NCBI GenBank assembly: GCA_904063045.1
Contig: CAJFCJ010000007.1
Span: forward strand, 1,632,873-1,696,872
Direction: 5' to 3'
DNA: 64,000 nt
Source: Dimorphilus gyrociliatus
Taxonomy: Eukaryota > Animalia > Annelida
Part shown: positions 1-64,000 of the stretch, piece by piece
Layout: each line of letters begins with the position of its first letter
How positions within the stretch are numbered: position 1 is the first letter of the stretch
Notes under the pieces: generated by a model
The model's database searches: none
What the model was told of the DNA's origin: nothing
Seen by the model: the letters and a program-made list of their open reading frames with translations, nothing else
Position numbers and translations under genes: made by a program

Positions 1-591
1 GAGAGCGCAATCTATACAATTGAGAACGGCGTGCTGTTTATCATTTAGCGCACACACTAGTCTTTCGAACGCCACAACTGCCATCTCGTCGAATCGAAAG
101 TAACCGGTGCCTTTTCGTTTTCATGACCACCATGTTCTACCCTTCCCACATTACTTTTTCTGCGTATACGGCTGTTTCCGTTATAAACCTTACTCCCTCT
201 TTAGCCAACTCGGCAATTGCTCTATTTCAGATGTAAACTGCTCTATTCAGTTGCCCTTTTTTATGAAAATTTAAGTTACTGCCATGCTAAATCTAAGTCT
301 TTAAGAACAGCGTTGTTTGTTCATGTTTGAAAAGGTTGGATTTATTTGCAGGTGAGTGTGTTTGAGAACAGACGCCGATAAATTACTACTAGCGACATCT
401 GGCGAATATGTTTAAATTGCGGCGCCAAATGTATGGGTTTTTCCAAATGTAACAGAGGGCGCGTAAATATTTTTGTTGAAGACTTAGAAAAAGTTTTATC
501 AAAATTAATTTTCTCTAAACTGTAAATGATTTTATTAAATAGCCAAAAATATATATGCATACATTAATAGTAAAAATAATTATGAAAAAAG

Positions 592-1191
592 TCAGTAGGG
601 TTTCACAGAAGTTAGTGCTTCTCGAATCAAGTCGATATTAAAAGGTGACGAAAGACCGCTTGCAGTTTTTTGTGCGATATTTTGTTCAATATAAGAGATA
701 GCTTTGAGAACACTCTCGTAGTCACCAACAATTTTAAATTCAGGAGTTCCAAGAATACTCGGTGAGTCTACTTCAACATTTGCAATTCTCTTGATGGTTT
801 GAATTGTACTTCCGCCTTTTCCTATAGTTAAACCAATATGTCTGTATCTAACAGGATGTCGATATTCAATCATAGGTTTGTTAGAACGCTTATGAATTGT
901 TTGTTGACTCTGTATACGGTCTACCTCTTTCTCAATTTCCGAGACGGCACATTGTACATTTTCCGGTGAGCCTTGAACACAGAATACTGATTCTTCGTGC
1001 CTTTTCGGCGTTGTAATCTTGGTATTTGTTTCAGAAATAATTTTCATTATCTTACAGCCTTTAGTACCAACAATCTGAGATACATATTCACTATTTGGAA
1101 CTTGAACCTTTTCCATAACGTCTTCTGTTGAAAAATTTCTCATTGCCAGACATTTGCTGAAAAGAATTCTGTAATGTTCGAGATCTGTCAT
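592..1191 (-). CDS. MEX3: MEX-3-like tandem KH-domain RNA-binding protein without a RING finger; intronless CDS
   Basis: 199-aa ORF with two KH domains. Both have intact GxxG loops (IVGTKGCKI, TIGKGGSTIQTIK). VQVPNSEYVSQIVG..GCKI matches the MEX-3 KH1 pattern. A probable 5' UTR intron runs 1600-1203 (AG|GTAAGT ... TTCAG). Confidence 0.7.
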   Translation of the reverse strand: MTDLEHYRILFSKCLAMRNFSTEDVMEKVQVPNSEYVSQIVGTKGCKIMKIISETNTKITTPKRHEESVFCVQGSPENVQCAVSEIEKEVDRIQSQQTIHKRSNKPMIEYRHPVRYRHIGLTIGKGGSTIQTIKRIANVEVDSPSILGTPEFKIVGDYESVLKAISYIEQNIAQKTASGLSSPFNIDLIREALTSVKPY

Positions 1192-1848
1192 CTTCTATTC
1201 GTCTGAAGGAACTTTTCGCTATTAATCAGCTTAATGATTTTTATACGCGAATAGGCGGGGCAATTGGAGATGGCTAACTCTCATTGGATAATCAAGAAGC
1301 TTGTAGTAAATTTATTATTTATATACTTAAAATTATCATTATTTATTTTTAAAGATATAATAGTAATAAAACTATTATAAAATTAATTAATAACCATTTT
1401 TAATATATCTTTTATCAGTAATAATAAAATAATAAAATAATTAATAGAAATAATTGAAATTTCTATAAAACCTACTTAAAAATGATCTTTTCTTTTTTTT
1501 TGTCGTTTCGTATGGTTTGAAGAACTAACTGAAATTATAATAAAGTAATGGCATATGGGCAATATCTATCGGCACGTTAGCACACGCTACCGATACTTAC
1601 CTATCGTGTCCCACAAATTATTGCGTAATGAACAAGCTTTTTATCAAGATCATTATATAAACTAATCCGTTTATCGCATGCTGACACGATAGACAAGTAG
1701 TCGACTCTATAGCTACTCGTTTTTCGCATCCTGTTATCTTAGATAACTTCATTTAGAAACAATTACTACTACAAATTATAACGGACTGTATTAGGTAAAT
1801 TAATTAAATTTTTTAAACTTTAGAGACGATGTGTATCGTAACAGTTTT

Positions 1849-2612
<764 letters not shown>

Positions 2613-2974
2613 TTTGCTACAGAAAATAGATATTTAAGACAGAGCTCAATTGTTTATTATAATAAAATTAACGAAATTAGCAGAGATATCAAAGGCGTTC
2701 GTTAAACTCACTGAAAAGTCTTTGTATAATCAAAATTTTAACAATGTTAAAATAGTCATTTTGGCGAGAAACGAAAACATTTACTTCGCCATTTTGTATT
2801 TGTGTTTGACGTCATCAGTTTTTGCTAAGTCGCCCCATCTATCGGGTATCGGTCTATATTTTCGTAAAAGACAGTATATTTCAATTAATATTTGCGTATT
2901 TTCGCTTGAATTTTTTAATAATTATTTCGTAATAAACAAACATTTAATTTAGCAATTGAAACAAGTCAGCTAAT

Positions 2975-5651
2975 TTAATAGCTCTGTTCTTGAACAATTC
3001 GAACAGCTTCTCTGACAGCATCCTCAATATTTTGAAAATGGGGACATTCTTGGGTAATTTCAAATAAGTAAGTGCGAGCCCTGTTGTAATCTTTGATTGC
3101 ATTCTCAGTTAACTAGAAAAAATAATGAGAATATAAGAATAATAAGTATTAACAGCTATGTTTTCGTAATTACCTCCTCTCCAGAAATTTTTTTCGTGTT
3201 AATACTTAAGATACAAAAAATTACTTTTCGACCCAATCCGGAGTAGTAAGCCGCCTACAAATAATATTAAGATATGAAATTTACATTTCCATTTTAAAAT
3301 GCTACTTTAGAATTAACATACCTCAAGCATAGAAGTAATTCCTCGTGTCTGGGATGTTATTACATAAAGAAGTGCTTTACAATGGTCCTTGACTGACGCT
3401 TCGCGAGCGATGTATCTGGTGGTCCATTCTTGTTTCTTAGGATTATAGTAGGTGAGACCTGCTTTGTCTAATATAGGTATTGCTATTTCCTCTCTCCATA
3501 ATGAATCTGCGCAAGTCCCTCCTAAGAAAATATCATAATCTTGAACTGATTTTGTTCGTATCAACTCTGGACAACTTTGAGAACGACCAATTAACCAATC
3601 GTAAATAACTATGGGAAAACGAACAATTCCTCTAAGGATTGATGCAACGCTCAACTGTCGTTCGTTTTTAAATTCTGTAACTAAACAGTAAAACTCTTCT
3701 AGATTGAACTTTTTATCTGGGCCAGAAGAATGCCAGACCCATTTCGGCAAATCAGCGGATGTTAAATATTTAAAAGCTTCGTTTATTTCATCTCTATTTA
3801 AATAATCAGCACCATGCTTGTCGAATGCTTCCTTTATTTGCCTGAAAAATCATTCACCTAATTAAGAAAGAAAAATAAACTCAGGAATTTACAACCGGAA
3901 TTTATCGGATATCCTAACGTGCGGATGCTTAACTGGGATGGCACCATCTTTCAAAGTGAGCTCCTCAAGGGGAATGTCCTCGTGTAAAACGCGACGAAGG
4001 CACTCAAGCGCAACATCTATATCACTAAAAACTGGAATACCTCGTCTTTCTACTAAATGAGTTAGGTAGGCATGACTTCGACATAAATCTTCATATTCTC
4101 TATTTAATTGTTAAATATAGCTTTCTCGAGAAATATCATAAGATAACCTACATTTCAGAAAGCTTTTCGCCTGCGACTTCTTTATGTGGTCCATCGAAGC
4201 GTTTGATTATAAGAATTAAAGGTTTCCCTTTAGCTGCCAGATTGGCAGACTCTACCATGGAGGCTGTTGATCTAGTAACGTTATCAATCACAAAAAATAG
4301 AACTTCTGCACGGTCCTTAGCCTCAGTTTCTTGTTGTACTAACTCCTCGCTCCAATCATCTCTTTGCTATATACAATTTAACAAAACTTATTTTACTATC
4401 TTGAATATTTACGATTGGTTATAAAACCTATTAAGTATCCAGAAATAGTTCAGAGGACAATATTTTGGAAATGAATGAAAAATGTATGTATAAGATACTT
4501 TCAATAAAAACTAATGTAGCAAAAAAGACTGAACTCACTGGGTTATAAAAAGTCAGGTTATGTTTCATTAAAAAAGGGATAACAGTATCTCCTCTCCACG
4601 TTGTAGGATTACAAGATCCGCCTAAAAAAACTGAGAAAAAATTGAAAATAATATATATATTATCCAAGGAATGTTTGAATGCTGTCACGATATAAATTAA
4701 GGTTATATGCAAATAAGATATTTCAATTGAACTGAGGTGAGAAGGAAACGACATACTGTTAGCTTTTAAAGAGACCTAAAATTTCCTTAATATATGAAAA
4801 TACTTTAAAATCATTACAAATTTCAGAGTAGAGGGAGTTGCTTTTTAGTTTAGTTAGACTAAGAACACATCAAAAATTCCATGTAATTTAATTCCATCTG
4901 AGAATTTTCATTCTTTTGTTTAGAACGGCTAAGGGAAAGTCTCAACACATACCTTGAAAAGAAGATAAAGCTGAAACGTTGATTAGAGTAAGCATCAATC
5001 TACTCGTTTTCTTTTTTTTTAGAATAATGATTCTGACCAGTTGTTATTCGAAACTTACTGAAATCTCCACATTGTCTACATTTTGGTGGAGTCGCGTTGG
5101 GAGATTTTCTGTCCGCGGAACTAATGATGTACCATAAGGTATATGACAACATAATATAAAACAAATTAAACTGCTCTACCATTTTCTATATTCATCTTCT
5201 AAAACGCTAACAATATAGCAAAATTCACCGAATGATATCTTTTTTTCCAATCGCCCTGATATTTGACACGCGTCGTGAACGTATTCAACAACTAAATTAA
5301 TATTTGATTGTTAATAGTTTATGATTTTACAATATCAGCGATATACCTTGCGATTCTGCAGGATAAATATCTAAAATATGTAAACATTTTCTCAATTCAT
5401 TGCTTGTCAGCCAATTGTTAGAGTTATTGCCTTCGAATATTTCTCTCAATTTTCTGAAAGTAAAAATTAATCATGCTTAAACACGAAAATGACTCAAAAG
5501 GAACATTTTTCTATATAAGTTTTTCGATTGTTCAAATTTTACTAAGCCTATTCCGAGTGATAATGAGGTAGATTTACAAAAATCACAATAAAAAACTAAT
5601 CGCTCACTTGGTTTTTTCTCCAAAAACTGGCTTTTGATCGGGAGAAAACAT
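2975..5651 (-). CDS. raw: Raw-like protein: two nucleoside 2-deoxyribosyltransferase-like repeats with EF-hand-like segments; multi-exon
   Basis: Hand-spliced exons give VFLGGSCNPTTWR...TFYNP...TRSTASMVESA and DIFLGGTCADSLWR...TYYNP...TRGITSMLEAAYY...DYNRARTYL, the repeat seen in Drosophila Raw. ATG at 5651 (MFSPDQK), stop at 2975-2977. Some internal exon boundaries are uncertain. Confidence 0.72.
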
Positions 5652-5892
5652 CGATGACTACCACTTTAGCTGTTAACAAGCAGCCTTTATCATTAAGGTC
5701 TGAAATCTCGTTAATAAATTTGGACAGAATTTCGGGTAGCACAAAATGACGTATGTTTTATTTTTAGCAACTTACAAAATCGTGCAGATGGCACTGGTGA
5801 TAACCCAAAAATCTCTGACGTCATCACAACATTGGACGTCAGCACTCTTAACTGTAATAACCAATATTTTTCCTAATTAAGTGGCACAAATA
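5652..5892. promoter_or_regulatory. Bidirectional promoter between raw-like and the Lys-rich membrane protein gene
   Basis: 241 bp between divergent ATGs. It contains a perfect CRE (TGACGTCA, 5816-5823), a second GACGTCA and a CTCF-like TGCAGATGGCAC near 5783. Confidence 0.55.
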
Positions 5893-6857
5893 ATGGATTC
5901 GATGGAATTTTTGAATGTACAATTTGCTATACCAATAGTAGGTGTCGTTTTATGCGTATTTTTGGTTTTTGCTTTTGGATTTAGATCTGTTGGACAGCCT
6001 AGCTTTGAAGCAATAGGTGAAGTTGAAATAAAAAGAAGGAAGGGAAGAGAGGTCAAAAAAAATTCAAAGACCAAAGTTACTAATAGCACTACGATCATTG
6101 AAAAGTCTAAAAATGAACCTGAAAAGAAATCGACTGTTAAAAAGCGTTCTACAGAAAATAAACCTGTTAAACAGCTGTCGGTTAAGAAAAACGTTAATGA
6201 GAAGCCCCACAAACCAGTCGTAGAAGAAGAAATGACAATGAAGGACGGTGAATGGCAAACTTGTTTGTCTAAAAGAAGAAGCAGAAAACTGCGTGAAGAA
6301 AGTATAAGTAATGATTCAGATAAAGAAACACAAAAAAGTTCTACAAAGAAAGGAAAGTCAGCGGAAAATATGAATAGGAAAAAGGAAGAAAGGCCACAAA
6401 ACTCCAAGCAAAAGAGTAAACCACTGAAGGTTAGTACATATATAATTATATAGTAATAATATCTATTTTATGAGATTACAGAATATATAACTTTTCGTAT
6501 AGGAATCAGTTGAAAACTTGAATGCAACAAAATCATCCAACGTAAAGCCTACAGTTAGAAAGGAGGCTCTTAAAGAGGTTGAATCTAATCAGCCAACTAA
6601 GAAAGTTGAAGAAAAGTTGATAATAAATACTTCTGAAACAAGTAAGCATGACGATGGAATAAAAAGATTTGACACTAAATATTTTTTATTGCAGGTCAGG
6701 GGAAAAACATTGCAACCGAAAATTCACATTCCAAGGAAACTAACGGTAAATAAATAGAAATTTAAATGAAAAAAGACCAATAGCATATATTCTTTTTTTA
6801 TTAGACTGGCAGGAAGCCCCACGAAAATCGAAGAAAAAGACCAGAAGAGAGCAGTGA
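5893..6857 (+). CDS. N-terminally anchored Lys-rich ER membrane protein (RRBP1/kinectin/LYRIC-like); 4 exons
   Basis: A single N-terminal TM segment (IPIVGVVLCVFLVFAFGF) is followed by a long K/E/S-rich tail with GEWQT and DWQEAPRKSKKK motifs. Short GT-AG introns lie at 6430-6502, about 6640-6694 and about 6747-6805. Family assignment is tentative. Confidence 0.55.
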
Positions 6858-7165
6858 TACGCCACTAGAAAATTTACCAAACGGCAGTTTTACTTTTGAA
6901 CTGTGATTTGTTTTCGATTTATGTAATTTTCATTATGAATGTTGTTGTCACTAAGTGACAAACGCCATACCTACTGCAGAATGGTGGTGCAACTAGACGC
7001 ATTCCAATATATATCGCCATTCTATTTAGGCACAATATCACTGTTAGTTCATTTGTTGTCTTTTAAACTTAAGTTAACATATTAAGGACTAGTCTTTCTA
7101 CATGTGGTTGGTGGTTATGTTTAAATTCATAATGTAAACTGCGTCATTAATTTTTGAAAATATAT

Positions 7166-7852
7166 ATGGCTAAGAAGTCTTCTATATTCAGTGTGATAAA
7201 TTTAATAATACTACCTCTATCTTTGGTTCTCTTGATTATAGGATATTCTTTACCTAGATGGGCACGGGCAGAATACAAACTGGGTGATAAGGCTCCTTTT
7301 GATAGAAATTTTGACATAAATAAACCGAGCGAAGCCTTAGTTAAATTTAGTCTGTGGCAAGCTTGTTTCAAATCGAAATGTCTAAGAACTGAAACACTGT
7401 TAACAGAAGAATATTTATGCGTTAGTTTTAACTCAAACGAGGGTGGGTCTATCATTTTAGCTCAAGTTTGTGGAATACTCAGTATCTGCATTTGCTGTTG
7501 TCTTGTTTTATCACTGATTTTTGCAACTTTTTCGACTAAATTATCAAAAACCGAATCAACAGTTATAGTTTTTGGATTTTGCTTAACATCTTCAGTCTTG
7601 TCGTTAATACCGCCTATATTATATTTATCTAAAGCCATTCCCATAATCACTAAGTATCCTCACCTTAAAAACGTTTTTTACGCTTATAAGTTATGTAAGG
7701 TTTATAAAGTTAAGGTAGGCTATGCATCTTATATTATTGTTACAGCAGCATGTTTACAACTATTTGGGGCCTTGTTTTCTTACTTCGCCTTTGGATCTAT
7801 TACAGACTTTCGTGAAACATCAATCAAATCTGCAGATGAGTCCGAGATTTGA
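7166..7852 (+). CDS. Claudin/PMP22-superfamily tetraspan membrane protein; intronless
   Basis: Four hydrophobic segments, a W...SLWQAC...C first-loop signature and a C-terminal class I PDZ-binding-like tail (ESEI). Confidence 0.7.
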   Translation: MAKKSSIFSVINLIILPLSLVLLIIGYSLPRWARAEYKLGDKAPFDRNFDINKPSEALVKFSLWQACFKSKCLRTETLLTEEYLCVSFNSNEGGSIILAQVCGILSICICCCLVLSLIFATFSTKLSKTESTVIVFGFCLTSSVLSLIPPILYLSKAIPIITKYPHLKNVFYAYKLCKVYKVKVGYASYIIVTAACLQLFGALFSYFAFGSITDFRETSIKSADESEI

Positions 7853-8174
7853 CCGAAAAGTTGTTAGGCATATCAACTTTTAAGATAAAGCCACGTGGCG
7901 TTTTGAAACATGGGAAATAATTAACATACTTTTGAAAGTTAAAATAGCATATCAGTTTATGAGATAACGTGACAATTAATATTATCTAACAAAATACAAT
8001 ATATCATCAGTTGTCAAGGAAGTTCAATATTGCTAAAATTATTGAACATCTTATTGTCATTTCTACATAACTATCAATATAGAAAAACAGTTTTCAAAGA
8101 ATTACTGTATAACTTTTGATGTTAAAATTTATAAGAGCAATCGGTTTTAAATTACACGCGCTATTTTTGGTTAA

Positions 8175-8211
8175 TCACGTGACATCGTAAAGCGTACCGC
8201 TGGTCACGTGA
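8175..8211. promoter_or_regulatory. Paired TCACGTGA E-boxes upstream of ZNF507
   Basis: TCACGTGA occurs at 8175-8182 and 8204-8211, about 140-175 bp before the ATG. Confidence 0.5.
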
Positions 8212-8350
8212 CCATTCGTCGCCATGATAGAAGCAGCATGATGCTTAGCCTGTAATCTTTATATTTCGATAAAGCTCTTGTAAATAGAGAGCTATAATCA
8301 ATTGACTATTTTTACAAAATCTTTGAATAGAATAGTAGATCATATTAAAT

Positions 8351-10381
8351 ATGTCTACGACCATTAATATTCAAAAATCAGATGGTACTGAAGTCCAAGC
8401 CCTAGTTCGGCTAGACGATGCCATTCGTTGGACCGAGGAAGAAAAAGCTGAAGAGAGTTTGACGATAAGACTTGGAAAATTACCTTCTAGAGTATATGAT
8501 TGTGCCCCATCAACCGAAGCTACCTTGGTTTTGGCTGAAAATTGGTCTTGCTGGAAGGATTCAAGATCAGGAGAGAGATATTATTGTTCGGACTGCGATT
8601 ATAGTAGCTCACAAAGGGCGTATATCAGACAACATGTCGACGTCACTCATTGCGACTTCAGACCATTCAAATGTCCTCTATGTGAATATGCTGGGAAGAG
8701 AAGTCATGCTCTGAGAGAACACATGTTACTTCACTCAAGAATCAGACCCTACAAGTGTGATGTGTGCCCAGCATCGTTCAGGAAGAAAAACCACTTGACT
8801 ACTCATAGCAAAACGCACATTAGGAAATCATCTTCATCTACTTGTCCATTTTGTAAGCTCCAAGTATCAAAGCTAACTCCATTGACAAAACATATTCGAA
8901 CTGTCCATAGCGATGACGCCATCGTTTGTGACTACTGCGAATATTTTACAATTAATATGGAAGAAATTGATGAGCATGTGTCTTCCCATGGAAACATTGC
9001 GACTTACAAGTGCGCACATTGTAATTTTTCTTGCAAGTTGAAGCAATTAATAGAATCACATGTCAAGCAAAAGCATCATGTGGAACAAAACAAAGAAGAT
9101 GAAAAGGAAGAACTGATATTGAAATGTTCTGTTTGCGGATTTTTAACACCCTCTCGCTCTGAATTAAAAGAGCACATGTCAGAACATATAGAATCCCAGG
9201 GTTTTGTGCATGATGAAGGCTTGTATAGATGCACAATTTGCTCATATACTTGCGAGATGCAGAGAACAATAAAGGCTCATATCTGGAAACATTCAGGTCA
9301 CAGGGATATAAGTTATCCCTGCTTTAATACTGGTGAGGAAAATGCTGCAGTGAAAATGGAAGCTAGTCCAAAGAGGATTGAAACAAATGATGGAGGTGAT
9401 TTGGTAGTTGGTTGTCAAGTAGACGTATTTTCCTCTGAAGAAAAAGATGTAGTTGTTGGGCACAATTACACATCATCCCGAAAACGAAAAAGAAATGAAT
9501 CGGAAGATGAAAGGATGGCTATAGCGAAATTTTTTGTGGAGAAATTGAACGATTTAGCTGTAACAGTAGTTCCAGAGAAAAAAAGTAACACGGATGAGAG
9601 CTGTTGTAGCTCCCCTCGCTCACACTCTCCAGGAATATCAAGTAGCCTCCTCGAGGTGGCTGAAACTTGTCTCAAAAGGGAAAATGGTAAGAGCTCAGAA
9701 ATTAAATGTTCTTTATGTGCGCATAGAGCAGAAACTACCGCCGATCTAGAAAAGCATGCATTGGAACAACACTGTACATTGAGAACGTTCAAGTGTAAAT
9801 CATGTTCAGCATCTTTTTATTACAAGAATCAGCTAAGAATTCACATGTCTGTTCACGAAAATGGCGAAGTGGCTGAATATGGATCATCCAAATGTTCTAC
9901 TTGTAATCGGATTTTCGAAACAGTAAATGAACTGGAAGAACATGTTAAGACAGATCATAATGCCAAAGACGGAACTCTTCAATGCTCACAATGTGACTTT
10001 GTTGCCATTTCGAGTAGAGCTTTAAAATCTCACCAAAAGCGTCATAAATGGGATGCTCGCTATGTAGCACACCCATTAGAGCAATACAAGTGCGCTTTAT
10101 GCGGTTATGTTTGTCATCATTTACCATCGTTAAAATCGCACATGTGGCGACATTCAGCTCATACCAACTATTCGTACGCCGCAACTAACGATGCAATCAA
10201 TGCAGCTTTAGATGGACGGTCCCATCCTCACACAGCTACTTTAGTAACTTTTCGTTGTTGTCAGTGCGGCTATGAAACTGATGAGCGACAAGAATTAACC
10301 GAGCATATGATTACTCATCAGGATATCATTGAAAAAACTCTTATGATTAATAAGGCAGCTCTTGGTCAAGCAGCTGTTTAA
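8351..10381 (+). CDS. ZNF507: Multi-C2H2 zinc finger protein, ZNF507-like; intronless
   Basis: 676-aa ORF with many C2H2 fingers. YKCALCGYVCHHLPSLKSHMWRH...NYSY...NDAINAA closely resembles the distinctive ZNF507 C-terminal finger and flank. Confidence 0.72.
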   Translation: MSTTINIQKSDGTEVQALVRLDDAIRWTEEEKAEESLTIRLGKLPSRVYDCAPSTEATLVLAENWSCWKDSRSGERYYCSDCDYSSSQRAYIRQHVDVTHCDFRPFKCPLCEYAGKRSHALREHMLLHSRIRPYKCDVCPASFRKKNHLTTHSKTHIRKSSSSTCPFCKLQVSKLTPLTKHIRTVHSDDAIVCDYCEYFTINMEEIDEHVSSHGNIATYKCAHCNFSCKLKQLIESHVKQKHHVEQNKEDEKEELILKCSVCGFLTPSRSELKEHMSEHIESQGFVHDEGLYRCTICSYTCEMQRTIKAHIWKHSGHRDISYPCFNTGEENAAVKMEASPKRIETNDGGDLVVGCQVDVFSSEEKDVVVGHNYTSSRKRKRNESEDERMAIAKFFVEKLNDLAVTVVPEKKSNTDESCCSSPRSHSPGISSSLLEVAETCLKRENGKSSEIKCSLCAHRAETTADLEKHALEQHCTLRTFKCKSCSASFYYKNQLRIHMSVHENGEVAEYGSSKCSTCNRIFETVNELEEHVKTDHNAKDGTLQCSQCDFVAISSRALKSHQKRHKWDARYVAHPLEQYKCALCGYVCHHLPSLKSHMWRHSAHTNYSYAATNDAINAALDGRSHPHTATLVTFRCCQCGYETDERQELTEHMITHQDIIEKTLMINKAALGQAAV

Positions 10382-10478
10382 TATTTTGTGAATGGTGCAC
10401 ACTTCTTATTGTCTCAAAATTTGTATACAAAGATTTGCTTCGCAGTAGCGTTTGTTAGATAGATTTTTTGTTGCGGTT

Positions 10479-11722
10479 TCAAATAAATAGTTTTCGCCCT
10501 TGTGCAGGCGTTTTAAAGTTCATTTTTTTCTCATTGTCTTTATCAGCATAATAGTCTAATAGTTCTCTTAAACTAATTTTCAATTCCTCCGTACCTATTC
10601 GCTCTTTGGCTGATATATTGTAAATTTTATCAAACCTAAACGATCGCGAGGGAACATATTCCTCAGGAACTTTGTCAAAATAACTCTCAACGCTTAAAGC
10701 CTGTTTTGCAATTAAATCCGCTTGATCAGAGGCATTAGCTAAATCGATTTTGTTAATGGCGAGAACTGCTGGCTTCTCCAAAAGGCTAGGATTAAACAAT
10801 TCTAATTCTTTAATTAAGAAGATGATATTTTCTATTGCTGATCGACAAGGATGAGCTGCTGATAGTTGAAAACCATAGACATCAACGAGAAATAAAAGTA
10901 ACTTTGTTCTTTCAACATGTTTTAGGAACTTGTGGCCCATTCCTACATTAAGATGGGCTCCTTCAACTAATCCTGGCAGGTCTGCAATGCTGATTTTTCT
11001 TAAATCTGAATATTGCATTATTCCCAGTTGAGGCCGTAAAGTTGTAAAAGGATATGAAGCAATCCGGGGTCTAGCTCTTGAAATAGCTGACAGTATTGTA
11101 GACTTTCCTGCATTTGGGAAGCCAACTAGTCCTATATCTGCTATAAGTTTTAAATCCAGACTAACAGATCTGGCCTCCCCCTTCTGACCAAGAAAGTTGT
11201 TCTTCTCTTGCCCCCCTTCACCACCTTTTGAGACTAACACTCTTTCATTTCGCCTGTTGACTTCTCCTATAACAGAGTTATCATCCAATCTTACAGTTAT
11301 CCCTATAGGAACAGGAATTTCAATACTTTTCCCCCGTCTCCCTAATAACTCCGTCTTCCTACAGGATTATGATAGTAATCTAATAAAACAATTAATACTA
11401 TTTATTCAAATTACCTGCTTTTCTTCCCTCCTTCAGCTAGAAACCGTTTTGCTGGTGACAACTCGTCTAATTTTTTCAGAGTAGCAGTTTCACTTCCAAC
11501 TACATAAACATTACCTCCTTTGCCTCCAACTCCTCCAAAGCTAGAAAGCCCATCACCACCTTTACCTCCTTTTACGTAAACACGCAATTTATCAATGAAC
11601 TTGCTTCCCCCCTGATTGATATCATATTATCGCTCACTGCGGCATGTTTAAATTGAAATAGTTACCCCTTTTACACGAAGATTTTTATATTGTGCTAGAA
11701 AGTATCTTGTCATATAAACCAT
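10479..11722 (-). CDS. GTPBP10: Obg-family GTPase GTPBP10; 3 exons
   Basis: KFIDKLRVYVKGGKGGDG start, G1 GFPNAGKST, G2 YPFTT, G3 DLPG and G4 NKID. ATG at 11722 is joined by a phase-0 intron. Confidence 0.9.
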
Positions 11723-11881
11723 TGCATATAGTCTTGAAAAATAGTTTGTTACACTGAAAAGCTCCTGTAAACAGCAAGTTTAGAGCGGTACATTGAACCG
11801 GATATTCAACTGATGGTGGCGCGAAATTTCAAATTATTGCAAAAATTTTATTTGTAAGATGCTTTACTATTTCAGAATATT

Positions 11882-12932
11882 TTAATTATTTTCAGTTACA
11901 TATTTAAAGATTAATGTAGAGCCGCTGGGTAAATCACTTATGTTGGATAATTCTACTTCTGCTGGATACTTCTTCTCACTATCAAACCCGTCGAAGACAC
12001 ATAACTTCTATTGAAGAAATAGTTAAGAATATAACTTCATTTTCTGAAGCCTTACCTTTGACGAACCAGACTTGTTGTTTTCATTTTCTAATTTAACTTC
12101 ACTCGCAACATAATCTATCATTCGTCCTATTGTCCAATGCTGAAACATATATATTTTAAAACTATCTCTTTACATTTATATAGTTTGTACTTTTGTAAAA
12201 TAAAAAGGCTTTGAAGAATGCTGTGAAGACTCTGGTAGAATTATATTTAAGAAGAATCGGTCTTCCTGAGGGATAGATTTGTTTCCGATAGCTGACATCT
12301 TAATTTTCATTAAAGCCACTTTGGCAGCTAGATTTCTCTGCTTAGCGCTTTTAAAATTTGTATTTTTAACTTGTGGCGGTTGTTTTTGAACTGAAAAAGA
12401 TAAGTCTCTTTTTATGTTTGCGTAAAAGTATTGGTTTACTTTTCAACTCGGGAGTTCTTTTGCTGGTGCTTTCCTCCACAGCACATTTATGATCTAACGG
12501 GTTTCTGTGCCTAACATTATAGAAGGTTTTTAATTCAAATAATAATTTTTCATATGTATTTACTTGAAGCAAAAGCATCCATGGCATATTTCGCATTCAA
12601 TTTCTGTTACCTCTTTTTTTTCACAACGTATGAAACTACAGGGAAATGTGCCCAATACTTGTTTATTCCGAGCTTCTTCTAAGTCATTACTTTTATAATT
12701 TGAACATAGGTGAATTTCTGGCTCTCTATGATCTTTACTGTAAAATAATACCGTTAAAAAATTTGAACTTGTTCAATTCTTAATAATTCTTTACCAGAAA
12801 ATTTCCTTACAGAATTGGCATGGAAATGGAAGAAAATCTAAAAGAAAGGATTAATCAGGTAAAATTTAAGATAATTTAACTTATACCTAATCTTTTACAA
12901 GACGTTAATGAGCAGTGTTTCCCAATATTCAT
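11882..12932 (-). CDS. ZFAND1: AN1-type zinc finger protein 1 with C-terminal ubiquitin-like region; multi-exon
   Basis: Spliced exons give NIGKHC...DFLPFPCQFCKEIFC, a second AN1 finger CEICHGCFCFKHRNPLDHKC, AAKVALMKIKMSAIG and WTIGRMID. These are ZFAND1 hallmarks. The exact start codon is uncertain. Confidence 0.85.
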
Positions 12933-13465
12933 GTCTAAATTTCTTGTCGTCTGCTATAAATGTTATTATGTCCGCTGGTGTCGCCACCGACAAAATAGAC
13001 TTCAGTAGGGTAAAACTCTAATATATTACTTCTACCCAATAAGGTAATTTTTGATGGGAAAATGTGAGAAGCTTGTAAAAAATTTAGAGCCATTTATGAA
13101 AATGCTTGCTCTTGAACTTTTGTTCGCAGAAGATTTATCAAAACAAAATAGTAAAAACTTTCGGAACGTTAAAAAGTTGTGTAGACTATTAGTTAAAACA
13201 TAAGCAGGGGATAAATGATGTTGTTAAATGGAAACTTTAAAGAATATCCTGATCATCTCACATAAAAGCAAAAGTAATCAAACAGAGTACACAACTCAGA
13301 TTACAGTAAAATAATGCATAATGTATTAAATGTATAGAATTTAGAATAAAGTTATGAATATAAAGAAAACTCTAATGGCAGCCTCAAAAATTAAAGATTT
13401 AGTTTGCTTATTTTTCGCACGGAGAATAGCCGAGAGAAAAGTCCATACGTAACAAAAGTTACCAC

Positions 13466-13859
13466 TTAATGACAAAACTTCATTAGTTCAAACTTGTAGC
13501 ATGATTGTCTGCAACATCTGCTTATTATATCATCTCTGATTTCTCGTTTATCAATAATGTGAAAGTCTGAAGAAAAATATTTTCATTAAAAAATATTTTC
13601 ATTTTCAGAAAAGTTCAATAACTCTTTAATAATATAAAATAATATAACTATATAACTCACAACTTTTTATCAAAGGACGTTTTTCCTTCTGATAAGCAAA
13701 ATGCTCTCTTTGAGCAATTAAACAAACTTCTTCTAAATGACTTGCCAGTTCATCTCCACACGATCTTATCTGCTGATATAACCTCGGAGAAATCGTCACC
13801 GATTGACTATGCATTAGGAGAACGGAGAGAATCACAAGTAAAATTTTGTTGTGATTCAT
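13466..13859 (-). CDS. Insulin-like peptide precursor; 2 exons
   Basis: Signal peptide, B chain CGDELASHLEEVC and dibasic KR sites. After a phase-1 intron comes the A chain CCRQSCYKFELMKFC (CC-x3-C-x8-C). Stop at 13466-13468. Confidence 0.9.
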
Positions 13860-14152
13860 GCCGAGGAGAAAAATCGTTTGTCGTTTTTTTTTTAAATGCT
13901 CAGTGCTACTTTAATTTAACACAGTTGATCTTGATTGAATTCCTCTGAGAAATCTTAGTTATTGATGTCCTGTTTTCTAATACAATAGACGTAAATTACT
14001 ATTGTATGAGCTCGGTCATTATATTTTACAATTTTAACAATTTAGAAGTAACTTAGCAGTAAAAACAACATGTTAAACAATCTTGTTTTGATGTATTTAT
14101 ATAAAGAGAGAAAAATTAAGCCTAAAACTTTTTTGGCAATATGCATGCACAT

Positions 14153-15103
14153 TTAAGAGGAGCCCAGTAAATTTTCTCTTAGCATGGCTTGCTCTGATTG
14201 GCTGAATCCAATAAATTCTAAATAATTATCAACTGAACCATATTCATCTGTAAGAAATTTAAAAAGTTCTTCCATAGTCGACTCTTTTGCCGTAGTAAAG
14301 CTTGGACACATGTGTAAATTTACAACAATTTCCTTATATAAACGATCTTTCATCGCTTGAAGACCTTCAGAGGATTTGGCATATTCTTGAAAAATTTCAT
14401 TCTGTGGTTTGCGGACAATGTGCATGACTAAGGCGACAATAATTCCAGTTCTATCTTTCCCATGAGCACAATTTAACATTGCTGGAATATTTTCTTTCTC
14501 GGTTAGTAGTTTTAAAGCTGAACAGATACTTGCATGGCTGTAAGTTACCATATCTTTATACTGTCCAGCAATTCCAACTGGATTAAGAATGTTACGTGCA
14601 AATATTCTTACAAAATTTTTGTAACCAGTATTTCCAATTAAATCAATAAGCAAGTAGAAAAGAGACATAATCTGCAAGTACCAGGGAGCTCGACTGAACA
14701 CTGCTACTATGTAATTCAAACGAAAAAAATTAACCAAAACATGTTTTCCTTTTCTTTCAGTATTTTCTGGTAAATATTTTTCAATAGGTTTCAATTCAGC
14801 TTTTTCGCCAACTTTAAGTTTTTTCCATGGTAATGGCAAGCTAATCTTGTTCACCGTAAATGTCTTGTTCAAATTTTTAGCTCCATTAGCTTTCTCATAC
14901 TCTTTCGAGGATCGAAGGTCGATAATGCACTTTATGCCCAGTTCTTCAAATTTCTTTAATTCATCGTTCTCCAAAAAATCCGGTCTCGAAGATCTGTACA
15001 GAGTGGCTTGACAATGCTTTTCTGTTGAGCTCGTGTCAGGGGTTACTTTTACCACAACAGGTCGAAAATTCGGCATAGATTCGAATGTAGGTACAACCTC
15101 CAT
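14153..15103 (-). CDS. Cys-based protein-tyrosine phosphatase of the IphP/Y_phosphatase3 type; intronless
   Basis: NFRPV...LYRSSRPD, LGIKCIIDLRS and the P-loop NCAHGKDRTG (Cx5R). Likely start is MEVVPT at 15103. Confidence 0.8.
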   Translation of the reverse strand: MEVVPTFESMPNFRPVVVKVTPDTSSTEKHCQATLYRSSRPDFLENDELKKFEELGIKCIIDLRSSKEYEKANGAKNLNKTFTVNKISLPLPWKKLKVGEKAELKPIEKYLPENTERKGKHVLVNFFRLNYIVAVFSRAPWYLQIMSLFYLLIDLIGNTGYKNFVRIFARNILNPVGIAGQYKDMVTYSHASICSALKLLTEKENIPAMLNCAHGKDRTGIIVALVMHIVRKPQNEIFQEYAKSSEGLQAMKDRLYKEIVVNLHMCPSFTTAKESTMEELFKFLTDEYGSVDNYLEFIGFSQSEQAMLRENLLGSS

Positions 15104-16223
15104 CTTGATATCGCGCAGTACTACTGATCGCCGATCACGTGACGAAAAGACAAACTCAATACATTGCAGAATTGTAAACATTATTTCTCATTCAATAAAA
15201 TCTAATCGTTGGTTTTACATTCCACAGCTGTTTTACAGTGATGGGTGTTAAATTCGTCTTTCAGGAAGCCGATAAAAAGATTGTTGAACTAGTGACCTTT
15301 AGTCGTTCAATAATAATATGATAATCAAACAAGAAAATGTTCATATTTAATGCGAATCACTTATCTGAAAAAGCGCGAGATAAAGACAACTTAAAACAAT
15401 TACTAGGACACTTAAAAAAAGAGTTTACTTAAGATGTATAAAATTTTTAAAAAATTCTTTAAATTTTAGGAAAATCAATAATTCAAGATTTCCAATTTTG
15501 AAAATATACATGTACATTTGAAATAGTCACATCAGATAAAAACAATCATTTTTTGAAAACTTGGAGATAACCCTTATATGTTATCGTTACAAATGCTATT
15601 AATTCCTATTCATATGAAATGTGTGCTCATATTAAATATTTTCATTAATGTTGTAACAAATTGACTTTTCCTAGAAAGTATGAAAAGTACTCAATTTCAT
15701 TGTACATATTATATTGCTGATAAGCAATTTGACTCTATTTCGTATTTGCTTTATGCAAAAAGATTTTTGTACTAATAAAATAGGTATTAATTTTTAAAAA
15801 AATAGTAGAGTTTGCTAAGCCTTCTCTTTTAACTTTTGACTAATCCTGAGAAAGTATGCTGAAAATATTACTTAAAATTCTGTTTTTATGCCTTGTAAAA
15901 TGTCATTGTAAAAGTCGGCATTTCTCTTTCAAAATCGATATTATTAATTGAGTACATAATGAATTTTTTATACTGTTTCACAGACCAGTACAATTGATTA
16001 TATGATCTTTAGGTTCAGGATCATGATATTTAAAATAAATTAATATTTAAAAGTCAATATTCATTTGACAAAAACTCTTTACTATTTCATCTATTTGGCA
16101 CAAAAATAATTGCTATCCTAACAAAATTCTTTCAAATGAAGGTAGCAATTAATTTTAAATTCAAAATTGCTTTTTGGATCAGCTGCCAACTGTTGCGATA
16201 TCTGCCGATGACACGTGACCAAA

Positions 16224-18080
16224 ATGGAATACGGTAGCAGACGAAATGCTTACCTTTTGGTGTACTTTGTCGGATTTTTGGTAAAAAACACACTTGTTAC
16301 TAACAAGTTAAAGCAATATTTATACCTAGAGTGTATTAAATGACTTAAGTAGTAAAATTGAAACCGATTTCAGTTCTTTTGATATAAAATAACTCATAAT
16401 CAATTCTCTGTCTGCAACAGGACCTACTGGGAGTTAGTATGGTCATTCCCCTAATAGGGAAGTATGCTAGAGATTTAGGTGCATCCCCAAGTGTTATTGG
16501 TCTGTTAGGTATGTTATTTGAATTTAAAGAAAATCACTTAAAATCTGTAATTTGTTGTAATTTTTTTTATAGGATCAATTTATGGAGGGATACAACTGTT
16601 TTCAAGTCCGATAGTAGTATGTGTCAATAAATATTATACAACTTCCTGTTCAGATTATTTTTATGATACATAGGGAAGATGGAGTGACATTTATGGTCGA
16701 AAAAATATACTAATATTCTGCTTATTATTAACTGCCGTCTCCTATTTTGGACTAGGCCTTGCTAATACTGTATTCATCCTCTTCTTAGCCCGAATTCCAA
16801 CAGGTTCTATCATTATTTAATGCCTATGTTTTTTATATAAATTGCACTTTACAAATACAGGTATTTTTAAATTTAGTCAGGACACAGCGAAAACTTTTTT
16901 GACCGATATTGTGTCAAAAGAGGATCGAAATCGAGTTATAGGAAATTTCAATGCTGCAAGTAGTGTTGGATTTACAATAGGGCCTAGTGTTGGAGGATAT
17001 TTAGCGACAATCTATGGATTTAAAATAGCTGCTTATACATCAGCAATTTGCTTTGTTTTTAATTTAGGTAAAATTTATCATAATGTTATGTTTCTTTAGG
17101 CTTCATGAAACACTCGCAAGCGATTTTAAAGGCCCGTATAGCCGATGATGATGTTCACTTAGTCGGCTATTTAGGTTCCCTTTCGAGTCTTGGCTTTTCT
17201 TTTGGACCCACAGTCGGAGGAATAATCTATCATTTGCACGGATTCACGGCTGCATCGTGGCTAGCCGCATCGGTATTTGTTATCAACACTGGTTTGTTGC
17301 TGAAGTTATAGCTGTTCAGAAAGTACTTTTCTTCGGTTACGGGTCGCTTGCTCTGTAGTATCTTTCCCCTCATAAAGTTTACTGTGTTCTGAAAAATAAT
17401 CTTTTAATATATTATCAGCTTTGGTTTTCTTCTTGTTGCCAAATGACTCCAAGAGAAGAACAGAAGATTTAAAATCTCGTCAGACAATATCAACTTTGGA
17501 GGCTATAGGAAAAGTCGATTGGAATAGGATGTGGGATATATTTCTTGTTAAATTTCTTATGGGGTTAGGTGTTCTGGTATTTCGATCAAATTTTGCCTTA
17601 TCTTTAGATGAGAAATTTGGAGCCACTCCCCAGCAGGTTGGGTATACTATGTCATACTCTGGGGCAATTGGAACTATCGCTGGTTTAAGCGTTGGATTTT
17701 TTACTAATTTATACAAAAATGATGAGAAACTTCTTATGCATATCGGATTTGTGCAAATTGCAAATTTTGTTGTTTTGACTTTTGCACCCAACATATACGT
17801 ATTTACCTTATTGCTTACGCCATTGGGTATCGTAAATCAAGTTGCTCGTGTTTGTATGACGAGTATTACGATTGAGCGGAACAACAACCAAGATGTAGGA
17901 ATACTATTAGGATTATCAGCAAGCGTCATGTCTTTCGGAAGGATGTGTGCCCCTGCGGTGAATGGATTTTTACTCGAAATTAGTAATAATGGACCAGGAA
18001 TTGTTGCTGCAATTAGCGCCTTGATGGCAACTATTATCATGATTTCTAAAAGAAAAAGTCATAGACAGAAGGAAGATTAG
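16224..18080 (+). CDS. MFSD9: MFS transporter MFSD9-like. Exons 16224-16280, 16421-16508, 16573-16616, 16674-16803, [16861-17067 or 17100-17291], 17419-18080
   Basis: GRWSDIYGRK (MFS motif A) and ARIPTGIFK...VIGNFNAASSVGFTIGPSVGG match MFSD9. All junctions are GT-AG with consistent phases. Confidence 0.85.
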
Positions 18081-18390
18081 TTCGACTGGATAATTTAAAC
18101 CAAATATAACTGTTAGGTATTGCTAATTTGCTAAAACTGACTCCTGTTAAACTGTGATGTCCTGTTTCAAGTCATTAACAATAGATCGTAAAGGAAGTAA
18201 AATTTAATCTCTTTAAGTCTAATAAAAATACTTTTTCTACATTTAATTGTAAAAGAAAGCCTAAACTTATTGATCCATTTAGCGTTAATTGTTCAAATCA
18301 TACTGATACTGAAATTGATAGTTAAATAAATTATTACATTTAAAGTTTATTGGCATAACAAAACAAGACCTAGAATAAAAAAATTATTAA

Positions 18391-18921
18391 TTATCTTTTT
18401 TCGCTTTCTTTGATGAGGCTGTTTTCTTCTCCTTCTTTTTCAATCCGTCCATATTTGCTTTCAAAACGTTGGCATAAGCCTGAGGTTGAATGATTTGAGT
18501 AAGTATTTTCTTAATTTAGCAAATTAGTTCTTACATACCAGTTGAAACCTATTCATATCTTTAGGACTGACTATAGTGCTAATCTTTTTACTACCCAAAA
18601 CAGCTCGAAACAGACACTTGTATTCATTCGGTTCCAGTTTTTCTTTAGGCTTTGATTTGCCGTCATCTGAAAATTAATAGTTAAAAACACAAATGAAAAA
18701 ATAATGAAATTACATAAGAATTATAGAAACATGCGATGATATAATTATTTTACTGACATCTTTTCATTGTAATATTGACTGATCCAGATGATTTTGATTT
18801 CTGAAATATTCTTGTAAGCTCAGATAAAAACTGTAGGGGGGAGAGATATCAAGGCATAAATGAGTATATCCTAAAGAGAAAATATTTTAAAACTCACAGA
18901 ATCATTCTCTAAAAGAACCAT
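18391..18921 (-). CDS. SRP14: Signal recognition particle 14 kDa subunit; 4 exons
   Basis: Spliced product MVLLENDS|FLSELTRIFQKSKSSGSVNITMKRY|DGK...CLFRAVLGSKKISTIV...|AYANVLKANMDGLKKKEKK. Confidence 0.92.
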
Positions 18922-19467
18922 ATTTTCTTACTGAGCGATAATTACAATATTTAGTCAATGTGGTAATGATGACGTTTTCTCGTATGAAAGCTCTTTTCGT
19001 AGATAATTGAAGGACGGGCGTATATATCTATTTATTTATTTTTAGACGAATAAACTATTTTCTTGAAAATCCGAAAATTTTTTAGAACTTGGTGTCGTCA
19101 TTTAAATGTTTACAAATAAAAGTTTTCTTTTTTTTTGAGCCAATTAAATTTAACAGCTGGTCTTGGAAAAGTTTTTTAATTTTCACTGGTTTATTGAAAC
19201 AATTCGTTTTATTCGTTTGCTCACTTTCCAAAAACGAATATTTAATGTTAACTTCAATGAAATTATGAAAACTAAACATTAAAGTTTCCACTTTCCGGCG
19301 TTTTAAAAACTTTTGTCATATATTTAAAACAATCATTTTTATTTTAATATTCAAATTGATTCATTTTATTTACGTATATAGGTAAGTGCACTCTATCTTT
19401 TCAAAATACTGATAAGAATCAGATAACTTGTTGTTTTCATTTAGCTCTGGAGGGTTAAAGAGTAAGC

Positions 19468-21210
19468 ATGATTCGGAGCTATCTTAGAGCGTCCGAAGCC
19501 TTGCGAACAAATCTTTCTAATTCAACTGTTACAAATCCTCATCTAATAGACAAAACAGTATTTGATTATGTTATAGTCGGTGCTGGGTCTGCTGGCTGTG
19601 TTCTTGCTAATAGACTAAGTGAGGACGGAAAGAGGACGGTTTTGAGTATTGAAGCAGGACCCAAGGACAGCAGCTGGAAAATTCGTATGCCAGCAGCTTT
19701 GATGTACAATTTATGCGATGACACATACAACTGGTATTATCATACTATTCCACAGAAAAATATGAATAACAGAGTTTTTTATTGGCCCCGTGGAAGAGTT
19801 TGGGGTGGTTCATCTTCCTTAAATGCTATGGCTTATGTTAGAGGTCATAAAAACGACTATGATTCATGGAAAGGTGGATGGAATTATGAAGATGTGCTGC
19901 CTTACTTTAAAAAAGCTCAATGTCATGAATTAGCCAAGCCAAATGACTACTATAGAGGCTCTACTGGTCCATTACATGTTAGTTGTGGAAAGTTAAATAA
20001 TCCTCTCTATGAGGCTTGGATACAGGCGGGAATTGATGCAGGCTTGCCTTATACAGATGACATGAATGGTGAGCAACAAGAGGGTGTTGGAAAAATGGAT
20101 ATGACAATTCGTAACGGGGAGAGATGGAGTGCAGCAGATGCTTATTTGAAGCCTGCTCTAAAGAGGTGAGTATTTGACTTGAATTATTCTAAACGAATCT
20201 AACAACTTTAATACTCTATCAGGAAGAATGTGTTTGCTGTAACGAATTGTCTAGTAAATAGAGTGCTGTTTGAAGGAAAAAGAGCTGTTGGCGTTGAATT
20301 TCTTGTTGATAGAAAACATAAGGTATCCGTAAGAGCTAGAAAAGAGATTATCTTGAGCGGAGGAGCAATTAACTCTCCGCAATTACTTTTGCTATCTGGC
20401 ATCGGGCCGACTGAACATCTGAAAGAGCATGGTATTGAAGTGAAGCAGGATTTACCAGGGGTTGGTCAGAATCTTCAAGACCACTTAGAAATGTATGTTC
20501 AGTACAGCTGCAAGGAAAACATCACACTGTATTCCTACCAATGGAAATTTCCCCATGTTATGATCAGAGCAGGTGCAGAATGGTTTCTAACAAAATCAGG
20601 TCCATGCGCTAGTTCTCATTTAGAAGTGGGAGGTTTTGCCAAAACGGATGATTCGGTTTCACATCCCAACGTACAATGGCACTTTCTACCATCGACTGTT
20701 GTGGATCATGGAAGAAAAATGGGAGACAGACACGCATTTCAAGCTCATGCTGGAACTATGAGACCACTTTCTCGAGGTTCTCTCAAATTGAGATCGAAAA
20801 ATCCGTTCGATCATCCTATCATAGATGCGAACTATCTAAAGGAAGAATTTGATTTAGTAGAATTGCGCGAGGCTCTAAAATATACTAGGAGAATATTCCA
20901 ACAAAAAAGTTTTGATTCATTCAGAGGTGAAGAATTACTCCCAGGGAAGCACATTGATTCAGACAAGAAAATTGATGATTTCATCAGAAACAAAGCAGAT
21001 ACAGCTTATCATCCATGCTCAACATGTAAAATGGGAGATGATAGCTCAAGTGTTGTTGATTTTAATTGCAAAGTTCACGGGATAGAAGGACTAAGAGTAG
21101 TTGATTCTTCAATTTTTCCATCTATGATTAGTGGTAACCTTAACGCACCAACAATAATGTTGGCAGAAAAAGCGTCTGATCATATCTTGGGAAAACTTAA
21201 TTATATCTAA
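19468..21210 (+). CDS. CHDH: Choline dehydrogenase (GMC oxidoreductase); 2 exons with a 57-nt intron at 20166-20222
   Basis: GAGSAG FAD motif, RGRVWGGSSSLNAM, GVGQNLQDH, TAYHPCSTCKMG and GNLNAPTIM. Confidence 0.92.
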
Positions 21211-21420
21211 ATCATTTTAATTGTGACGACTTTTTAATTTAACGATTTTATACTTTTCATTCTGAATAAGACTTTATTAACTGTCTTTAATAATCAAATA
21301 ATTTAAAATCATAATTTTTTTATATCAACTAAAAGTAATAAATAGTTTTGACTTAAAAAAGTAAAAAAAATTTAAAAGAAGTCTTGCGTTTTCTTATATA
21401 ATAAGAACGATTACATAGAC

Positions 21421-22737
21421 CTAATTTGCTTTTGATTCGCTAGCAGTTTCAAAAAAATTTCGTAAAAACCCATTTTTTGTTGGAGTAGATACGATTACTG
21501 CGTCTGAAACATCCATTTCTGATGCGCGATTGCTCATAGTCATATATCCCTGATCAGTTGTTGACTCACCCAAAGTATTTTCGCTTTGTAAAGTACTGTT
21601 TATAGCAGGTTTTTCTTTTTCTTTCTGCTCAAAAGGAATGTCTTTTTCACTCATTTCGTCTTCGTCCTCATCCTCATCATCATCAAGACAGAAGCTCAAT
21701 TGACCTGTGAATGGGGCAGTAGTGCCAGAGTTTTGTCTTATTCGATAAGCTCGCTTAGTTCCATACAAGTCTGGGCTGTTTGCTAGAATAGGGGATATGT
21801 TGAGACGAAAGGCTGATGAAGCAGAGCGATGTGATGATCTTGTTTGTGGAGTAATGGGAGAAAGCTTTGGTGAAAATTTGTTTAGTCCACAAGGTGACTC
21901 GATGTATTTTCCTGCTGGAAACTTTGGAGTTATATGAGGTGATTCTTCAGTAGCATACACTCTTCGTACAAGACGATATTCATTAGGAGTCATACCAGAG
22001 GGTCCTTCATCGCCTTCTATAAGTTTCCTGTAATTATCACACATTAAAGTTCCTCTTCCATCAGTAAAGTAAGCTTTAGGAAGAGCTTCAGTGGCCAGCA
22101 TAGGCCGCCAATGAGCGCGCTTATATAAAGGCAAATACACTATATGGGAAGCATCACACAAGTCATCCTCAGTTGTGGGTAGAAGACGCAGAAATGGAAC
22201 TCTGCCGATATGTTTCCAGTCTGGATCAATACACCATTCAGTTTGAGTAGAACAATCAACTCCTTTTTTCTCTTTTTCATCTTCCACTTCTTCATCAGAT
22301 TCAACTATATCTACTGATATTCCTCCAGGAGAAGGTGGACCAGTGTAATTCTCGAAAAATGTTTTTGACATTTCTGCTTTATCTGCTAATATTTCCCTAT
22401 GTTCACATGAGGCAATAGAATGCTGATGAATTATACTATGGTGGTCATCCTCCATTAATGAGACGTTAGGTGAGGGAAGACTATCGTTGAAAAGTTCCAT
22501 ATGCTTTACATTAGTAAAAGTTGACGGACTCCATTCCACCTTCTGATCGAAAAAAGGATTAAGAGGAATATTATGTTTTATAGCATAATTTCGACGATCG
22601 CTTGGTTCCAAGGTTGCCAAATACGTTTCTAGTTCACATTTTGATATATTGTTGAAATGAATACATTTAGACGACACATCACAGTCACAATTTTCATTCA
22701 ATTTCTCTGCCGATTTTTCAGCTTTGTTGCTAGACAT
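21421..22737 (-). CDS. BORA: Aurora borealis-like disordered cell-cycle protein; intronless
   Basis: NPFF...WSPSTF, FF....PPSP, STQT, many SP/TP sites, LSPI and a DQGYMT segment resembling the BORA beta-TrCP degron. Similarity is motif-level only. Confidence 0.5.
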   Translation of the reverse strand: MSSNKAEKSAEKLNENCDCDVSSKCIHFNNISKCELETYLATLEPSDRRNYAIKHNIPLNPFFDQKVEWSPSTFTNVKHMELFNDSLPSPNVSLMEDDHHSIIHQHSIASCEHREILADKAEMSKTFFENYTGPPSPGGISVDIVESDEEVEDEKEKKGVDCSTQTEWCIDPDWKHIGRVPFLRLLPTTEDDLCDASHIVYLPLYKRAHWRPMLATEALPKAYFTDGRGTLMCDNYRKLIEGDEGPSGMTPNEYRLVRRVYATEESPHITPKFPAGKYIESPCGLNKFSPKLSPITPQTRSSHRSASSAFRLNISPILANSPDLYGTKRAYRIRQNSGTTAPFTGQLSFCLDDDEDEDEDEMSEKDIPFEQKEKEKPAINSTLQSENTLGESTTDQGYMTMSNRASEMDVSDAVIVSTPTKNGFLRNFFETASESKAN

Positions 22738-23006
22738 TTTTTTTTTAAAACTCAAAAATGACCTTCACCTTTTAAACGTTTCGTTGTTATCGTATAAATA
22801 TCATATTTTGCCTCTTGCTTATCAGAAACAAATTGAACACTAGATTTTTAGATTTTTAACGTTGTTGGGGTTTACGAATACAACGTTTGCTGTTTCACTT
22901 CCGGTTTTAGGTCTGTCGGCACCACACTCTGTTTCAATAGAAAAGTGCAATTTTTAGAGTTTGTTTTTCATTATTAAATTCACCTGTGACATTTGTGTAT
23001 TTTAAA

Positions 23007-24266
23007 ATGGAAGAGGAAGAGCCTGTAAGTATCTTGCTTAACTTTTTTTAAAACTGAACTCTTTCCATATTCGGGAAGTGTTTCTTGTGCACTTTGAGTA
23101 CATTTAGCCTCTCAACTTTTCTTTTCGTATCCGAATAATGTCTGAGTCATTATAATTAGATTTTTTATTTAAACATTATAATTTTTTAGCAACTTTTGAT
23201 ACGTTCTAACATTAATTTTTCTGTATTTCAGGTTTTCGACTCCAGTATGAAGAAGAAAAAGAAAAAGAAGCCTGCAGATTTGGCACCAACTAAAGAGTGT
23301 GATAATTCAGAAAATCGAATTGAACAGACGAAGAAAGTCGTAGAAACCTTAGGTGAGGTAGGAAATAAGCTGAATGATTTTGATATCAATGAGGACTTTC
23401 TTGGAAAGAAAAAAAAAAAGAAAAAGCCCATAACAGATTCTCGACTACAAGATCAGAGCGAAAATAATCGAGATGAATCCAGTGAGAAGATTGATGATGA
23501 ATTTTCATTTGACAAAAAGAAGAAAAAAAGAAAAGGTCGTCCAATCGAAATAGACCAAGTAGATGGTCTTCAAGTCAACCAAAATGCTGATACTAAAATC
23601 TCAATTGATTATAATAGGGAATATACTTACGAAGAACTATTACAAAGGGTGTTTGATATCATGAAAGAGAAAAATCCAGATATGATTGCTGGAGAGAAAA
23701 AGAGATTTGTTATGAAGCCTCCTCAAGTAATGAGAGTAGGTACAAAGAAGAGTTCGTTTTCAAATTTTTATGAAATTTGTAAAATGTGAGTAGTGTGACT
23801 AAATTGACGAACAGTTATATTAAAGCTTTATTATTAGGTTACATAGAGTCCCAAAGCATTTAATGGCTTTCTTGTTGGCTGAATTAGGCACCAGGTAAGC
23901 AGAAATTATATAAAATAATTAAAGGATAATGAAAGTCATAAAACAGTGGGGCCATCGATGGAAATAATCAATTAATCATTAAAGGAAGGTTTCAGCAGAA
24001 ACAAATTGAAAGTGTTTTGAGACGATATATAAGTGAGTTAACCAGCATAAGAGTTCATTAAATTCAATAACTTATCAATTAATTTTATAGAGGAATATGT
24101 AACGTGCCATACGTGCAAGTCGCCTGACACTCTCCTCTCCAAAGATACTCGATTATACTTTTTACAATGCGAAAGTTGCGGTTCAAGATGTTCTGTCGCT
24201 TCTATCAAGTCTGGTTTCCAAGCTGTGACAGGAAAGAGAGCTGCTATTAGAGCAAAAACTACTTAA
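23007..24266 (+). CDS. EIF2S2: Translation initiation factor eIF2 beta. Exons 23007-23024, 23232-23785, 23838-23894, 23947-24032, 24091-24266
   Basis: Three poly-Lys boxes, [28 protein letters not shown] and the zinc ribbon CHTC...CESC, ending [15 protein letters not shown]. Confidence 0.95.
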
Positions 24267-24523
24267 TATTTTGCAAAAATTTCATTTATAAATAAAAGCT
24301 TATAAATTTCAAATAGTGTTATAAAAATCCTAAAGATGGCGCTTGACATAATGAATAAATAACATTTCTGACGCAAAAATCTAACTTTGTGGTGCAAAGT
24401 ATATTTTCAAGTGCCACGATATTGTTAATGAAAGCAGTTTATTGCATCAGAATTAGTGGTATATAAAAGCAAAGGTAGCTATAGTTCAATATTCACAATA
24501 TTCAAAATTGAAATATAAGAAAG

Positions 24524-25428
24524 ATGCTAGTTAAAAATATTAAGAAAATGGATTTGAATAAGACTTTAAGTGAAGAAGAGGGGAGTATATGTCTTGACTC
24601 CCCTGCCTTGGAAAGAAAGAAAGACAAAATATTAGAAATCGCAAATACAGATTTAATGATATCAGAAGATAGTGGTAATATTCCAGATATTGACGAACAT
24701 TTTTCTCGTAAGAAACATAAACATAGAAAAAAAAATCGAGCTATGAATCCGAGTTCTGATTTGGAAGATAGTGATCTCTACAGTTATGATGAGGTATCAG
24801 TAGTTTTTCTTTAGTTCAAAGAATATTTGAAGCTTTACTAACAGCTCTTGTCAATGTTGCGAAAAACGGAAAGTTTAAGGCTAATTGAAAAAGGTCAAAA
24901 GGAAAAAACAATTGTTATTCCACTTCCCATCACTGCAAGAGTGTCTAAAGTTAAGTCAGCTCTGATAAACTTTGTGGCCATATGTAAGGCTTTAAACAGG
25001 GAACCTAAAATGTTTATCAAGTTCATTATGGTTGAATTTGGTACTCAGTAAGAAGAAACGTGCTTCATTATACAATTATGATTATTTATGATTTTTTTAA
25101 AACAGAGCTTCCATAGATAAAAACAATTGGCTAATTCTGAGAGGGATATACAAAGAGTATCACTTTACAGCAGTTATAAAAAGATTTATAAGTACAATAT
25201 TCATTTGATAACTAGTTATTAATTTATAAATGTTAAACACTTTTATTTCCTTCTTCAGGATCTTACGTTAAGTGTGTTGCATGTAGAGGATTTAATACAG
25301 AAATTCACCGTTTAAAAAGAGAATTATACGTTGTGTGCTATTATTGCGAAGCAAAAACAAATGTTGAACCAATCGTCGATTTGTACAAGGCTTTAACAGG
25401 TGTTCCAGGGGAAAAAAGGGATAATTAG
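24524..25428 (+). CDS. Divergent eIF2-beta paralog in tandem. Exons 24524-24793, 24845-25047, 25106-25191, 25259-25428
   Basis: Open spliced frame with one Lys-rich box, YSYDELL, NFVAICKALNREPK, EFGTQASID and zinc ribbon CVAC...CYYC. Two intron positions are shared with the neighbouring EIF2S2. Confidence 0.8.
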
Positions 25429-25538
25429 ATTTTTGCGTAATGATGGACTTTTGACAAAAAAATTTTCAGAAATTATATTAGAATTTTATCATCGAATTAA
25501 TCATTTTGGATCGTAAAATGATTCGTCAGCAGTGAAAC

Positions 25539-26926
25539 TCAATTTCGTAGGGTTGAAACTGTTAAAGAAGAATATTAATAGGAATTTATAGATTTAAAAA
25601 AAAAACATGCCAAATCCCATTCCCTGTAAAAAGAGGCGAAATGATTCTGTCAATTTGATCGGTTCCTCCTCCATAATGAGGCCACCACAGGAAAATTTGA
25701 CCCATGAGCAATTTGACGGATCCAATCGAGCATTCATTTCTATAGTATCGTTCAAATGAGGCGAAAAATCACTGGTCACGAGTAATACTGGGCATCTGAT
25801 CATTCGTGCTAGTTTCTTCTTGGCCGGTAAAGTCTTCAAAATTTCTTTTGAAGAATTCATTTAAGAAAGAATGAGTTTACTAACCTCTCTAATGATTCTT
25901 AAATCAGTTCGTTTTATATATGATTCTATAAACTTTCCCAAGTTAAATGGGTTGCATTTTTCTATATACTTGGAATATGAAGATATAAGATTTTCATTCG
26001 TTGTACCAGTTTTATTTCCAAACCAATGCCAAATTAAATATTCTTTCACTCTGTCTGTTATTGCACCTTTGTTTAAATTATGTATGTTAACCTATATAAA
26101 CATAGTTGTATTTTTACTTCATTTTTAATGTCAATAAAAATTAAATACCTTTTGATAACCCCATTCAGTCCAACTAGCTTTGGATGCTGTACAATTTATC
26201 AAGATTAAGCCATCTACTTTGTCAGGATACATCAGCTAAAATGAAATCCTAAAATAAGATTATATTGTTAAATTGGAGGAAATTTAAGCAAACCGAAAAT
26301 CTGCTTAAAATATTTCCACCAGCGCCAGAACCAAAGCCAATGAAGCGATCAACGCTGTAAAGAAAATTACTAAGATGTAAAGAAATCATCATTTTACTAT
26401 TTTTTACTTGTAAAATTTCATTATGAAATATATCATTTCAGAAAGTTGGTCCATCGTAGGATACTTGAAGCTGAAAGACACATAACAATATAAAATAATC
26501 TAATAGCTTTATTCATATTTCCATCAATTACGCAATATATAATATTTGTGAACTTACGATGGGGATAAATTTTGTGCTGCATCTTCTTGCCCTGGGGCAT
26601 TTATATGATAAACATTGAAGTCTCTTAAGATGGGAAGCACTCTCGGATGCTTAAAATAGCCACCAAAACTGGACATACCTGAAGTCCAAATAAAAGACTT
26701 AGGAAACAGTAAAGCAAAACGCAAATTTACCATTCAATCCTATGTCGTGAAAAGTAAATATCGCTCTTTTTTTTCCCTCCCCAGAAACTTGAACTTTAAT
26801 TTTCCCACAACTTCCTGTATCAATTATATCCTCCCTGTTTATGTCATGACTGACATTATCTTTCAGAGAATCGGGTATAGTTTCACGTAACTGGATGTCT
26901 TCTAAGTCATTATCATCATTGAACAT
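25539..26926 (-). CDS. NDRG: NDRG-family alpha/beta-hydrolase-fold protein; multi-exon
   Basis: [31 protein letters not shown] and [10 protein letters not shown]...[19 protein letters not shown]. The last exon is inferred through a GC-AG intron. Confidence 0.88.
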
Positions 26927-28192
26927 TTTCTCAAGCGGAAAAGGTTAATCACGAATAAATCTTTTATTAACTGTAATAGGTTTATTGGGACAAGTAATAA
27001 AAAAACCAATAAGTATAGTTTTACTATAACTTCATGAGTAGGAAACGGAACTCAGGTAAAGCAAAATATGACAAATGAATTGATTGGTTGCTATTATACC
27101 ACGTGACCCTGTCATAGTAAGACTTAAGTCTATTTTGTACATACTATATAGTGAATTGAAAAAATACCTTTTGAGATCATAGTTAATCGTTTGCTTTGAT
27201 AGTGTAGGCGTAGCTGCTATCTGCGAGGAAAGCAAAATGTTAACCTTTGACAATTGAAAGTTTCCCACGAAATTTAGTTCATCTTCCATGTCAGCTGTTC
27301 TCGTTAATTCAACAGTTTAAAGCAATAGAGGAAACGCATCCCGATAGAAATTGTTTTCTCCTTGAAAAATGTTTTTTCAAGAAAAAATTACGATACATTG
27401 CTTATATTCTTTACTGAGATTTAGCATAAAAGTCAAGCTTAAGTATACTTTATCCGATTTCAAATGTTTCATTGTGCCTGCCAGGAGATGTTTAGATGTT
27501 TTTTAATTAAAATGACAAATAAAGAACTAAATTTCTAGTCAGTGATACATTTTTTGAGTTTACTATATAAAAGTCTCAGTTTACATACTGTATATAATAA
27601 CGTTGATAAATACTTTCTCTAGACTAATGAAAGTTTTTTTGTCTAAGCTATTTTGTGGTTTATCTTCACTATGTTTGCTATCGATTCGATAACAATGAAA
27701 GCCATACAATTAAGTATTTAGGCTAGATGATCGAAAATTTGCGGCTATTTAACAAAGTTCATAAAAAATTAATTAAAATGATCAAGTCTATATAAAACAT
27801 TTTTCAAGAGCCTATGTAGTTATTATGATAATGTTAATTTAGAAACTATTTAAAAGAATAAGAACTTATGATCATAAGCCTAAGTAGGTTGCCAACTGTC
27901 TGAAAAGCTGGTGGTAGAATGTCATCTTTAAGTATAGAGTTTTATTAAAAAAAAAATTCCATCAGTCAAACGGATACAAAAAATATAGTTGTTTTAAATG
28001 TATATACTGTATATAACCTTTGAAATGCGATTTTTTTTTTGGAGTTTTTTATTAAAATCCTTGACTTTTTAAGTTATTTTTTAAAACAGTCGTCTGTAAT
28101 TAATTAAAAAAAAAGGTTTAGAAATTATTGATGAATAATGATTAAATTAGTGGCAGTTTATTAAATTAATATTTGTCAATTGAGAAGGTTTA

Positions 28193-29367
28193 TCAGTCTT
28201 TTAATGTAAATATAGAGAAACGATATAAGCCAAATCTGTCCTTTTCATTACTAATATGTGTTAGGGGAGAATTTAGATCCTTTAATAAATTAGGGATATA
28301 TTTATAGTGACTGCTATCCATTTCCATAAAAATCAATCCGCTTTCTTTTAAAAATTTTGGTGCAACTTCTATTATCTTACGAATTACATTTAGACCATCA
28401 TGACCGCCACGTAATGCTATTGGGTCTTCGTAAATTGCGACTTCGTCTTCTATGTATTCCATATCAATATCGGGTACGTATGGTGGGTTGGTGACGATAA
28501 AGTCATATTTGCGTTTGAGAATTCCAGGTAATTCGTCAATTCGAGCTTGTAGAACGGTCATCTTTGAACTAACATTATTTTTCTCTGAACTATATAAAAA
28601 AAATCATTTTGTACTTTCTTATGTAAGTATACAAACTTACAACTACTTAAAGCGTTTAATTTCCGGTTACAATTCTTTAACTTAATTGCTCAGGGTTTAC
28701 AATTAAAATTAATATTTCATGGCTTTTTAAGTAGGAAAATTGAATGAGGGTAACTATTAATAGTTATCTCAGCTTTTGCCTACTCTCTCATCTTATTTAA
28801 CATTTAATGTCTTAAAAATATATGGACTATTTTCGCTTTGAAACGAATACGGAGAATTAAATACAATTATAGATTCATTTACTTTAAAGTCGTTAATTCG
28901 CATGCTTGATTTGACATGTCAATAGATGTTATTTGTTGAAGATTGCTGATATTTTTCAACAAGGATATACCAATGGCGCCTGATCCGCAGCATAAATCCA
29001 GACCTGTTACTTCTTTGGCAGGAAAACTGTTTCTAATTTTGTCGATAGATAAATTAACTAAATCTTCTGTTTCTGGCCTAGGAATGAATACCGGTTTTTT
29101 TACAAACAATTCTATGTTACCCCATTGCCATTCGCCCAATATATATTGCATCGGCTGACGCTCCAATCTCTTCCAGATCATCTTGTAAACTCTTTTTACT
29201 TTATCATCGGTTACGTCCGTGTCATTGTCATATCCCGGCTTTTCGGCTTCACCTCTTTTAATTTTGTGTCTATTTTGAGCAGCAAAAGACAGAATATATT
29301 TAGCTGAAGATAAAGGTTCTGGTATACCTTCAGATGTAAAGAGGCGGTATAGGGCACGAATATTCAT
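28193..29367 (-). CDS. HEMK1: HemK/PrmC-type glutamine N5-methyltransferase; 2 exons with an intron at 28882-28590
   Basis: PMQYILGEW, VFIPRPETE, SAM motif LDLCCGSGAIG, NPPY and ALRGGHDGL. Confidence 0.88.
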
Positions 29368-30381
29368 ATCGCTCAATTTATAAACAAATTAAAGGGATTT
29401 CTAAAAGAATAAGCTATGAAATAATAACCACGATTCTAATGCTAATAACCACATGTGGTTTCAAGTGCATCAAACACTAATGTCTAAAGAAACTGTCTTT
29501 TTTCTGTATAGCCTTATGGATAAATAATAAAATGTAAAATAACTTTTTATTTAATATAGTTCATCCCTTTGAAGTTTTTATGTAAACATCTGGTAAACAC
29601 CTAATATTTAAAACTTATATTGTTTTATAATATTTTTATTGAATAATCTAAACATCATTTAAGATATTGCAAAGATAATGATTTGGTTAATGTATTTACG
29701 CGATTTTTCAGATAAAAACGTCCATAAGGAACGTCATTTACACGAAATAAATGCAACAAAAGTAATGGTAGGAAGGATGGCCATTCTACTTTTCTAACAA
29801 TTTAAAGTTTACTGTTCAAGCACGATCATTTGCATAGCTAATGAACTAATATGATAAATTGTTTAATATCTTTAGGGTAGCTTGATTAGGCTTAATAGTT
29901 AAAAAAGCCTATTTCAAAATTTTTTAAAAACTGTTTTAACGAAGATTTTTATGTTTTAAAACGTCACACACCGATATTGAAAATTGACTTTGTCCTATTT
30001 TATTCTTAAAGCATAATAAACTTTGACATTGTTTCATACTGATCCATTTGAAGATGTTCATTATTTAAGTATTTTAACACCTCCCTACCTTTAAAACATA
30101 AGAAAAAGTTACGGTCGTCACCGACAAATAAGAAATCATAAGTAAACTACACAAAGGAAAGATATAAAGCTAGTTTCACCAGCGCGTAAGTACTGTCCAT
30201 CGTCTGCTATAAAGTTTGGCGCGCGCAAAAGTTTTTTGTCAGTGACGTCACGCAAACAAACATGGCCGGAAACCATACAACTTTTTAGTCGAAGATCAGA
30301 TGGCTGTCTGCACTCGCACAGTCTACTCGACAAATTCGACAAACAACGTGGCGAAAGTTGTTGGCATGGATATAATCGGAT

Positions 30382-33300
30382 ATGTTTGTCAAGTACAAGA
30401 TCCGCTCGAAAAACCTATTCTTCCTATTTGTCGGACTGATTTTCGGCTTATACTTAGGGAAAGAATTTCGACAGGTTTGTCAAAAAATACTTTTGGAGGA
30501 AAGAATTATTAATAGACTTGACAATTCTAATAAATTACCTAAAACATTATTCGTGGGAGTTATGACTGCTAAGAAATACCTAAAAACTAGGGCAGTAGCT
30601 GCACAAAAAACGTGGATTAAAACTATTCCAGGAAAAGTCCTTTTTTTTTCTAGTCAATCTTCCGTGTCAACTCCAGAAGTTCCAGTAGTAGGGTTGGAAG
30701 GAGTTGATGATTCTTATCCCCCTCAAAGGAAATCCCTTCTCATGCTCAAATACATGCATGACCACTTCCTTAACGACTATGAATGGTTCATGCGGGCGGA
30801 TGACGATATTTACATACGGGGAGACAAATTAGGAATTTTTCTTAATTCGATTAATAGTTCTAGGCCACAATATATAGGCCAAGCAGGTCAGGGTAAAAAA
30901 GAGGAGGTTGGATTATTATATTTGAACGAGGATGAAAACTTTTGTATGGGTGGACCAGGTATGGTTTTCTCAAGAGCAACTCTCAGGGCAATAGCTCCTT
31001 ATCTAGAAAAATGCCTAGATAACTTAATCACCACTCACGAAGACGTCGAAGTTGGGCGGTGTGTGAGACAGTTTGCCAAAATCCCCTGCACTTGGTCATT
31101 TGAGGTTTGTATTTCACTATTAGATCACATTGTATTCATTACAAATTACGGACAACGTTATTCGAACATTCGTTTTGTGAATTATTGAAAGACAATATAA
31201 CTTTTAACATATATATAACATAAATGTTATAAACGCAGTAAACCACCCATCCTATCACGCATTTACAGCATTGGTACATAACCAGTTTGTTCTAGTACGA
31301 ACGAATAGGCCCAAGCCTGTATATCTATTTTATTTACAACTGTTTATTATCGATGCAGATGTGCTTTTAATCTTCTTGACGAACATTCCAATACTAATAA
31401 TTGATTCCCTTAATCTATTTATTAATTAGATTAAAGTGTCTATAGAACAGACTGTAACTTATTGGCATACGTTGCTTAAATTAATGGTATATGCATATTT
31501 AATTCGTGAATTGCACAGATAATTGATTTTTAACGCAATATCGTATACCTATGAAGTGGCTACTTTGAGTAAGAAAAATCAGGGTCGTTTCTACTATTAT
31601 TATTAAATATAACCATGAAAAAGATATAAGTTTTATACAATAGTGATTGATTAACAACATTAATTATCTTGATTTGATGAATAAGTCGTTTTAATGGAGA
31701 GATTTAATATTGCTTTAAAGCTGAATAATAGTTTCTACATAGTTTTGTTAGAAGTCTTAAGCATAGAAGTTCATTTGTATATTAATGTTTTACTTTTTAA
31801 ATGTTTGTATTTATAGCAAGATAGCTGTACATTAAGTATTTAAAATGATATTTAATTACAAACAAAAAACGAACTGTAATGGGGGGACGAGGTTAATAGC
31901 GATGAGCATAAAATAGAAATTTGATACTTGGTTTGTTAATTCCATTGTTGCATTTAAACAGAAAACGATTCAATTTCTCAAGTTCTTTTCATATATCAAG
32001 ATATGGAAATTTATTCTTGGTATATAACGTATTCACAACAATGTGACCTATCAGGAAAGATTATGATAAATGTAGCCAAAGAGAGAGTTTGACTTTCTAG
32101 ATAACAAACCAGTTTTGTGGAGCCTAATGTTTTACATGTTTAACTGTAACCTGTGCTAGGTTTTATCAATGGAAAAAATCTGTAACATCGCACACACTAT
32201 ACTCTGAAAAAAGACTGTTAATTATTCGCCTCAGATAATCTAATTTTTTTAAATAGGTCAGCTTTATTTAAAAAAAACACAATTTGATAACTACAGGGGA
32301 AAATTAATTTCCGATAAACTAAAATAATAATCAAAATACACTTTTAATGACTTTGAAATAATATTGCTACTTCTACGTTCTATCGAAGTAACATGGGCGA
32401 AATCTAATCGCAGTCAAATAAGATAAACTAATTTCCCCTTCTACTGTTTTATCTGAAAAATTGAGCCTTTTTAGATGGATTATGATAAAAGCACTGTACA
32501 AAATATAAATAGGGTCAGCTGTATTTCGTCTGTCATCTGCCTCAAGAAACTTGGTCAGCTAAATATCTCAGTATTCCTTTCTATAACCCCTTTCTTATCT
32601 TTGACTTAGAAATCAGATTAATCAGATACTGTTTGCTTAGTGTATTTGATATTATCATTTAATGGAAACCTTTTGTTTCAATTATTTTATTCTCTATTGA
32701 AATTTTAAATGAAGGTTTTAATTATGTAATTTTGAAAAATTAAAAAGAGATATTTCCCACTATTACAGTTAATATTGCAAAATTTCATTAAGCAAATTAT
32801 TCTTAACGCATGAGGGAAATTTATCTATTCATTTCGATCAGTCACAAGATCTTTTTCTCTAAACTCCCTTATCAGTAATCATTGTTTTTTTTCCCGCTTA
32901 TCAGAGATTGAACAGTTTATTTATACAATTGCTTTACCATTTATGGAATCGCAATAGAATATTGATAGAACAAATACCAGATTTCAAAAATTTTGCCTTA
33001 ATAGATTTAAACTAGGCTTAGTTGGGTTAATTTCATAAAACTTTGTCATTTAAATGATTTATATCAGGGGAAAGTGTCAATTGCTTATTTATCTTACATT
33101 GTTTATTAGTACTTTTGCCTTAGATTAAGCTAAAAAGAATTACACATTTCTTTTGATCAGACAAGATGATAAAGAATATCTGAAAAGAGTGTATAGCTAA
33201 TTTTAAAATTATCTCTTCAGATGTCAACGATTATGTACTCATCGAGTAACTTAAAATTTAGAATATTTAATCATAATACCGTCTAAAGCTAATATTCTGT

Positions 33301-35046
33301 AAAAGAAGATGTAGCTATGTGACCTTTAGACTATTGTTCACGTTGCAAAGGAGATTTACTTTATAACATTTAAAAAAAATATTTAAAAGCCCTCTTTCAT
33401 CTCTGAAGATTTTCTGCTCACAAAAGAAATTTAATCCATTATACAACTGCATTTTATAGTTCGTTTTAGTGTCCTTAGTTTTAATGCTCTATATAAAATG
33501 TACATGAAACTAAAACAGGCCAAAAGAAGCTGGACTTAATATAAAAGTATATATAGGTCTATTTGTATCCTCAGCATTAAAATCGTAGTTTATATTAATA
33601 ATTTGAAAAATGCTATAATATTATTACTAGTTAAAATAAATCATTCTAATACAAAAATTTTCACAGATGCAACGTCTCTTTCTACATAACCATGACGAAC
33701 CTCAAGGATCGTTCACTTCAACTCTAGCAGGATCTCTAGTACATTCAATTACCCTGCATCCTGTAAAATCCCCTCCTTTTTTATACAGACTTCATTCGTT
33801 TTTCCTTGCTTCTCATTCCAACGAACTTCGTCATCGTGTTCTCATGAAAAGGCGTCTTTTAAGTAATTATGGGGAGCCATCTTTAACGAAATTTCGAAAA
33901 CGAGATGTGCAAGAATCCTTGTCCTGGAATTTTATTCAAAGACACTCATATACCAGAAATAATAATAACCCCAACATTGGCATTTATGACTCATATAAGG
34001 AATATTTAGTAAAAACAATAGGAAATTTTTTGGATTACCTTAATCTTAAGTCAAGACAAAGGGGTAAGAGGGTAGAGTTTAAACAAATTATTTATGGTTA
34101 CACAAGTATTAATCCAAAAGAAGGCGCTAACCTCATTTTAGATCTGTTAATAATGTACAAGAAGCAAAAGAATCGAAGAAATATTCCTGCCAGAAAACAT
34201 ACATATTTACGAACGCCTTTTTCTGATGTTCAATGTAGAGTGCTTGACAAAAATAATGCTACAATAAATATAATTGTTCCATTGCTTGATAGACATGATA
34301 AATTAAAAATTTTTTTGGAAAAGATGAATGAAGAATGCTTCAAATTTAAGGAACCAAAAGTTCGCCTACTCTTTGTATTATATGCTGGAGTCAGCTTAAA
34401 CAATAATAAAAGGCTAATAACAGAATATCAATCCAAATTAACTGGACATGAGATACTATTTGAACAGAAAGTGGCAGAGTTCTCAAGGGGATCTGCTTTG
34501 CAATATGGTGCTAGTTTATTTAAAAATTCTTCTCTCTTGCTCTTCCTTGATATAGATATTTTGATATCGAGATCAACTTTACAAAGAGTCATTCAAGGAA
34601 CTGTTCAAGGCAAACAAGTGTATTACCCAATAGTCTTCAGTGAGTTTCTGTTTAAGAAAAATGATGAGTTGAACGACTCCAATGGACTGTGGCGTCAATT
34701 CGGTTTTGGTATAGCTTCAATGTATAAAAGTGATTTTCTAGCAGTTAAAGGTTTTGATACGAGAATAGTTGGATGGGGAAAGGAGGATGTAGACTTGTAT
34801 GAAAAATTCGTTAGAACAAACTTATCTGTTCTTAGAGCTGTTGATCCTGGTATGATTCATATGTATCACGATAAACATTGTGATAGGAGCATGTGGAATT
34901 TCGATATGTGCATGAGTACGAAATATTCCATGTTTGCTTCCATTACTGGTCTAGCAGAAATGGTGCTAAATAATACTATACTTCGTCGGACAAAACATAA
35001 TGATAACTTTGATGTTGATATGAGATATTTTCAAGGTGCTCGGTGA
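30382..35046 (+). CDS. CHSY1: Chondroitin sulfate synthase 1; 2 exons (30382-31104, 33667-35046)
   Basis: N-terminal TM, LFVGVMTA, DDSYPPQRKS, WFMRADDD and THEDVEVGRC. The junction reads WSFE|MQRLF. The second domain has FSRGSAL, DID, VYYPIVFS and GWGKEDVDL. Confidence 0.92.
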
Positions 35047-35914
35047 CGACAAGAAAATGAAGTGCTGTTACTTGTTATGGTTCCAATTTTAATAAATGTT
35101 ATATTCTCTGTGAAATACATAAAATATCCTTTTAAGATGTAATTTGTTTATGTAAATTTTATAATTTCATCGTATGTCATATGGGAATGTTGATTGACAA
35201 TATTGATTCAGAGTAAAATTTTCAAATTTGTTTTATATAGTTTATGATTATACTCCCAATTCATTAAAAAATTTAAAACATGGTCAACAGTTTGAGAATA
35301 TAAAAGAAAATGGCACTCAAAAAAAGACTCAGCTAAGCATAATAGAATAAATATTCTCAGGAGAGTAATCAGTTGAATTTAGAAAATTTTCTAATAGGAA
35401 ATGTAGAATACCGTTACTGTTATAATTTTCTCTTACAGTTAAAGAAATTGACACTTGCTATTTGTGCTATATGAGATTTTGATATGAAACTTTTTGTTTA
35501 ATAGTTTTACAAACTTTTTCTGAGTAGTTTGTGAGAGGTGGAATAATTTTTATCATGTTAATCAAATAAATACAGACAAAGCACTGCGTAATTTATATAG
35601 AGGCAACTTAAATGCTATTATTACAGAATATTTATATTTGTATACATTATTATTATAATTATTATATTAGTATATCATTTTATAGTTAGGTAAATACACC
35701 AGTTTAGAATGAACCTTACTAATGGATTCTAAACGACGCCATATTTCAACTCTGTGTGATCCCTGTCTATGTTTGGAACATAGAATAGGTATGCTATACA
35801 AAGAAAGATACAGAAGGAAACTTTTTCGCTCATAGAGGGCGCTTGTAGAATAACAGCTGTTTTCATTGTCCACTACAAACCTTCGATTGATTAAATAATA
35901 TGAAATAGACTGAA

Positions 35915-38268
35915 ATGACTATCTTAACGATTAGAAGAAATGATTCTGAATCGAATATATCAGTTACGCAACCTGCCAATAAATTTGGAGTATTTGGAAT
36001 TAAACCAAGATTCCTACAAAATTGCAATAATGCATTGGTTGCCTGTTTTTGGCTAACAATTGCTAGAACCTTATCATCAGCTTTAACTGCTGGAGTTGTT
36101 GGATCTACGCTTCCTCACGTTGAGAAGAGATTTGGATTTACTAGCAGACAATCCGCTATTTTCATAGCAATTTTTGATTTCGCAAGCATTCCGTCCCTGA
36201 TACTGGTTTCCGTATTAGGTATAATTAATGTCTTATTTTATTTTGTTAAGGTTATTAGTATTAATGCTGTTTGTACGTTTACTATTATTTGAAAAAAAAG
36301 GCGGAAACTATAAAGCTCAAAAATGATAATTGATTACCTTCTAAAAAGGAGCTTGTAAGCACATTATCAGTTTATAAAACTTGTTTTTCACACTCTTTAA
36401 TACAAACTCAAATTTTAAAAGATGATCAGTTCAAGTTGTTTGCTTTGTTTTTGCAAAGGTGCACAATGCCACAAACCAAAAGTAATCGGATTTGGAATGT
36501 TACTCCTGAGTGCCTCGTGCATAGTCGCTGTTCTTCCTCACTTTTTTACATCATCGTACGTTCCAAAGGTGGAGAAAAATGAAAATGATTCGCATATTCT
36601 ATGTGGAGAGTCTGAATATCAAGGCTGCCGAGTTGTCGAGAAAAAACTAATATCCTCAACACATTGGGCTTTGGGTTGCTTAATTATGGCTAGGATATTA
36701 TGTGCTTTTGGTAACACTCCGCTAAACACTCTTGCTTATAATTACATGCATGATGTGGCTCGGAAAGAACATTTCAACATTGCAGTAGCGGTTTTGAACA
36801 TGGCAATGATGATTGGAACTGCCGTGGGTTATCTCGCTGGTGCAGCAACACTAGAGTTACCTCATACCTGGCCAGCAAAAGCTGATTTCTCAAAGTCTAA
36901 TCCAAATTATGTTGGTGCCTGGTGGTTAAGTTATATTGTAATTGCCTTGGCAACTTTGATAACTTTTATACCTATTTCCGCTTTTCCACGTGATCTACCT
37001 GGTGCAGAGGGAATTCGAAGAAATAGAAAAACAGAAGCACACAAGGGCCAAGAAGATGATGAGACAGCCATTTTCGTACACTGGAGAGATATGGGGGCGC
37101 ACGCGAAAAGATTAATAAAAAATTTTCCTTTCCTTGCACTTGCAATGTATTATTCAGTAAATTATTCAACAACAAATGGGTTTGCTGATTTTGCACCAAA
37201 ACTGGTCCAAGTAGGTTTTGGTTTAAGCGCTTCAAAAGCGGCATTAGCAGCTGGAACAACGTTAGTTCTGGCTGCACCATTCGGAACCATTTTGGCAACT
37301 TTTATTAGTACCAAATTTAAGTTCTCTTGCAAAAATTTATTGACTTGGGTATGCATCATCTCTTTCACTGCAACAACTTTTGCTCCAATTCTCTTAGCTC
37401 CTTGTCAAGGTCCAGCATTAAGACATACTGATTACAATTGTCTCACCAACTTCTGTAGATGTTCTGATAATGAAATTCAGGCTGTTTGCGGATCTGATGG
37501 GTATACTTACGAGTCTGCCTGTCATGCAGGATGTCTTTCGGCAAATTCTACTACGGTAAGCGGCTTTAAAATAAAGAGGTTGAAAAGAGTAATGTTTAAT
37601 TTTTTTGGTTACAGGATTTTCATAATTGTCAATGTTTAATTAATTCAACACAATCAGCAAAAGCAGGCGTCTGCCCTCACCCTGGATGTGGATGGAGACT
37701 TCCCGTTTTCTTGGGATTAGTATTTATATTTTGCGCATTGCTATTCGCTGAGCAAACATTAGCGACGACGGCCACCGTCAGAATTGTTGGCGCGTCTCAG
37801 AGGCCAATGGCTATAGCCCTTAAGTGGACAGGAATTCGTTTGATAAGTAAAAGAATTATTTAATAAAACTTTACCATTTACTACTTAATGAATAAATATA
37901 TAAATTAAGTTCATAAAATTTGGGCTTAACTTCTTTTACATTGTAATAATTCTAATTTTATTACTATATTTCTTGACTTAGGTCCTATTTTTGGTCCATT
38001 TAGTATGGGAATTATATTTGATTCTGCTTGTCAGCTCTGGAGTAAAAAATGTGGAGCTCGAAGATCCTGTGAAATGTATGATACTCATGACTTGTCAATG
38101 AAGATGATGATCTTGCAGTTGTTCATTCATGTCATATCTACTGTTTTAGCAGCAGTCGCTATTGGATGCTATCGCAAGCCATCAAATAATTCGATAAGAA
38201 ACGACGAATTAGAAAAAATGGCAGATCAACAAACTGAGAAAAGGTCCAATCCTGATAATGATGATTGA
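35915..38268 (+). CDS. SLCO: Organic anion transporting polypeptide (OATP/SLCO); 4 exons
   Basis: VEKRFGFTS, HKPKVIGFG, GAWWL, a Kazal-like loop CGSDGYTYESACHAGC and C-terminal GPLV.GIIFDSACQLW...CG....C..YD. Confidence 0.88.
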
Positions 38269-38932
38269 GAATATGTCAAAACTTTTGAATTTTTAAAAAG
38301 CAAACTTTCTACAATTTTTCAAGAAAAGTGAGAAATCACTATAATAACTGATTATATCTCAAAATGACTTTTTATAAATTGTATTTTTTTGCACGTTTAA
38401 CTAAAATATCATATGCAGTATGCCTATTTTATATTTTCATATAAGAGACTTTTTCTAATGATATTACGAAACCCTTCATGATGTGCTACGTATTGTATTT
38501 ATTTACAAAATAAATATCTATATTAATTTGTTTAAAATTTTTTATTTTCTCTGAAGTATCATAAAAATATTTAATTAATCTCATTCTAAAGCATAATACT
38601 TTCCAAAGCTAATTTTAAAATATTTTTTTATTATTCACATATGATCTCAAAAAAGATAAAATACAACAGCTAAGTGATAATATTATTTATTGAAATTTTG
38701 CTATCGACACTAATTTTACGAGTCATTAAGAATACGTAACGACAAGTCTGCTTACAGTGTATTTTGATCAGTTTCATCAAAATAGCGATATAGTGATAAT
38801 ATAATTTACCTAAAGGTAATTAAACACATTGTAAGTTGTAAACCACAATTTTATTCTGTTATCTCATACATTATACTGATTGATTTTCCTTTTCAGTAGT
38901 TTCGTTGCCGAATTGAACCAAGTTTCACATAG

Positions 38933-40396
<1,464 letters not shown>

Positions 40397-40563
40397 ATTG
40401 ATTTTGCTTGTGTAATAATAATATTTTATATTTTTAGATTGATAAACAAGTCTAAGTCAATTTTGCATGATTTTCAACGAAACAACCGCAGACTAGTGAC
40501 AAGCTGAAAAGTTTGGCCTATGTAAAAAATTCCCCTAACCGGCTTCTCGTGTGAAGATTAACT

Positions 40564-41488
40564 TTAATCCTTATCGAAACCACTATCCTCACTTTTATCG
40601 TTCTTTTCGTAGTACTCCAATTCTTTCATAACAATGTCCATAAAATCCGTTGAATTACTTTTGTAAGCCACAGCTGCTTTAATTGTGTCTTTGAAAACCT
40701 GGAAAATGAAGTTAATAAGATAAGGAGAAATACTTTTCATAAAGTATACCTTAACGACGTTAGTGCCATCTGAAGCTGATACAAAATAAAAGGGCATTTT
40801 GTGTTTTTGAGAAAAATTAAACTTCTTCTTCGTAACATTATAATCAACTATTAAAAACAAAAAATGTAAGTCCATTTTAATTATAAATTATAAGATAAAA
40901 CGCTTACTATCAATTTTGTTTGCGACGCATAAACATGGTATTTCAGCTCGGGCTTCTCGCAATTCTTTATACCAGTTAGAGAGATTTTTATAAGTTATTT
41001 TACGAGATATATCAAAAACTAAAATGCATGCATGCGCTTGATGATAATATGAAGGATGCATGTTGCTGAATCTTTCTTGTCCAGCAGTATCCCAAAAATC
41101 TGGAAATTAATACTGTAGAGGCTACACTTTTTGCTTTCATCTACTTACCAACATTCACCGCTTTTCCATTAACCTCCGTTTTCTTTTTAAACATAGTTAA
41201 TGCATAAGTAGACAATTGTTGAGGTTGGCTAAATGAATATATAATCAAATTAGAATAATTCAAATATCAGTTTTAACATATTTTTAAAACTTACTATTCG
41301 TCCATAAGAAATCTTTCTACAAGTCTAAATACAAACATGAATAAAGTATGTTTAAAAGTCTTGTCGAGCAAAATAATTACTTACTTTGACTTCCCTACTG
41401 CACTATCACCCAGACAAATAATTTTGACTGAGATGGAGTCATCAGTTGAGGGCTTATCATAATCGGGAATTTCACTTGAGTTAGCCAT
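40564..41488 (-). CDS. RABL2: Rab-like protein 2 small GTPase; multi-exon
   Basis: VKIICLGDSAVGKSK, DFWDTAGQERF, SYYHQAHACILVFD, ANKID and FVSASDGTNVV. Confidence 0.92.
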
Positions 41489-41917
41489 TTAGCGTCGTTG
41501 GGAACTATGCGGAAGTTAACCTACCGGAAATATTTAAAAGTTGTTGTGGGATATATCGAAAATATTCTCGAATTAGGATTATACGCCTTTTTCTTCCCAA
41601 TTTACCCAACAAATCGTGTCTATTTCATTTTTAACTGATGTTCATTGTTTTAAAATATTTTACAACGAATATCAAATAAACTATCAAGATTATTTTTCTG
41701 CGATCTTATTATGAATCGCTAAGAAATCAACAAAACGCCAAATCTCTTTGTGAGATGAAACATATTTACGCTATACCAACAATTTAAATGAAGTCGAAGA
41801 TTCTGCTATCAGTGTAATAGATTTTACGTTGAATTGCTTTTAGAAGTTTTAAAATGAAGTTTAAGAGCGATAATAGGTGGATAATTTAAAAACCACAAGA
41901 GCAGCCCATCAAGAAAA

Positions 41918-43747
41918 ATGTCGAATGAAATACGAACGATCGATGTTTCTCAATTATCAGAAGCAGTAAATATTTTGTCCACATTGCCTCAAAGTCATCA
42001 GTCAGAAAATGAATATCAACTGGATGCTGATAGACCAGAATCTATTAGCGATCAACAAATTATCGTTTTGGACAACAATTTTTTGAAGTTGATGGAAGAA
42101 TCAACAAATACAAATGACTCAACAAGTGAACAAGTAGAAGCTGTTGAAAGTGTTGTAACTATTGAATCTACAAGTGATCTTAAAAATTTAGCTCGCAAAC
42201 CTGATAGAAAGATTAGACCCGATAAACCTTTACCCGTAACTCTTTTAGTACCAGCAAAAAATAATCGAAAAAATTACTTTCATGGTAGGAGTTCTTCCTT
42301 ATTTTAAAAGTTAAATAAAAAAATATGCTTTCCTTGAGATAGTTAAGAAACTTTACATCGATAATTGCGATAGCCGGGTGAACATAACTGAAGACGAGGA
42401 TGATACTACGAACAATTTTTCAGGATCATGTAAGTACTTAAACGATTTTAATAAGATAATATTTATTATAAATTATATCCTGCAGATTGCATTCACTGTG
42501 ACAAATATTTTGACGAAACGAAGAAGTGTACACAGCACTGCGTTATGTTCAAGCATGTTAAGGACACCCCAATCCAGTGTAAAGCCCTGATTACTCTTCC
42601 TAGTGTTCTAACATATAGTCCTCAATATGGTGCTTAATTAAATCGATATGTTCCAACAGTCAAGTAATAAATGATAATTTCGAATAGGGATCCGCGCTCG
42701 AATACCTTTAAATGAAGGGACTAAATTTGGTCCTTTGGATGGAAGAAGAGAGCCTAGCTCTTCTAACATTTATGAAAACTCGCATGTTTGGAAGGTATTC
42801 ACCGATTCGTTTAAATATTTCTATTTAGATCTGAATGATGACCAACAATCAAACTGGATGAGATATCTTAAAAGAGCCATAAGATCAAGTGAAGTGAATT
42901 TGATAGCTTATCAAGAGAAAGAAAACATATACATGGTCACAAAAAGACGCATTAAAAAAGACGAACAGTTATTGTATTGGTATAGCGGTCGATACGCTGA
43001 TCTTTTAGGTCTGTCATTTGTAAAAGTAATATATAGCTTCTTGGAAAGTAAAAAGATTTTCTTACAATACAGGTATCTTTCAAACACCTGAAGATAGCTA
43101 TCGGTGTACTTTGTGTCAGAAAATCTTTGCCGACGAGTCGACTTTAAAAAATCACACCAAATATAAACATTCAAATGGATCTGGAAAGCTTGAATGCCGA
43201 ATTTGTGGACTAAAATGCGTTTCGCAAACAAGGCTCGACATGCATCTAAATACGCACAATGGAACGAAACCTTTTCATTGTTCGGAATGCGATAAAACGT
43301 TCGGCGATTTAAGTAATTTGAGGCGGCATCATGCCATTCATACGGGTGCGAAAATCTTTGATATGCATGTATTTCATATAAATAACAATAAATTATGTGT
43401 TTATTTTAGGTGAAAAAAAGCATGTTTGCAAGGAGTGCGGAAAAGCTTTCCGTCAGAAAACTCACCTTAAAAGCCATAGCCTTATTCATACGGGTGAGAG
43501 AAGGTTACAATGCACTTTCTGCGGAAAAAGATTTTCAAGATATTCTGACTTAAAAGTTCATGAGAACAAACATACGAGGTCAAAAATTTTCAAATGCCCG
43601 GTCCAAGGCTGCTCATCCGAATTTCTTCGATCGTGGACGAGACGTGATCATATGGCTAAACTACACGAAGATGAATATGATTGTAACTTTTGTGATGAAA
43701 GAGTTAATGACGGTGTTGAACATTTGAAGAGTTGCATAGGCGTATAA
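41918..43747 (+). CDS. PR/SET-domain C2H2 zinc finger transcription factor (PRDM family); multi-exon
   Basis: Zinc-knuckle-like exon (CIHC...CTQHC...VKDTP...LP), PR domain (GTKFGP, SNWMRY, NL.AYQ, LLYWY) and about 7 C2H2 fingers with TGEK-type linkers. Orthology within PRDM is unresolved. Confidence 0.8.
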
Positions 43748-43783
43748 TACGGGTTAAAGAAATATGTAAAAGTGTTTAATGAA

Positions 43784-46700
43784 CAGGTGCCCAAAAGCTA
43801 CATTTTATCTCCCGTATATCGAAAATCTGCGCGAGAGCATAAATATCGCATATCACTTCTGACCGCTAGAGGCGCTGGTTATGGGTCAAAGGTTGACTTA
43901 AATTTCTTGCTCTGGGACAAGAGCAGATGCGGTGATTAGAGTCGTAAAAATGACGCTGATTGCATAATCAGAATCTGATCTTCTTGAACACGTTCGCCTG
44001 AAGCGAGGGTTAAAAACGAACGTGAGGTGTTCAATCGCTTAACTGCTCAACTTTCTCTAAGAGTATCACTCGAAATTTGAGAGAATTCGCCAACTTCTAC
44101 ATCTTCGAACGTGATAGGCGTTAAAATACCCCATTACAACATCGGCTCTTTTCATGTAGACTGATGACGTGAAAACGCTGGTATCAATTCGGAATTCAAT
44201 TCCATTTCTTACGTTCGTGTGGGTTCTACTATTCTTGCAAGAAATGCAAACACGCGTTTTTTAATGTTGCGAGTTGATGGATCGGCATCTGCTTGGCACC
44301 TGTCAATCAAAAATCTTTACGGCGTCCATGACGTCAAAAAGAACTAGACAAAAGCAGTAAAAACTAAAAGTTTTTCGCTCATTAAAAGTTTCAATTGACT
44401 AAAGCCTTTCATTTGGGTTGAAAACGCTAAACAAACTGTCCTAAATCAAAGAGAGTACAGCCTAAACATACAAGTGAACGGATCTTCCTTGCAGTTATTC
44501 CTCGTTCATCGGAAGCACCTGTCGCGTGTCGAACGACGCTCAAATTCTGTACTTGTGTTTTGAGGACAAACATTATTTTTTATACTCATATCACTCAACT
44601 GTGTAATATGTTGTCCTAAACTATTTAAGCAGTTCTGTTTGCCAGAGGTTATTTGATATTTTTGACTAAGGTAGGAGAGGATATTACATTTGGTATAAAA
44701 CGCACCTGTCGTTATCTTATCGCCTCGTTTGACGTATTATGTAATGCCGGTAACTTTGATGGAAAATATCAGACAGAAATACACCACGTTTAAGAATTAA
44801 TTGCTATATAAAATTCGGGATCGACAATCACTTTCTTCGCGGTCATTACGGTCAAACAGGTCTGTAGCCTAGGGTAAATGAGTCCACCTGGCTCAAGCAA
44901 AATTAGACCAGACACAGAATATTTTTCTTCTATTTCGGGAGTATCGCACAATTGCGTAACAAGAGAGACATTGCACAGGCTTTGTGCGATTACTACCTTA
45001 CGCTTCAAATAAGCCGACGCTACTAATCAATTTCGAATTTCAGTCTTACATAACTATATCCCATCGGGAATCGGAAGGTCGATCGCTACGGGCGTTCCTT
45101 TACCATAAAACTTGGATGAGTACTTGCCAAACAGGATTTGCCGTGACAATATTCATCACGCGAATACCAGTCACGCCATTTTTTTCTCTTTAGCCAAATG
45201 ATTTGTTTAACTCTGTGGGTAGTTTTTTACAGTTCTTAATTAAGCTTGTCACTTAACAACGCACCTGTAGGCCTTGAGTGGTCATCGAGCACTGAAGCGC
45301 TCGGCTTTATTAGAACCCGTTCAAATTTCTATACATAAAAAGAAAGTAGATTTGTGGGAGAATTGTAAAGCACTTGAATAAATTCATATTTCTTAGAGAA
45401 AATTTGGCTAGCGGCCATCCGACCCGATCTCCTTTGACCTTCTAAGGTGGTGGTCGTTTTTCTCTATTTCGAACCATGGTCAGCTAGATTTTATCAATTT
45501 GACTTGGTTGAACGTGGGGAATCTTGAATCTCCTTTTCGATTAATAGACAAGAAGGGTATATATAGTTTACCCATAGCACACAAATGGACTAATACCACT
45601 CTAGTCTTGGAGCGATGACAGCTTCGAGTTGTCAGCTCGTGACTTACAGGTGTTGGCTTAATTGTCACTTATATGGTTTATACAGGACAATCGGGAGTTG
45701 CACACCTGTATACGTAGATTTGAGGTGATGGTCGAAAGAGACGCTCTGCGTGCTAACTATTCGTATAGTGATTGATGTAAATGACTCAAATCGTTCTTAA
45801 TTGGCCATTCGGTGCACGTTCCTATATAGCAGGTGCGGACCTCTTCCCTCCGGTACTATAAGGTTCTGTCTAGCAATTAATTCGCGCGTATGTAATCAAA
45901 GAGAGTTAAATTTCGGGAATATCAAGAACAAAACTATCTTAGGTTAAAAGGGTTCGTGGAGTATCACTTTCCATAAAACTATCTGGGAGGAGGGTGAAGG
46001 GGGCCGCCAAGTAGCTGTTGATTATGCAATAGTCGGCTCAGATGAAACATTTTGCTATCAGGAGAAGATGAGCGAGAATTGTGCAAATATTTCCCTTTTT
46101 AGCGCCTTTTCCCTTTTATATTAGAAAATTACATGTAACAGTCGTCGCCCCCTAAAATACCTGTGATAACTATATTCTGAAAGATTCGGGTTTTAGAAGT
46201 AGCGCGTCTGAAAGCACTTTGCAATCAAGAAATAACACTCGAAAGGGGGCACCTGTTAATGATAGAAACTCTTCTTTTTCTTCTATAGGGAATATGCGTC
46301 GACGCGTTCAACTAATTATTTTCCTATTTTACCAACTCGAAGCTCTGGGAAAAAAACTAGTGAGATGGTAATCAGCGTCAATAGCACCTGCTTCCATCGG
46401 CCGTTAAAATAATAATATTTTGATTTCGTCAAACCAAACGCGCGAGGTATTCTTGTATGATAAACGAGAAAAAAGAAAATAAGGAAGAGAACAGATGCAG
46501 ATGTTTGACAACGTTGCGTGATATGCTGTTTAAGCGAGCTCATCCGAAGAGGTCGTAGGTTAGGTGCTTCTTATGACGGAAGCGAATCTAATGCACCTGT
46601 CTCACGAATCCTAGCATTCGTCTAAGGATGTAAGCAAAGGCCGAAGTAAAAATATTATGTTTTTATATAGATATTCAAATGAACCATTTTGCTCTAAACC

Positions 46701-47652
46701 GCAGTTCTTTTTCAATGTCATTCGATCGTGCGCGTGTCACACATCTCAGCTTACAATTCTAAACTATAGTAAGCCGGAAGAAGTGTATAGGAAATCGACG
46801 ATCGGCAAATTTTCGCCCTCGGAGTCGAAACCCTCGAAAATAAATCCTTCTTAGTACTCAACCGTCTTTTACGGGTCTTCAAAACTAACAATCTTTAAGC
46901 CCAGAGGCACAGTTTCATAGAGCACCTGTCCTTTTATGTTATTCTCTGCATCTATTGCATCACTTATGCCTTTAATTAAAATTAAATAACTAGATATGTA
47001 CGTGAAATAGAAAAATGCTATTAAAAAAGCTGGAGTATAGTTAATAGACGGAAAGCGAAAACTTAAAAAGGTAAAGTTATAAATTAGCTCTTACAGGTGT
47101 ATTGTAAAGCTCATAACTTTTGCAATTTTGTCATCAACCGCCACTTCGCAGCTGCTCGATGTATATTTTATTCCCTTAATGGTACACATTTATGTTTTAT
47201 TGTAAGAGACAGATTTTTTCTATCCATATCCTGTTTTAATGTGCTCAAAAAAATGTAGTTGCATGTCAATTTGATGCATGCTATATATAAGAATCTATAT
47301 ATACATAGTGTATATACCGATTACGTATATAAATGCGGGCTTTTGTCACGCTGAGAATATAAAAAGTACGATAGGAATCCGTGGGGTATGAATAAAAAGT
47401 TTCGACTTGAATATATTTGTTTTTATATAAATGTCGCTTATATAGTATGCGTAAGCCTCCAGCGGTTTAACCGCTCCTTTTGAACTATAGAGAAACGGGA
47501 GAGGAGGTATAATTAAATAGTTACGACTTCTTTAATAAATTCAGAGGGTTAAGAGAGGAAAACGCGGGTAATTAGAGTTTCTTTTTAAGTGTGAGAATTA
47601 AAGGTTAATTTTCCATTCAATACAGTTAGAAAGAGCGAAAACGAGCCAGGTG
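43784..47652. promoter_or_regulatory. Homotypic cluster of 15 CAGGTG E-boxes, 13 of them RCAGGTGY; putative Snail/Scratch/ZEB or proneural enhancer array
   Basis: Sites counted by eye at 43784, 44297, 44516, 44703, 44885, 45262, 45647, 45703, 45830, 46250, 46385, 46594, 46923, 47094 and 47647. No credible CDS lies in the interval. Confidence 0.6.
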
Positions 47653-49413
47653 AGCAATATTTTTTATTTTTATTATTATTGTATTGAACTATTGGAGTTG
47701 TCGTAAGTACGAGACCCCTTCTACGACTTTTTTTGCTTCCATAAAAAGGCGGAAAAGATATAAATCAAACGTCTGAGAATCTCATCAACAATCCTCTATC
47801 GACATTCTTTCCGGGCCTAACCTCGTCGCTCGGTTCTCTTTTATAATAGGCTTATAGGTCGAAGGGAAGCGATTATCTTTAGGGAGGGTAGGAGCTGTCA
47901 GATGAACAAAGAACGCGTTTTCTGCTCCTCAACGTTCTGTGGCAGGCGTTTGTAACCTTTTTTCCATAAGAACATACTCTCCTCGTGATTTCGAAAGGGT
48001 ATTTTCTGACAGTCGTCATTACCCGGGCCTGTAATTTTAAGCCGAGCCTGCAGGCCCTTTTGTGCTCTTCTTGTCCAAAAAAAAGTTAACGTTCCACAAG
48101 GATCTTTAGGGAATAGTTGGCACATTAACAATTCCTAATATTTACATCGTATCGAGATAAAACGTAAATTGCATCCTCTTTTCACTACGTCATTTTAGAA
48201 TGCATAAAGATTACTATCTAAATGTCTATTTTGCATGTGGCGTCAAGCAGCGTCTCCTTCTCTAACTTCCGCAGTTTTATTCACTATACATCCAAACCGT
48301 TAAAACAAGCCGTCCCCATCAAAGGATACTTTAATTGACCTATTTCTAGTATAATTAATGGCGTGCAATTCGGTTAATTTTATGCTTCGTCTGCCTTCAC
48401 CAGACGGCCAAAACTTGTTTTCCTATCGAAAATATGTTAATTATTGAGCGGTCAAATAGTTGTAAGCGCGAAATAGAGATGGAGAAATATAGGCCACTTC
48501 TGAGTTTTCCTTTTCATATGTCGGCGATTTCAATAGCACTAAGAGAATTAGTGCACTACTCGAACGTTTGCGCATGCTTACCTTCGCTTTAAGAAATCTC
48601 TTTTCAAGATTATGACATCATTGCTTGCTATTAGTGAGTAGTGTTAAAATTGACGTCAATTCTGGAAGTAGATGTCTTTCTGTCATTTCAAGCTTGGTCG
48701 TCAGATGGTTAAGTATAGCACATATTTTAACATTTTACTACCCTAAGAATAAATTTTTTTCAGCAGAATAATTTATCTTCATCAAATTCGTTTTCGAGCA
48801 TTCCCTCCCAACGATCAACTTGCTTTTTACTTCTTTCACAGGATCATAAAGGTATAGGCCTATTTTGTGACTACATTATAACTGACGCCTAACGTGCGAA
48901 AGCGCATGCAATACTTATACAATAAAACGCTGAAATGATGTAAGATTACTCTCTACGCAATTAGCATTAGCATTAAAATCTCCAATAAAATTCTTAAATT
49001 AAAGTCAGGTCAATTTGTTATTGCAAAGCATTGCGTGTGGACTTTCACTTTTAATAGAGTATACGAAGTTTTGACGTTTTATTGATATTATCCGCATCCG
49101 TTAAACTTTATCTAAATTGTATTTAAATGATTAAATGACCGCCTCCTTGAACGGCAGTTAGAGATAGTACACGGATTCGACATTTTGAATGGTCGAAAAC
49201 GAGAATATTTAAATAGGACAGGTATTTAAAAAAAGGGAAATTATGAGAATATTTATGATATTTAAAGCAGATTAAAAAAGCGTTTAAAAAACATAAGCCG
49301 CAATAAAGTAATCGATCTGTAGTAACGTAAATCGACCATCCAATCGTCTTTCAGTAGAGGCGTGGTCTATTCTATTCATCTGAACCGCCATACAATTCAG
49401 TCGAGTCTTAGAC

Positions 49414-50367
49414 ATGGCCCGAGTAAGAGATGAAATTAACAGAACACCTTTGCAGGATATTTCTAACTGCTCTGCTGGGGAACTCCGTCTGAGCGACCTT
49501 GAAACGTCGAGGAATACAATAGAAGATCTCTTGGATAATTCTTTACCTTTCGATATGTTCTCGATCAACAGCTGCTCAATATCTGGTCAAATATCATCAG
49601 CGAAAAAAAGAAGAAAGTCAGCAACATCAATTAATGATGAAAATCGACCTCCTTTCAGAACTTCACTTTTAAATTGTATTGGTCTCAGTCCTCCAAGTGA
49701 TGAGAATTGTAAAACGGCATGTATTCAAAGACTATCTCCGTGTTCCGGCTATAGTAGTGACAATAGTAGGCCTAAAGCACTATCAAATGGTTCATCTACG
49801 GCATTTAGACGTGTAGCCTCATCGTCGTCGGCCTCCAGCCAAGATACACTAGAGAATTCGATTAAATCGGCTCCAGCCTTTCCTTCTACCATCAGACTGC
49901 CATTAACCGATTTCAGACCAAATTCCCTCGATATTCCCCGTAGGCCAAGAGAAAGAATAGTCCCACCAGACGCTGGGTACACATTGCCAAATAAAACTTG
50001 CTCCTTAGAAAGATGTAGTCTCCGCTCCGCTTCGCCTCACGATCTCTCCTTTCATGCCGATCACGTTTATGCTACTATCGATGATTACAATCAAAAAAGG
50101 GTCACTTCTATGGCTCCGACATTACCTCCTCGAAGAAAAGTACAAAAAAGAAAAACCATTGCGACAAGGATGAAAGATACTGATATAGTTGAATTAGATT
50201 CTGCTCATGTTTATACTGTCAAAGATGTTTTGCAAAGTTACGCGGAATTCACAGCGGATGTTCCAATGGATGAATTTAGAAAAGGAGCAAAAATTTCGAA
50301 AGTTAGAACTGTAGACGGTTCAGCTAATATTTTCAAACCAGTCTTGCCAGCTCCTACCCTCTTGTAA
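49414..50367 (+). CDS. Orphan 317-aa Ser-rich, probably disordered protein with an N-terminal D-box-like motif; intronless
   Basis: Uninterrupted 954-bp ATG-TAA ORF in AT-rich noncoding surroundings, with coding-like composition. Motifs include RTPLQDISN, KKRRK, DENRPP, HVYATID and PTLPPRRK. No family recognised. Confidence 0.65.
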   Translation: MARVRDEINRTPLQDISNCSAGELRLSDLETSRNTIEDLLDNSLPFDMFSINSCSISGQISSAKKRRKSATSINDENRPPFRTSLLNCIGLSPPSDENCKTACIQRLSPCSGYSSDNSRPKALSNGSSTAFRRVASSSSASSQDTLENSIKSAPAFPSTIRLPLTDFRPNSLDIPRRPRERIVPPDAGYTLPNKTCSLERCSLRSASPHDLSFHADHVYATIDDYNQKRVTSMAPTLPPRRKVQKRKTIATRMKDTDIVELDSAHVYTVKDVLQSYAEFTADVPMDEFRKGAKISKVRTVDGSANIFKPVLPAPTLL

Positions 50368-50665
50368 CCGGAAGCGAGAAGAAAAGAAGCGACTTGGGTG
50401 GCTTTTTCAGGCCTGAAACGGGATTCGGCAGTGGGGTCAACTATCATTGAATTATGTGCTGCTTAACCGCTCTGCGATTACTTCCCTCTTTCCCATTTAT
50501 CGATTGACTGTGTTGAACTCCGGAGGAAGTGACTATGTGAAGGAACGCATATGCTGTAAACTATAATAGTGTCACTCAGCACGATATTACCCGTCTTTAC
50601 GACATCTGGTCATGTGCCGAAGGCTGTTCAGAATATTCAGTATTGTTATTCTAACTGCAATTGTG

Positions 50666-50695
50666 TGTAAATACAATTTATGACTGTTGTACATA
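50666..50695 (+). promoter_or_regulatory. Two Pumilio-type elements in the putative 3' UTR of the orphan ORF
   Basis: TGTAAATA at 50666-50673 and TGTACATA at 50688-50695 both match UGUAHAUA. Confidence 0.4.
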
Positions 50696-50733
50696 TAATT
50701 AAGTATAAGATATACTAGGCCTGAAACACCAAC

Positions 50734-52599
50734 CCGACAGATGGCGTTTACGGTAAATTAAACTTGAACAGTAGGAAGGTAATCATACTGTAAAATTGTA
50801 ATTGCAACACGCTAAGGATGTTGCGTAAAAATTGCAGATGCCGACTTTTTGAGATTTTGCATTAAGTTTTATAAAGAAATTGGTCAAGTATGCAAAAATA
50901 CGTTTACCGTGAGAACGCCGGTCACTTCAAAGAGACGCTTTGAACGGAGGAACAAACACGAGTACAAAAGAAATGAATAGCAATAGGGCCTTGTTCATTT
51001 TTTACTTTAGGCCATATAAAGATCGAGCCGCTCGTTTTATATTCATTGTCGCTTCTAATGGTCAGCAGAAGTGTAAATATATGCATAATGAATCGAGCAA
51101 ACATATTTACAATTTCCTTCCTCCCCAAATTAATTCAAATACCTTCCGAAATCCTTCTCCCTCTCTATTACCTGTAATTAACACTTGCCAGTGGTCAACA
51201 CGTGCTGAGGTTTTAACCTTTGACTGACCCGATTCGAATCACGTGATAACTGATTGACGTACACGCTACATTAACAATTGTTGAAAGGCTAATTGGAAGT
51301 TTCTTAGATAAACATATGCCGCAGTTAAAACTTATCAATTTGAAAATTAAGAGAATTTAATGCCTTTAAAAGCGAAGTACTCTTTTTAATTAGTAAAATT
51401 GTCGAAAGAGAACTTTCTTTCAAGTTAGTTTAAGTTGTTGCGTACAGATGCATACTGTTGTGCCCTCTTTTCCAAATCATTAAAGTAATTTCTTTTGATA
51501 AATACTCATATCAAAAATCAATTAATTCTAATGACTTGTGAAATGGAAAAGTGATTGAAATAAATTAGAAATATTGTACTATGAAGATTTTTAAATGGTA
51601 TTCTAGTTTTGTCATTATGCGAATATAATAGGTATATGTTTTCTATAATTTGAATTTACTAGATGGCGTTACTTGAATATATTAAATGGAAAAAAATTAA
51701 GGTAACTCTTTCTGTGTATTGAAACAATAAAAATCTGGCAAGTTGATATTACATGTTTATTATATTTTTATTATTATTAACGAATAAAGTAATACATTTC
51801 TACATAAAACATTTTGTAAAACAAGTTTAATTATATTCTTATCCATCGATAAAATTTTAAGCATGTAAAAAGCACAAATTTGCGCAGTGTAACAAAAGTT
51901 CTACTCTTTTATATAATTAACAAATAATTTTTTGCGTTACTTGCTTTCATGTGCTACGTAACACATATACATGTTACAATTATAACTTTATGATTGACAA
52001 ATACATGGTTCAAGTGATTAAATAACATGCACATTTAGTTTAAGTAATGAATCTTTCACCGGATTGCAAACAGATATTCCTCCTTGAAACGTCATATTTA
52101 TTCTCAAGCAGCACTCCGAAAAAGGCTTTGACCAACAATGAATTAGTTGATATTAATATAAAATGCAGTTTGGCACATTGGAATTTTCCATGACTTTAAT
52201 GAGTTGGACAAGGAGGTAAGTCACACAATCGACGCTCAAGATTTTTGCAATCAGACCCATACAGAACTTTTCGTGTCCTTTCCTTTACAATTCGTACATA
52301 ATTTCGTGGACTCCTACAACTTCTGCTACATTTTGACCATTCAGACCAAGGCCCAACTGCACAACAACTTCTCTTGTCTCTGCCTACGCATTGTTTAGAT
52401 TTCTTTAATTTTGTAGGACATTGCTTTCCGCCATTAGCAGATTTTCGAAGAATTCTTCGCGTTTTATATTTAAGACAAGAGTCTTTATTACACTTGGACC
52501 ATTTAGACCATTTTGATACTCTACAATGAATTGGTGAAGATCCCGAGACATAATCTGAAGTACAGAAAATGATTTTAAATATAAATACTAGATGGCGCT
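50734..52599 (+). promoter_or_regulatory. Three co-oriented CTCF-like motifs
   Basis: CCGACAGATGGCGT, TTACTAGATGGCGT and ATACTAGATGGCGC. The AGATGGCG cores start at 50739, 51661 and 52590. Confidence 0.4.
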
Positions 52600-55500
52600 A
52601 CGCTTTCCATCTTACTTTTGATTCTGCTGTGTATGATATTTCCCTTTATCTTTCTCATATGGTTTGCACAAACATTCATGCATACAGAATATGATTTAAA
52701 GTTGTTTTTATTTCCTTGACAACCAAAATATACAAAGTGACTGCATTGATCTGCAGTGGCATTGTAGAACCAACGAGTATGGGCAGCCATACATTCACCA
52801 GAATCGCTGGGCTTCGAACAAATATCTGCGGAAATAAAATTATGAGACCTGATAGTTCAACTAGTTAATCTAACTTGTTAAATTCTCCATTTTTATGGCC
52901 TTTTCACAGTCCGTATACTTTGCCTGGCATTTAACAGTTTCGGAAACATCTTTTGTGCAAAAACGTGCAGCAGTCGAATTTATATAAGACCTTTTCCGTC
53001 TCTTAACACCGTAACCGCACGATACAGAGCAAGGGCTCCACTCAGACCAAGGCCATGTAGCACAGGGATCATTAAAATCTCCACAATATCCTTTTGCTGC
53101 TCTACAGCTTTCAACTTTTCTCAAAGATATACCGCAATAGGTTTCATTGGCGTCTTTGTTTATAAAATGTCGAGTCTTGTAACGAATACCTTTTTCACAG
53201 GTCGCACTACAAACGCTCCAGGGTCCGAATTCTGTTAGAGCACAAAAACTTTTCAACATAGACAGTTTTTCTCTTTCCATAGCTGTCATTTTGATATATT
53301 GATTGAAAGGTAACACATCCTCTTCATGAGCAGGACTTTTTTCATCCTCATCTTTCCCAAAATCAAGAGATGGAAAATTTTCATCAAGCTCATTCTCTCC
53401 ATTACAAAGTTTTATATCGGTATCATATTTTGGTTGTAGGCGTTTGATTATCAGTTTTGCTACCGGTTTGATAGGTCTTGATTGATACCATGGAGAATAT
53501 TTACTATTTGGCCAAGAATTGTCTATGGCTCGTATTTTTTGTCGAGGATTACTTTCTTTGTTTCTACTTTTATATGTTATGCCATCATCAGTTCCAGCAT
53601 CCCAAGGATACAGATCAATAATTTTACGCTTTATCCAAGTACAATTGTCACATAAGTTTAAATTAGATATCCCTGCACACCAATCAGGCGAGGGACCCAG
53701 CATTGTTAGAAAAGAAAGATAGTGGCGTTTTCTGTCAACGCTAAAGTATGCCCATCTGTAAAACATTTAACGGTTAAATTTTGTAAAAGTAATAATTTTA
53801 ATTAAAATCTTATTTATATTCCAAATACATTACTTTTTCTGTAATAATTTTGTTCTTCTATGCCAAGATATGCCTCTTGTCTTAACAACTGTTCTAATAA
53901 ATCTTGAATTTCTTCGCATTTCGCTCTCAAGCTTTTGAGTGTGAGCATATTCGCACACACTCTGAACTGCATCACTAGCGTATTCTCCATATTTCCATAT
54001 GGAATAGTCCCTACTATGTGATGCTCCAGTAATGGGGGACCAGTGTGCAAATGCGAGTGCTGTAAAAAAAAGAAAATTGCAAAAAATGCAAGAGTAACTG
54101 AATAACCCTTCAAGTCAGAGTTCCTCCTCATCAACTATATTGACTAAATAGGCCAAAGTTAGATAGTCGCCTAAGGGTTTGTTCATTTACTTGATGGCAT
54201 TATGTCCCATCAACTGCTGTATAGCAGTCTGTGTATGTACGTAGATTTTAATGCCACTGATCGATTTATTTTTTCATATGAATAATTCACTCTTAATTGT
54301 GCTTTGGCATAAGTAGAAATTTTTATCCTTTTCATTTTGCGAAAGTGAAATTAACCAACTTTTAAACAGCTTGCCCTTATCGAAAATGTACTTTATCTAA
54401 TCGATGATAGGTGATATCAAGAAAAAAAATATGCCGATAGCAAGAAATCGCAGTTTCATATGAAGCTCATGAAGCAATTTAAAAGCGACTATGACTGTCC
54501 CGGCGGGCATTGTCCGATTCTCAATTACGATAAGAGAAGAATAAATAAGAAAACACGCGTCTGCGTTTATTTTCTTAACGGGCATGAGGGATGGTTGGAA
54601 GTTTTTTTATGATGAAAAGAGTTTTTACTATACTTTTCCGCGACAAGGACTTGTAATGGAATTACTAGATGAAATAGGTCGTTCTTTGCTTCAGGCAATT
54701 TACATTTACAATCGCTGTAAAGATATATTAAGAGAGAAAAATGGTAGGAAAAGGTAGAAGAGGTTGAGGTATAAAGGTCGACCATACGATATTGATTACA
54801 TTATCGTTGGTAATAGATAATGGAGTTTGGTGTTGCTCAGCGTAACCGATAACTGTGTGTGTTTGTTCTGGCAAACAGGTGTGTTTGTCGCAGGGCTCGT
54901 TCGACTTGCATCTATAATCGATCGTCGATTACTCACAAAATGGTATTTACACAGATAGTGAGCCAATCTCTCACATTCGGTGAGAGATTTTACGCGGTGG
55001 GGGAAATAATGCCAACTTACGAGTGGGAAATTGCTTGGGAAATGTTTCCTTCGTCCATAAACCTTCGAATTTCATCCGATATTTTGCAGATCCACAAGGG
55101 CAGCAGTTTTTCGGAGGTGAAACATTACGTTTCACTTTTTCTGTAGTATTTAAAAATATTAACTGTCTTTTAAATTCTGGTGATTTTACCTTTCATTTCG
55201 CAGAGTTTTTTTGTCAAGGCGCCGTCATCTTTGTACCAGATGTCGTTGTATGAAATGACAGTTGCCCTGGAAAAAAGATTCCCTGTGATTTTTTTTATTA
55301 ATTTTCTGGATTAAATAGCCGTTTAACCCTCACATGCGAACTAGGGATAAGAGATGCAATTACGCTAATGTTACTGTCAACAGCCCTATTTCAACCATGT
55401 AAAATCGGCAAAGAGCCGAGTCACGTTCGTTGCTGTTTGACTGCATTAAGCGCTAATCCGCACGAGTTTTAGCAGATTAACTCGCTAACCTTGCTTATGG

Positions 55501-58500
55501 TATATGTTTATATAGAAATATGTTGCGTTACAGGTAAAAAAAAACAGTTTATATTCTCTTGGGTCTTTGGTTTTCAACCAAATAAAGCAGCTAAATTAAA
55601 AACGACAGTCGAATGCAATGTGAAGATCAATTTTCGGGAGTGAGTTAGCAGTTTGTCCGTTTTAAAGGTTAGTCGGAAAATAAACATCTAGGAATAACTA
55701 AACTGTTTGTACACTCTTTTCTCTCGAATTAATCATCAATCCATGTTTGATTTATATCTTCTAACAAATATAATGAATATATAATACATTTCAAGTACGG
55801 ACATAATGATATGCGAATTAAGTTCATTCCGGCAAGTAATCAACTATCGATTCATACGATCAGGTTATTTATGGTATATGAATACTCTCATTTCAAAACA
55901 AAGACTTGATTCATTGTTCCTTTTCGTCGAAAACTATCAAATGACATAAGTAAAAAGATTTTGTGTACTTAAACGAAAAGTATAATAAATGACTTTGAAA
56001 AGTTTCTACCACAAGAGCATATATTTCTACCTAACCTTTTCAAGCACGTGCAGTAAACCAGTCTGTAATGACTGCCGACTTTCCCTCTACCCTTTAGTGA
56101 GGCTATTTATTCATTGTTGTAAAACTTTACCATGATTTATACTTATAAAAACTAATACTTGTTTCCGATCATATGACCGTATAATAACACAGTTACAACA
56201 TGGAAACAAACCTGAATTCCACGCATCCTGCTCCACTGACAGGCGCCGTCCAGACTAGTTGAGTATCCCTCTTCTTATGGCTATAGCTATGCGTGAGCAC
56301 ATATGGGCACATTGAAGCTTTTTTTGAATCATTATCCATAGGCTATATAGGAAAAAAATAGGGAAAAGACGATGAAAAAAGTAATAAAAGGACAAAGAAA
56401 GTTAAAAAAGGCGTGTGAGTCGCATAATCGACGCCCTCAAGCAGGAAAAAACTGTCTGTAGGCGGCTAATTGGTGCACGATTATGTGGCTAAAGGAGAGA
56501 GAAAATGGGACAGTAGAATTAGCGATTAAATTACGAAGAAAAAACGTCTTTTGACGTGTGCCAAAAATTTAGTTCGCTTCGTTAACCTTTACGGAGAGAT
56601 TTTTTAGCTTTTTGTTCGCCTAACCGAATCTGACGGACTGTACCAACTGCAAATACTGCGGGCATTAGCGCCACGGCTGCACTTCGTCTGCATAGACTGG
56701 AGCGAATTATGAAACGCATCGCAATCACTCAACTGCTCGTCTATAATGTATACAGTATAGTAGACAAGCGAATCGCTTCCATAAAACTAAGCAAAAACTT
56801 TATCCTTAACTAGGGACGAGCAGGTGTCTATTGAAAACTCTAATGTCACTGGCTGCAACCCTACGACCTGTAAAAGCTCTTTAACAAAAGAGCTAGACTA
56901 TCGAATGTCGCCCTATTCCCGTGTATTATTAAAGTATGCATTACCCGCACCTTTTTTTGACTATGCTGATGGACCACACAAAAATTCCTTTCGTTGAAAT
57001 AAGTATTTAACTTCTCTGAGTCAGACTTAAAAATCAGGCAAAAAACTAGAGAATTTTCGTTTTTCATACTCATCTACCTGATGAAAAAATTCGCAAGAAT
57101 CACGATATAATCAGTATTTGTTTGTTTTAGGTCACAGCGCAGCTAATCGAACAGGATATACAGAGCGTATACGAACCGTATACTATTTCAACATTGGCTA
57201 ATCGAAGTATATACGGTTTGAATAATATGAATGGTATCGAGTTACGAAGCCGTATATTATTTGTTATACTAGGGAAAAACCATAGAACTGAAATTTTCGT
57301 GATGTATATGCAACCTAACTAAAACCAGATAGGCTAATAAGCTCGGACCCTATTAAACCAAATAAATAGGGTGGAAAAAAAACAAGGAGATCCCTTATCC
57401 AAAAGCAAACTTCAATTTCTGACAGGGTTATCGACACCATCGGTCAAGCGTATCGGTTGTGATAACAGAAGAGACCGTGATAGTAAGATTTAGAAAATTT
57501 TCTTATAGAGCTAAAGAACAAGACAATTTCTTTTCTTTACTTAACTATATTTGTATAAGCATCAAAGCGTCGACAAGCAGCTGGGCAAGCGCAGTTAACG
57601 ACCCCCCAATTAATCTACTCACGCCCCAAGAAGTTCTGATGAAGCCGAACGTGGTGGGGGAGGGTGTGAGCCGATAGTGATTCGAGATAACGCTTATCAA
57701 CCGTCTGTCATTAGGCGCAAATGTTCGACACTCAATATGTTTCTTCTGATAACAGAATAAGCAAACCAACGTCTTCTTAATATACACGCAAAACTCATTA
57801 GCGCCCCCATCATTTCCCGTTAAACAAAGACAAACAAATAAGAGTGTTTTACTAGCATTATCCAACCAAAAAATGTTTTATCTCTCATTTTGTTATAATG
57901 CTTTATTTTTGTTACTTTCTTTAGTGCCCCGATATTGAAGGATCAACGAACGTGATGAGGCATTCCCTTATTAGCTTTCACAATTGGTGAGCCGCCAGCA
58001 GATGTGGCATTGTAAGGCGATCTCTTCCTGGATCTGTAGCTCTGTGTAAGGCGGCAGCTGTTCATTTTTGCTGCGTTAAGCAGCTAGTGACGTCCAATTC
58101 ATATGTGCGCACCTGGAGTGAACTGTTCAAATTCTATCTTAGCCCGCATATATTTTCTTTTGTGTATATTTCGAGGCCGCCGCCCCTTGCAAATTGCTTT
58201 TCTATAAAAACCGTCCGGTATTCCGTTACAAACGCGTATACCGTCAATCCATTATCAGATTTATGACTCATCAAAAACTCTTCATTTAATACCTCTAAAA
58301 AGCAACAATTGACACGTTCGCTGCAGTTAACTAGCGTACAGTACAAAGGTAACTAAGTGTAGAAGTAGAGTTAAAGAAGCGATTTTAGGTACACTAACTG
58401 TAGAATTAGAATTAGTCATAAAATAGAGGAAGAGTCGAGAGAAAGGTATCCTCTAACAAATTAGTATGAAAAATATATTGTGTCTTGTAACAATAGCATC

Positions 58501-61500
58501 TTCGGCGTAGTACCATTAGAGTTAATAATCTAACACTTTGTATAAAGCCTTATGAGCCTACCATGTTGTAATGATATACCTAAGATGCTATCGCTATGTA
58601 AAGCTTTAGGTAGTATATAACAAAGAGAAGAATAGTAGTGCATTCTTCAGGCAAGAACGATTATTAGGCTTGATTGATTAGAAGTGTCTTTCAATATTTT
58701 TTGCTCTTAGTTCTGGAGTAATCGTCGGCTGTTGAACAACTCAACAGCTAAATGATTTTCTTTTAATCCTCTACAACCTAAGACGCACTTTTCTTCCCAT
58801 ATGGATATAGCAGCTGTGCAAGGCATGCGTTCAAATCCCCAACATCTAAGTATACGGTTTAATGAATCTATTGGGTCGAACGCCCTATTTCAAAGCGACA
58901 AGGCAACCGACAAGATAAAAGTGTAATTTATAATAACTCTGTTGACACGACTACAAAGAGTCACTACCTTCCTTTACTCGAGCAGAACCGTTCAAATTTT
59001 CCCTTTTCATAATTCATCTCTGTATACAAAGAGCTGAATACGTTGGCCACAAATACTATCCTAGTTAAAGAAAATATTACAAATGCCAGGTCTCCTCGGT
59101 GAACTAAAGAAACGCCGCCTAGGGTGTGGTCACACGTGTCGTCTTTTTTTTTGGTAGATTATTATTTGTTTTTCAAAAACAAAAAGTTCATTTTGCCTTT
59201 TACAAAACATCACATGCCAAATGCATATGAAAGGAAACACGTTGCCATGATCGACAAACAACGGGTGTGACAAACTGGTTGTTTCCCACGATTCCACAAT
59301 ATTAGTCTCTTATAACTCAAATCTTTTCAGTAAAATACTTATGAAGTAGCCGCATGACAGATTTACATACAAAGTGGTATGCAAGTAGGTTGAGTCTGCT
59401 GAATAAATACATTCTATTATACGATTCGACAATCAGTTGAATATGGTAGCGTAAAAACTTATCGGTGACTAAATGACGTTGGAGCGTAATGTTATGAAGT
59501 ACGAAAATGTTGCCCTATGGGTGTGGTGCAGCTGGCAAAGTTCTTTAAGACACAACTGTTAACTTTCTCACACATGAATATAGCAAATAATCAACAACAA
59601 CTACATAGCTGGAAACATTGTGAAAAGATTTTGGGGGAAATTATTATAATCATAGCTGGTTCCATAGTAGTCCAAACAACAAAGAAACTATGATTAGAAG
59701 CTAGAGTTGAATACCCCAGATCAATCCGCGTCGTTGAATTCGTTTTTCACTAATCATTTTTAGTTTTGGCGGTTATGTTCCATTGCCGGTTGGAGACAAA
59801 AAAAGACTGTTTTATCACTAACAAGTACACTTAACGTTTAAAAAGATATCGCAGTTTCTAAGATCTGAAATAATCGGCGATAGGGAATTCTTACCTAATA
59901 CTTAAACAGTATTCTTTGTTAATGGCCAAATAGACTGTTTTATACATGCAGTATTGAGCTAGGGGTTAACTATCCTTAAACTGAATAGCACTCAGTCATA
60001 TTAATCTTTTTTAATTTCGCATTTAAGAGCTAGATCTCACAAAAATTGTGCAATATTTGTCCACTATTTTCGAATTAAATATTTAGATGATCCTGACTTT
60101 TATTACATTGTTAAATACAGATTAAAATTTCAACTTACCAGGAATTCTCCCATATCGGTCGTCTCGTCTACAGCATTTTCAGGTACAGCTACCATCATGA
60201 AGCCTTCAAATTTCTGATCTGGGTATGTTCCGCTGATGCTTACTGAAAACATACAAGGCAACATTAACCAAATGTACACAAAATACTCCCTGCACCTAGA
60301 AAAAAATGGGGTCAGGTTCAGTCTAGGGTTGCGTAAGAGTGTTTACAGGTTTCAAAACGGTTCACTAGCGCTCAAAGTCAAATTTTTAATGAGGATTAAC
60401 TTTTCTTATGTGTATATTGAAATAAGTCTGGCCATGATATATTTACGCTCGTCGTAGTATCCCACCGCGTTGAATAAATACATCGTTACAAACGAATCCT
60501 CAAAAGTGCTTTTGCTGAAAAAAAAACTCGATCCAAGCTACTTTGATTTATCTGCACAATCTGAGGTCATAGGGTCAAAGGAACATTAGAGAACTGGCGG
60601 TCTGAAATCTAATCGAAATGGACACAATAGAATGGTAAGAAACTTTCTGGCTCTTTCATCTATGTATAAACACATGTATGGCCCCTTGAAAGTGTACATT
60701 TGTAAGGTCTAAATTACACACTCTATATTTAAAGAAAGTTTCGCGGTGAATATGAGTTGCTTGGAGCGTTCTTGCGTGAAGCGAGATTAAAGGTCGCATT
60801 TGTTCATTTTGTACCACCAAAACAAACTAGAGCGAATATAATTATATAACTGTAGTAATGAAGCTATTCAAGCAGTACTAGTCTTACGCTACATGAAACT
60901 AGCAGAACGATTACTTAACGAACGTCACTTACGTCATTGAGTAATTATAAGCATAGTTCAATGGGTTTTTATGTGTAAATAAATCCTCAAAAGTATCTAC
61001 AAATGAAGCGGATTGCTTAACTCAGAAGTTGGCTTTTTCACTTTAAATGTCCTAAGTACAAACGTCAACAGATTTGAACAGACGAAATTTGATATTACTG
61101 CCCTTTACCTACTTATGGGGCGTATTCCAATTTTATTGTTTATAAACAGGTAAATTTTCAAACGTACCCCTTCTTTGATATATGACTTGTAGTCTGAGGT
61201 AATATTCTCGATCTTTTTTTAAATTAAATTTTATAGAGGATTGATCACCAGCAGGCAAATACAAAATTTTCAAGCTACCTAAATAACTAGCCCTATAGTA
61301 AAATTTTCTAATGGAGCAGCAATGTTCATACAATGCCTATTTCGATTCTTAAGAAGAGTAGTCTTTGTGAACACACAAGTGAATGCAGATGTGTCACATT
61401 GACTGATTGGTATTCAATCAAGAATCCTAATAGGAGCACAATGAATACAGTTCATAACCCCAAGCTTAGATGGAATCAAAATTATTGAATATATATACAC

Positions 61501-62962
61501 GAAACAATAGCGAGTGAGAAACGGTTTTTGTCTGAAATATGTCAAAGTTTTCATTGGTAGATATTATGAAAGAATAACAAACAACCATGAATTTCCGTAT
61601 GTAGTCGAACACATGAATATAATTTTTGTAGCGGGGAAAAAGAAGCTAAACGATTATGTCGTAGAAATTATTCTTTTATGGCACATAGCTAACAATAAAG
61701 ACAATAGTTAAATCTGTTGCAAAACACCTATTAAAATTAAACTTGAGAAGATAAAAAGACGCAATAAATCTACTAAATTTGTATTTATGTCTCTGCTAGT
61801 TTTAATCGAAAAATCCTGTAAGGAATATGAATTCTTTAGGTGAAAAGAAAGAGAAAGGAGCTTTTGTTAACAAAAAACGTAAAAGCACACTCTCAAGCTT
61901 TGGCAAACACATTTGCATAAAATTGTTTGCTCTCTTTCAATTACAATCTAAATCAAACTTTGATTTCAAACCGACTACGACTATTAAATAAAACCCACCG
62001 ACTATCCATCATCAATATAATTAAGATAAGCATTAAATATTTCCAGATTAGAAAAGGTTCTGTTTACCCGCCGGATTCAACTCGATTTCCGGTAAAGTTA
62101 ACGAAAGAAAAATAGACTTTTAGCCCGAGGGTAAATTGAATTCTACTTAAGCACCCTAGCTACATAAGCGTTTGGCTATGCATTGCTCGACAGAAAATAT
62201 GCAAACTCGGGGATAAGATTAATGTCGTTCTTCAAACCTTATAAAACGCAACATCGAAATACAGTATATATGTTTATAAAAAGTTTAATAGCTTAAGCCT
62301 CTCTTACCACCTAGCATAATTAAGCACAGCAAGTAACGTCCCGTGACTGACTTGCGACGCAGGGGATTTAGTGTCCAAAATTGAAAGAAGCGTCATAATT
62401 GAAAAGGTAATTATCGGCCGAATGATTTTGTAGTTATTTTACTTTTTGGACCATTTGCAATTTGCATACTGAAGCTGCCTGAGGGCTTTAGGCATTAATC
62501 AGATAGCGTCTAAAGACGATCGGTTAAGAGGCATGGTCGCAATGGGTGGTTGGCGGTGTAAGTTTTAACGTTGTTGCATTAACAAATTCTTTCACATAAA
62601 CCAACATAATTTATAATCAGTTGCATATAAAAATTATAACGTGACTGTGTTACTTCATGCCTAAATCGTTCAATTAAAAGAATCAGCAAAAGATGTGACA
62701 TACGTTAAAACTCGACAACAAATGTGTCATTACGAATGCAATTGTTATAATCGAGCGTTATATGTGCTTCATAATACTAACCAGTATAATCTTTATTAGC
62801 CTCGTATCCATCTGGAGATCCAGCTATTCTTATCTGAAATCCATTATCACCAGGTCGCTTTTTAGCAGTTGTCTCTGGCTGTCTGAGGCATACTCTTTCT
62901 AACTCATCCACTCCTTCAACTCTCACAAAAAGAAGCATAAAAAAAATTTGTAGATATTCCAT
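52196..62962 (-). CDS. SPON1: F-spondin (Reeler, Spondin_N, TSR repeats, Kunitz). Exons include 62962-62782, 60243-60139, 56342-56212, 55268-55191, about 55140-55020, about 54060-53835, about 53760-52870, a Kunitz exon and a last TSR exon ending at 52196
   Basis: Signal peptide, then Reeler (KFEGFMMVA, WTAPVSGAGCVEFR, DGALTKKLC), Spondin_N (CCPCGSAKYRMKFEGLW, HWSPITGASH, SPDW, LYPWDAGTDDG), TSR WSxWS repeats and Kunitz (FYN...C..FVYFGCQGNKNNF). Splice phases were checked for the first five exons. Confidence 0.93.
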
Positions 62963-64000
62963 GGTTTTAGTTAAAATAATTCTTCAAGCAGTCAAGTCTT
63001 GAAGAAAGGAAGATTATTCGGCTTCAAATATATTTAAACATCCAATTGCAGACGAGTGACTTATCGGGAAATTTAAGTTTCAATGCAGTACAGAGCTTAT
63101 ATATTCATAAAAACATCTATATTGCATTTGTTAACAAACTTAAAATTAAGTATATCTATTTAGAGATGTAACACAAATATACGATATATTTTGCCGACCA
63201 ATGCCGAAGAGAAACTGAATACAGTTGAGTATTTCACGAATGTTGATTGGTTGTTTCAAATCAACTTAGCGCCATCTGTATTCATGAGACTATCTGAACT
63301 AGAGGCGAAATCTATATCAAATATTGTTTGTTCTTTATTTGCAGAAGCGACCAATCAACTCATTTTATGGTTGACTTGATGTTGGCTAATAACATCACTA
63401 CAAACCAGCAACTCAATTTATGCTGTTGACGGATTGCTGGAAAGGGACCATTTCAATAGTTAGGTTGACAAGATAAATACTGTCTGGGGTTTGCCGGCAA
63501 ACAACTCTGTAAACTCTTGTGTATGGCTATCGCACGGAGAAAGCACTATGGCACATGGGACTTGGGGTTTAAAAAGCTTTGTAATTTCCACCCTGTAGCA
63601 ATTGTAAACACTATAGCTGCAATCCGATTATAAGACTGAATCTTACATATTGAAGTATTTCATTACGTCACGTGATCACAAATATAGTAAACGAAGAGAG
63701 GGAAGGAAAATCAACAATTATGAATCATGGACAGTTACAGCTAGAGCTCTATGGCGTACATGCCTATTTGTGCGTGAGATTAGCTGCAACAATACGCTGG
63801 AAAAGTCATACTCGGCACAAAAGGCAATACATGATTTGCCTTTTTTTTTATAATATAAGCTTGAGCGAAAACTTTAGTCTCCAGTGATCGTCAGTTGTTT
63901 AAAGACAAATATCTAAAAATATAAGCTATCTATTTATCGGTTAGAATAAAACAGCCTTTACAATATTCTCTTATTTCGTCCAAAGTTTCGAAAGCCACAG

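Follow-up and report, generated by a model that had tools for sequence, protein, structure and literature searches.

The single MFSD9 gene of the annelid Dimorphilus gyrociliatus contains two homologous tandem exons, here called A and B, which probably form a pair of mutually exclusive exons (MXEs) of which one copy is used at a time. As to its class, the pair probably belongs to those MXEs whose exclusivity is enforced by an intervening intron that is too short. The gene lies on contig CAJFCJ010000007.1 of assembly GCA_904063045.1, and all positions given below refer to the window, that is the whole stretch of 64,000 nucleotides analysed (positions 1,632,873 to 1,696,872 of the forward strand of the contig).

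To describe the gene, we combined the sequence and translation of positions 15600-18600 with RNA evidence from four runs (X1-X4), which consists of assembled contigs and not of raw reads, so that rare forms can be lost in assembly. X4 is the only run that is identical to the window and from the same species; X1-X3 represent two related organisms, whose identity to the window is about 87-94%. The gene has seven exons on the + strand, A and B included:

16224..16280, + strand: exon 1 with start codon ATG at 16224; read from the sequence, with no counterpart in the GenBank model.
16421..16508, + strand: exon 2; in spliced RNA contigs of X1, X2 and X3; joint 16508>16573 across a GT..AG intron of 64 nt.
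16573..16616, + strand: exon 3; joint 16616>16674 across a GT..AG intron of 57 nt.
16674..16803, + strand: exon 4 (motif A and start of TM4; ends in phase 1); joint 16803>16861 across a GT..AG intron of 57 nt in X1, X2 and X3.
16861..17067, + strand: exon A, 207 nt, the variant of the main mRNA (isoform A, 395 aa); junctions to both neighbours in X1, X2 and X3, the junction to the last exon also in X4.
17068..17099, + strand: spacer, 32 nt, GT..AG, closing with a TAG in frame with A; read from the sequence; unspliced in X4 (depth 236) and X3.
17100..17291, + strand: exon B, 192 nt, alternative to A (isoform B of 390 aa, predicted); homologous to A and present in RNA contigs of X1-X4.
17292..17418, + strand: intron after exon B, 127 nt, partly retained in RNA; joint 17291>17419 and an unspliced contig 17262-17446, both in X4.
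17419..18081, + strand: last coding exon (linker and TM7-12; stop codon 18079-18081); from translation, with a Pfam MFS_1 match of E 1.7e-12.

The junction between exons 1 and 2 is marked by the loose end of an X3 contig before 16420, which equals the end of exon 1. Exon 4 corresponds to Pfam MFS_1 positions 54-93, and the 3' UTR extends to at least 18185, which is as far as the RNA contigs reach.

In a search with a profile built from a relative's full-length protein and two distant homologues, the top named matches were MFSD9 and MFSD9-like proteins (E 1e-90 to 1e-137) spanning molluscs, annelids, a starfish, a crayfish and many vertebrates. The annelid matches from Owenia and Capitella showed 43-44% identity, and bacterial DHA1/Tet-like transporters received far lower scores in the same search. 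By these similarities the gene is an MFSD9 orthologue, which agrees with the name given to it in the first-pass annotation. MFSD9 is, to our knowledge, an orphan transporter without an established substrate. An AF2 model of a relative's A isoform shows 12 TM helices in an MFS fold (pLDDT 90.1), and the alternative exon occupies residues 107-176 of this model. The segment encoded by the alternative exon thus begins midway through TM4 and takes in the rest of that helix, the 4-5 loop on the cytoplasmic side, the whole of TM5 with its motif C and most of TM6, in agreement with the TM4-TM6 segment named before. Motif C (GxxxGPxxGG) is present in both A and B.

The peptides of A and B align with 35% identity (E 8e-13), and both fall in one and the same region of Pfam MFS_1 (108-163 and 122-164 of the profile, respectively). 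Both exons are in phase 1-1 and have lengths that are multiples of three, an AG stands directly before and a GT directly after each of them, and the translations of isoform A and isoform B are both open to the same stop codon. Sequence and translation thereby bear out the tandem pair of the first-pass annotation in its exact coordinates, peptides, phases and splice sites. Exon B has a five-residue deletion and, taken alone, scores below the Pfam cut-off. A tblastn search of the entire 64-kb window returned no third copy or paralogue. As an observation apart, the G+C content at third codon positions is 0.43 in exon B, 0.18 in exon A and 0.32-0.33 in the rest of the gene.

The spacer between the two exons has about half the usual intron length. 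The RNA-confirmed introns in its neighbourhood measure 64, 57 and 57 nt, and published medians are 66 nt for D. gyrociliatus and 57 nt for Capitella (PMC7854359), in line with the earlier statement that the spacer is shorter than the introns around it. Its retention leads, again as proposed, into the in-frame TAG at 17097-17099, after which an ATG follows at 17105 with a gap of 5 nt. The letters alone show candidate yUnAy motifs both within the spacer and towards the end of exon A. We also looked for inverted repeats as possible selector or docking structures, but all pairs obtained were short, AT-rich and unconvincing; one stretch of 12 nt in exon A (17019-17030) is 92% complementary to 17119-17130 in exon B, a match that AT-rich sequence may produce by chance.

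Isoform A is the main mRNA. Each of X1, X2 and X3 contains a spliced contig that joins exons 2, 3, 4, A and the last exon and skips B (depths 140, 140 and 18), the junction from A to the last exon is also found in an X4 contig of depth 232, and a 1404-nt mRNA contig from another relative encodes a full-length A-type protein (P0020). A search with P0001 yielded solely one A-type mRNA, from a relative.

Exon B is likewise transcribed, being present in the RNA contigs of all four runs and thus in three species. In X4, one contig contains the junction from B to the last exon (17291>17419, GT..AG, depth 114), a second retains the 127-nt intron after B (depth 127.5), and a third runs unbroken from 17038 to 17291, that is from 30 nt inside A via the spacer to the end of B (depth 236); the last exon has a depth of 510. 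The contig limits at 17038, 17262 and 17417/17418 fit a k=31 graph with overlaps of k-1. In this run B is always reached via A and the retained spacer, and the composite A-spacer-B form accounts for about half of the transcripts. The X4 assembly has no break at 17098, and a depth of 236 entering B stands against 114 + 127.5 = 241.5 leaving it; because these depths balance without any flow from exon 4 to B, an mRNA containing B alone can make up at most a few percent of the transcripts in X4. Low-coverage branches may be removed by assemblers of this kind.

A different picture emerges from X1 and X2, in which B lies on a separate contig of 194 nt that covers exactly 17098-17291 (depth 26). In a k=31 graph these limits are expected if the graph branches at the donor of B and at an AG shared by two paths into B, as AG forms the last two bases of exon 4 as well as of the spacer. 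The contig break thus lends indirect support to a second route into the acceptor of B, beside the spacer route, in this species. The junctions predicted by the first-pass annotation were therefore recovered in part: 16803>16861 and 17067>17419 are found in three species and 17291>17419 in the same species, whereas 16803>17100 occurs in none of the contigs of the four runs. The joint 17067>17100, which would mark excision of the spacer and was predicted not to occur, is indeed found in none of these contigs, in which rare forms can be missed, and X3, too, reads through the spacer without a break. At the protein level, an exhaustive search with exon B found no full-length protein containing B alone in the protein collections searched, the matches being only the species' own truncated model, a B-like exon ORF of one relative and weak MFS matches; a word-index search with exon B alone gave no match. 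X4 also includes a looped contig of 122 nt (depth 2.8) that reads 16787-16878 through the unspliced intron 4 and then 16787-16816 again, and that is perhaps an assembly artefact.

Translation of the composite RNA ends in a stop at residue 186, which renders this form unproductive. It also accounts for the current database entry. The GenBank model DgyrCDS5982 (CAD5117184.1, 282 aa) takes a Met within exon B as its start (window 17105-18081; L001 5001-5976) and omits the five upstream coding exons (16224-17067), because the annotators' longest ORF began inside B, downstream of the stop in the composite. DgyrCDS5982 is an N-terminally truncated annotation; the public 282-aa model is wrong, and models of 395 and 390 aa should replace it. 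Frequent inclusion of both exons had been put forward earlier as an observation that would speak against mutual exclusivity. Both exons are indeed found on one RNA, at about half of the depth in X4, but there the spacer is unspliced and the reading frame closes at residue 186. As the composite is unproductive and not an in-frame double inclusion, it does not refute the exclusivity of the coding products.

The abundance of the composite nevertheless suggests another reading, in which B is never included alone. The composite would then arise by use of the distal donor at 17292 instead of the donor at 17068, would be unproductive and would serve to lower transporter output in the manner of regulated unproductive splicing, while the acceptor of B would be idle. 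The unbroken X4 contig 17038-17291 with its balanced depths (236 against 114 + 127.5, about half of the transcripts) and the stop at residue 186 are as expected from such a variant, and an RNA-based GenBank model that starts inside B is what a composite template would give. We nevertheless consider this reading unlikely: the B contig of X1 and X2 breaks exactly at 17098, and the pyrimidine tract and AG in front of B are kept in every lineage. It also leaves the coding selection on B unexplained, because it would mean that the frame of B is never translated.

The evidence for this selection comes from comparison with relatives, first of all with L002, a genomic contig of 35.7 kb with the same gene order, which comes from a more distant relative. 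L002 contains both exons and a spacer of 23 nt that again closes with an in-frame TAG, and it shares the 5-nt gap between stop and ATG as well as the Met itself. Between the window and L002, pN and pS amount to 0.098 and 0.66 for exon 4, 0.038 and 0.63 for exon A, 0.187 and 0.784 for exon B and 0.082 and 0.74 for the last exon. Synonymous sites are saturated at this distance, and B still has the same length, without an indel or a stop codon, its changes being distributed 16/7/39 over the three codon positions. Compared to organism A, 20 changes are listed in exon B (6/0/14 by codon position), among which six alter an amino acid, five of them conservatively. At non-synonymous sites B evolves about five times faster than A in the comparison with L002. 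B is free of stops and frameshifts in four lineages, and its pyrimidine tract and AG are good in every lineage compared.

In addition, B retains the invariant or near-invariant residues K110, H111, G134, S140, G143, F144, G147, P148, G151, G152, G159 and F160 of the family and departs only at the near-invariant F109 (Met in B) and I145 (Phe in B). H111, the near-invariant His of the KHSQ motif, is kept in B and replaced by Phe in A. To the single-copy exon of Owenia and Mya, A and B each show 44-48% identity, but they share only 37% with one another. By these measures both exons are under purifying selection. Because selection appears to act at the protein level, the family residues are kept and B is as close to the outgroups as A, B can be regarded as an old, translated exon. 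Neutral evolution of one of the two exons, the other observation that was to count against the proposal, is not what we found, given a pN of 0.187 against a pS of 0.784 and the codon-position bias of B versus organism A.

The same data argue against B never being spliced in alone, as third-position bias, kept frame and length, and intact motif C and invariant residues at saturated divergence would all be unexpected in an untranslated segment. A further idea takes B for the decaying relic of a duplicated exon, transcribed only as part of an intron. Its faster evolution, its five-residue deletion and its score below the Pfam cut-off when taken alone might point in this direction, but pN lies far under pS, neither stop nor frameshift has accumulated in four lineages, the donor of B is spliced to the last exon and B is as near to outgroup orthologues as A is. 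A relic refreshed by gene conversion from A is opposed by the relatives' B exons, which are only 35-37% identical to A. We therefore hold a relic to be very improbable. Downstream of B, D. gyrociliatus (17292-17306) and L002 (4188-4202) have in common the first eight bases of the intron (gtttgttg) and a gaag close by, while the remainder of the intron is unalignable with L002; this conserved start may be a splicing control element.

Translation of B from its own Met at 17105, either on the composite or on an internal transcript and possibly by re-initiation, would result in a 282-aa protein consisting of B and TM7-12. Such a product would account for the coding selection on B, its template would be the composite RNA that is abundant in X4, and the arrangement of a TAG at 17097-17099 and an ATG at 17105, with gap and Met also present in L002, at a position where most orthologues have Phe, would suit it. 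Re-initiation after an ORF of 185 codons is, however, inefficient in eukaryotes, and judged by the AF2 model of a relative's A isoform, half of TM4 together with TM5-6 and the C-domain would form an incomplete MFS fold. Moreover, the stop-start arrangement is lost in the 34-nt spacer of organism B, no Met is found at this position in Capitella or in the genome ERZ25069859, and an ORF of about 280 aa was not found in the RNA contigs of the relatives. Taken together, translation from this Met seems improbable, and mutually exclusive use of A and B is the reading that we prefer.

The arrangement of the two exons extends beyond Dimorphilus. In Capitella teleta, a GT..AG spacer of 34 nt separates two homologous copies of 210 nt, and in the gene model of this species exon 4 is joined directly to the downstream copy. 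With spacers of 23 nt (L002), 32 nt (window), 34 nt (organism B) and 34 nt (Capitella), the exon-level comparison suggested in the first-pass annotation thus finds a tiny spacer in four lineages. In these sequences the shortness of the spacer is conserved as a length class, and its sequence is not conserved. An annelid-like genome (ENA ERZ25069859), whose flanking exons are closest to those of Capitella, has two 210-nt copies that are 57 nt apart, and the neighbouring intron measures about 1.8 kb. Only one copy is present in Owenia and in Pecten, the latter having been checked because copy 2 of the ERZ25069859 genome groups with it. The NCBI isoforms of Mya, Dreissena, Octopus, Asterias and Procambarus show no variation in the TM4-6 segment.

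A tree of 31 exon segments cannot separate one old duplication from repeated independent duplications. Copy 1 of the ERZ25069859 genome groups weakly with the Capitella copies, and exon B groups with the JGI protein P0015 (bootstrap 93), which is possibly the result of long-branch attraction. P0015 is a full-length MFS protein of 401 aa encoded at 411-1616 of L008 (JGI 3300044263); it shares GPT.GGII with B, and a Glyco_tran_28_C ORF stops 2 nt upstream of the P0015 start. The beetle model KAJ8921873.1 (P0017) of Exocentrus adspersus contains a tandem of two MFS N-terminal halves and is probably a fusion of neighbouring genes or of duplicated exons.

We propose the following course of events. 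An old tandem duplication of an ancestral 210-nt exon generated the two copies; this exon encoded the second half of TM4 (TM4b), the loop between TM4 and TM5, TM5 itself including motif C, and most of TM6. Splicing of exon 4 to A and of A to the last exon, as seen in the contigs, supplies the main transporter of 395 aa, and B, with its donor spliced to the last exon, is maintained by selection at the protein level. The 32-nt spacer would leave too little room between the donor of A and any branch point for the acceptor of B, and for this reason A and B could not be joined. Direct splicing of exon 4 to B would produce an isoform of 390 aa with a shorter 4-5 loop and altered faces of TM5 and TM6; such splicing is probably infrequent or confined to few cells or stages. 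When the acceptor of A and the donor of B are used on one pre-mRNA, the composite exon A-spacer-B with its stop at the end of the spacer would be formed, probably as a by-product or as a target of mRNA surveillance. The two isoforms might conceivably differ in substrate or in ion coupling.

A more far-reaching scenario would place the duplication in the common ancestor of Dimorphilus and Capitella and have it enable annelid MFSD9 to switch TM4b-TM6, yielding two transporters with different substrate or coupling properties, with the abundant A+B transcript as a regulated product, either a splicing-level off switch or, more radically, a bicistronic message for a protein of B plus the C-domain. 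In this full form we think it hardly likely.

The literature that we searched contains no link between MFSD9 and mutually exclusive splicing, and the earlier remark that no such splicing had been described for this gene stands in that literature. The mechanism as such is already well known, and the MFSD9 pair is an additional case with an incremental gain. Its interest would lie in three points. A spacer of 23-34 nt in several annelid lineages would be a clean natural case of splice-site crowding that enforces exon choice, interchangeable TM4b-TM6 modules would mark helices that evolution treats as tunable, and the MFSD9 isoforms would represent two matched proteins suited to comparative transport assays.

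The closest known systems are found in C. elegans, where five clusters of exons with lengths divisible by three and intervening introns of less than 40 nt have been confirmed experimentally, namely egl-15 exons 5B/5A (14 nt), let-2 exons 9/10 (30 nt), bet-2, gly-5 and gly-6, and where the minimal spliceable intron is about 40 nt (PMC4165533). The MFSD9 pair resembles these clusters in having homologous tandem exons divisible by three around an unexcised intron that is probably of sub-minimal length, and in C. elegans, too, one of the exons is often dominant. It differs from them in gene and phylum and in the abundance of the spacer-retaining double form in X4; furthermore, both single-inclusion mRNAs of the C. 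elegans clusters have been seen by RT-PCR, whereas the B-only mRNA of MFSD9 is a prediction. In human, MXEs based on steric interference account for 9% of the MXE clusters (PMC5740500). As in exons 2 and 3 of alpha-tropomyosin, the upstream donor of the MFSD9 pair would be too near to the downstream branch point and acceptor for the two exons to be joined. In the vertebrate steric MXEs, however, the exons lie around a longer intron and it is the remote position of the branch point that sets the limit, while in MFSD9 the entire spacer measures 23-34 nt.

Mutually exclusive exons in solute carriers are known from SLC25A3 (exons 3A/3B) and SLC39A14 (PMC5740500). They share with the MFSD9 pair that one carrier gene exchanges a homologous membrane segment within a folded domain, and differ in that they belong to other carrier families and exchange other helices. 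Within MFSD9 itself, the proteins of Owenia, molluscs, an echinoderm, a crustacean and vertebrates have the same 12-helix fold and the same boundaries of the 210-nt TM4-6 exon. The MFSD9-like isoforms X1 and X2 of the chiton Liolophura sinensis (P0053 and P0070), finally, show another type of module exchange, being identical in residues 1-185 and then continuing into two different but homologous C-terminal halves.

Follow-up and report, generated by a model that had tools for sequence, protein, structure and literature searches.

Start-codon selection and the integrated stress response both centre on eIF2, whose beta and gamma subunits rank with the best-conserved proteins of animals. The mammalian copies Eif2s3y and the EIF2S3 retrogene concern gamma only and stay close to their parent sequence. 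They are described as extra eIF2-subunit copies with specialised, germline-linked use (PMC7869416, PMC7734959), and the 5MP/BZW proteins are presented as natural competitors in the eIF2–eIF5 network (PMC5062967, PMC4176352). In yeast eIF2-beta, helix alpha1 comprises residues 128–143, of which Y131 and S132 are needed for gamma binding, T238 and S264 contact the ribose of the GTP or GDP on gamma, and the Lys boxes bind eIF5 (PMC11230868). Here we describe beta-prime, a tandem paralog of eIF2-beta in the annelid Dimorphilus gyrociliatus that is a genuine protein-coding gene and is transcribed; our literature searches turned up no description of a diverged eIF2-beta paralog for this species or for any other animal.

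Beta-prime lies at positions 24524–25428 on the plus strand of the window, the 64,000-nt stretch of AT-rich, animal-type DNA with introns of about 55 nt that we analysed. Its four exons (24524–24793, 24845–25047, 25106–25191 and 25259–25428), separated by introns that all read GT..AG, join into 729 nt, that is, 242 codons plus TAG. The resulting model equals, letter for letter, the public protein P0001 (DgyrCDS5986, CAD5117189.1), a 242-aa record that phmmer retrieved with the second exon alone. The initiation codon stands 258 bp past the stop of a conserved eIF2-beta gene, C7a (23007–24266, plus strand), which encodes 296 aa with three Lys boxes in exons 23007–23024, 23232–23785, 23838–23894, 23947–24032 and 24091–24266, the last of them identical to human at 50 of 56 positions. 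The initial annotation, made from the letters of the DNA, had proposed a second gene 258 bp downstream of EIF2S2 with four cleanly spliced, stop-free exons, and both statements hold: the distance follows from the coordinates (24266 to 24524), and the exon structure agrees with P0001 and with the joints seen in RNA-like contigs (see below). The intergenic spacer of 257 nt (24267–24523, plus strand) contains two AATAAA signals for C7a, at 24291 and 24354, and a TATA-like TATATAAAAG motif at 24460, 64 nt 5′ of the beta-prime ATG; within 270 nt past the beta-prime stop, AATAAA is absent.

Several kinds of search assigned beta-prime to the eIF2-beta family. Profile PF01873 matched residues 108–218 with 88 bits, compared with a cut-off of 27, and was covered from position 6 to position 116 of 117; a protein-atlas search arrived at the same family and at nothing further. 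BLASTP against the C7a protein gave 31% identity (E 3e-30). Human eIF2-beta (1.3e-24) was the best match among PDB sequences, with archaeal aIF2-beta and yeast eIF2-beta also matched, whereas the match to eIF5 was far weaker (1e-8). The AF2 model of beta-prime has a disordered stretch of low confidence and without secondary structure at residues 1–84, a helix at 88–99 and a confident core of helix-turn-helix (HTH) and zinc ribbon at 130–222, and Foldseek placed eIF2-beta and aIF2-beta chains first (E 1.6e-9). The build of the protein is thus unchanged: a disordered N-tail, alpha1, an HTH alpha/beta domain and a C4 zinc ribbon. The N-terminal domain of eIF5 has the same IF2B/IF5 fold (E 1e-8); a relationship of beta-prime to eIF5 or 5MP was considered and ruled out by the difference between the eIF2-beta and eIF5 matches (1.3e-24 and 1e-8) and by its lack of a W2 domain.

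A PF01873 search of the whole genome found three eIF2-beta loci, besides eIF5. The third locus, on contig C1 (2725881–2727170, minus strand), is a second conserved gene, intact, with 5 exons encoding 285 aa and three Lys boxes. eIF2-beta, which had been taken as single-copy in the initial annotation, is therefore not so in this genome, where two conserved genes accompany beta-prime. The C1 and C7a proteins are 73% identical overall, and we estimate their C-terminal halves to be about 95% identical. The two genes are sisters in the core-domain tree (99/99), and both are old and constrained, since their synonymous sites are saturated while the core dN is 0.04.

The intron–exon structure bears on how beta-prime arose. 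Exon 1 (24524–24793, plus strand; codons 1–90) encodes the disordered N-tail with its Lys-box remnants, including RKKHKHRKKNR at 24707–24739, and ends with the start of alpha1 (Y86-S-Y88-D-E, 24779–24793, plus strand). Intron 1 (24794–24844, plus strand; 51 nt, GT..AG, phase 0) falls at YSYDE|LL, is private to beta-prime, being present in neither conserved eIF2-beta gene, and closes the frame when read through. Exon 2 (24845–25047, plus strand) carries the remainder of alpha1, which extends to about residue 99, followed by the linker and the opening half of the HTH alpha/beta domain; on its own it matches PF01873 with E 1.2e-7 and, by phmmer, residues 91–157 of P0001. Intron 2 (25048–25105, plus strand; 58 nt, phase 2) coincides in position and phase with the one that follows 'LGT' in C7a and in the C1 gene. 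It is followed by exon 3 (25106–25191, plus strand; 86 nt), which completes the HTH domain and carries Y173 (yeast F217) and H177 (yeast Q221). Intron 3 (25192–25258, plus strand; 67 nt, phase 1) corresponds in position and phase to the last intron of both conserved genes. Exon 4 (25259–25428, plus strand) encodes the C4 zinc ribbon (25273–25347) and a degenerate tail, ends with TAG at 25426–25428 and matches PF01873 alone with E 5.6e-3.

Beta-prime and C7a thus have two introns in common, at the same place and phase (phase 2 after 'GT' and phase 1 after 'F/Y-I'). Beta-prime lacks two introns of C7a, one after codon 6 and one at CKM|LHR, so that the earlier count of two common introns and one new intron stands, but that of a single missing intron does not. 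The CKM|LHR intron is also missing from the C1 gene, which in turn carries an additional one between Lys boxes 1 and 2. Because introns are present, two of them at shared positions, beta-prime is a DNA-level duplicate and not a retrocopy; the three introns, two at parental sites, and the tandem placement rule out a processed retrocopy and bear out the earlier reading of an old duplication at the level of DNA. The further possibility that the beta-prime exons are alternative exons of C7a was ruled out, as no joint links exons of both genes.

Transcription was assessed in run X1, the sole public run that holds this stretch, which dates from 2017, is kept as contigs and is not on record as RNA. 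Its contigs are nevertheless cDNA-like, because every intron of three neighbouring genes has been removed, and the transcripts are plus-strand, as the joints read GT..AG in the sense direction. One contig of 2859 nt had lost all three beta-prime introns at the exact modelled GT..AG borders (joints 24791>24843 (cut +2), 25047>25106 and 25191>25259), and all four C7a introns were spliced in the run. The same contig contains C7a in spliced form, runs unbroken from 24091 to 24791, the whole spacer included, and then merges with a convergent minus-strand gene whose introns read CT..AC. Since it is unbroken from C7a through the spacer, part or all of the beta-prime signal could be read-through; with the spacer covered by an RNA contig, either read-through from C7a or an upstream start is possible for beta-prime. 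Depth in this run is one figure per contig, which carries no expression level, cannot rank genes and gives no tissue or stage. Expression, which the initial annotation had named as a check, is in this way seen in one assembled contig of a single run, without a level: beta-prime is transcribed and is spliced as modelled. Among the remaining signals of the run, a loose end at 24091 is a spliced fragment of the C1 gene, and loose ends at 23049 and 24300 with a joint 23072>24280 were taken as spurious (matches of about 21 nt).

The convergent gene 3′ of beta-prime is putatively NDRG-like by reading of its open reading frames; it has a GC..AG intron at 25559–25610 (minus strand), and its 3′ end overlaps that of beta-prime (25429–25558 region). 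On the other side, directly upstream of C7a, lies a single-exon open reading frame of 444 aa (21421–22755, minus strand), to which no family could be assigned by eye and which is covered by an RNA contig of 2195 nt. Farther upstream, at 19468–21210 (plus strand), two large open reading frames form an apparent, putative GMC oxidoreductase (choline-dehydrogenase-like), recognized by eye from the translations.

The coding frame of beta-prime has a single stop, the terminal one, and the other five frames contain 10–28 stops; all six splice-site dinucleotides are intact. We simulated neutral decay by letting the conserved coding sequence drift at the base composition of the window to 40% amino-acid identity, a lesser divergence than the actual 32%. 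The frame stayed open in none of 2000 simulations (mean, 12 stops), indicating that selection held it open for most of its history. That the frame was long kept open by selection is therefore clear, and neutral decay, the alternative raised with the original proposal, fails to explain it; the constraint so shown concerns most of the history of the gene, and a recent relaxation of selection is possible. Under this constraint the protein has changed strongly: its terminal branch in the core-domain tree measures 6.4 substitutions per site, the median being 0.014, it evolved more than 100 times faster than both conserved eIF2-beta genes of the same genome, and it is altered at 60 of the 101 columns that show at least 90% conservation across 23 canonical eIF2-beta proteins. 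A dN/dS between paralogs was tried as a constraint test and proved uninformative, dS being saturated.

Searches for relatives of beta-prime returned little. A word-indexed protein search with P0001 gave no match but itself, and phmmer with exon 2 against 1.84 billion representatives returned only the query at E ≤1e-10 and six sequences at E ≤1e-3, with no ortholog among them. No relative emerged from two metagenome scans, the first using P0001 by itself and the second an alignment of P0001 and P0003, in collections from which records of this or a near genome may be left out. As no ortholog was found, a dN/dS for beta-prime itself is unobtainable. P0003 is a diverged eIF2-beta of a eukaryote, encoded without introns (224 aa) at 853–1527 on the plus strand of L009 (ENA ERZ893782, contig k147_3781790), and a word-indexed search with it likewise gave no match but itself. 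Like beta-prime it is short and diverged, has a single Lys box and is without the conserved tail. The two proteins are 40% identical over 115 aa. At 38 conserved columns both depart from the canonical proteins, and at 15 of these they agree on the new residue, the replacement of Q221 by H among them; P0003 is equally near to beta-prime and to canonical eIF2-beta (41% over 159 aa). P0003 groups with beta-prime in the tree (83/77), which may reflect long-branch attraction, and the pair could represent either an ortholog group or convergence. In the AU test a Dimorphilus-only clade including beta-prime was not rejected (p 0.19). Given this value and the possible long-branch attraction to P0003, we rejected the tree placement of beta-prime as unusable; an origin within the Dimorphilus lineage is the simplest reading, as judged from the AU test and the tandem position.

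Next, we mapped the residues of beta-prime onto the yeast Sui3 chain by HMMER alignment. As the initial annotation had stated, all four zinc cysteines are kept (C192, C195, C213 and C216; yeast C236, C239, C259 and C262), and the positions of both SUI3 start-codon-fidelity mutations are indeed changed, L254 to E208 and S264 to A218. In the same ribbon, T238 is replaced by A194 and G263 by E217, and R253 is kept as R207; in the HTH domain, Q221 is replaced by H177. The nucleotide-contacting pair of functional eIF2-beta is thereby lost, the T238 and S264 positions both being Ala. The gamma-binding helix, described earlier as kept, is kept in its first half (YSYDELLS, with Y88 equivalent to yeast Y131), but its second half has lost three hydrophobics, the canonical V-F-D-I-M being replaced by L-R-K-T-E; the yeast S132 position is Asp in beta-prime and Glu in the conserved eIF2-beta genes of the worm. 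Retention of one of three Lys boxes was correctly read: the third is present in degraded form (RKKHKHRKKNR), and VKNIKK and ERKKDK are remnants of boxes 1 and 2, so that beta-prime does not have the three Lys boxes that mark functional eIF2-beta. At the C terminus, the FQAVTGKR motif is degraded to YKALTGVPGEKR. The conserved tail motif is accordingly broken, as proposed, but the tail itself is degenerate (YKALTGVPGEKR) rather than gone.

A genome search with PF09173 revealed two eIF2-gamma genes. One (C7:1427415–1428749) is conserved, nearly identical to human in the 110-residue stretch tested. The other, gamma-prime (P0007, CAD5126957.1; contig C111, 896–2212, plus strand), is intronless; its product of 438 aa combines a GTP_EFTU and an eIF2_C domain and shows 47% identity to the conserved gamma. 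A copy of gamma-prime that is 99.3% identical occurs on a JGI environmental contig (L018, sample 3300019033), with 14 synonymous and 3 non-synonymous differences; gamma-prime is under purifying selection, as the resulting dN/dS is 0.057. eIF2-alpha and eIF5 have one locus each in the genome. Contig C111 measures 47.9 kb, with 30% GC, a Helitron, LTR elements and animal-type genes. We considered C111 as a contaminant contig; these same features fit this worm, which falls short of proof. The Helitron-like element, with a Pif1-type helicase and Helitron-like N-terminal open reading frames, is at 3740–7798 (minus strand) and adjoins gamma-prime; LTR-retrotransposon open reading frames lie farther along the contig, parts of which (about 8000–11500) read as N.

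In the beta-binding patch of gamma-prime (yeast 276–297), 14 of 22 residues are changed, compared with 5 of 22 between the conserved gamma of the worm and that of human. With 64% of its residues changed, the patch is not plainly more divergent than the remainder of gamma-prime, where 53% are changed. We predicted the complex of beta-prime residues 78–242 with gamma-prime, as one pairing; it scored 0.60, the best of 3 controls scoring 0.02, and the verdict was weak support. The runs agreed in at least 51% of contacts, with a partner pLDDT of at least 69. For calibration, 51 of 78 solved complexes and 2 of 108 mismatched pairs attained the mark used; scores of 0.60 or less comprised only 5 of those 78 solved complexes and all 4 passing mismatches (of 180). 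Alignment A3, whose 66 gamma-prime homologs include 64 archaeal ones, and alignment A4 played no part in the prediction. Because eIF2 beta–gamma complexes have already been solved, the score may come from the memory of the model; it does not discriminate gamma-prime from the conserved gamma.

These observations allow us to propose a role for beta-prime. We put at about even the chance that it is a specialised, putative beta-type subunit, which is anchored to a GTPase of the eIF2-gamma type, is weakly linked to eIF5 and eIF2B and makes an altered contact on the nucleotide side. Beta-prime would still dock on such a GTPase via the first half of alpha1 (YSYDELLS), a plausible partner being the equally diverged, purifying-selected gamma-prime, and the two together would give a variant eIF2. 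The loss of three hydrophobics from the second half of alpha1 speaks against such docking. Weak binding of eIF5 and eIF2B-epsilon would be expected, because two of the three Lys boxes are lost, and the zinc-binding domain would be predicted to sit differently on the nucleotide pocket, because the residues at T238, S264 and L254 are replaced; Sui- mutations act at this site in yeast. A stronger form of this proposal, which we regard as unlikely, is that of a candidate second, orthogonal eIF2, in which beta-prime pairs specifically with gamma-prime through a co-diverged interface. Such a complex would largely escape eIF5 and eIF2B control, because beta-prime lacks most of the Lys boxes, and could deliver Met-tRNAi during shutdown of canonical eIF2, perhaps with another start-codon stringency.

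The initial annotation had left room for both an alternative eIF2 and a competitor, of which the former is the more concrete, because gamma-prime exists in the genome. As a competitor or decoy, beta-prime would bind the conserved gamma, fail at recruitment of eIF5 and eIF2B-epsilon or at holding Met-tRNAi, and so dampen or re-tune canonical eIF2. This would suit a protein in which the first half of alpha1 (YSYDELLS) is retained together with the counterpart of yeast Y131, while two Lys boxes are gone and T238 and S264 are replaced, and whose position 258 bp behind C7a, on a common RNA contig, makes co-expression possible; the three lost alpha1 hydrophobics, however, argue against tight binding to an unchanged gamma patch, and the co-diverged gamma-prime is the simpler partner, so we give the competitor a low probability. 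The changes at 60 of 101 conserved columns, the very long branch and the replaced GTP-touching residues might instead mean that the protein has left eIF2 altogether, its IF2B/IF5 fold and zinc ribbon being reused for another partner or for RNA, without Met-tRNAi delivery. We consider such a new function quite improbable: alpha1, which of the elements outside the fold is the most specific to gamma, is better kept than any other part of the N-terminal half, the domains stand in their usual order, and the complex prediction with gamma-prime gave weak support, not none.

The question of whether the gene is still in use at all bears equally on the specialised-subunit reading that we prefer. Beta-prime, long constrained, could now be drifting to loss as a read-through by-product of the highly expressed C7a that yields little or no protein, as the continuity of the RNA contig over the spacer, the missing AATAAA past the stop and the failure to find an ortholog in 1.84 billion representative proteins or two metagenome scans might suggest. 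Yet the open reading frame and the six splice-site dinucleotides are intact, the introns are removed precisely and a TATA-like motif stands 64 nt before the ATG; moreover, 0 of 2000 neutral runs kept the frame, and any loss of constraint must therefore be very recent. We rate decay of the gene as a poor prospect. As the genome also encodes a similarly diverged gamma subunit, the worm may assemble a second eIF2 under different control. What the genome holds is a transcribed beta copy stripped of Lys boxes and nucleotide-facing residues beside a constrained, diverged gamma copy, a natural experiment on the roles of the Lys boxes and the zinc-binding domain, on whether eIF2 can work outside eIF5/eIF2B control and on the co-evolution of subunit interfaces after duplication. 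Dimorphilus gyrociliatus, with its compact genome, could prove useful for studying specialised translation machinery.

Set beside the described systems, beta-prime resembles canonical eIF2-beta (EIF2S2/Sui3) in PF01873, in the order of N-tail, alpha1, HTH domain and C4 ribbon, in YSYDELL and in R207. It differs in being only about 32% identical, whereas animal eIF2-beta proteins are nearly invariant, and in being shorter than the conserved eIF2-beta proteins of the worm (242 aa versus 285–296). In other respects it is like archaeal aIF2-beta, which likewise has few or no Lys boxes and Ala at the yeast S264 position, and the zinc-ribbon exon matches Sulfolobus aIF2-beta (E 2e-4) better than yeast eIF2-beta (E 0.04). 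Unlike aIF2-beta, however, beta-prime possesses a eukaryote-type N-tail of 84 residues, in which remnants of Lys boxes persist, as well as introns common to the animal gene, and because of these the archaeal likeness is a matter of convergence or reversion, not of ancestry. The departure from the mammalian gamma copies is of another kind, since in Dimorphilus the beta and the gamma copies are both strongly diverged, at 32% and 47% identity, respectively.
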